This document shows, in pieces, positions 1 through 33,831 of a stretch of 33,831 nt of DNA; the first letter of the stretch is position 1, and each line of letters opens with the position of its first letter. A program made the translations under genes and the position numbers. The stretch comes from Planctomycetota bacterium. Its GTDB lineage: Bacteria; Planctomycetota; UBA11346. The stretch covers positions 1-33,831 of the forward strand of contig JBBRLJ010000050.1 in the NCBI GenBank assembly GCA_038231435.1. Direction: 5' to 3'. The notes beneath the pieces were generated by a model, which did no database searches, was not told the origin of the DNA, and saw only the letters and a list, made by a program, of their open reading frames with translations.

Positions 1-74
1 CCGCCCGGCGGCGAGATCGAGTCCCGACAAAGCCCGTGGGGTAGGCCCGCAGGGCCGTAGGGGCGGAGCCCCTG
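1..74 (-). repeat. REP-like structured repeat family 1, copy A (truncated by left window edge)
   Basis: Positions 26-47 GACAAAGCCCGTGGGGTAGGCC are identical to 2860-2881 and, as reverse complement, to the copies at 21013-21060, 21165-21210 and 33355-33403. Positions 1-24 resemble the continuation of the 33.4 kb copy. Confidence 0.9.
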
Positions 75-77
75 AAA

Positions 78-116
78 CAAAAAACCCTCCCAGCCGAAGG
101 CCGGGAGGGTTTTTTG
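78..116. terminator. Bidirectional intrinsic terminator
   Basis: CAAAAAACCCTCCCAGCC-GAA-GGCCGGGAGGGTTTTTTG is a GC stem with A and T tracts on either side, 12 nt past the stop of the 129..431 gene. Confidence 0.85.
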
Positions 117-128
117 TGAGGCAAAAAG

Positions 129-431
129 CTACTTTTTGTCGGACTTCTCTTCGATCTTCTTGTTGGCAACGGCGGCGTCGGCCGCGGCGGTGCCCTTCAT
201 GTCCTTGATCTTGCCGGCGCAATCGGCGCAGCAGGAACCGATCTGGACTTCCTTGCCTTCCTTGGTCTTGCCGGCGACCGGCGCGACCTTGGCGTCGATC
301 TTGGCGCCATCGAGCGGGCAGACGCTGTTGATGGCGGCCGTGGAGACAGCGGCGCCAGCGGCGGGCGCGGCGGCTTCGGCGAAGAGTGAGGTGGTGGCGA
401 AAGCCATGACGAGGGCGAGGGCGAAACGCAT
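129..431 (-). CDS. Small secreted Cys-motif protein (N-x2-CP ... CCxxC, YHS/TRASH-like putative metal-binding), 100 aa
   Basis: ATG at 431 with AAGGAGG SD at 446-440. Signal peptide MRFALALVMAFATTSLFA. Motifs NSVCPLDG and GSCCADC. Downstream terminator. Confidence 0.7.
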   Translation of the reverse strand: MRFALALVMAFATTSLFAEAAAPAAGAAVSTAAINSVCPLDGAKIDAKVAPVAGKTKEGKEVQIGSCCADCAGKIKDMKGTAAADAAVANKKIEEKSDKK

Positions 432-641
432 TGCAGGTACCTCCTTGATAGGTCCGGCCATCATTGGAAATCCACCTGCCTGTCCACGCAAATCCACCCA
501 TGTCTGCAAGGGCGTTTTCCAGCCGTATTGCTGTAAGACTAGTTGCCAAAAGATCTTAGAGAACTTCGTCTATACATTCATAAACCATTTGAAGACAGTC
601 ACTTGGGTCGACGATGCGGTGATTCCGCGAGGTTTCGCGGC

Positions 642-962
642 TCAGCTGCCAGCGACCAGGCGCCGGTCCATCCGCACCAGGAAGATCTTGCCGTCGCCGA
701 TGCGTCCGGTGCGGCACAGCGAGCACACCAGGTCGATGACCTGCTCCTTGTCGGCATCCTCGAGCACGCCGCTGACCTCGACCTTGGGCAGGAAATCGAT
801 CGCGTATTCCGAGCCCTGGTACTTGTCTAGGTGGCCCTTCTGCCGGCCGTAGCCGCGGCACTCCTGGGCGTGCAGTTCGTCGACCAAGCCGCTGGCCAGC
901 AGGCGCTGGCACAACACCTCGGCACGCTGGGGGCGGACCACGCAGACGAGGCGGAGAGTCAC
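642..962 (-). CDS. P-II family nitrogen regulatory protein (GlnB/GlnK-like, divergent)
   Basis: T-loop GYGRQKG...YQGSEY..DFLPK and B-loop TGRIGDGKIF are PII signatures. GTG start. Confidence 0.9.
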   Translation of the reverse strand: MTLRLVCVVRPQRAEVLCQRLLASGLVDELHAQECRGYGRQKGHLDKYQGSEYAIDFLPKVEVSGVLEDADKEQVIDLVCSLCRTGRIGDGKIFLVRMDRRLVAGS

Positions 963-1062
963 GAACGTCCGTCGTCCATCGCTGAGATCACATCGCGAGG
1001 ATAATATCTCGCCGTGGCTCGCGCTCCAGGTGGTCCGACCACGGACAACGCACGACTAACCT

Positions 1063-2031
1063 TCACGCCTTGACCGCTTCCTCGATGACCGAGCCGATCG
1101 CGCGGTACTTGCGGTACCTCTGCTCGAGCAGCTGGTCGATCGGCAGCGCCTTCAGCTCGCCGACATGCCGGGCCAGCACGTCGCGCAGCGCGTGGGCCAT
1201 CGCCAGTGGTTGGCGGTGGGCGCCGCCCGCGGGTTCCTCGACGATCTCGTCGACGATGCCGAGTTTCTTGAGACGCTCGCCGGTGAGGCCCAGCCGTTCG
1301 GCGGCGATGTCCTTCTTGGCGCCGTCCTTCCACAGGATGGCGGCGCAGCCTTCGGGGCTGATGACGGAGAAGTAGCTGTTCTCGAGGATCAGCATGCGGT
1401 CGCCGACGCCGATGCCGAGCGCCCCGCCCGAGCCGCCCTCGCCGATCACCACCACCACCACCGGCGTGCGCAGCAGCGCCATGTCGCGGATGTTCTCGGC
1501 GATGGCGATGGATTGGCCGCGTTCCTCGGCCTCGACGCCGGGGAACGCGCCGGGGGTGTTGATCAGGCAGATCACCGGAACGCCGAACTTCTCGGCCAAG
1601 CGCATCTTCTGCATGGCCTTGCGGTAGCCCTCGGGATGAGGCATGCCGAAATTGCAGCGCCGCCGCTCGTGCACGTCCTTGCCCTTCTGCTGGCCGATCA
1701 TCATCACCGGACTGCCGTCGAGTCGGCCGAGGCCGCAGATGATGGCTTCATCGTCGCCGAACTTACGGTCGCCAGACAACGGCACGAAATCCTCGATCAT
1801 ATGGTCGATGTAGTCCGAGGACTGCGGCCGCAGCGCATGGCGCGACAGCAGCACCCGCTGCCAGGGCGTGAGCGTGGCGAAAGTGCGGCGGCTCTCGCGG
1901 TTGAGCTTCTCGCGCAGCGACTGCATCTCGGGCACCATGTTGACGCCGCTGGTCTGGCTCGCCTGCTCGAGATCGGCGATCTTCGCCTCGAGCTCGACCA
2001 GGGGATCGAGGAAATCGAAAGGGTTGCTCAC
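1063..2031 (-). CDS. accA: Acetyl-CoA carboxylase carboxyltransferase alpha subunit
   Basis: LTPWQRV..SRH, GDRKFGDDEA, NFGMPHPEGYRKA, GEGGSGGALG, VISPEGCAAILW motifs. Confidence 0.97.
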   Translation of the reverse strand: MSNPFDFLDPLVELEAKIADLEQASQTSGVNMVPEMQSLREKLNRESRRTFATLTPWQRVLLSRHALRPQSSDYIDHMIEDFVPLSGDRKFGDDEAIICGLGRLDGSPVMMIGQQKGKDVHERRRCNFGMPHPEGYRKAMQKMRLAEKFGVPVICLINTPGAFPGVEAEERGQSIAIAENIRDMALLRTPVVVVVIGEGGSGGALGIGVGDRMLILENSYFSVISPEGCAAILWKDGAKKDIAAERLGLTGERLKKLGIVDEIVEEPAGGAHRQPLAMAHALRDVLARHVGELKALPIDQLLEQRYRKYRAIGSVIEEAVKA

Positions 2032-2202
2032 GCGCTCTCCAAGTCACGGCATGGTACCCCGCCTTGGTGCCAAGGAAAAGGGCTTCGGCCGGAATCGGCC
2101 CACTCCGCCGCCGTGGCACGATACCACACGTTGAGCGGCCGCCCCGCAGGCTTCCAGGCCTGCCGGTTCCCACGCCATGATCGCACTGGTAAGCTGCTCC
2201 GG

Positions 2203-2802
2203 ATGCCTGGGCATACCGAGATCGAGCTGAAATGGGCGCTGACGCCCGAAGCCCATGCGGCTCTGGCCGGACACTTGGCGGCGGAGCTCGGTCCGGCGCA
2301 CGTCCTGCGCCAGGAGAACCGCTTCTTCGACTCGGCCGACCTGCGTTTGCGCGCGCAACGCATGAATCTGCGCCTGCGCCTCGAGAACGACCGCCTGCTG
2401 ATGACCTGCAAACAAAAGATCGCCCATCCTGGCGAAGCGTTCAGGCACCAGGAATGGGAGGTCTGGCTCGATCCCGCGCTATGGCCGCGCATCGGCGAAC
2501 CCGGGCTGGCCGCGCTGCTGCCCCTCCCGGATCATGTGCGCGAGAGCCTGGGCGGCGCGGCCCTCACCGCCTTGGGCGGCTTCGCCAACCTCCGCCACGA
2601 GTTCCACCACCGCGACGAACTGCTCTGCCTCGACCGCACCGACTTCGGCCACCGCGTCGACCACGAACTGGAGATCGAAACGCCCACGCCCGAGGCCACT
2701 TCCCGCACCTGGGGAGAACGTCTGAAGGTCTGGGGCATCCCCTACTCGCTCCAACCCACGACCAAGTTCGCACGCTACCTGGAAACGCGCGGGCATCGCT
2801 GA
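2203..2802 (+). CDS. CYTH-domain (triphosphate tunnel metalloenzyme) protein, YjbK-like
   Basis: N-terminal EIELK (ExExK), QENRFFD, LRLR, LDRT..DHELEIE, C-terminal TKFAR. Start trimmed to ATG 2203. Confidence 0.85.
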   Translation: MPGHTEIELKWALTPEAHAALAGHLAAELGPAHVLRQENRFFDSADLRLRAQRMNLRLRLENDRLLMTCKQKIAHPGEAFRHQEWEVWLDPALWPRIGEPGLAALLPLPDHVRESLGGAALTALGGFANLRHEFHHRDELLCLDRTDFGHRVDHELEIETPTPEATSRTWGERLKVWGIPYSLQPTTKFARYLETRGHR

Positions 2803-2858
2803 CGAACTCAGGCACGCGATGGCCGCACCACAGGCGGCGAAGCCAGCCTGTCACCTAG

Positions 2859-2907
2859 CGACAAAGCCCGTGGGGTAGGCCGTGAGGCCGTAGGGGCGAA
2901 GCCCCTG
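2859..2907 (-). repeat. REP-like repeat family 1, copy B (49-bp module only) between convergent genes
   Basis: CGACAAAGCCCGTGGGGTAGGCCGTGAGGCCGTAGGGGCGAAGCCCCTG is a near-identical match to 25-74. Confidence 0.9.
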
Positions 2908-2911
2908 CCTG

Positions 2912-5900
2912 TCAATGCCGCGGGAGCGCGTACGCCGAAACCGTGCCCTCGACGTCACCGACGATCACCAGGCCGCCGCGCACCAGCGGCGCCGCGACCA
3001 GCGGCACGCCGTGGGCGATCCGCGCCACCACCGCTCCGCTATCGAGCGACCACGCGATCAAGTAGCCGTGCTCGTCGGCCGTGACCACGACGTTCTCTCC
3101 GATCGCAGGTGGAACCGCGGCCGCGCTCGGGCAATCCACGTGCCACACCGGCTGCAGCCGCTCGCCCGTCCAGTTCGCGAGATCGAGTCCACGATCGGCC
3201 CGCGCCAGCGCCACCGTGGGGCCATCGGTAGCGGCCATGGCCACTCCGGCCACCACCAGCATCTGATCGCCGAGTACTTGGAGCGGGGATTGCCGCGGCC
3301 CGAGCTGGATGCACTGCAGGCTGGTGAGCGTGGGCACGAGCAGGCATTCGCCATTGCCGAGCGGGATCACCGGAGCCACGCGCTCGCCCGGGAGATCGAT
3401 GATCTGTGCCTCGGAGCCGTCCTCCTCGAGGAAGTGCACCGCGCTGTCGTCGATGACCACGACCCGATCGCCCTGGTGGGCGAGGAACGGCTGCTGCTTG
3501 CCCGAGAGCCCGCGATAGCGCCACCATTCCTGCTGGCCGTCCATCGCCACCAGGCTGCGCACGCCCTTCACCTCGTCGACGAGATAGCGCGCGCGCTTGC
3601 CCGGTCGGTAGGTGAGGTTCACCTCCATCCAGCCGTGGATGGCGGCGCGGCCGCGATGCAGGACCTGCAGGACCGCCATGGTGTGGCCGTCGATCAGGCG
3701 TACCTGGCCATCCTCGCAGCCGATGAGCACCTTGCCCTTGTCCTCGATCCATAACGGGGTGTAGCTCGGCCCCTGCATGCCAGGAAGCGGATCCATGCCG
3801 GCGAGCAGATCGCCATCGTTCGCGCGCAGCAGCGCGCAGCCGTCGAGACGCTGCACGTAGAGCCCGTCAACGGCGTAGCGGAGCTTCTCCCATGCCGCGA
3901 GCGGCTTGCCGAACTTGCGCGTCCACACCGGCGCCACGCGCAGCGACACGGTGTAGGATTTCTCTGCGAGGGCCGAGTCGGCGGGGATCACCAGATGCAC
4001 CGGGCCGTAGCCCGGGGCGGCGATGTCGACCATGGTTTCCTGGTTTCCACGCCGGCAGAAGATCCCCTGCCCGCCGGCGAGCGGCAGGCCGTCGATGCGG
4101 ATGGAGACGTCGCTCACCGCCTGACCATCCTCGCTCGCGATCACCAGCTTGCCCGGCAGCGGCAGTCCGGCGGCCAGGGCTCCGGCACGCGGGAACGCGA
4201 CGCGGAATTGGGCGGCGCGTTCGAGAGCCTCGCGGTGGCGTCCCTCCTTGCGCATGTCCTCGATGCCCTGCAGTTCGGGATGGATCTTCGACAACTGGAC
4301 CTGGGCCAGGGACAGGAGCTCGCGCGCGCGATCGAGGTCGCGCCCCGACGTCGACTTGATGGTGAGCTCAGCAGTCTCCATCACGTCTTGGAGGGAGACC
4401 GACTGGTCGGCGTATTTGGCTTCGAGCGCGCGCAGTGCGGTACCAGGCTCGTTGACCCGCACCTGGGGCTTCACGCCGCGATCGAGTTCATTCGCGGTGG
4501 CGAGCGCCTCATCGACCTTGGCGATGACGTAACCCTGCTTGAACAGGTTCACATACCAATCGTATGGCTTCTGCTGAGCGGCGAACGCGCGCAGGCGCTC
4601 GGCGCGCAGATGCTCGTCGCTGACATCCGAAATGGTGCGGTACTCGCGATCCGCGAGGAGATTGTGCGCCAGCGGCGTGCCGTACCAGGCGATGGCGGCG
4701 AGCAGGCCGACGACCACCACCAGGAACAGCATGCGCTTGAAAGCGCGGCGGATCCGGCCCCGGCCGCGTGCCGACGTGGCCTTGGCGCGCAGTTGCTGGG
4801 CGTGGTCGGAATTGGGCGAGATCTCGGACGCCTTGCGGAATTCCTTGGCTGCTTCCTCGAAGCGCCCGGCGGCGAGCAGCCGTTCGCCGCTGGTGGCGAG
4901 GCTTTCGGATTCAGAGCGCATTCCGCGCTCGCGCGCGGCATCCAGCTCCACGTTCATGCGCTTGCTGGCGCGGTTCGGCCTTTCGCCAGCGGGCTCCTGG
5001 CGCTCGGCCACAGCGCCCACGGCGCGGTGGTCGTGCGACGAACCGCTCGAGGAACTCGAGGATGCCGAGCCCAGGCCGCCACGGTGCTCATGCGACGACG
5101 CCTGGGCCGACGGCGTAGCCGGCGAAGCGGACGACGCGGGTGCCGGCGAGGATGACGAAGACGACGAGTAGGCGCGGGCAGGCGCGGCCGTTGGCGTCGG
5201 CAAAGCCGGCGGTTGTTTCGGGAGCTCGACCGGCCGCAGCCAATCGGGCAGCTGCCCGGGGACGGCGGCCTCCCTGATCTCGGCGGGCGCCTTCTTTACC
5301 GGCATCGGCGACGCCGGGCGCGCACGCGGTTCGGAAACGCGGTTCTCGTCCTTCACGGAGGTGAGAGCCTTGAGCTGGCCGCGGGTCTTGCGCAGGATGT
5401 TCGGATCACCCGAGATCCGCACCTCGAGTTGCTCGATCTCCTCGATGATGCTGTGCCAGGAATCGCAGCGGTCGGCGGGTTTCTTGGCGAGCATGCGTTG
5501 GATCAGCTTGTCGACGCTGGGATCGACCGATGGGCTGATGTCGCGCACCGACGGGATCGGATCGCTCTTGTGCTTGAGCATGATCGAAAACGGCGTCTCG
5601 CCGTCGAACGGCAGACGGCCGGTGAGGCACAGGAAGGCGGTGCAGCCCAGGTTGTAGACGTCGCTGCGATAATCGACCTCGACGCCGTCGCACTGCTCGG
5701 GGCTCATGAACGCGGGAGTGCCGACGCGTACTCCGACACTGGTGACCTCGTTCTCCTCGCCGTAGCCCTTGGCGAGTCCGAAATCGGAGACCTTGCAGAT
5801 GCCGTTGTCGGCGATCATCAGGTTGTCCGGCTTGATGTCGCGATGGATGACGCCCTTCGCGGCGGCCATCTCGAGACCGGCGGCCGCCTGACGGATGAGG

Positions 5901-6970
5901 TCGAGGATCTCGAGTTGCGGCAGGGTGGTTCGCTGGTTGAGCACCTCGCCCAGGTCGGTGCCGTCTACGAACTCTATGATCATGAAATACAGTTTGAGCT
6001 GCGGCTCTTCGCCGAAGTCGTAGATATGCAGGATGTTCGGATGGTTGATCTTGGCGAGGCTCTTGGCTTCGCGCTCGAAGCGCTGGATGAAGTTGCGGTT
6101 GCGCGCCAGATCGGGCGGCAGCACCTTGATCGCGACGCTGCGCTCGAGACTGAGCTGCCGCGCATGGTACACCGAACCCATGCCGCCTTCGCCGACCTTC
6201 TTGTCGATCACGCATCCGCGCAGATTGCGGCCAATGAGCGGATCGGGGCCCCCGGACGAGACGTCGGCGGTCGCGAAGCGGCCGCTCGCATGGTCGAACG
6301 AGGTATGGCATTGCGGGCAGGTCTGCGCCTTCGCCCCGGTAGCCGCGACGAAGCTGTGTCCGCACACCGGGCACGCCATGGTGCGGCCTTCGCCGGGCAA
6401 GGGCGTGTTCGACGCCGGCTCGAAGGTCAGCTCGGCGACCGTGTTCTGCTTGCTGCGATGGACCTGGGCTTCGCTCTCGAGGCGATCGAAGAGATCCATG
6501 TCGACTTCGACGGTGGGGGTATTGGGCGTCACTCGGGGACGAGGCGGCTCCTTGGCCTTCGAGTCCTTCGCTTCCGCAGCGCTCGAAGCCGAAGGCGACG
6601 AGGACGGCAGCACCTTCAGCGGCGGGATCACGCCGCCATGGCTTCGATCCGAATGCGGCTTCATGTCCGCGCGGCCCTCGGACGGAGCGGGATTGGCTTG
6701 CCGTGGCTGGGCACTCGGAGCGAAATCACCGTCGTTGACCTGACGGCCGGTGAGTGCGCGGCCGGCTTCGTTGCCCGGCTCGTCGGGCATGTACTCCTGC
6801 GACACGCGCGGATCGCGGGTGCGGGGGCGCTGGCGCGGAGCCGCCTGGCTGGCTGTCAGCGCGCTCTCGCCCATCCACACGTGTTCGCAAATGTTGCACT
6901 TGTACCGGCCGGTATCATCGGGCGGAGCGTCGTTCGGTGCGCGGCAGCGCGGGCAGACCACAACGGGCAT
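2912..6970 (-). CDS. Membrane-anchored Hanks-type Ser/Thr kinase with Zn ribbons, helical region, TM helix and C-terminal PQQ-like beta-propeller region
   Basis: GEGGMGSVY, VAIK, HRDIKPDN, DFG, GTPAFMSPEQ. CxxC pairs CPRC/CNIC and CPVC/CPQC. TM segment MLFLVVVVGLLAAIAWYG. PQQ-like repeats near the C terminus. Confidence 0.9.
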   Translation of the reverse strand: MPVVVCPRCRAPNDAPPDDTGRYKCNICEHVWMGESALTASQAAPRQRPRTRDPRVSQEYMPDEPGNEAGRALTGRQVNDGDFAPSAQPRQANPAPSEGRADMKPHSDRSHGGVIPPLKVLPSSSPSASSAAEAKDSKAKEPPRPRVTPNTPTVEVDMDLFDRLESEAQVHRSKQNTVAELTFEPASNTPLPGEGRTMACPVCGHSFVAATGAKAQTCPQCHTSFDHASGRFATADVSSGGPDPLIGRNLRGCVIDKKVGEGGMGSVYHARQLSLERSVAIKVLPPDLARNRNFIQRFEREAKSLAKINHPNILHIYDFGEEPQLKLYFMIIEFVDGTDLGEVLNQRTTLPQLEILDLIRQAAAGLEMAAAKGVIHRDIKPDNLMIADNGICKVSDFGLAKGYGEENEVTSVGVRVGTPAFMSPEQCDGVEVDYRSDVYNLGCTAFLCLTGRLPFDGETPFSIMLKHKSDPIPSVRDISPSVDPSVDKLIQRMLAKKPADRCDSWHSIIEEIEQLEVRISGDPNILRKTRGQLKALTSVKDENRVSEPRARPASPMPVKKAPAEIREAAVPGQLPDWLRPVELPKQPPALPTPTAAPARAYSSSSSSSPAPASSASPATPSAQASSHEHRGGLGSASSSSSSGSSHDHRAVGAVAERQEPAGERPNRASKRMNVELDAARERGMRSESESLATSGERLLAAGRFEEAAKEFRKASEISPNSDHAQQLRAKATSARGRGRIRRAFKRMLFLVVVVGLLAAIAWYGTPLAHNLLADREYRTISDVSDEHLRAERLRAFAAQQKPYDWYVNLFKQGYVIAKVDEALATANELDRGVKPQVRVNEPGTALRALEAKYADQSVSLQDVMETAELTIKSTSGRDLDRARELLSLAQVQLSKIHPELQGIEDMRKEGRHREALERAAQFRVAFPRAGALAAGLPLPGKLVIASEDGQAVSDVSIRIDGLPLAGGQGIFCRRGNQETMVDIAAPGYGPVHLVIPADSALAEKSYTVSLRVAPVWTRKFGKPLAAWEKLRYAVDGLYVQRLDGCALLRANDGDLLAGMDPLPGMQGPSYTPLWIEDKGKVLIGCEDGQVRLIDGHTMAVLQVLHRGRAAIHGWMEVNLTYRPGKRARYLVDEVKGVRSLVAMDGQQEWWRYRGLSGKQQPFLAHQGDRVVVIDDSAVHFLEEDGSEAQIIDLPGERVAPVIPLGNGECLLVPTLTSLQCIQLGPRQSPLQVLGDQMLVVAGVAMAATDGPTVALARADRGLDLANWTGERLQPVWHVDCPSAAAVPPAIGENVVVTADEHGYLIAWSLDSGAVVARIAHGVPLVAAPLVRGGLVIVGDVEGTVSAYALPRH

Positions 6971-6972
6971 GT

Positions 6973-8988
6973 CTAGATCCCGTCCCGCGGCGCCGATGCC
7001 GGACGCGGATGCTCGAGGGACGAGGACGTGGCCGCAGCCGCGGGCTTCATGCCCATCGCCGACATGATGCGGTCCTTGGCGAGGAACCCGCCCACGGCCA
7101 ACGCGATCACCACCACCAGGACCACGATCATGCGCATACGCTTGCGCGAGCTCACGCGCGAGCGCAGCGTTGCGAGCTCGCGGCTGAGGCTGATCTCCAT
7201 GCCGCTGGTCGAGGATGTCGCGTCGCTGCTGAGCTTCGCTGTCGCCTGCTCGAGCGAGGCGATGGCGCCTTTGACGTCACCGCGCTCGACCATGGATTTC
7301 GCGCGACCCATCACCTCGGAAACCTGCTGCTCGAGGTCGAGCTTGCGGACTTCGCGTTCCTTGCTGCGCAGGATGCTGCGCTGGCGGCGATCGACCTCCT
7401 TGTCTGCGAGGCGGGCGTAGATCGCCGCAGCTTCGCCATACTTGCGGCTCTCGAGCAGCCGCTGAGCCTCGGCCTCTTGCGCGCGTGCGGCCACGTCGGG
7501 GTCGGTGTCCCGCAGCGCATTGCCACATTTGCTGCAGGTCGCCAGTTCGGCGCGATTGAGCATGCCGCAGCGCGGACACGTGACCGCGTCGGCCATCTGC
7601 CGCAGGCGGCGCTCGGTGATCGGGCGCATGTGCCCTTCGGTGCCAGGAGATGATTGGTCCTGTCCGGCCGGAGGCTCGGTCGCGGGGCGGCGGGTGCGGC
7701 CGGTCTCGAGCGGCGGCGGCAGCGCTCCCACGCCCGGAGGAGGAAGCTGCGGCAGATCGCCGGCCGCCAAACCCGGTCCGCCCGGGCCCATCGGCGACGC
7801 GGCGGGAGGCAACGGAGGCACCGAGGAAGGCGGGGCCGGCAGCGGCACGCTGTTGCGATTGCTCTTGCTGGTCATCGGCGAGGGCGCCGGCTGCGGCATC
7901 TCCCATTCGCCCGTGCGCATGCTGGCGCGCTGGCTGAGCAGATGGCCGTTCAGGTCGACCCACATCACCCGGCACTGCTCGGCGGTGTCGAAACGGTCCT
8001 TCGGATTCTTCGCGAGCATGCGCAGCACCAGATCGGAGCACTCCTTCGTGATGCGCGGATTCAGCTGCGACGGAGGCGGCGGATTGTACTCGCGCTGCTT
8101 GGTCATGATCTCGAACGACGAGTGTCCGACGAACGGCTTCTCGCCGGCGAGGGCGAAGTACGCCGTCACGCCCAGCGCGTAGATGTCCGACCGCCCATCG
8201 AGGCGGCGGCCCATGCACTGCTCGGGGCTCATGTACGCGGGCGTGCCCATCGCCAGGCCGACTGCGGTGAGATCGGTGTGGTCGTTGCCAGAGACGTCCT
8301 TCGCCAGGCCGAAGTCCGCGATCTTCGCGATGCCCTCCTTGGTGATGAGGATGTTGTCGGGCTTGATGTCGCGATGCACGATCCCGCTGCCTCCGACGTA
8401 GGCGAGCCCGGCGAGGCATTGGATCATCAGCGGCGAGAGCTCCTTCGGATCGAGCATCAGCTTCTCGGAGATCAACCGCGACAGCGACGAGCCCTCGACG
8501 AACTCGGTGACCATGTACCACAAGCCGTCGCTCTGGCCAAAATCGTACACCGAGACGATGTTCGGATGGTTGATGCGCGCGATCGACTTGGCCTCGCGCT
8601 CGAAGCGCTTGATGAACTCCTGGTTGTCGTAGAGCTGCTTGTTGAGGATTTTCACCGCGACCGTGCGGTCCAGGCTGACCTGTCGGCCCTTGTAGACCAC
8701 GCCCATGCCACCCTGGCCGATCTTCTCGACCAGTTCGTAGCCACCGAAGGTCTTGCCCAGGTAGGGGTCGTGGATGGAGCCGCTTCCGGGCTGGGTCTGG
8801 ACCCCATCGGATGGCGCATCGGAATCGCGATGGATGCTGGCGGGGCCGGGCGGCGGACCCGCATCGGCGCGCGGGCCCCTGCTCGACTGGGCTGCCGAGG
8901 CGGCGATCCCGCCGTTGCCGCCCAGACCGCCGATGGCGGGCAGGTCAGGCAACTCGCCAGGCGGTGGATTGTCTTCACCGATCGCCAT
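6973..8988 (-). CDS. Membrane-anchored Hanks-type Ser/Thr kinase with Pro-rich linker, Zn ribbon and C-terminal TM helix
   Basis: GQGGMGVVY, VAVK, HRDIKPDN, DFG, GTPAYMSPEQ. CPRCG..N......CSKCG Zn ribbon. TM MIVVLVVVIALAVGGFLA. Confidence 0.92.
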   Translation of the reverse strand: MAIGEDNPPPGELPDLPAIGGLGGNGGIAASAAQSSRGPRADAGPPPGPASIHRDSDAPSDGVQTQPGSGSIHDPYLGKTFGGYELVEKIGQGGMGVVYKGRQVSLDRTVAVKILNKQLYDNQEFIKRFEREAKSIARINHPNIVSVYDFGQSDGLWYMVTEFVEGSSLSRLISEKLMLDPKELSPLMIQCLAGLAYVGGSGIVHRDIKPDNILITKEGIAKIADFGLAKDVSGNDHTDLTAVGLAMGTPAYMSPEQCMGRRLDGRSDIYALGVTAYFALAGEKPFVGHSSFEIMTKQREYNPPPPSQLNPRITKECSDLVLRMLAKNPKDRFDTAEQCRVMWVDLNGHLLSQRASMRTGEWEMPQPAPSPMTSKSNRNSVPLPAPPSSVPPLPPAASPMGPGGPGLAAGDLPQLPPPGVGALPPPLETGRTRRPATEPPAGQDQSSPGTEGHMRPITERRLRQMADAVTCPRCGMLNRAELATCSKCGNALRDTDPDVAARAQEAEAQRLLESRKYGEAAAIYARLADKEVDRRQRSILRSKEREVRKLDLEQQVSEVMGRAKSMVERGDVKGAIASLEQATAKLSSDATSSTSGMEISLSRELATLRSRVSSRKRMRMIVVLVVVIALAVGGFLAKDRIMSAMGMKPAAAATSSSLEHPRPASAPRDGI

Positions 8989-9223
8989 ACGGGACGCGGC
9001 ACCCCTCAGTGTAAGTTTAGACCTGGCTCCGTCCTAACACAAGCAGGCCTCCCGGCGGTCGCAGCGTGTTCCACGCTCACGAGGCCCTAGGCCGTGGCAC
9101 ACGCACGCGTTTGGGCGGAGGAAAAATCCGGGCGGACGAGCCGTATTCCGGGATTTCCGGGCCATCTCCGACGAAGCCCCGCTCGGAGTCCGGCCGCGGG
9201 CGTGGCGCACGCGCCAAGCGCGT

Positions 9224-10189
9224 CTAATGATGCCCGAGGTTGGCCAGGTAGCGCTCCGCCTCGAGCGCGGCCATGCAGCCCATGCCGGCAGCGGTCACAG
9301 CCTGCCGATAGACATGGTCGCGCACGTCGCCCGCGGCGAACAGGCCCTGGACGTTGGTCTGGCAGCCGTTCTTCACGTCGATGTAGCCGTTGTCGTCGAG
9401 CGTCACACCGGTGCCCTTGAGGAAGGCGGTGTTCGGGGTGTGGCCGATGGCCATGAACACGCCGCGCACCACCAGCCTACTCTCGGAGCGGTCGACCGTG
9501 TCGACCAGCGTGACCGCCTCGAGCTTTCCCTTATCGTCGGTGTGGTAGCCAAGGATGGTCTTGTTCCAGATCGCCTCGATCTTGGGATTCTTCAGCGCGC
9601 GCTCGGCCATGATCTTGGACGCGCGCAGCTCGCCGCGGCGATGCACCAGGAAGACCTTGTCCGCGAACTTGGTGAGGAAACTGGCCTCCTCACATGCGGT
9701 GTCGCCGCCGCCGATCACCGCCACCGGCACCTTCTTGTAGAACGCCCCGTCGCAGGTCGCGCAGGCGGTGAGGCCGCTCTTCTTGCCGGTGCCATCGAGG
9801 AATTCGGATTCGCCAGGCAGGCCGAGGTAACGCGCACTCGCGCCGGTCGCGATGATCACCGCGCGGAAATCGGCCTTTTCAGCGGTGCCCTGGTACATGT
9901 CGTTCCACGAGACCGTGAAGCCCTCATCGATCTTGACGATCGAGGTGACCTCGCAGCCGCCCTTGACCTCGGTTCCGAAGCGCACCGCCTGGGCCTCGAA
10001 GCGCGTCATGAGCTCGGGGCCCATGATCCCCTCGGGGAATCCGGGGTAATTCTCAACCTCGGTGGTGGTCGTGAGCTGTCCACCGGCCTGCCTGCCGGTG
10101 TAGAGCATGGGTGAGAGATTGGCGCGCGCCGCGTAGATGGCGGCGGTGTAACCCGCGGGGCCCGAACCGATGATGGCGAGATTCTGCAT
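9224..10189 (-). CDS. trxB: Thioredoxin-disulfide reductase
   Basis: [21 protein letters not shown], redox motif CATCDG, GGGDTA.EEA, FAAGDV...[11 protein letters not shown]. Confidence 0.96.
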
Positions 10190-10330
10190 GGCTGGCACCT
10201 TCGACTGACGGACCCTGTGATGACGATGGCCGTGAGGACGAGTCCACCCGGGCCCCCTGCCCAGTCAAGGGAGGGCAACCTATCGCGGCGATCGCTCCGA
10301 CGAGACCGCTGATTCCGAGGTGCCGATGGA

Positions 10331-11062
10331 TCAAGCGTATGCTGACAGCAGCGAGCGGCACGAACGCTCGACCGCCGAGACCAGCGCCGGCACGCACACT
10401 CCGACGGCGCCGAGGTGGGCGCAGAACGCACCATGACCACGCCCGGCGCGGTAATCGGGTTCACGGCTTGGGCTCGCGAGATAGCGGTCCATGAGCCTCG
10501 ACGCGTCGTCGACGAGCAGCACCCCCAGATAGATCACCAGTTTCCCTGTCTGGCGCATGGAAGCGCCGAGGATCTTGCGCGGCACGCCTGCGGATCCCGC
10601 GGCCCCACCCACGCCGTCCGCCGAGGCATCCACTGAGACATCCACTGAAGCAGGCACCGCGGAAGGCAACGCCAGATCCCCGAGCCCGCGCGAAAGCGGC
10701 CGGATCCCGCTTGCAGCCTCGACCGCCGGGATCAGCGCCGAGTTCACCCGTTCGAGGTACGACGAGGTGCCGACGTGATCCTTCACCAACCGCAACGCCA
10801 CCACCACCATTCCCGGAGCCAGCACCACCGCCCCACCGCCCGCCACCCGTCGATGGATCGGCACCCCGTCCGCGCGCGCCCGCGCGCACAGCACCTCCCG
10901 CTCCGGATCCTGATGCCGCCCAATCACCACCCGTACATCCCGCGGCTCGAACACCCGCATCCACGGCGACGCCGGATCGAGCACCGACTCCCCCAGCGGA
11001 TCCTCCGCCCCGCCCGGATTGGGTACGATCAGATCAGGCCGCGGCTCGATGAATCCGGACAT
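10331..11062 (-). CDS. Lipoate-protein ligase A family protein (BPL/LplA/LipB catalytic domain only)
   Basis: VVIGR.Q, RR..GGGAV, GD, RKILG..M, REPDYR..R.H..F motifs. Lies directly after lpdA. Start is uncertain (11062 or 11083). Confidence 0.8.
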   Translation of the reverse strand: MSGFIEPRPDLIVPNPGGAEDPLGESVLDPASPWMRVFEPRDVRVVIGRHQDPEREVLCARARADGVPIHRRVAGGGAVVLAPGMVVVALRLVKDHVGTSSYLERVNSALIPAVEAASGIRPLSRGLGDLALPSAVPASVDVSVDASADGVGGAAGSAGVPRKILGASMRQTGKLVIYLGVLLVDDASRLMDRYLASPSREPDYRAGRGHGAFCAHLGAVGVCVPALVSAVERSCRSLLSAYA

Positions 11063-11160
11063 CGCGGACGATTGAACCGCCACGGCGCCTCGACGCCACC
11101 TTCCACCTGGGCTGCCGATCCGCGCTGCGGATCAGATCCAGGCACCCCGCCTGGATCGCG

Positions 11161-11218
11161 CGCGTCAGCGCGCAGCAGCCGAGCGCTCGCGTCAGCGCGC
11201 AGCAGCCGAGCGCTCGCG
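11161..11218. repeat. 27-bp tandem duplication with related partial copies at 11334-11384
   Basis: CGCGTCAGCGCGCAGCAGCCGAGCGCT occurs at 11161 and 11188. Its first 20 nt recur at 11334. CGCGCAGCAGCCCGTGAA occurs at 11342 and 11367. Confidence 0.8.
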
Positions 11219-11220
11219 AT

Positions 11221-11273
11221 GGGGGGCAGCGCCGGAGGCGCGTTGATGGGGGGAGCGCCGCGATCCCCCCATC
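11221..11273. repeat. Intergenic hairpin repeat family 2, copy 1
   Basis: GGGGGGCAGCGCCGGAGGCGCGTTGATGGGGGG...CCCCCCATC aligns with 14259-14304. GATGGGGGGA/TCCCCCCATC stem. Confidence 0.65.
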
Positions 11274-11385
11274 TGAAGCAGGGCTGCCATCCGTCCGTCT
11301 CCGGACGGATGCGTCCGCGTCACGCGGACCAAGCGCGTCAGCGCGCAGCAGCCCGTGAAATCAAGCCGCGCAGCAGCCCGTGAAG

Positions 11386-12777
11386 TCACTGGTGGACGCA
11401 CTGCCCGAGCGCATCCGCGGCCGCTTCCATGACCGCCTCCGACAGCGTCGGATGCGCGTGGATCGTCTCCATGATCTCGCGCGCGGTGCACTCGAGCTTG
11501 AGCGCCAGGCCGAGCTCGGCCAACAGCTCGGTGGCATCGTAGCCCACCAGGTGCGCGCCAATCAGCTGATCGTACTCGGCATCGAAGATCAGCTTCACGA
11601 AGCCTTCGGGATGGTTGATGGCCTTGGCCTTGCCCGAGGCCAGGAATTGGAAACGGCCGATCTTGATCGGCCGGCCCAGCTCCTTCGCCTTCTTCTCGGT
11701 CAGACCGACGGACGCGACCTGCGGCTGGCAGTAGGTGCAGCCGGGGACCTGCGCGTAGTTCACCGGCGCGGGATGCCCGACGATGTGGCCAACGGCGGCC
11801 TCGCCCTCGAAGCTGGCCTTGTGCGCGAGCAGCTGCTTGCCGGCGACGTCGCCGATGGCGTAGATCGTGGGCGTCGCGGTCTGGCAGTTCTCGTCGACCT
11901 TGATGAAGCCGCGCTCGTCGAGCGTCACGCCGGCGCGGTCGAGGCCAAGCCCTTCGGTGTTCGCGACCATGCCGACCGCCACCAGCACCTTCTCGACCAC
12001 GACGGTCTCGGCCTTGCCCGCCTTGTCGAGATGAACGGTGACGCCGTTCGCGCCAACCTCGAGCTTCGCGACCTTGGTGGAGGTGTGCACGCTGACGCCG
12101 GCCTTGGTGAACGAGCGTTCGACCAGCTTGGCGACCTCGGCGTCCTCGACCGGCAGAACCTGGTCCATCACCTCGACGACGTGGACCTGAGTGCCGAGGG
12201 CGGCGTAGAAGTAGCCGAACTCCATGCCGATGGCGCCGGCGCCGATGCACAGCAGCGATTTCGGCTGCGCCGGCAGGCTCATGGCCTCGCGGTAGTTGAA
12301 GACGTTCTTGCCGTCGACCGGCAGATGCGGGAACGAACGGGCACGCGCGCCGGTGGCGATGATGAATGCATCCGCGCTGACGGCCTTCTTCGCGCCGTCC
12401 TTGCCGACGACCTCGATGGCGCCGGCCGAGGTGAACGCGGCGGTGCCGGGGATGGTGGTGATCTTGTTCTTCTTCATCAGGAACTCGATGCCCTTCGACA
12501 TCGCCGCCGCGACATCGCGCGAACGCTTGATGACCTGCGGGAAATCGGCCTTCACGTCCTTCGCCGAGATGCCGAAATCGGCAGCGTGCTTCATGCTGTC
12601 GAGCAGCTCGGCGCTCTTGAGCAGGGCCTTGGTGGGAATGCAGCCCCAATTCAGGCAGACGCCGCCGAGCGCGTCCTTCTCGACGATGCCGACCTTCTTG
12701 CCGTGCTGCGCCGCCTTGATCGCGGCCACGTAGCCGCCAGGTCCGGCACCGATGACGACCACATCGAAGTCTGGCAT
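11386..12777 (-). CDS. lpdA: Dihydrolipoamide dehydrogenase (E3)
   Basis: GAGPGGYVAAI, GGVCLNWGCIPTK, AIGDV...LLAHKA, HAHPTLSEA. Confidence 0.96.
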   Translation of the reverse strand: MPDFDVVVIGAGPGGYVAAIKAAQHGKKVGIVEKDALGGVCLNWGCIPTKALLKSAELLDSMKHAADFGISAKDVKADFPQVIKRSRDVAAAMSKGIEFLMKKNKITTIPGTAAFTSAGAIEVVGKDGAKKAVSADAFIIATGARARSFPHLPVDGKNVFNYREAMSLPAQPKSLLCIGAGAIGMEFGYFYAALGTQVHVVEVMDQVLPVEDAEVAKLVERSFTKAGVSVHTSTKVAKLEVGANGVTVHLDKAGKAETVVVEKVLVAVGMVANTEGLGLDRAGVTLDERGFIKVDENCQTATPTIYAIGDVAGKQLLAHKASFEGEAAVGHIVGHPAPVNYAQVPGCTYCQPQVASVGLTEKKAKELGRPIKIGRFQFLASGKAKAINHPEGFVKLIFDAEYDQLIGAHLVGYDATELLAELGLALKLECTAREIMETIHAHPTLSEAVMEAAADALGQCVHQ

Positions 12778-12852
12778 GGGATATTCCTTGGAAACCGAGT
12801 GGAGAGCCCGCGCGTCAGCGCGGAACGAAGAGGAATGCGCGCGGGCCGCGCG

Positions 12853-14178
12853 TCAGAGCAGCAGGGCGGCGGGGGCCTCGAGGAGCTCGCGCAGGGTCTT
12901 CATGAATTCGGCGCCAGTCGCGCCATCGACCACGCGATGGTCGGCCGACAGGGTCAGGCGCATGGTCTTGCCGGGCACCACCGCCCCGTCCTTGACCAGC
13001 GCCTCGTCCTTGATGCCGCCAACGGCGAGGATCGCGCACTGCGGCGGATTGATGATCGCCGAGAATTCCTCGATGCCGTACATGCCCAGGTTCGAGATGG
13101 TGAAGGTGCCGCCCTCGAACTCAGCGGGCTTGAGCTTGCCGGCCTGGGCCTTCTTGGCGAGCTCGCGCACGCCGTCCGAGATCTGGCGCACGTTCAAGGT
13201 GTGGGCCTTGAACAGGATCGGTGTGATCAGCCCGTCGGGGATCGCCACGGCGATCGAGATGTCGGCGGAATCGTAGGAGCGCACGGCGTTGCCGTGGTAG
13301 GTGCTGTTGACCTTCGGATGCATGCGCAGCGCCAGCGCGCATGCACGCACCACCAGGTCGTTGTAGGTGACCTTCACGCCGTCGATGACGTTGAGCTGCT
13401 CGCGGATCGCGACCAGGGCTCCGCAGTCGATGCGCTCGGTGATGTAGAAATGCGGGATCTGGGTCTTGGCCTCGAGCAGGCGCCGGCCAATCGCCGCGCG
13501 CATGGTCGACAGCCCGGTCTCGCTCACCGGCTGACCATCGGCGCGGAACGGCTTGAGCTTCGGCTTTTCCGGGCGGCCCGAGCTGCCGGATGCGCCGATC
13601 CTGGCCGCGCCGCTGGCGAGCGCCGCCTCGATGTCGCGCTTGATGATGCGGCCGTCGGGACCGGTGCCCTTGAGCGCGGAGAGGTCGAGCCGGCTCGCAG
13701 CGGCCATGCGCGACGCGACCGGGCTGACGCGCGCGCCTTTCGCCAGCCCGAGCGCCAGCGCGAGCGCGGGCGTCGGAGCCGAAGGTTGGGCTGGCGAGGG
13801 AGCAGCCGCCGCCGGCTTGGAAGACGGAGGCATCGCCGTCGTCGACTGGACCGGGCTGGCCACCGGGGCGCCGCCACCCGCCGCGAGTTCGGCATTGAGC
13901 TTCTTCGCCTTCTCGATGGCCGCCTTGGCGTCCTCGCCGTCCTTGGTGGTGAACACTGCGGCGACCATGTTGACCTTGGCCACCGTGCCGGCGGCGACCA
14001 GCACCGCCGCGACCGTGCCCGCATCCAGGCATTCCCAATCCACCACGGCCTTGTCGGTCTGGATCTCGGCCATCACCTGTCCGCTCTTCACCTTGTCACC
14101 CGCCTTGATGCGCCACGAGACGATCGTCCCCTCGGTCATGGTCGGAGAAAGCGCGGGCATTTTCTGTTCGATGATCAT
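12853..14178 (-). CDS. pdhC: Pyruvate dehydrogenase E2 dihydrolipoamide acetyltransferase (one lipoyl domain)
   Basis: MPALSPTM, lipoyl motif EIQTDKA, E3-binding GTGPDGRIIKRD, catalytic DHRVVDG. Start trimmed to ATG 14178. Confidence 0.93.
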   Translation of the reverse strand: MIIEQKMPALSPTMTEGTIVSWRIKAGDKVKSGQVMAEIQTDKAVVDWECLDAGTVAAVLVAAGTVAKVNMVAAVFTTKDGEDAKAAIEKAKKLNAELAAGGGAPVASPVQSTTAMPPSSKPAAAAPSPAQPSAPTPALALALGLAKGARVSPVASRMAAASRLDLSALKGTGPDGRIIKRDIEAALASGAARIGASGSSGRPEKPKLKPFRADGQPVSETGLSTMRAAIGRRLLEAKTQIPHFYITERIDCGALVAIREQLNVIDGVKVTYNDLVVRACALALRMHPKVNSTYHGNAVRSYDSADISIAVAIPDGLITPILFKAHTLNVRQISDGVRELAKKAQAGKLKPAEFEGGTFTISNLGMYGIEEFSAIINPPQCAILAVGGIKDEALVKDGAVVPGKTMRLTLSADHRVVDGATGAEFMKTLRELLEAPAALLL

Positions 14179-14258
14179 CGGATGTCTTCGCTGTAAGAGT
14201 TCATCGCCAACCTGAGTCTTCGCCTCGCCCAGCCTTCCCACCCAGCCCCCTGCCGCCT

Positions 14259-14304
14259 GGGGGGCAGCGCGGAGCGCGATGATGGGGGGCCGTAGCCCCA
14301 CATC
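14259..14304. repeat. Intergenic hairpin repeat family 2, copy 2 (abuts pdhB stop)
   Basis: GGGGGGCAGCGCGGAGCGCGATGATGGGGGGCCGTAGCCCCACATC aligns with 11221-11273. Confidence 0.65.
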
Positions 14305-15379
14305 ACAAATAGCACGCCTTCTTGACCGCCGCGAGGATGCGATGCGGTTTCGGCAGCGTCTCGTGCTCGAGGTTCGCCGCGTACGGCATCGGGTTCTCGG
14401 TGGTGGTGACGCGGCCCACCGGCGCGTCGAGATCGTCGAAGCAGCGCTCCTGGATCTGCGCGCAGATCTCGGCGCCGACGCCGCCTGTCTGGTAGCATTC
14501 CTCGACCACCACCAGGCGCGAGGTCTTGCGCACGCTCTGGGCGATGAGCTCGATGTCGAGCGGCTTGATGGTGCGCGGGTCGACGATCTCGCACTCGACG
14601 CCCTGCTTCGCCAGCTCCTCGGCGGCCTCCTTGGCCCAGTGCACGCAGCGGCTGAGCGCGACGATGGTGCAGTCCTTGCCGGGACGGACGATGGCGCCCT
14701 TGCCGATCTCGACCAGGTATTCCGCGATCGGGATCTCCTGCTCGAAATTGTAAAGCATCTCGTTCTCGAGGAAGCACACCGGGTTCGGCTGGCGCAGCGC
14801 CGACTTCAGCAGGCCCTTCGCGTCGTACGGGCTCGACGGCGAGATGACGATCAGGCCGGGGAAATGCGCGTACAGCGCCTCGACGGCGTGGCTGTGCTGG
14901 CTCGACACCCGCGGCCCCGCGCCGTTCGGCCCGCGCATCACCAGCGGCACCGGGAACATCCCGCCGGTCATGTAGCACATCTTGGAGGCGTTCGAGATGA
15001 TCTGATCGAAGGCCGGGAACGAGAAGTTCCAGCTCATGAACTCGATCACCGGGCGCAGGCCCGTCATCGCCGCGCCGATCGCGAGCCCGGCGAAGCCGCT
15101 CTCGGTGATGGGCGTGTCGATCACGCGCTTGGCGCCGAATTCTTCGAGCAGGCCCTTGGTGACCTTGTAGGCGCCGTTGTACTCGGCGACCTCCTCGCCC
15201 ATCATGAACACGCGCTCGTCGCGCTTCATCTCTTCATAGAGCGCCTGGCACAGCGCCATGCGCATGCTCGCCAACTGATAGCCGTCGCCGACCGGCACCG
15301 GCTTGAAGCCATTGATCGGCTCCTGCTGCGGGTTGAGCGGGCGCGAGGCCGGGCGTGGCGCAAGGGTGGCGCTGGTCAT
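14303..15379 (-). CDS. pdhB: Pyruvate dehydrogenase E1 beta subunit
   Basis: GEEVAEYNGAYKVT, DTPITESGFAG, LRPVIEFM, QHSH, CFDDLDAPV. Confidence 0.95.
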   Translation of the reverse strand: MTSATLAPRPASRPLNPQQEPINGFKPVPVGDGYQLASMRMALCQALYEEMKRDERVFMMGEEVAEYNGAYKVTKGLLEEFGAKRVIDTPITESGFAGLAIGAAMTGLRPVIEFMSWNFSFPAFDQIISNASKMCYMTGGMFPVPLVMRGPNGAGPRVSSQHSHAVEALYAHFPGLIVISPSSPYDAKGLLKSALRQPNPVCFLENEMLYNFEQEIPIAEYLVEIGKGAIVRPGKDCTIVALSRCVHWAKEAAEELAKQGVECEIVDPRTIKPLDIELIAQSVRKTSRLVVVEECYQTGGVGAEICAQIQERCFDDLDAPVGRVTTTENPMPYAANLEHETLPKPHRILAAVKKACYL

Positions 15380-15382
15380 TGG

Positions 15383-16438
15383 CTATTCCGCGTACACATG
15401 GCGGGTGAGCTCGGACAGCGGCGGTTCGGGGCTCTCCTCAGAGAACTTCACCGCCTCGAGGACGCGTTCGCGGGTCTCTTCGTCGATGCGCTCGGCATCG
15501 GCGGGGGTGAGCCAGTGTTCCGCGATGAGATCCACCTTGATGCGTTCGATCGGATCGAGGGCCTGGTACTTGGCCAACTCGTCCTTGGTGCGATAGGTGG
15601 CGGCGTCGGACACCGAATGGCCGCGATAGCGATAGGTCTTGGCCTCGATCAGCACTGGATTGCCCGTGCGCGCGAGGGCGATCGCCTCTTGGGCGACTTT
15701 CCAGGACGCGTAGAGATCGAGTCCGTCGTAGGTGAATGACGCCATGTTGTAACCGGGCGCCTTCGCGGCGGCGATGTCCTTGACCGCGACCGCGCGCGAG
15801 CACGCGGTGCCCATGCCGTACATGTTGTTCTCGATGACGTAGAGCGCGGGCAGCCGCCACAATCCGGCCATGTTCAGGCTCTCGTGGAAGGTGCCCTGGG
15901 GCGAGGCGCCATCGCCGAGAAAGGTGACCGAGACGCCGCCGGTGCCCAGGTATTTCGCCGTGAAGGCGGCGCCGGTGCCGACCGGGATCTGCCCGCCGAC
16001 GATGCCGTGGCCGCCGAGCATGCCCTTCTCCTTGGAGAAGAAGTGCATCGAGCCGCCCTTGCCACGGACGTTGCCGGTGACCTTGCCGAAGAGTTCGGCC
16101 ATCAGCTCCTTCGGATCGAGGCCGCAGAGCAGGGCCTGGGCGTGGCAGCGGTAGCTGGTGACTGAGTAGTCGCGTCCCGGCGACAGATGATCGAAGAAAG
16201 CGGTCGCGACCGCCTCCTGGCCGATGTACATGTGCAGGAAGCCGGCGATCTTCTTCTGCTGGTACATGTCGCCCGCGCGCTCCTCGAAGCGGCGGATCAG
16301 CAGCATCTTGCGGAACATGCCGATGAGCCGGTCCTTGCCGATCTCGGCGCGCACGCGCTTGGCGTCGACGCGATAGTACGGAGTCCCCGCGTCGTCCGCC
16401 GCGCTCACTGGTGGCTTCCCGATTTCAGTTGTCGGCAT
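15383..16438 (-). CDS. pdhA: Pyruvate dehydrogenase E1 alpha subunit
   Basis: GFLHMYIGQEA, GKGGSMH, TPP motif GDGA...ENN, TYRYRGHSVSD. ATG 16438 preceded by GAGAGG. Confidence 0.95.
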   Translation of the reverse strand: MPTTEIGKPPVSAADDAGTPYYRVDAKRVRAEIGKDRLIGMFRKMLLIRRFEERAGDMYQQKKIAGFLHMYIGQEAVATAFFDHLSPGRDYSVTSYRCHAQALLCGLDPKELMAELFGKVTGNVRGKGGSMHFFSKEKGMLGGHGIVGGQIPVGTGAAFTAKYLGTGGVSVTFLGDGASPQGTFHESLNMAGLWRLPALYVIENNMYGMGTACSRAVAVKDIAAAKAPGYNMASFTYDGLDLYASWKVAQEAIALARTGNPVLIEAKTYRYRGHSVSDAATYRTKDELAKYQALDPIERIKVDLIAEHWLTPADAERIDEETRERVLEAVKFSEESPEPPLSELTRHVYAE

Positions 16439-16487
16439 GCATCGCCTCTCATCGGTAATCGGAGTCGGAGCGCGCAGGAGCGGCCGG

Positions 16488-17159
16488 TCACTTCGCGGGG
16501 GCCGGAGCGACGGGGTCGGCGGGAACGGGAGTTGGAGCAGGAGCCGCGGGAGCCGGTGCCGTGGCAGCTGAGCCCTCGGCGGGTTTGGCATCGGCGGGTT
16601 TCGCGCCATCGGCGGGCACGGGAGCCGGAGCGGATGTCGTCGCGTCAGCGGGTTTGCCATCGGCGGGAAGCGCGGGGGCGGCGTCGGCCGGCTTCGCGGC
16701 GCCGTCGGTCGCCGGCTTCGCGGGCGCGGCGTCAGGGGCGAGCGTCGGCGACAGCTGGTCCTTGGTCGGCTCGGCGGGTGTCACCAGCACCGGAGCGACC
16801 GAGCCGTCCTTGGCATCGGCGGCTTTGGCCTCAGCGGATCCGGCTGGCGCCTTCATCTCGGACTCGACCTTCGCCGGGTTTGGCGCGACGATCGCCGGAT
16901 GATCGGCGGAACCGCCGCCGAGGCTGCCCTTGTGCGGGATCGCGAGGAACGTGACCATCGCCAGGAAGATCGCCGAGAGCCAACCGGTGAGCTTGGCCAT
17001 CTTGCGGCCGGCACCAACGCCGAGCGTGCTGTCGAGCTGGCCGCCGCCGCCGAAGGCGCTGGAGATGTCGCCGGCGCCGCCCTGCAGCAGGATCAGGCCG
17101 ATGATGGTCAGGCACAGCGGCCAGAGCACGATGTGCAGGGTGAAGATGAGGGTTTCCAT
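16488..17159 (-). CDS. secG: Preprotein translocase SecG with long Pro/Ala-rich C-terminal tail
   Basis: Two TM segments, ILLQ...G.ISSAFGGG, KLT. Immediately downstream of tpiA, the conserved tpiA-secG synteny. Confidence 0.88.
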   Translation of the reverse strand: METLIFTLHIVLWPLCLTIIGLILLQGGAGDISSAFGGGGQLDSTLGVGAGRKMAKLTGWLSAIFLAMVTFLAIPHKGSLGGGSADHPAIVAPNPAKVESEMKAPAGSAEAKAADAKDGSVAPVLVTPAEPTKDQLSPTLAPDAAPAKPATDGAAKPADAAPALPADGKPADATTSAPAPVPADGAKPADAKPAEGSAATAPAPAAPAPTPVPADPVAPAPAK

Positions 17160-17180
17160 CGGCGTCCGATCAGGTTCTGG

Positions 17181-17948
17181 TCAAGGATAGGCAGCGGCGC
17201 AGATGGCCGCGAAATCAGCGAGCTTGAGGCTGGCGCCGCCGACCAGCGCGCCATCGACGTCGGGCATGGACAGCAGCTCCTTGGCGTTGTCGGCCTTCAC
17301 CGAGCCGCCGTACTGGATGCGCACGCGGCTGGCCAGCGGGCCGACCGCCTGGGTGAGCAGGCCGCGGATGAAGGCATGCGCCTCCTGGGCCTGGGCGCTG
17401 GTGGCGGTGCGTCCGGTGCCGATCGCCCACACCGGCTCGTACGCCACGACCAGGGTCTCGAGCTGCGACGCCGGAAGCCCCTCGAGCGCACCCTTCATCT
17501 GGCGGGCGAGGACTTCCTGGAGCTTGCCGCCATCGCGCTCGGGCAGGGTCTCGCCCACGCACAGGATCGGGATCAGACCGTGTGCCAGTACCGCCTTGAG
17601 GCGCTTGTTGACGGTCTGGTCGGTCTCGCCGAAGAACTGCCGGCGCTCGCTGTGGCCGATGATGGCGTAGCGCGCGCCAGCGGACTTCAGCAGGCTGGCG
17701 GAGATCTCGCCGGTGAAGGCACCCTTCTCTTCCCAGTGCACGTTCTGGCCGCCGACGCCGACCGCGCTGCCGGCAACGGCCTTGGCGACGCTGGCGATGG
17801 CCAGGGCGGTCGGGCAGACCGCGACTTCGATGCCGCTGCTCGCCGCATCCTGGGCGAGGGCCTTGGCCAAACCCTGGGCCAGTGCCACCCCTTCGTCGAT
17901 GGTGAGGTTGAGCTTCCAATTGCCGGCGATGAACCGTTTCCGAGCCAT
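17181..17948 (-). CDS. tpiA: Triosephosphate isomerase
   Basis: AGNWK, GAFTGE, GHSERR, AYEPVWAIGTG, YGGSV, LVGGASL. Start trimmed to ATG 17948 (upstream GAGGGAAAG). Confidence 0.97.
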   Translation of the reverse strand: MARKRFIAGNWKLNLTIDEGVALAQGLAKALAQDAASSGIEVAVCPTALAIASVAKAVAGSAVGVGGQNVHWEEKGAFTGEISASLLKSAGARYAIIGHSERRQFFGETDQTVNKRLKAVLAHGLIPILCVGETLPERDGGKLQEVLARQMKGALEGLPASQLETLVVAYEPVWAIGTGRTATSAQAQEAHAFIRGLLTQAVGPLASRVRIQYGGSVKADNAKELLSMPDVDGALVGGASLKLADFAAICAAAYP

Positions 17949-18009
17949 GGACTTTCTTTCCCTCACGACCGCGATGCGACTTCTCCCGGGAGGCTCCGCG
18001 GGGGCCGCG

Positions 18010-18037
18010 ACCATAGGTAGGGCGTGGTGTGGGTCAA
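18010..18037 (-). promoter_or_regulatory. Possible proximal sigma70-type promoter for tpiA-secG-pdh
   Basis: Minus strand TTGACC-N16-TATGGT, about 60 nt upstream of the tpiA ATG. Confidence 0.4.
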
Positions 18038-18141
18038 TGGTAGGCGCCCAAGAATCGACGCTTTCCGCCCATTGCGGGGGTTTTTCGCCACAGCACACCC
18101 TGGCTGGACCCCCTGTATGGGAGTCGGAAGGCCATGTTGAC

Positions 18142-18170
18142 ATACTATGGGATAACTATTTTCGCGGCAA
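18142..18170 (-). promoter_or_regulatory. Possible distal sigma70-type promoter
   Basis: Minus strand TTGCCG-N17-TAGTAT with an AT-rich spacer, in the tpiA/tyrA divergent region. Confidence 0.45.
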
Positions 18171-18284
18171 TCCGCTTGATGTATCGAGAAAACCCATCCT
18201 CCACTCGCGCCCAGCGGTTCTTGGACCCCGCAGATCGCGCGCGAGCGCCCTTGCGCCCCCGTTTCGACGGCACAACCTCCCGCC

Positions 18285-19127
18285 ATGCCTCGATCTGGGC
18301 CGACAGTACTGGTGCACGGCCTCGGCCTGATGGGTGGCAGCCTCGCTGCCGCCCTGTCCGCGGCGGGATGGACGGTGCTGCTGCATCACCGCAGACCCGA
18401 GGTCGCCCATGACGCGGCGCGGCGCGGGTACGGCACCGCCATCGAGGCCCTCGCCGAGGCCGCCATCGCGGACATCGCCGTGGTCTGCACCCCGGTCGGA
18501 ACCATCCCCGTCGAGGTCAGGCGCGTGATGGCCGCCACCAGGGCGATCGTCACTGACGTCGGCTCGACCAAAGGCACCATCTGCCGCGACTTGGCCGATC
18601 AGCCGCGCTTCGTCGGCAGCCACCCGATGGCGGGCAGCCACCTCCAGGGGCTCGCGGCCGCCGATGCGCGCCTCTACCACGGCCGTCTGGCGATCGTCAC
18701 GCCGACGCCAGCCACCCCGGCAGCGGCCCTGGCTCTGGTCGAGCAGCTGTGGGCAGCGGTCGGCAGCCGCGTGGTGCGCCTCGATCCCGATCTCCACGAC
18801 CGCGCGGTGGCGCAGGCCTCGCACCTGCCGCATCTGCTCGCCTGCGCCGCGGCGGCGCAACTCGGCGGCGAGGCGGCGCCGCTCGCCGCGAGCGGATTCC
18901 GCGACACCACGCGCGTTGCCGCTGGTTCGCCGAAACTGTGGGCCGACATCCTCGCCCACAACGCGCCGGCGGTCGGTGCCGCGCTCGATCTCGCGATGGC
19001 CGGTCTGATCGAGCTGCGCGCGGCGCTTGCGCGTGGAGACGCAGCCGCACTAGAGGCTTGGCTCGAGGCCGCGCGGGCCGGACGGAGCCGCTTCGAACGC
19101 TCGCAGGGCGACGCTCCCGCGGGCTGA
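18285..19127 (+). CDS. tyrA: Prephenate/arogenate dehydrogenase
   Basis: GLGLMGGS Rossmann motif, TDVGSTK, HPMAGS, HD.AVA..SHLPH, GFRDTTR.A. Confidence 0.92.
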   Translation: MPRSGPTVLVHGLGLMGGSLAAALSAAGWTVLLHHRRPEVAHDAARRGYGTAIEALAEAAIADIAVVCTPVGTIPVEVRRVMAATRAIVTDVGSTKGTICRDLADQPRFVGSHPMAGSHLQGLAAADARLYHGRLAIVTPTPATPAAALALVEQLWAAVGSRVVRLDPDLHDRAVAQASHLPHLLACAAAAQLGGEAAPLAASGFRDTTRVAAGSPKLWADILAHNAPAVGAALDLAMAGLIELRAALARGDAAALEAWLEAARAGRSRFERSQGDAPAG

Positions 19128-19151
19128 GCCACGGCTCGGCGACGGCCTCTC

Positions 19152-21011
19152 CTACGGAAGCTCGTCAGGTCCGGCCTGACGGGTGTCTGGCCCGAGCTGC
19201 GTGGCCAGCGCCTCGCGGAATGGCCGGTTCTTGTCGTTCTCCGGAATCACCGCCAGCAGCTCGCGGCAGCGCTCGCGCGCCTGGTCGAGCGCCTTCGCGA
19301 GTGCGCGCGCCTGGTCGAACTCCTCCTTCAGCAGGTGATGCCGCCGCAAGCGTTCGAGCAGGTCGAGGTTCCCAGCCAAGAGCGGCAGGCGCTCGGCCTG
19401 ATCCAGCGCGAGCGTCTCGGCGCGCGCAAGCCCGTCGCGACCGAGGTGCGCCTCGGCGTGCGCCTCGCGATACCCGAGATCCACCAGCGGACCCACGCGC
19501 GCGCGCAGCGCGCGCACCGCGTCGCGGCAGGCCACCCAATTCCTTTCGTGCTCGAGCCGATCGAATTCGGCGTAGGCGCGCAACTGCACTTCGGCCGCCG
19601 AGCCGCTCCAGCGCAGCAGGTCGACGGCGCACAGCGCCACGACGGCCGCCGCCGCCGCCAGGCAGCCTGCCTTGCGTAGCGCGCGCACGCGCCGCGTGGG
19701 CTCGGGCACCGGCAATCCTTCGCGTGCGCAGGCCCAGCTGACGCCGGCGAGCAGCGCCAGCAGGAAGAGCGGCCCCGGCTGGCTGAGATGGCTCTCGATG
19801 AGCGCATGCGCGATGACGCCGGCCCACGCCACCAGCAAGGCGAATGGCAGCGATTCGGAGCGGCGCCGCCACAGTGGCCAGAGCGTCGTCCACAGCGCGC
19901 AGGCCATGAAGGCGAGCAGCACCGCGCCGCCGTCGAGCAGCATCTCGAGCACTTCGTTGTGCGCGTGCTCGGCGTAGCTCGGCACCGCCAACCAGGCAGC
20001 CGCGAACGACGGCTGCTCTGGCAGGACCGCGACCGCGGAGCCGGGCCCGTAGCCGAGCAGCGAGCCGGAATCGATCGCCTGCCAGGCGCTGCGCCACAGG
20101 TGGACGCGTTGCAGCGTGGATGGCGCCGCGTGCTCGAGCGGAATCCAGCCGATCGACACGCCTATCTCGCCGAGCGCCAATGCCAACGCCCCGAGCGCGA
20201 CCAGTGGCATCTGCAGCCGATTCGGCGCAGACAGGGCCAAGGCCATGCCCAGCATCGCCACCGATCCGACCCATACCGCGCGCGTCGCATCGCCGATGTG
20301 CGCGCCGTGAGCGTCGATGTAGAGGCCGACTCCGAGCACCAGCGCCGCGCACCAGCCCAGAGCGATGAACACGTGGAACCAGCGCGCCGGCCTGGACTGG
20401 CGCTCGCGCAGCCACAGGCCGATGCTGACGCCCAACAGCGGCAAGGCGCCGCCGACGGTGAAGTTCGCCAGACCGAACGGCGCGCCACCGCCGAGCCACA
20501 ACGCCTCGGCCACGGTGCCCTCGCCGCACGGCTGCGCGCCCACGGCGGCGATGAGCAGTGTCGCCGCTCCCGCGCCGGCGAGCCCCCACGCCACGCGCGG
20601 CAGGTCCGCGCCGGCCAGCCACGACGCCAAGCCCAGTGCGGCGACCCAGGCTCCGGCGCGCTCGACGAGCCACGGCAGCCCGGGTTCGCGCACCGGCGCC
20701 GCCACCGCCCACACCATGAGCTGCCACGCCAACGCCGCCGCGCACCACGTGCCGGGATGGGAGATCGCGGTGAGCACTCGCCGGCGTCTGGTCAGGCGCT
20801 CGGTCTCGACCGACATCGACGTGCGCGCCGCATGCCTCGGAAACGCCGCGAACACGCACCCGACCGCGATCAGCAACGCCGCCGAACGCGCGATCATGAT
20901 CACCGGCCGCCCATCCCCCGACGCCGCCCAATACAGCCAGCAGGCCGGCACGAACATCAGCGGCAGCAGGGCGAGCCACATGGCCTCACGTTGACGCTGA
21001 GCTGGCATCAT
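19152..21011 (-). CDS. O-antigen ligase / Wzy_C family polytopic membrane protein with helical C-terminal domain
   Basis: Many TM helices. PFG.AN, TR.VW, S..QR..LW, GYGPG, HAHNEVLEMLLDGG motifs. Start is uncertain (21011, 21008 or 20981). Confidence 0.8.
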   Translation of the reverse strand: MMPAQRQREAMWLALLPLMFVPACWLYWAASGDGRPVIMIARSAALLIAVGCVFAAFPRHAARTSMSVETERLTRRRRVLTAISHPGTWCAAALAWQLMVWAVAAPVREPGLPWLVERAGAWVAALGLASWLAGADLPRVAWGLAGAGAATLLIAAVGAQPCGEGTVAEALWLGGGAPFGLANFTVGGALPLLGVSIGLWLRERQSRPARWFHVFIALGWCAALVLGVGLYIDAHGAHIGDATRAVWVGSVAMLGMALALSAPNRLQMPLVALGALALALGEIGVSIGWIPLEHAAPSTLQRVHLWRSAWQAIDSGSLLGYGPGSAVAVLPEQPSFAAAWLAVPSYAEHAHNEVLEMLLDGGAVLLAFMACALWTTLWPLWRRRSESLPFALLVAWAGVIAHALIESHLSQPGPLFLLALLAGVSWACAREGLPVPEPTRRVRALRKAGCLAAAAAVVALCAVDLLRWSGSAAEVQLRAYAEFDRLEHERNWVACRDAVRALRARVGPLVDLGYREAHAEAHLGRDGLARAETLALDQAERLPLLAGNLDLLERLRRHHLLKEEFDQARALAKALDQARERCRELLAVIPENDKNRPFREALATQLGPDTRQAGPDELP

Positions 21012-21376
21012 CAAGGGGCTTCGCCCCTACGGCATGCGGCCTACCCCACGGGCTTTGTCGTGGCTCGATGTCTACGCTACGCTTCGAAATCGTCGGCGGA
21101 TCGGCTACGCCGATTATATCCGCCGACCGCCACTCGGCGCCCGGTCGCTGCGCTCCGGTTTGATAGGGGCTTCGCCCCTACGGCCTGCGGCCTACCCCAC
21201 GGGCTTTGTCAGAGTTCGCGGCGAAGCCCCGATCCAGACCGGCGGCGAAGCCGCCCGGCCGCCGAGTCCTGGTTTGCGTGAACAATGGGCGCAGCCCATC
21301 ACGCAAACTTTTTGGCCGCCTGGCGGACAAAAAGAAGGACGACAAAGGCCGTGGGGGCCCGGGGGCAAAGCCCCCG
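21012..21376 (+). repeat. Long composite structured element of repeat family 1 (core copies C 21013-21060 and D 21165-21210 plus hairpin-rich 3' module)
   Basis: Colinear with 33354-33656 and contains many hairpins. Fills the whole gap between the pilT stop and the ligase start. Confidence 0.88.
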
Positions 21377-21378
21377 TA

Positions 21379-22464
21379 CTAAACGATGCCGCCGTCGGTG
21401 ATGGAGATGCCGCGCATGGCCATGCGCAGTTCTTCGGGGCTCGGCGCGGCGGCGAGCGCCGTCTCCATGGTGATCTTCTTCTCTTTGTAGAGACGCGTCA
21501 GCACCTTGTTGTAGCTCTCGCAGCCGCCCTCCACGTCCTTGTTCAGCGCGTCCTGCACCTTCATGTCCTCGCCCTCGAGGATCATCTTCTTGATGATCGG
21601 GGTGATGAACATGGTTTCGAGCGCCGGAACCTGCGGCTTCTCCTTGTTGGTCGAGGGCAGCAGCTTCTGGTTGAGCACGCAGCGCAGATTGAAGCCGAGC
21701 GAGGTGCGCACCTGCTCCTGCTTCGCGACCGGGAAGAGATCGAGGATGCGCCCGATGGTGGGCGCGCAGCCCGAGGAATGCACGGTGCCGAACACCAGAT
21801 GCCCGGTCTCGGCCGCGGTGAGCGCGGTCTCGAAGGTCTCTGCGTCGCGCATTTCGCCAAGAAGCATGACGTCCGGATCCTCGCGCACCGCCGAGCGCAG
21901 CGCCTCGGAGAAGTTCACCACATCGAGCCCGATCTCGCGCTGGTTGATCAGCGCCTTGTCGTCGGTGAAGACGTACTCGATCGGATCCTCGATGGTGAGG
22001 ATATGGCAGCGGCGCTTGGAGTTGATGTCGTTCAGAACCGCGGCGATGGTCGTCGACTTGCCAGAGCCGGTGATGCCGCCGATCAGCACCAGGCCCTGCT
22101 CGTACGCCGCGCACTTGGCGATGTGGGCGGGCAGCTGCAGCTCCTCGTAGCTGGGGATGCGCGGCTTGACGCGACGGATGGCCGCCGAGAACTTGCCGGT
22201 CTGCTTGAAGACGTTCACGCGGAAACGCCCGCTGGCATCGAAGGCGTACGAGAAATCGCAGTAGCCGCGGGTGTCGAGGTCGTTCTTGCTGCGCTGGTTC
22301 ACCATCGGCATCAGCAGGCTGTCGGTATCCTCCTCGGTGAGCGGTGGACTCTTCATGCGCACCAGCTCGCCCGAGACGCGAAAGATCGGCGGCTCGCCCA
22401 CCTTGAGGTGGAGGTCGCTGGCGCTGTACTTCGCCATCATCGTGAACAGCTCGTGGATCTTCAT
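21379..22464 (-). CDS. PilT/PilU family type IV pilus retraction ATPase
   Basis: ASDLHL, RFRVNVF, Walker A GITGSGKS, TIEDPIE, REDPDV...GEMRD, His box AETGHLVFGTVH. Start trimmed to ATG 22464 (upstream GGAG). Confidence 0.93.
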   Translation of the reverse strand: MKIHELFTMMAKYSASDLHLKVGEPPIFRVSGELVRMKSPPLTEEDTDSLLMPMVNQRSKNDLDTRGYCDFSYAFDASGRFRVNVFKQTGKFSAAIRRVKPRIPSYEELQLPAHIAKCAAYEQGLVLIGGITGSGKSTTIAAVLNDINSKRRCHILTIEDPIEYVFTDDKALINQREIGLDVVNFSEALRSAVREDPDVMLLGEMRDAETFETALTAAETGHLVFGTVHSSGCAPTIGRILDLFPVAKQEQVRTSLGFNLRCVLNQKLLPSTNKEKPQVPALETMFITPIIKKMILEGEDMKVQDALNKDVEGGCESYNKVLTRLYKEKKITMETALAAAPSPEELRMAMRGISITDGGIV

Positions 22465-22606
22465 GTCGTGCTCCGCCCTGGACCGCCCGTGGATGGCAGC
22501 CCCGTGACCCGCGGATGCTAGGCACTTCCCCTGCCCTGGAAACGGCTTGCAGGCATGCATCAGGGTGATCAGCCGGGGCGTGTATGCCTCGCGGGGGGAC
22601 TGCAGG

Positions 22607-22727
22607 AGAAGAGGAGAAGAGGAGAAGAGGAGAAGAGGGAAGCTCGAAGCCAGAAGCCAGGCAGCCCTGGGACGATCCGAACGTGCGAACGGGAACGTCG
22701 AGCTTCCAGCTTCCAGCTTCCAACTTC
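22607..22727. repeat. (AGAAGAGG)4 followed by GAAGCYN heptamers and an inverted heptamer array
   Basis: Octamer x4 at 22607-22638. GAAGCTC GAAGCCA GAAGCCA at 22639-22659. Inverted GAGCTTC CAGCTTC CAGCTTC CAACTTC at 22700-22727. Confidence 0.85.
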
Positions 22728-22736
22728 CCTGCAGTC

Positions 22737-24641
22737 CTATCCCTGCCCGTACTGCCTCAATTTCGCGTACAGCGTCGAGCGGTCGATGCCGAGGATCTCG
22801 GCAGCGGCCTTCTTGTTCCCACCGCAGTGGTCGAGGACGCGCTGGATGTGGGCGCGCTCGATTTCGGAGAGCGTGGTGATGGGGGTAGCACCCGAGGGCG
22901 CGGTCTCGGACCCACGCACGGTCTCGGGCAGATCCTGGGCGCGCACCACGTGCGACGGCGCCAGCACGCAGGCGCGCTCGATGGCGTTCTTCAGTTGGCG
23001 GACGTTGCCTGGCCACCCGTAGCGCAACAGCGCGGCGCGGGCCTCGGGTGACAGGCGCTTGAGCGGCTGGTCGAGCTTGCGTGCGTGCTCCTGCAGGAAG
23101 TGCTCGGCGAGCGCGTCGATGTCGATAGGCCGCGTCCGCAGCGGCGGGATGGCGATCGACAGCACGTCCAGGCGGGTGCGCAGGTCCGCCGAGAAACGCC
23201 CGGCCGCCGCTTCGGCGGCGAGATCCCGACTGGATGCGGCGATGACGCGCAGGTCGATCCGGCGCAAGGCGCCGTCGCCCGAGCGGTTGAACTCGCCGCT
23301 GTCGAGCAGGGACAGCAGCTTCACCTGCGCCGCCGGCGGCAAGGCGTCGATGTCGTCGAGGAACACCGAGCCCTGATCGGCGAGCTCGACCAGGCCCGGG
23401 CGCGCGTCGCCACCCGGAGAGCCCTGGCCAAACAGCGCGGTATCCGCGTCCTGCAGCGCCGCGCAGCCGACCACTTGCAGCGGGCGCTCAGCGCGTGGCG
23501 AGCGCTGGTGGATCGATCGCGCGACCAGCTCCTTGCCGCTGCCGCCTTCGCCGGCGATGAGCACCGGGGCGGTGGAAGCCGCCGCCTTGCCGATGAAGGT
23601 CTCGAGCCCCTCCATCATCGGGTCTTTCCACAGCAGCACGACAGGGTCCGCCACTGGGCGCGCATGCAGGCGGTCGACCTCGGCCTCGAGCTCTGCGAGG
23701 TGCTCGCGGTTGTGCAGCTGCACGGCGAGCTGGTTCGCGACCGCCGCGAGGAATTCGAGGTCGGTGCGCGTGAACGGCTCCTTGCCCGAGATGCGGTCGA
23801 CGTACAGCAGCGCGTGGCACTCATCACCGATGCGCAGCGGCGCGGCCATCGCGCTGCGCACTCCAGCCTGCACCATGCTCGCCGACGGATTGAGATCGCC
23901 CTGGCGCGTGCATAGGAGCGGCGCCTGCCGGCGTTTCACCGCGGCGAGCAGCGTGCGCGCGAACGGCACCGCGCCGTAGCGCGCGCGCAGCCGCCGTTCA
24001 TGCGCGGGCCACAGCGCCCATCCGGCCGTGGCCGAGGACGATGCCGCGGCAGTCGCCGGCGCTTGCGTGTCCGGCTTGCCTGCGATGGGCAGGAACACCG
24101 CGCAGCGATCGCCCTCGAGCGCTTCGGCGGCAGCCTCGTCGAGCAGCTCGAAGATCTCGTTGCGTCCGCGCGCGGCATTGCTCTTGAGCACGATCTGATG
24201 CAGGAGCACGAGATATGCGTTCGCGCGCTCGAGCGGCACGGCGGTCGCGGTGCCTGGCGCGGCGAGCAGCGATGGATGCTCGTCCTCGAGCCCTTCAAGC
24301 TGCGCCGGGTCGGTGACGTCGACCGCGGTCGAGACGCCCGCGTCGGAGTCGGCGGGGCGGCTGTCGTAGCGGAACACCGTCTTGCCGATGCGGAAGGTGA
24401 AGCCGTCGGCGAGCGGCACGCTGTCGATGCGCGACTCGCCATTCCAGGTGCCGTTCGAGCTGTCGAGATCCTTGAGGCGATGCTGCCCGCCCACCGAACG
24501 GATCTCGGCGTGCAGCCGGCTCGACTTCGGATCCTGGATGCGCAGGTCCGCCTTGGGATCGCGGCCGATGGTCAGCGTGTCCGCTCCGAGTTCGACCTCG
24601 GATCCTTCGCCCGAACCGGAAACGATGCGCAGGACGGGCAT
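22737..24641 (-). CDS. FHA-GAF-AAA+ (sigma54-activator-like)-Fis HTH transcriptional regulator, atypical
   Basis: FHA IGR...SR.HA..DLDSSNGT. GAF SAMAAPL..LYVD. AAA+ GEGGSGKE, RVIAAS, WPGNVRQLKN. HTH AAEILGIDRSTLY. Confidence 0.9.
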   Translation of the reverse strand: MPVLRIVSGSGEGSEVELGADTLTIGRDPKADLRIQDPKSSRLHAEIRSVGGQHRLKDLDSSNGTWNGESRIDSVPLADGFTFRIGKTVFRYDSRPADSDAGVSTAVDVTDPAQLEGLEDEHPSLLAAPGTATAVPLERANAYLVLLHQIVLKSNAARGRNEIFELLDEAAAEALEGDRCAVFLPIAGKPDTQAPATAAASSSATAGWALWPAHERRLRARYGAVPFARTLLAAVKRRQAPLLCTRQGDLNPSASMVQAGVRSAMAAPLRIGDECHALLYVDRISGKEPFTRTDLEFLAAVANQLAVQLHNREHLAELEAEVDRLHARPVADPVVLLWKDPMMEGLETFIGKAAASTAPVLIAGEGGSGKELVARSIHQRSPRAERPLQVVGCAALQDADTALFGQGSPGGDARPGLVELADQGSVFLDDIDALPPAAQVKLLSLLDSGEFNRSGDGALRRIDLRVIAASSRDLAAEAAAGRFSADLRTRLDVLSIAIPPLRTRPIDIDALAEHFLQEHARKLDQPLKRLSPEARAALLRYGWPGNVRQLKNAIERACVLAPSHVVRAQDLPETVRGSETAPSGATPITTLSEIERAHIQRVLDHCGGNKKAAAEILGIDRSTLYAKLRQYGQG

Positions 24642-24679
24642 GGAGTGGATGGTGGGGGACGTCGTGATGAAGGAAGAAG

Positions 24680-24729
24680 GAAGAGGGGCCAGAAGCTAGA
24701 AGCTAGAAGCTAGAAGCTAGAAGCTAGAA
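24680..24729. repeat. Heptamer array (GAAGCTA)5 with purine-rich lead-in
   Basis: GAAGAGGGGCCA then five GAAGCTA units at 24692-24726. Confidence 0.9.
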
Positions 24730-24794
24730 AGTGGGGACGGTATCGCGGAGGATAGACGTGCGTCTGAGCGCCGTGGTGCGGGACTTCCCCACAC

Positions 24795-25451
24795 TCATTC
24801 GATGCCGACGTATTTGTGCATCTGCAGGCTGAGGCGGCAGCCGCGGCGATAGCACCAGTCCAGGCAGCGGCGGAGGTTGGCTTCGTAGAGCGCACCGCTG
24901 GGCCCACCGTCAGGACAGGTCGGTTGGACGAGGACCGGTTTGCCGCTCGCGAGCGCGCGTTCGAGGAATACCTCCTGGTCGGGAATCAGCACCTTCCACC
25001 AGTCGGGCTCTACGATCACCGCCTGGTCCTTCACCGCCTTGGGGCTCAGACTGATGAACACGTTGGCGGGCCGGGGCGGGCACGCGCGCGTGCCGTTGGT
25101 CTCGATGTCGACCCAGGCGAAAGCGTCGCCGAGCACGCGCAGCAGCGCTTCGTCGGCTTGCAGCAACGGCTCGCCGCCGGTGAGCACGCAGCCCAGGATG
25201 TGCGGGGTACGGGGGGAGGCGGTCGGCGGGGAAGAGAGGGCGCGCAGGCGTTCGAGGATGACGTCGAGCTCCAGGGTCTCGCCGCCGCGGAAATCGGTGT
25301 CGCAGTACGGGCACGCCGAGGCTGCGCGAGACTCGGGCCTGCCGTCCCAGGCGTTGCAGCCGGCGAGGCGCAGGAACAGGCACGGCATGCCGGAGTGCGG
25401 GCCCTCGCCCTGGAGCGTGGGGCCGAAAATGGATTTCACGCGGTAGGACAT
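24795..25451 (-). CDS. queE: 7-carboxy-7-deazaguanine synthase (radical SAM, CX14CXXC type)
   Basis: IF..TLQGEG..SG, FLRLAGC-x14-CPYCDTDF, TGGEPLLQ, IETNG, SPK, RLSLQMHK. Confidence 0.93.
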   Translation of the reverse strand: MSYRVKSIFGPTLQGEGPHSGMPCLFLRLAGCNAWDGRPESRAASACPYCDTDFRGGETLELDVILERLRALSSPPTASPRTPHILGCVLTGGEPLLQADEALLRVLGDAFAWVDIETNGTRACPPRPANVFISLSPKAVKDQAVIVEPDWWKVLIPDQEVFLERALASGKPVLVQPTCPDGGPSGALYEANLRRCLDWCYRRGCRLSLQMHKYVGIE

Positions 25452-25519
25452 CGGGGTCGCCGCGGGAAAGCGTAGGGAGACGGGGGGAGAGGGAAGGCGG
25501 GAGGGAGAGAGGAGAGAGG

Positions 25520-25677
25520 GAAGCTCGAAGCTCGAAGCTCGAAGCTCGAAGCTCGAAGCTCGAAGCTCGAAGCTCGAAGCTCGAAGCTCGAAGCTCGAAG
25601 CTCGAAGCTCGAAGCTCGAAGCTCGAAGCTAGAAGCTAGAAGCTAGAAGCTAGAAGCTAGAAGCTAGAAGCTAGAAG
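25520..25677. repeat. Heptamer tandem array (GAAGCTC)15(GAAGCTA)7
   Basis: Counted directly: 22 perfect 7-bp units plus GAAG, preceded by a purine-only tract. Short inverted copy at 25777-25792. Confidence 0.97.
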
Positions 25678-25818
25678 GGGAATCGCGGTGGTTGCGGGTT
25701 GTGACAGTGCGTTGGTTCGCTGGCTCCTGGCCTCGAGAGCGGATCGGGCACTACGCTGCGATCTTCGCTGTCACGTCGAGCTTCTGGCTTCGAACGTCTC
25801 GATTCTCCCAAGTCCCCT

Positions 25819-27006
25819 TCACTCCTTCACGATCAGATAGAACAACTTCCCTTCGTTGTATTGCGCACCGGCGCGCCGTTCGTTGTCTTCGCCTTCTCCC
25901 ATGTAGAGGTCGGCGTGGCCGGGGGCGCGGATGCCGCCGCCGGTGTCCTGGTCGAGGCGCAGGGCGACGTAGTCGACGTTCTGGTTCTGGGGATCGGCGG
26001 TGCGCGTCTGGACCAGGGTGGGCGCGCCGCGCGGAAAGATGCTCTTGTCGGTGGCGATCGAGATGTTCGCGATCACCGGCTGGCCGAGGCTACCGAACGG
26101 TCCGCCTTGGACCCGGCGGAAGAACACGTAGCGCGGATTGGTGTCGATGTAGGTCTGGACCTCTTGCGGATGCGCGTGGAAGTACGAGCGCAGGGTGAAA
26201 TAGCTGAGATCCTCCTTGGCGATCTTGGCGTCGCGCACGACGTCCTCGCCGATGCCGTGGTACGCGTAGTTGTTGGTGCCGTCGTAGCCGATCTCCATCA
26301 CCGAGCCGTCGTTCAGGCGCAGCTTGGCCGAGCCCTGGACCTGCACGCAGTAGGCGTCGAACGGATCGGCGAGCCATGCCAGCTCCTGCCCACGCAGCAT
26401 GCCGGTGCCATCGATGACCGAACGCTGCGGATACGGGCGCATCGAGCCGTCGGGCATGCGCTGCTGCGCGGGCCCGGCCGCGGGGTCGCCACCTTGCGGG
26501 GGCATCACCAGATCGCTCGGCTTCTTGTACAGGGGATAGCGATAGGTCGCGTCCTGGGTGAGGCTGGCCGGCCATACCGGAGTGAAGTAGCCGGTGTAGA
26601 GCACCGTGCCCTTGTCGTCGCAGCCGATCGACATGTAGGCGCGGAAACGGGTATGCAGCTGCTGGTTGAATTCGTCGTCGGTGCTCGGCACGCGCAGGAG
26701 CTCATCGAGCGCCTTGAGGCTGCGCACCACCTGGTCCTTGGTGATACCCGCGACCGGATAGCCGTTGTCGCTCGAGGCCTTGGCGAAATAGGCGAGGCTG
26801 TTCGCGATGCCCTTCTCCATGTCGGCGCGGCTCGCGGGCGTCAGCGACAGGCGCGGCAGGGATTGCGAGTCGACTTCGCGCAGCGCGACTTCACCAGCTC
26901 CGAGCGGCTTGTTGTACTCCTTGCCGGCCTTCTTCGACCGCGATTTGCAGGAGGCGAAGGCGAGGATGATGAGGGGCAGGAGGATCCAGGCGAGGGCGGT
27001 GCGCAT
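25819..27006 (-). CDS. mltA: Membrane-bound lytic murein transglycosylase A lipoprotein
   Basis: Lipobox FASC, YTGYFTP, QVQGS, NPRYVFF, SIATD, 3D domain QDTGGGI...ADLYMG.G. Confidence 0.92.
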   Translation of the reverse strand: MRTALAWILLPLIILAFASCKSRSKKAGKEYNKPLGAGEVALREVDSQSLPRLSLTPASRADMEKGIANSLAYFAKASSDNGYPVAGITKDQVVRSLKALDELLRVPSTDDEFNQQLHTRFRAYMSIGCDDKGTVLYTGYFTPVWPASLTQDATYRYPLYKKPSDLVMPPQGGDPAAGPAQQRMPDGSMRPYPQRSVIDGTGMLRGQELAWLADPFDAYCVQVQGSAKLRLNDGSVMEIGYDGTNNYAYHGIGEDVVRDAKIAKEDLSYFTLRSYFHAHPQEVQTYIDTNPRYVFFRRVQGGPFGSLGQPVIANISIATDKSIFPRGAPTLVQTRTADPQNQNVDYVALRLDQDTGGGIRAPGHADLYMGEGEDNERRAGAQYNEGKLFYLIVKE

Positions 27007-27075
27007 GGGCGGGGAGCTTTTGTGGTTGGTGGAGAGGAGAGGAGGAATAGTGGAGAAAGACGAAGCGGGAAGAGA

Positions 27076-27105
27076 GAAGAGGGGCCAGAAGCCAGAAGCT
27101 AGAAG
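27076..27105. repeat. Short heptamer array with purine-rich lead-in
   Basis: GAAGAGGGGCCAGAAGCCAGAAGCTAGAAG. The first 17 nt are identical to 24680-24696. Confidence 0.8.
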
Positions 27106-27109
27106 GCGG

Positions 27110-28003
27110 TCACCTCCCGTAGCGTTGCAGGGCTTCGATGAGCGCGGTCTCGGCGGGCCAGGGCTGGCGGCGGGGATCGGTGAGGGCGACGATCGAGCGC
27201 ACCACCTTGAGATCGGTGAGCGGCCAGGCGGCGAGCTCGCCGCGGCGCGTCTCCTTGCGCACGGTGGGCTCGGGCAGCATCGCCAGGCCGAGGCCGGCCA
27301 TGACCATGGCCTTGATGACTTCGGGGCTGTCGTGCTCGAGCACCACCTTGAGCTCGATGCCCTTGTCGGCGAGCGAATGGTCGAGGATGCGCCGTGTGAT
27401 GGTCGACGACGGCAGCAGGATGAAGTCTTCGTGGGTGTAGCTGGCGATCGAGCGCGAGCGCGAGGGATGGTTGATCGGCAGCACCAGCACCAGCTCCTCG
27501 TCCCACAGCTTGTGGCACTGCAGGCCCGGCGGATCGAACTCGACCGCGCACACCGCCAGGTCGAGCTCGCCAGAGGCGATCATCTCGGGCAGCCGTTCGC
27601 TGGTGCGGCATACCAGGCGCAGGTTCACGCGGCGGTTCGCCTGCAGGTACGGGCGCAGGATCGAGGGCAGCGAATTCACCGCCACCGATTCGGAGGCGCC
27701 GAGGCGGACGCGGCCAGCGGTGGTGCCGTTCGCCGCCGAGAGGTTCGATGAGACGCGGCTGAGCTCCTCGAGCAGCGGGCCGGCGCGATTCACCAGCTCC
27801 TCGCCGCTCGAAGTCAGGCGCACGGCGCGGCCGACGCGCTCGAAGAGGCGCACGCCGAGCGTCTTCTCGAGTCCCATCACCTGGCGCGACAACGCGGGCT
27901 GGCTGAGCTCGAGCTCCTGCGCGGCGCGCGTGAAACTGCCGAGCCGCGCGACCGTCAACGCCGCAAGCAGCTGATCGGTGGACGGGAGCTGGCCCTTCAT
28001 CAT
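27110..28003 (-). CDS. LysR family transcriptional regulator
   Basis: GSFTRAAQELELSQPALSRQV..LE..LGVRLFER...VRLT..GE helix-turn-helix followed by the substrate-binding domain. Start trimmed to ATG 28003/28000. Confidence 0.93.
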   Translation of the reverse strand: MMKGQLPSTDQLLAALTVARLGSFTRAAQELELSQPALSRQVMGLEKTLGVRLFERVGRAVRLTSSGEELVNRAGPLLEELSRVSSNLSAANGTTAGRVRLGASESVAVNSLPSILRPYLQANRRVNLRLVCRTSERLPEMIASGELDLAVCAVEFDPPGLQCHKLWDEELVLVLPINHPSRSRSIASYTHEDFILLPSSTITRRILDHSLADKGIELKVVLEHDSPEVIKAMVMAGLGLAMLPEPTVRKETRRGELAAWPLTDLKVVRSIVALTDPRRQPWPAETALIEALQRYGR

Positions 28004-28128
28004 GCGGACGCTGGAACGCTTTTGCGCTTCATTGCCCAACGGGAGTTCCATCATGCCGCTCGTCGCCTCACCTTCCAACTCAGGAAGCGGATGGCGCCGC
28101 CGCAACAAGCGCGGCGCAAGGGAAAACG

Positions 28129-30663
28129 ATGGCCCGACACCAGGGAAAGTCCAGCAAGCACTCCAACACGCCAGGCAAGAGCCGGCCCCAGGGCGGCCGA
28201 GGCGGCGAGGCGGCCGGAGGTGGAGGTGGAAGCGGAGCTCGGTCTCAGGACGGTCGTAATTCGCAGCGTCCCATGCGCGAGCAGCTGCGCTCGCGGGTCT
28301 CCGGACTCGGAGGCCGAGGCGGTCGTGGCGGCGGCAGCGGAGCCGGTGGACGGCCCTCAGGTCCGCCACCGCCGACCCAGGCGCTCTTGAAGGCGCTCGC
28401 CGACATGCCGATGGGCGCCACCGCCAACCAGCTCGCCACCGAGATCGGTGGCGAGATCGACACCCGCGAACTCGCGATCGTGCTACGCAAGCTCGTCGAG
28501 CAGGGTCAGGTGCTCGAAGTCCGCCCCGGGCGCTACCAGGTCTCCGGCACCGGGGGCGAATTCTCGGTGATTGTCGAACCTGAAGGCGGTTCCGCGGGCG
28601 CCAAGCCCAAGGTCGGCGAGATCCAGCGCCTGCAGGCGCGCTTCCCCGATGCGCGCATCTTGCCGATCAATCCCGCCTATGCGCTCGGAGCTCACGCCGG
28701 TGACGTCGCCCAGGCGGTGGTCGGCGAGGATGGACTGGCGCTGATCACGCGCATCCTGCGCCGCGGCGGCCGCGAAGTCGTCGGCACCATCATGTTCCGT
28801 CCGACCGGCACGCTGCTCATCCCGGACAACCGCAAGGACGGCCAGCTGCCGGTGCTGAGCGCCTTCCCACGCTTCCATGACGAGTACCACGCGGGCGACC
28901 GCGTCATCGGCACCATCGCCGTGGATGCCAGCGGCCAGGCCGGAGTGCATCTGACGCGCATCCTCGGCAAGGAGACGCCAGAGGTCGCCGACTTCCGCTA
29001 CGTCTGCCTGGTGCACGACCTGCCGAAGGAGTTCCCGCCCGAGGTCGAAGAGCAGGCCAAGGCCTACCGCGACTCGCTGTCGCTCGGGTCGCGCGAGGAT
29101 CTACGCCAAAAGCTGGTCTTCACCATCGATCCGGTCACCGCGAAGGACTTCGACGACGCCATCAGCCTCGAACCGCGCCCGGGCGGTGGCTGGATCCTGG
29201 GCGTGCACATCGCCGACGTCAGCCACTACGTCACCGAGAAGTCGGCGCTCGATGCCGAGGCCGGACTGCGCGGCACCAGCTGCTACCTGATCAACCGTGT
29301 AATCCCGATGCTCCCCGAGTCGCTCTCCAACGGACTGTGCTCGCTGGTGCCGAACCGCGATCGCTATTGCCTGTCGGCGTTCCTCACCCTCGACAAGAGC
29401 TGCAACCTGATCGGCACCCGCCTGGCGGAAACCATCATCTGCAGCCGCCATCGCCTGACCTATGAAGAGGCCCTGGCCATCCTCGAGAAGCAGGACACGC
29501 CAGGCCAATGGCCGCAGGACCTGCGCCAGACGGTGACGACGGTCGGCGACATCGCCCAGACCCTGCGCCGCGCGCGCGATAAGGCGGGTGCGCTCAACCT
29601 GTTCTCGGTCGAGCACCGCTTCTCGCTGGACGTCAACGGCGTGCCCATCGAAGTCGGCCAGGAGGTCAGCGACATCTCGCACCAGCTGATCGAGGAGTGC
29701 ATGCTGCTGGCCAACCGCGCGGTCGCGGAATGGCTCGAGTCCAAGAAGCTCCCTTGCGTCTACCGCATCCACCAGGAGCCCGACCCCGAGCGCATGCAGC
29801 AGTTCGCGCAGGTGCTCGAGGCCTATGGCAAGGACGGCAGCCAGGTCACCAACCGCTTCGCGCTGCAGAAGCTGCTGTTCGAACTCGCCAAGGAGCCGCC
29901 GGCCTCACGCTTGGTGCTGAACTACCTGTGCCTGCGCTCCTTCAAGAAGGCGGTGTATTCCACCGAGAATATCGGCCACTACGCGCTCGCCTTCCGCAGC
30001 TACGCGCACTTCACCAGCCCGATCCGGCGCTATCCGGATCTGCTGGTCCACCGTCTGGTGAAACGCGGACTGAATCTGCCAGAATTCCGGAACGTCGAGA
30101 TCCGCCATGGCTACCTCGACGCGCTGGCGAAGCAGTCGACTTGGCTCGAGCAGCGCGCCGAGGGCGCCGAGCGCGATCTGCACGCGCGCAAATCGACGCG
30201 CTACCTGGCCGAACGCATGGGCGAGGTCTTCCCAGGCGTGGTGCTGATGGCGACACCAGGCGGGCTCAGCGTCCAGCTGATGGAGACCGGCATGGAGGGC
30301 TTCGTGCCCATGCGCGAGCTCAAGGACGACTTCTACAGCTACGACTCGCAGCGCATGGCGCTCATCGGCCGGCACAGCTCGCGGGTGATCGGCGTCGGCA
30401 TCGAGCTCGATGTGCAGGTCGTCGCGGTCGACATCGATCGCAGCGATGTGGTGCTGGGATTGTCGGATGCGGGATTGGGCAATGCCGGAAAAGGCGGGAA
30501 GCCCGCAAGCAAGTCGCTGCAGGGGCGCGGCGGGGACGCGCGCGGGGGACAGCAGCAGCAGCGCGGCGGAGGAGGCGGAGGCGGTGATCGCAAGCGGGGG
30601 GATACCCAGCGGGTCGAGAAGGAACGGCGCAGGGATGAAGGGAAGAAGAAGCGGAGGCGGTGA
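28129..30663 (+). CDS. rnr: Ribonuclease R (RNB family) with Gly/Arg-rich termini
   Basis: FTIDPVTAKDFDDAIS, VHIADVSHYV, LIEECMLLAN, HFTSPIRRYPDLLVHR, C-terminal S1 domain and basic tail. Confidence 0.93.
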   Translation: MARHQGKSSKHSNTPGKSRPQGGRGGEAAGGGGGSGARSQDGRNSQRPMREQLRSRVSGLGGRGGRGGGSGAGGRPSGPPPPTQALLKALADMPMGATANQLATEIGGEIDTRELAIVLRKLVEQGQVLEVRPGRYQVSGTGGEFSVIVEPEGGSAGAKPKVGEIQRLQARFPDARILPINPAYALGAHAGDVAQAVVGEDGLALITRILRRGGREVVGTIMFRPTGTLLIPDNRKDGQLPVLSAFPRFHDEYHAGDRVIGTIAVDASGQAGVHLTRILGKETPEVADFRYVCLVHDLPKEFPPEVEEQAKAYRDSLSLGSREDLRQKLVFTIDPVTAKDFDDAISLEPRPGGGWILGVHIADVSHYVTEKSALDAEAGLRGTSCYLINRVIPMLPESLSNGLCSLVPNRDRYCLSAFLTLDKSCNLIGTRLAETIICSRHRLTYEEALAILEKQDTPGQWPQDLRQTVTTVGDIAQTLRRARDKAGALNLFSVEHRFSLDVNGVPIEVGQEVSDISHQLIEECMLLANRAVAEWLESKKLPCVYRIHQEPDPERMQQFAQVLEAYGKDGSQVTNRFALQKLLFELAKEPPASRLVLNYLCLRSFKKAVYSTENIGHYALAFRSYAHFTSPIRRYPDLLVHRLVKRGLNLPEFRNVEIRHGYLDALAKQSTWLEQRAEGAERDLHARKSTRYLAERMGEVFPGVVLMATPGGLSVQLMETGMEGFVPMRELKDDFYSYDSQRMALIGRHSSRVIGVGIELDVQVVAVDIDRSDVVLGLSDAGLGNAGKGGKPASKSLQGRGGDARGGQQQQRGGGGGGGDRKRGDTQRVEKERRRDEGKKKRRR

Positions 30664-30667
30664 GACG

Positions 30668-30684
30668 GCTAGAAGCTAGAAGCT
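30668..30684. repeat. Short GAAGCTA heptamer run just after the rnr stop
   Basis: GCTAGAAGCTAGAAGCT. Confidence 0.7.
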
Positions 30685-30724
30685 GGGCACGGTTTTTGTG
30701 GGGCTCTCCTCGGAATCGCGATCG

Positions 30725-30819
30725 TAGCGAAGGTGCTCGCAGTCAAGGCCGATCGGCGGGGCGCCGATTGCCGCGGAGGAACCGCGGTTGGCAGCCTTGA
30801 CAGCTGCGCGCCTTCGCTG
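30725..30819 (+). ncRNA. Candidate structured leader RNA, copy 1, upstream of four-helix-bundle gene A
   Basis: Pairings AGCGAAGGTG/CGCCTTCGCT, CGCA/TGCG and GTCAAGGC/GCCTTGAC enclose hairpins GATCGGCG-GGG-CGCCGATT and GCCGCGG-AGGAA-CCGCGGT. Covaries with copy 2. Confidence 0.65.
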
Positions 30820-30845
30820 GGTTTTTGGCGAAGGAGAGCAACACC

Positions 30846-31190
30846 ATGGCTCGGTATCAAGATTTCATCGTGTGGCAGAAAGCGCATCAATTCGCTATCA
30901 GGATCGACGCGGTGGCTCCGCTGTTGCGGTGCGACGCGGCTGGCCAGCTGCGGCGGTCGGCGGCTTCCATCCCTGACAACATCGCCGAAGGCTCTGAACG
31001 CGGCAGCGCGCCCCAGTTCGCGCACTTCCTCGCGATCGCCCACGGCTCCTGCGCGGAGGCGCAGAGCCAGCTGCGCCGCGCGCACGCGTGCGGTTATCTC
31101 GGGCGCGAAGCTTTCCTCGATCTCATCGATCTCGCCCAGCAGATCGGCTGGATGCTCGGCGCGATGCGCCGGACGGTAGTCACGACGTGA
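30846..31190 (+). CDS. Four helix bundle protein (23S rRNA IVP-like / Avd-like fold), paralog A, 114 aa
   Basis: Y.D..VWQKA, QLRRSAASIPDNIAEG..R, F..FL.IA.GS.AE family signature. AAGGAG SD at 30831-30836. Confidence 0.9.
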   Translation: MARYQDFIVWQKAHQFAIRIDAVAPLLRCDAAGQLRRSAASIPDNIAEGSERGSAPQFAHFLAIAHGSCAEAQSQLRRAHACGYLGREAFLDLIDLAQQIGWMLGAMRRTVVTT

Positions 31191-31202
31191 TTGCGTTGCG
31201 CA

Positions 31203-31556
31203 TCAGGTGCCGCGCCCCAGTACGCGGATGAGGACCGTGAGCATCTTCCCGGTGCTCTCGAGGCGATGGAATAGTTCGTCGCGTAGGGGCGCCTCGACCA
31301 GGGCGCTATCGGACGCCTCGTACAGATGGCTGCGCAACTCGTCGCACGATGAGCGCGCGTATCTGAGGTACCGGCGGAAGTCCGCGTCGCTGCCGCGGCT
31401 GCTGCCTTCTGCGATGTTCGCCGACACCGAGTTCGCCGCGCGCTCCATCTGATCTACCAGATCCCGCCGCCGCCCGAAACCCGCGACCACCTCCCGCGTC
31501 ACCCGCGCCATGATGCGCGCCTCCTGCCAAACCCGCAGATCCTCGAAGCGTTTCAT
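31203..31556 (-). CDS. Four helix bundle protein (23S rRNA IVP-like / Avd-like fold), paralog B, 117 aa
   Basis: FEDLRVWQEA, DQMERAANSVSANIAEG..R, F.RYL.YAR.S..E. AAGGAG SD at 31568-31563. Start trimmed to ATG 31556. Confidence 0.92.
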   Translation of the reverse strand: MKRFEDLRVWQEARIMARVTREVVAGFGRRRDLVDQMERAANSVSANIAEGSSRGSDADFRRYLRYARSSCDELRSHLYEASDSALVEAPLRDELFHRLESTGKMLTVLIRVLGRGT

Positions 31557-31580
31557 GATGTTCTCCTTTCCCACACCAAC

Positions 31581-31684
31581 CCGCGAAACGCGCGCAGCTG
31601 TCAAGGCTGGCCGCCCCGGCCACGGCGGTTCCTCCGCCGCAAGGCCGCTCCGGCCGCAGGCCTTGACTGCGAGCACGTCCGCGA
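31581..31684 (-). ncRNA. Candidate structured leader RNA, copy 2, upstream of four-helix-bundle gene B
   Basis: Minus-strand pairings CGCGGACGTG/CGCGTTTCGCG and GTCAAGGC/GCCTTGAC enclose GGCCG-GAG-CGGCC, GCGGCGG-AGGAA-CCGCCGT and GGCCG-GGG-CGGCC. Confidence 0.65.
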
Positions 31685-31746
31685 CGATCAGGAATTAAGG
31701 AGAAGACGTCCAAGCCAAAAGGAACCAAACGAACCACAACATCGAT

Positions 31747-31780
31747 GCCAGCAGCCAGAAGCCACAGAAGCCAGAAGCCC
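31747..31780. repeat. Degenerate GAAGCCA heptamer run
   Basis: GCCAGCAGCCAGAAGCCACAGAAGCCAGAAGCCC. Confidence 0.7.
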
Positions 31781-31852
31781 GCCTCGTCCCCCTCCCCCCT
31801 GGAAAACCACACATCCCCCCCCACCATCCCCCACCTCAAGGAGCCCCTTCCC

Positions 31853-32782
31853 ATGCCCACCGCCCTCGTCTTCCCCGGCCAAGGCGCTCAGTACATCGGC
31901 ATGGGCAAGGATCTCGCCGCGCATGTCCCAGCAGCACGCGCTCTACTCGAGGAAGCCGACCGAATCTTGGGCTTCCCGCTCTCGCGCGTCATTGCCGAAG
32001 GTCCCGAAGAACAGCTGATGCGCACCGACGTCAGTCAGCCGGCGATCCTGGTGTCGAGCCTGATGTCCTACGAGGCGCTGAAAGCCCGGAAGACGCCTGA
32101 CTTCGTCGCCACTGCTGGCCTCAGCCTGGGCGAATACACCGCGCTCGTGGCTGCCGGCGCCCTGGGCTTCGCCGACGCGGTCAAGCTGGTGCGACTGCGC
32201 GGCGAAGCCATGCAGGCAGCGGCCGAGGCGGTGAAGAGCGGCATGGTTGCGCTGATCGGCGCGGACGAAGCCAGCGCGCAGAAACTGTGCGACGCGTGCG
32301 CGAGTGGCGAGACCCTGCAGGTCGCGAACCTCAACAGCCCCGGACAGGTGGTGATCTCAGGCGCCGCCGGCGCCTGCGCGCGCGCGGTCGAGATGGTCCA
32401 GGCCAAGGGCAAGGAGCTGGGCATGCGCAAGGCGATCGCGCTGAACGTCGCCGGCGCCTTCCACAGCGCGCTGATGGCGCCGGCCGCCGAGCGCTTGCGC
32501 GCGGCGCTCGCGGTCGCGCGCATCTCGGACCCCAGGGTGCCGGTGTATGCGAACGTGCACGCGCGACCGGTGACCAAGGCCGCCGAGATTCCCGAGCTGC
32601 TGGTAGCGCAGCTGACCAAGCCGGTGCGCTGGGCGGATTCGGTGGTGGCGATGAATCAGGCCGGCATCACGGAATTCCTCGAGCTCGGGCCAGGCAAGAC
32701 GCTGTCGGGCATGATCGCCCGCACCGTGACCGGCGCCGCGTGCCGCAATCTCGATGGCGCGGCGGACGCCGCGGGCTTCTGA
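31853..32782 (+). CDS. fabD: Malonyl CoA-ACP transacylase
   Basis: FPGQGAQ..GMG, QPAI, GLSLGEY, RG..MQ, N.NSPGQ.VISG, AFHS, ELGPGK. SD AAGGAG at 31838-31843. Confidence 0.96.
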   Translation: MPTALVFPGQGAQYIGMGKDLAAHVPAARALLEEADRILGFPLSRVIAEGPEEQLMRTDVSQPAILVSSLMSYEALKARKTPDFVATAGLSLGEYTALVAAGALGFADAVKLVRLRGEAMQAAAEAVKSGMVALIGADEASAQKLCDACASGETLQVANLNSPGQVVISGAAGACARAVEMVQAKGKELGMRKAIALNVAGAFHSALMAPAAERLRAALAVARISDPRVPVYANVHARPVTKAAEIPELLVAQLTKPVRWADSVVAMNQAGITEFLELGPGKTLSGMIARTVTGAACRNLDGAADAAGF

Positions 32783-32784
32783 GG

Positions 32785-33348
32785 ATGAGCCAGGAGTGGA
32801 TACGCCAAGAGCATCGGCGCTCGGCCAGCGTGGCGACCGTATTCGCTGGGCTCGCCACGATCTGGCTGGCTGGCTGCGCTGGCGACGACAGCCGATCGCT
32901 CCGAACGGAGGCGATGGCGACCCGTGCAGGACAGAAGCCTCTGGCCGTGGCGGCCGTCGACGACGCGGCCGCGCTGATGATCGCCGCCTACCGTTTCGAG
33001 TTCGCGCTGCATGCCTCGGACGCCGATCGCGCGGAGTTCGGCGGCTTCTTCCTGGATTACCCCCCGGAACGCGAAGGCCAGTTCCTCGAGGCCTTCGCGC
33101 GCAATTCCCCGCCGGTCCGGCAGAAGCGCTGGTGCCGCATGACCACCGGCCAGGCAGTGATCGACCAGATGACCGGCAAGGCCGGCGTGTCCTTCGTGGC
33201 CGAGGTCAAGAAGATCGAGGGCGAGCGCGCCCTGGTGATGATGAACTGGTGGAGCGATCCGGATCTCGCCGCGGGCGCGCTCATCGGCCTCGAACGCCAG
33301 GACGGCCAGTGGCAAGTCACCGGCTACCAGCCGATCTGGGTTCGGTAA
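32785..33348 (+). CDS. Hypothetical lipoprotein, 187 aa
   Basis: ATG 2 nt after the fabD stop. Hydrophobic stretch ending in lipobox LAGC. GC3-rich codon usage. No recognised family. Confidence 0.65.
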   Translation: MSQEWIRQEHRRSASVATVFAGLATIWLAGCAGDDSRSLRTEAMATRAGQKPLAVAAVDDAAALMIAAYRFEFALHASDADRAEFGGFFLDYPPEREGQFLEAFARNSPPVRQKRWCRMTTGQAVIDQMTGKAGVSFVAEVKKIEGERALVMMNWWSDPDLAAGALIGLERQDGQWQVTGYQPIWVR

Positions 33349-33353
33349 TTGTT

Positions 33354-33831
33354 CAAGGGCTTCGCCCCTGCGGCCATGCGGGCCTACCCCACGGGCTTTG
33401 TCGTGGCTCGTTTTCGCCGTCCCGGCGAAAACGTGGGTGGATCGGCTGCGCCGATTGTATCCGCCCATCGCCACTCGGCGCCCGCCCCCTCGCGGAGCGA
33501 TGGGGCCCCCGACCAATCCGGCGGCGCAGCCGCCGCGGCCGCCGAGTCCTGGTTTGCGTGAATAATGGGCGTAGCCCATCACGCAAACTTTTTGGCCGCC
33601 CGGCGGACAAAAAGAAGGACGACAAAGGACGTGGGGGGCCGGGGGCAAAGCCCCCGCACAAAAAGCGGCCGCCGAGACCTGGTTTGCGTGAATAATGGGC
33701 GTAGCCCATCACACAAACATTTTGGCCGCCCGGCGGACAAAAAGAAGGACGACAAAGGACGTGGGGGGCCGGGGGCAAAGCCCCCGCACAAAAAGCGGCC
33801 GCCGAGACCTGGTTTGCGTGAATAATGGGCG
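33354..33831 (+). repeat. Long composite structured element of repeat family 1 (copy E) with a 130-bp tandem expansion, truncated by right window edge
   Basis: Core at 33355-33403. Colinear with 21012-21376. CCTGGTTTGCGTGAATAATGGGCG recurs at 33548, 33678 and 33808 (period 130). Confidence 0.92.

Follow-up and report, generated by a model that had tools for sequence, protein, structure and literature searches.

Hairpin Leaders of Chromosomal PF05635 Genes as Probable Single-Stranded DNA Promoters Akin to Hairpins of Plasmid and ICE Establishment Genes

A family of chromosomal four-helix-bundle genes is headed by conserved hairpin leaders, and we consider it probable that each leader is an ssDNA promoter, akin to the hairpins that precede plasmid and ICE establishment genes and silent both in double-stranded DNA and in read-through RNA. 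This model is built on folds, covariation and promoter geometry. The leader most likely works like an ssp promoter, a likeness of function that does not by itself place it in any of the ssp classes 1–3. It is neither an IVS, nor a part of a DGR, nor a member of an Rfam family.

The window, by which we mean the whole 33,831-nt stretch of DNA analysed, carries two such genes. Gene 1 (30846..31190, + strand; 114 aa, pI 8.6) and gene 2 (31203..31556, − strand; 117 aa, pI 9.5) are convergent, with 12 nt separating their stop codons. The sequence-only reading had described them as four-helix-bundle genes whose products are about one third alike. HMM searches indeed place both in PF05635 (E 2.5e-27 and 9.3e-25; 95.6 and 87.3 bits against a curated cut-off of 33.8) and in TIGR02436 (91.3 and 81.6 bits, cut-off 24), and the measured identity is 34.5%. 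The pair lies between two host genes, an RNase R/II family gene (rnr, 28129..30663, +; PF00773, PF00575), which is the likely source of read-through RNA, and a gene for a FabD-like acyltransferase (31853..32782, +; PF00698). With the outer, SD-pairing helix included, leader 1 spans 30703..30839 (+) and leader 2 31561..31704 (−). Both fold, and they score 97 and 92 bits, respectively, with R2, one of two covariance models (R1 and R2) that were trained only on four-helix-bundle leaders.

Short 7-nt tandem arrays are found between the rnr stop codon and leader 1 (30668..30686, +) and between leader 2 and fabD (31748..31779, +); each has 11/14 period-7 matches and falls just under the cut-off of 12/14. 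Other period-7 arrays of the window, at 22692-22730, 24683-24734 and 25514-25680, are intergenic and have neither a hairpin leader nor a four-helix-bundle gene. The window also contains an element of 130 nt, in tandem at 33535-33831 and again at 21256-21383, with copies that are 97.7% identical, the third being cut by the window end. In the genome, blastn finds it 154 times on 56 contigs, with 118 of these hits reaching 100 nt or more. It represents an intergenic repeat family of its own, which is very abundant and unconnected with the four-helix-bundle cassette.

The cassette is dispersed through the genome (5.2 Mb, 67% GC, 87.6% complete), which holds 17 PF05635 matches at 11 loci. Convergent two-gene pairs make up six of these loci; at two others a single gene is faced by a leader that has a remnant or no gene behind it, and the last three are single genes. 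The proposed link between leader and gene extends to the whole genome, since a hairpin heads all 16 genes that have assembled upstream DNA. The leaders are always directed into the gene at a fixed spacing from the SD, and a pattern search of the genome returns 21 full hairpins. Facing leaders without genes are present on contigs C14 and C28. These collapsed cassettes (C14 82011-82181, locus L018; C28 36480-36723, locus L019) have their leaders fused or joined by deletion and their genes lost, and a remnant with the 5′ arm only is found on contig C25 at 46401 (locus L022). One gene pair occurs both at C28 44833-45874 and at C62 23584-24336, in opposite orientation and with a recognisably related junction, which suggests that the two-gene unit may have been copied whole. 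All 14 loci examined lie between ordinary chromosomal genes, with protein-coding flanks. Period-7 arrays, the commonest imperfect tandem arrays in the genome (120, versus 9–73 for other periods), are located upstream of 11/24 leaders versus 5/1000 random windows.

The four-helix-bundle genes are under purifying selection, with dN/dS of 0.10–0.39 in 21 paralog pairs of more than 65% protein identity, and the leader arms are still 86–97% identical where dS is 0.45–0.93. The proteins have a median pI of 9.4, and their closest solved relative is the pentameric XCC0516 (2GSC, E 1e-22).

Both leaders of the window fold, as had been claimed, with z-scores against shuffles of −4.2 (copy 1) and −3.2 (copy 2) on the sense strand and of −6.0 and −4.5 on the antisense strand. 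Their arms are 88% identical, and the blocks reported as shared upstream of the two genes were recovered at the same positions, by alignment and as the inverted repeats I1, I2 and I7. In the MFE fold of copy 2, the inner hairpins are nested in another way than had been drawn. It is important to point out that the structure had been said to stop about 12 nt before the SD, which is wrong: an outer helix that was missed (30703-30710 with 30832-30839 in leader 1; 31697-31704 with 31561-31568 in leader 2) pairs the SD itself. The AAGGAG of gene 1 (30831..30836, +) is predicted to be buried in the full-length fold, and that of gene 2 (31568-31563, −) is paired by the outer helix of leader 2.

The differences between the two copies were thought to keep the pairing, and covariation holds in larger leader sets. 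In 38 leaders from several genera, 13/22 core pairs change on both sides and 94.9% of the cells are paired, compared to 28–45% in slid controls; in 14 copies of this genome the double changes amount to 20/46 pairs, and those of the outer helix to 5/7, all these counts being inflated by related copies and not independent, with both structures hand-drawn from the same sequences. The hairpin was not recognised as a known riboswitch, and the window has no Rfam match at the gathering score. By E-value, the best window matches are RT-3 (18.5 bits against a gathering score of 40.5) and radC (13.5 against 40).

Among the alternatives to the promoter, the one that survives best is that the hairpin is mainly a 5′ RNA leader, which buries the SD and whose internal loop is bound by the basic, Avd-like pentamer, giving autoregulation or an RNP. 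The promoter-like bases described below would then be a relic of plasmid ancestry or protein contacts. The SD core is predicted to be paired in 42/45 leader folds, which is the occlusion expected of an autoregulatory RNA leader. For gene 1, the calculated probability that the SD is unpaired is at most 0.08 in the full-length RNA versus at least 0.95 in a transcript starting near 30829, and overall it is at most 0.10 in read-through RNA and 0.82–1.0 in a transcript that starts in the 3′ arm. The covarying outer helix and the high protein pI also fit this alternative, as does the binding of DGR RNA stem-loops by Avd, described in 10.1101/2023.10.23.563531. Leader and protein similarity are moreover correlated (rho 0.49), but this is what duplication as one unit would give.

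G–U pairs had been taken to favour RNA of the sense strand. This stands for the sporadic wobbles of the variable spacer, where the gene-linked leaders have 10 sense G–T versus 3 A–C and thus tolerate sense-strand wobble; the unlinked copies show the opposite, with 6 G–T versus 18 A–C. It does not stand for the commonest G–U pair, which is a single inherited position, found in 33/37 leaders and also in 61/77 non-linked copies. SD burial and the sense-favouring sporadic wobbles make an RNA role plausible, and of the earlier proposal of a cis-leader or mobility signal there remains a conserved covarying structure that is tied to four-helix-bundle genes and possibly to mobility.

With DNA parameters, the folding energies of the antisense strand are −46.1 and −43.2 kcal mol−1 for the two window leaders, with a mean z of −6.5 over 30 leaders, so that there is the stable template-strand stem-loop expected of an ssDNA promoter; the sense strand folds nearly as well. 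The antisense z is below the sense z in 21/30 leaders, whereas by raw RNA energy the sense strand is the more stable one in 22/30, which speaks against the promoter. Regarding the loops, a sense GNRA tetraloop is seen in 0/45 leaders and cUNCGg in 3, which counts against an RNA leader. Antisense C[GNA]G triloops are present in 24/31 leaders of relatives (sense 2/31) and in 44/76 unlinked copies (sense 0/76). In DNA, such mini-hairpins have a far higher stability than in RNA (PMC13037366). The 14 tested leaders of this genome have GGG, GAG or TGG loops, with no GNA triloop on either strand, which counts against the promoter.

The invariant stem carries TTGAC on both arms. On the antisense 5′ arm, the signature TTGACN-N14-nAnnnT is present in 45/49 gene-linked leaders (three of the 49 rows are mis-anchored and counted as misses), as compared to 0/49 on the sense 3′ arm at spacers of 13–19; as background, 65 of the 779 CCTTGAC sites in the genome have it. 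In leader 1, the −35-like TTGACT (30741..30746, −) forms the non-template side of the invariant stem and is 14 nt from a −10-like TACGAT (30721..30726, −) in the antisense 5′ arm, whose T is paired and whose bases from A onward are unpaired in the antisense DNA fold. This hexamer is supported by family conservation in addition to its sequence and the fold. The 3′ arm has TTGACA (30797..30802, +), the complement of which is the template side of the −35 duplex, and no −10 match follows it on that arm. Leader 2 has, by sequence, a −35-like TTGACT (31663..31668, +) on the antisense copy of its 5′ arm and, 14 nt away, a −10-like GACGAT (31683..31688, +), in which A-11 and T-7 are kept and position −12 is G.

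In 37 type-A leaders, position −12 is Watson–Crick paired in 31 and covarying, while −11 is paired in none and −7 in one. This matches the way in which sigma70 reads the −10 element, namely as duplex to −12 and with A-11 and T-7, its most conserved bases, flipped out of the non-template strand (PMC4496690). A −35/−10 pair with a spacer of 14 nt is rebuilt by the fold, and none faces the gene in double-stranded DNA, as would be expected for an ssDNA promoter. A number of points speak against a promoter. The usual −35/−10 spacer is 17 nt, and 14 is short. The strict TAnnnT is seen in only 14/49 leaders, and the unlinked copies have nAnnnT at a spacer of 14–16 in only 34/77 cases. R1 and R2 miss all validated pESBL promoters, and homology in sequence to classes 1–3 is thus not found with these models. 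The cassettes, moreover, are located between housekeeping genes, and in the 87.6% complete genome no relaxase, TrwC or ArdC was found, the sole trace of conjugative machinery being a coupling-protein fragment of 102 nt where a contig ends.

The sequence-only reading envisaged an RNA possibly bound by its cognate protein. A partner RNA specific to this protein is not supported, because the same core precedes unrelated plasmid and ICE establishment genes, the invariant bases spell an antisense −35/−10, and the loops of the relatives are DNA-type GNA without sense GNRA. A hairpin-core pattern gives at least 128 loci over species genomes. The expectation that hits would be located upstream of PF05635 genes is borne out for only 28/122 distinct matches among those listed. 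Among the matches listed, 74 downstream ORFs (from 101 candidates in 80 long loci) were scanned: 19 are PF05635, another 19 are DUF932 (7), ArdC (5), RadC (3), DUF2958 (2) and antirestriction (2) genes, 8 belong to other families, and 28 have no family match. DUF932, ArdC, RadC, DUF2958 and antirestriction genes typify the establishment regions of plasmids and ICEs. For antirestriction genes this location is described in PMC11541004 section 8 and PMC12672017 section 17.

A Variovorax copy of the core matches 299 plasmid records, 262 of which are predicted conjugative. In one example it stands ahead of a DUF2958 gene, within an integrase-DUF932-ParB-repA element; in another it heads a RadC-type gene on pYAZ2, at a distance of about 9 kb from trwC and in the same orientation as trwC. 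Trained on four-helix-bundle leaders only, R1 and R2 detect the hairpin of pYAZ2 with 33.5 and 47 bits; two ICE copies score about 20 bits. A blastn search of window copy 1 against plasmids yields three chance-level matches, none of them real, which is a further point against the promoter, and viral contigs give one pattern match, upstream of an ORF that by eye is DUF932-like.

Some other copies of the core deserve mention. At three acidobacteriotal loci (L088, L200, L202) it precedes ORFs that by eye resemble sigma-70-family factors, and at five others (L086, L089, L113, L118, L125) there is a multicopy subtype followed by sequence that, again by eye, is IS-end-like. An alphaproteobacterial subtype (L093, L095, L097, L112, L119, L121, L150, L155 and others) has no clear downstream gene and is mostly without the −10 signature; it is perhaps a small non-autonomous repeat or a set of decayed copies.

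Among the relatives, R2 matches 18/41 genomes of the family, and 17 of these 18 also carry PF05635 genes; 8 of the 41 have a PF05635 gene but no hairpin, and 15 have neither. Outside the family, 3/144 genomes of the phylum are matched under strict filters. Only one of them, G046, is credible, with three leader copies before divergent four-helix-bundle ORFs; in all three there are 3 nt more near the −35 and 2 fewer near the −10, and the spacing is kept at 15. The matches in G033 and G049 lie inside coding DNA and are spurious. Of the PF05635 loci of relatives, 9/29 have the leader, all in the same family, and 20/29 lack it, which shows that the PF05635 protein does not generally need a leader; many of the leaderless loci have 7-mer arrays only. 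In a protein tree of 77 rows, 54 are leader-bearing by regular expression, 6 of the other 23 are misses of that expression which the models match, and 15 of the remaining 17 rows fall in one weakly supported group. A genome of another family, G032, has 52 PF05635 matches without a leader (locus L042), many with internal stops, and this is a separate, decaying expansion.

The leaderless loci, the unrelated protein families behind the core, and invariant bases that fit −35/−10 elements at fixed spacing on the opposite strand together weigh against a mainly RNA leader, and we judge that alternative to be rather unlikely.

It is still less likely, though worth considering, that the hairpin is a cis-acting mobility signal, i.e. 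a site of second-strand priming, a replication roadblock, or a recombination or cleavage end, with the inverted leaders as the ends of an element. Such a role is compatible with promoter activity and may accompany it. The inverted leaders do bracket the gene pair, facing leaders without genes remain at C14 and C28, and several loci carry the two-gene unit; furthermore, ssp transcripts can act as primers of synthesis, and ssp2 causes it to stall (10.64898/2026.01.09.698686). Against this stand the three single genes with one leader each, and the constant orientation of the leaders toward the gene at fixed SD spacing. In the 87.6% complete genome, no reverse transcriptase (PF00078) was found, and the link to RAYT/IS200 consists of one weak Y1-transposase match. 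RT is not found in four other multi-copy cassette genomes either, and its presence in 28/41 family genomes does not track the cassette. No empty site could be identified, as 0/21 other fabD loci have rnr or a PF05635 gene within their 1.5-kb flanks; synteny is thus lost and the insertion boundary unreadable.

Least likely of all is that the boxes constitute an ordinary outward double-stranded promoter for neighbouring host genes after insertion, with the hairpin silencing the passenger gene: TTGACT-N14-GACGAT of leader 2 does face fabD on the + strand, but the boxes of leader 1 would direct antisense transcription of rnr, promoters with a 14-nt spacer are poor when fully duplex, and neither the stop of the pairing exactly at −12 nor the orientation before establishment genes is explained.

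We return to the ssDNA-promoter reading and compare the leaders with systems that are already known. For the class 2 and 3 ssp promoters of pESBL, starts were mapped by 5′RACE (PMC12672017 section 17). On their antisense 5′ arms we assign TTGCAT-N15-TAAGAT and TTGCAT-N15-TAACGT, boxes that may differ from those of the paper itself. By our own reading, they share with the leaders a template-strand stem-loop, a TTG-type −35 in duplex and a downstream duplex, with TAnnnT 15 nt off on the antisense 5′ arm and mismatches opposite. A block like CAAGGGT-CGCTTCGCCGC is moreover common to class 2 and to acidobacterial copies of the core. The leaders differ in giving no covariance-model match, in their spacer of 14 and in a much shorter inner region. 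Their outer helix covers the SD, which is not the case in class 2. In addition, they are chromosomal, multicopy and located between housekeeping genes (rnr/fabD), unlike the pESBL ssp, while homologues elsewhere head leading-type genes. The class 1 Frpo/ssi hairpins of F and ColIb-P9 (PMC9849209, PMC11541004) resemble what is proposed here in that the hairpin rebuilds −35/−10 and double-stranded DNA shuts it off. They are long A/T-tract stems with no visible sequence likeness to the leaders, and R1 and R2 give no match to the pESBL class 1 copies.

The hairpins before radC, DUF2958, DUF932 and ardC of plasmids and ICEs have the same GTCAAGG/CCTTGAC stem and mismatched spacer as the leaders, with a −10-like hexamer at 15–16 nt. 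They differ in their downstream genes and in wobbles that favour the antisense strand more clearly. By their gene order, we take the ICEs in question to be Tn4371-like. We found no paper in which these hairpins are tested. The Rfam radC RNA motif (RF01754) takes its name from radC, which the core precedes among other genes; its weak match (13.5 bits versus 40) is on the antisense strand, and it has no match in 20 homologous loci.

Two other known systems involve the same or a similar protein. The 23S rRNA IVS with an S23p/PF05635 ORF (PMC4990558) shares with the cassette the protein family, selfishness and structured flanks, and its ORF is apparently silent in ordinary transcripts, as proposed here. 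The cassette is found outside rRNA genes, the window having given no match to rRNA; its genes have a local hairpin each and are under purifying selection, while the Coxiella IVS ORF is decaying. As for the DGRs, PF05635 resembles Avd (10.1101/2023.10.23.563531 and PMC10053308), although Avd is not a sequence match in the homologue search, where XCC0516 is the best solved relative. The stems bound by Avd are about 9 bp with tetraloops. In the cassette, the hairpin is instead upstream of the gene, and the genome has yielded no RT that would make it a DGR.

On the basis of these comparisons, the following two-state mechanism can be suggested. In the resident, double-stranded state there would be no promoter toward the gene, and host read-through RNA would fold with its SD buried. 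When the template strand becomes single-stranded, it could fold back on itself, such that TTGAC forms the −35 duplex, the unpaired −10 element with A-11 and T-7 comes from the antisense 5′ arm, and the outer helices provide the downstream duplex. A sigma70-type polymerase might then start near 30830 to give a short mRNA. Begun in the 3′ arm, this transcript would lack the anti-SD arm, and its SD would thus be free. Since the convergent pair has one unit per strand, exposure of either strand in single-stranded form could switch on one of the two genes. The strand signals are mixed, as would be expected if the RNA fold and the antisense DNA fold were both under selection. The ssDNA could come from transformation, from conjugative chromosome transfer, or from an intermediate that arises as the cassette spreads. 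The genome encodes ComEC and DprA, but of 14 control genomes 10 and 11, respectively, have them too, and they lend little weight to natural transformation. It is important to note that the promoter activity, the start site, the ssDNA source and the role of the protein in spread are what we infer in this mechanism.

The role of the protein can only be guessed at. It is a basic homologue of the pentameric XCC0516, itself Avd-like, and by this analogy it might bind ssDNA or RNA during establishment; the resemblance of XCC0516 to nucleic-acid-binding Avd is noted in PMC10053308. A wider scenario, which we put forward tentatively and hold to be possible rather than probable, is that a selfish chromosomal cassette captured a plasmid-type ssDNA promoter. 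The Avd-like protein would then be made only on single-stranded arrival, independently of the strand in the case of convergent pairs, and would aid survival or copying into intergenic sites without a recombinase or RT of its own. No paper that connects PF05635 genes with a leader or an ssDNA promoter was found in our search, subscription papers and bioRxiv supplements being outside its range.

As far as the literature found goes, ssDNA promoters have so far been shown on conjugative plasmids only. If the present proposal is true, ssDNA-promoter control would extend to the chromosome, to dozens of gene copies, and to a compact, covarying form. The time at which the PF05635 protein is produced would also be known, which would provide a handle on the function of the protein and on the spread of its genes. 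The hairpin itself, a 140-nt element, belongs to a family that is shared with the establishment genes of many plasmids and ICEs.
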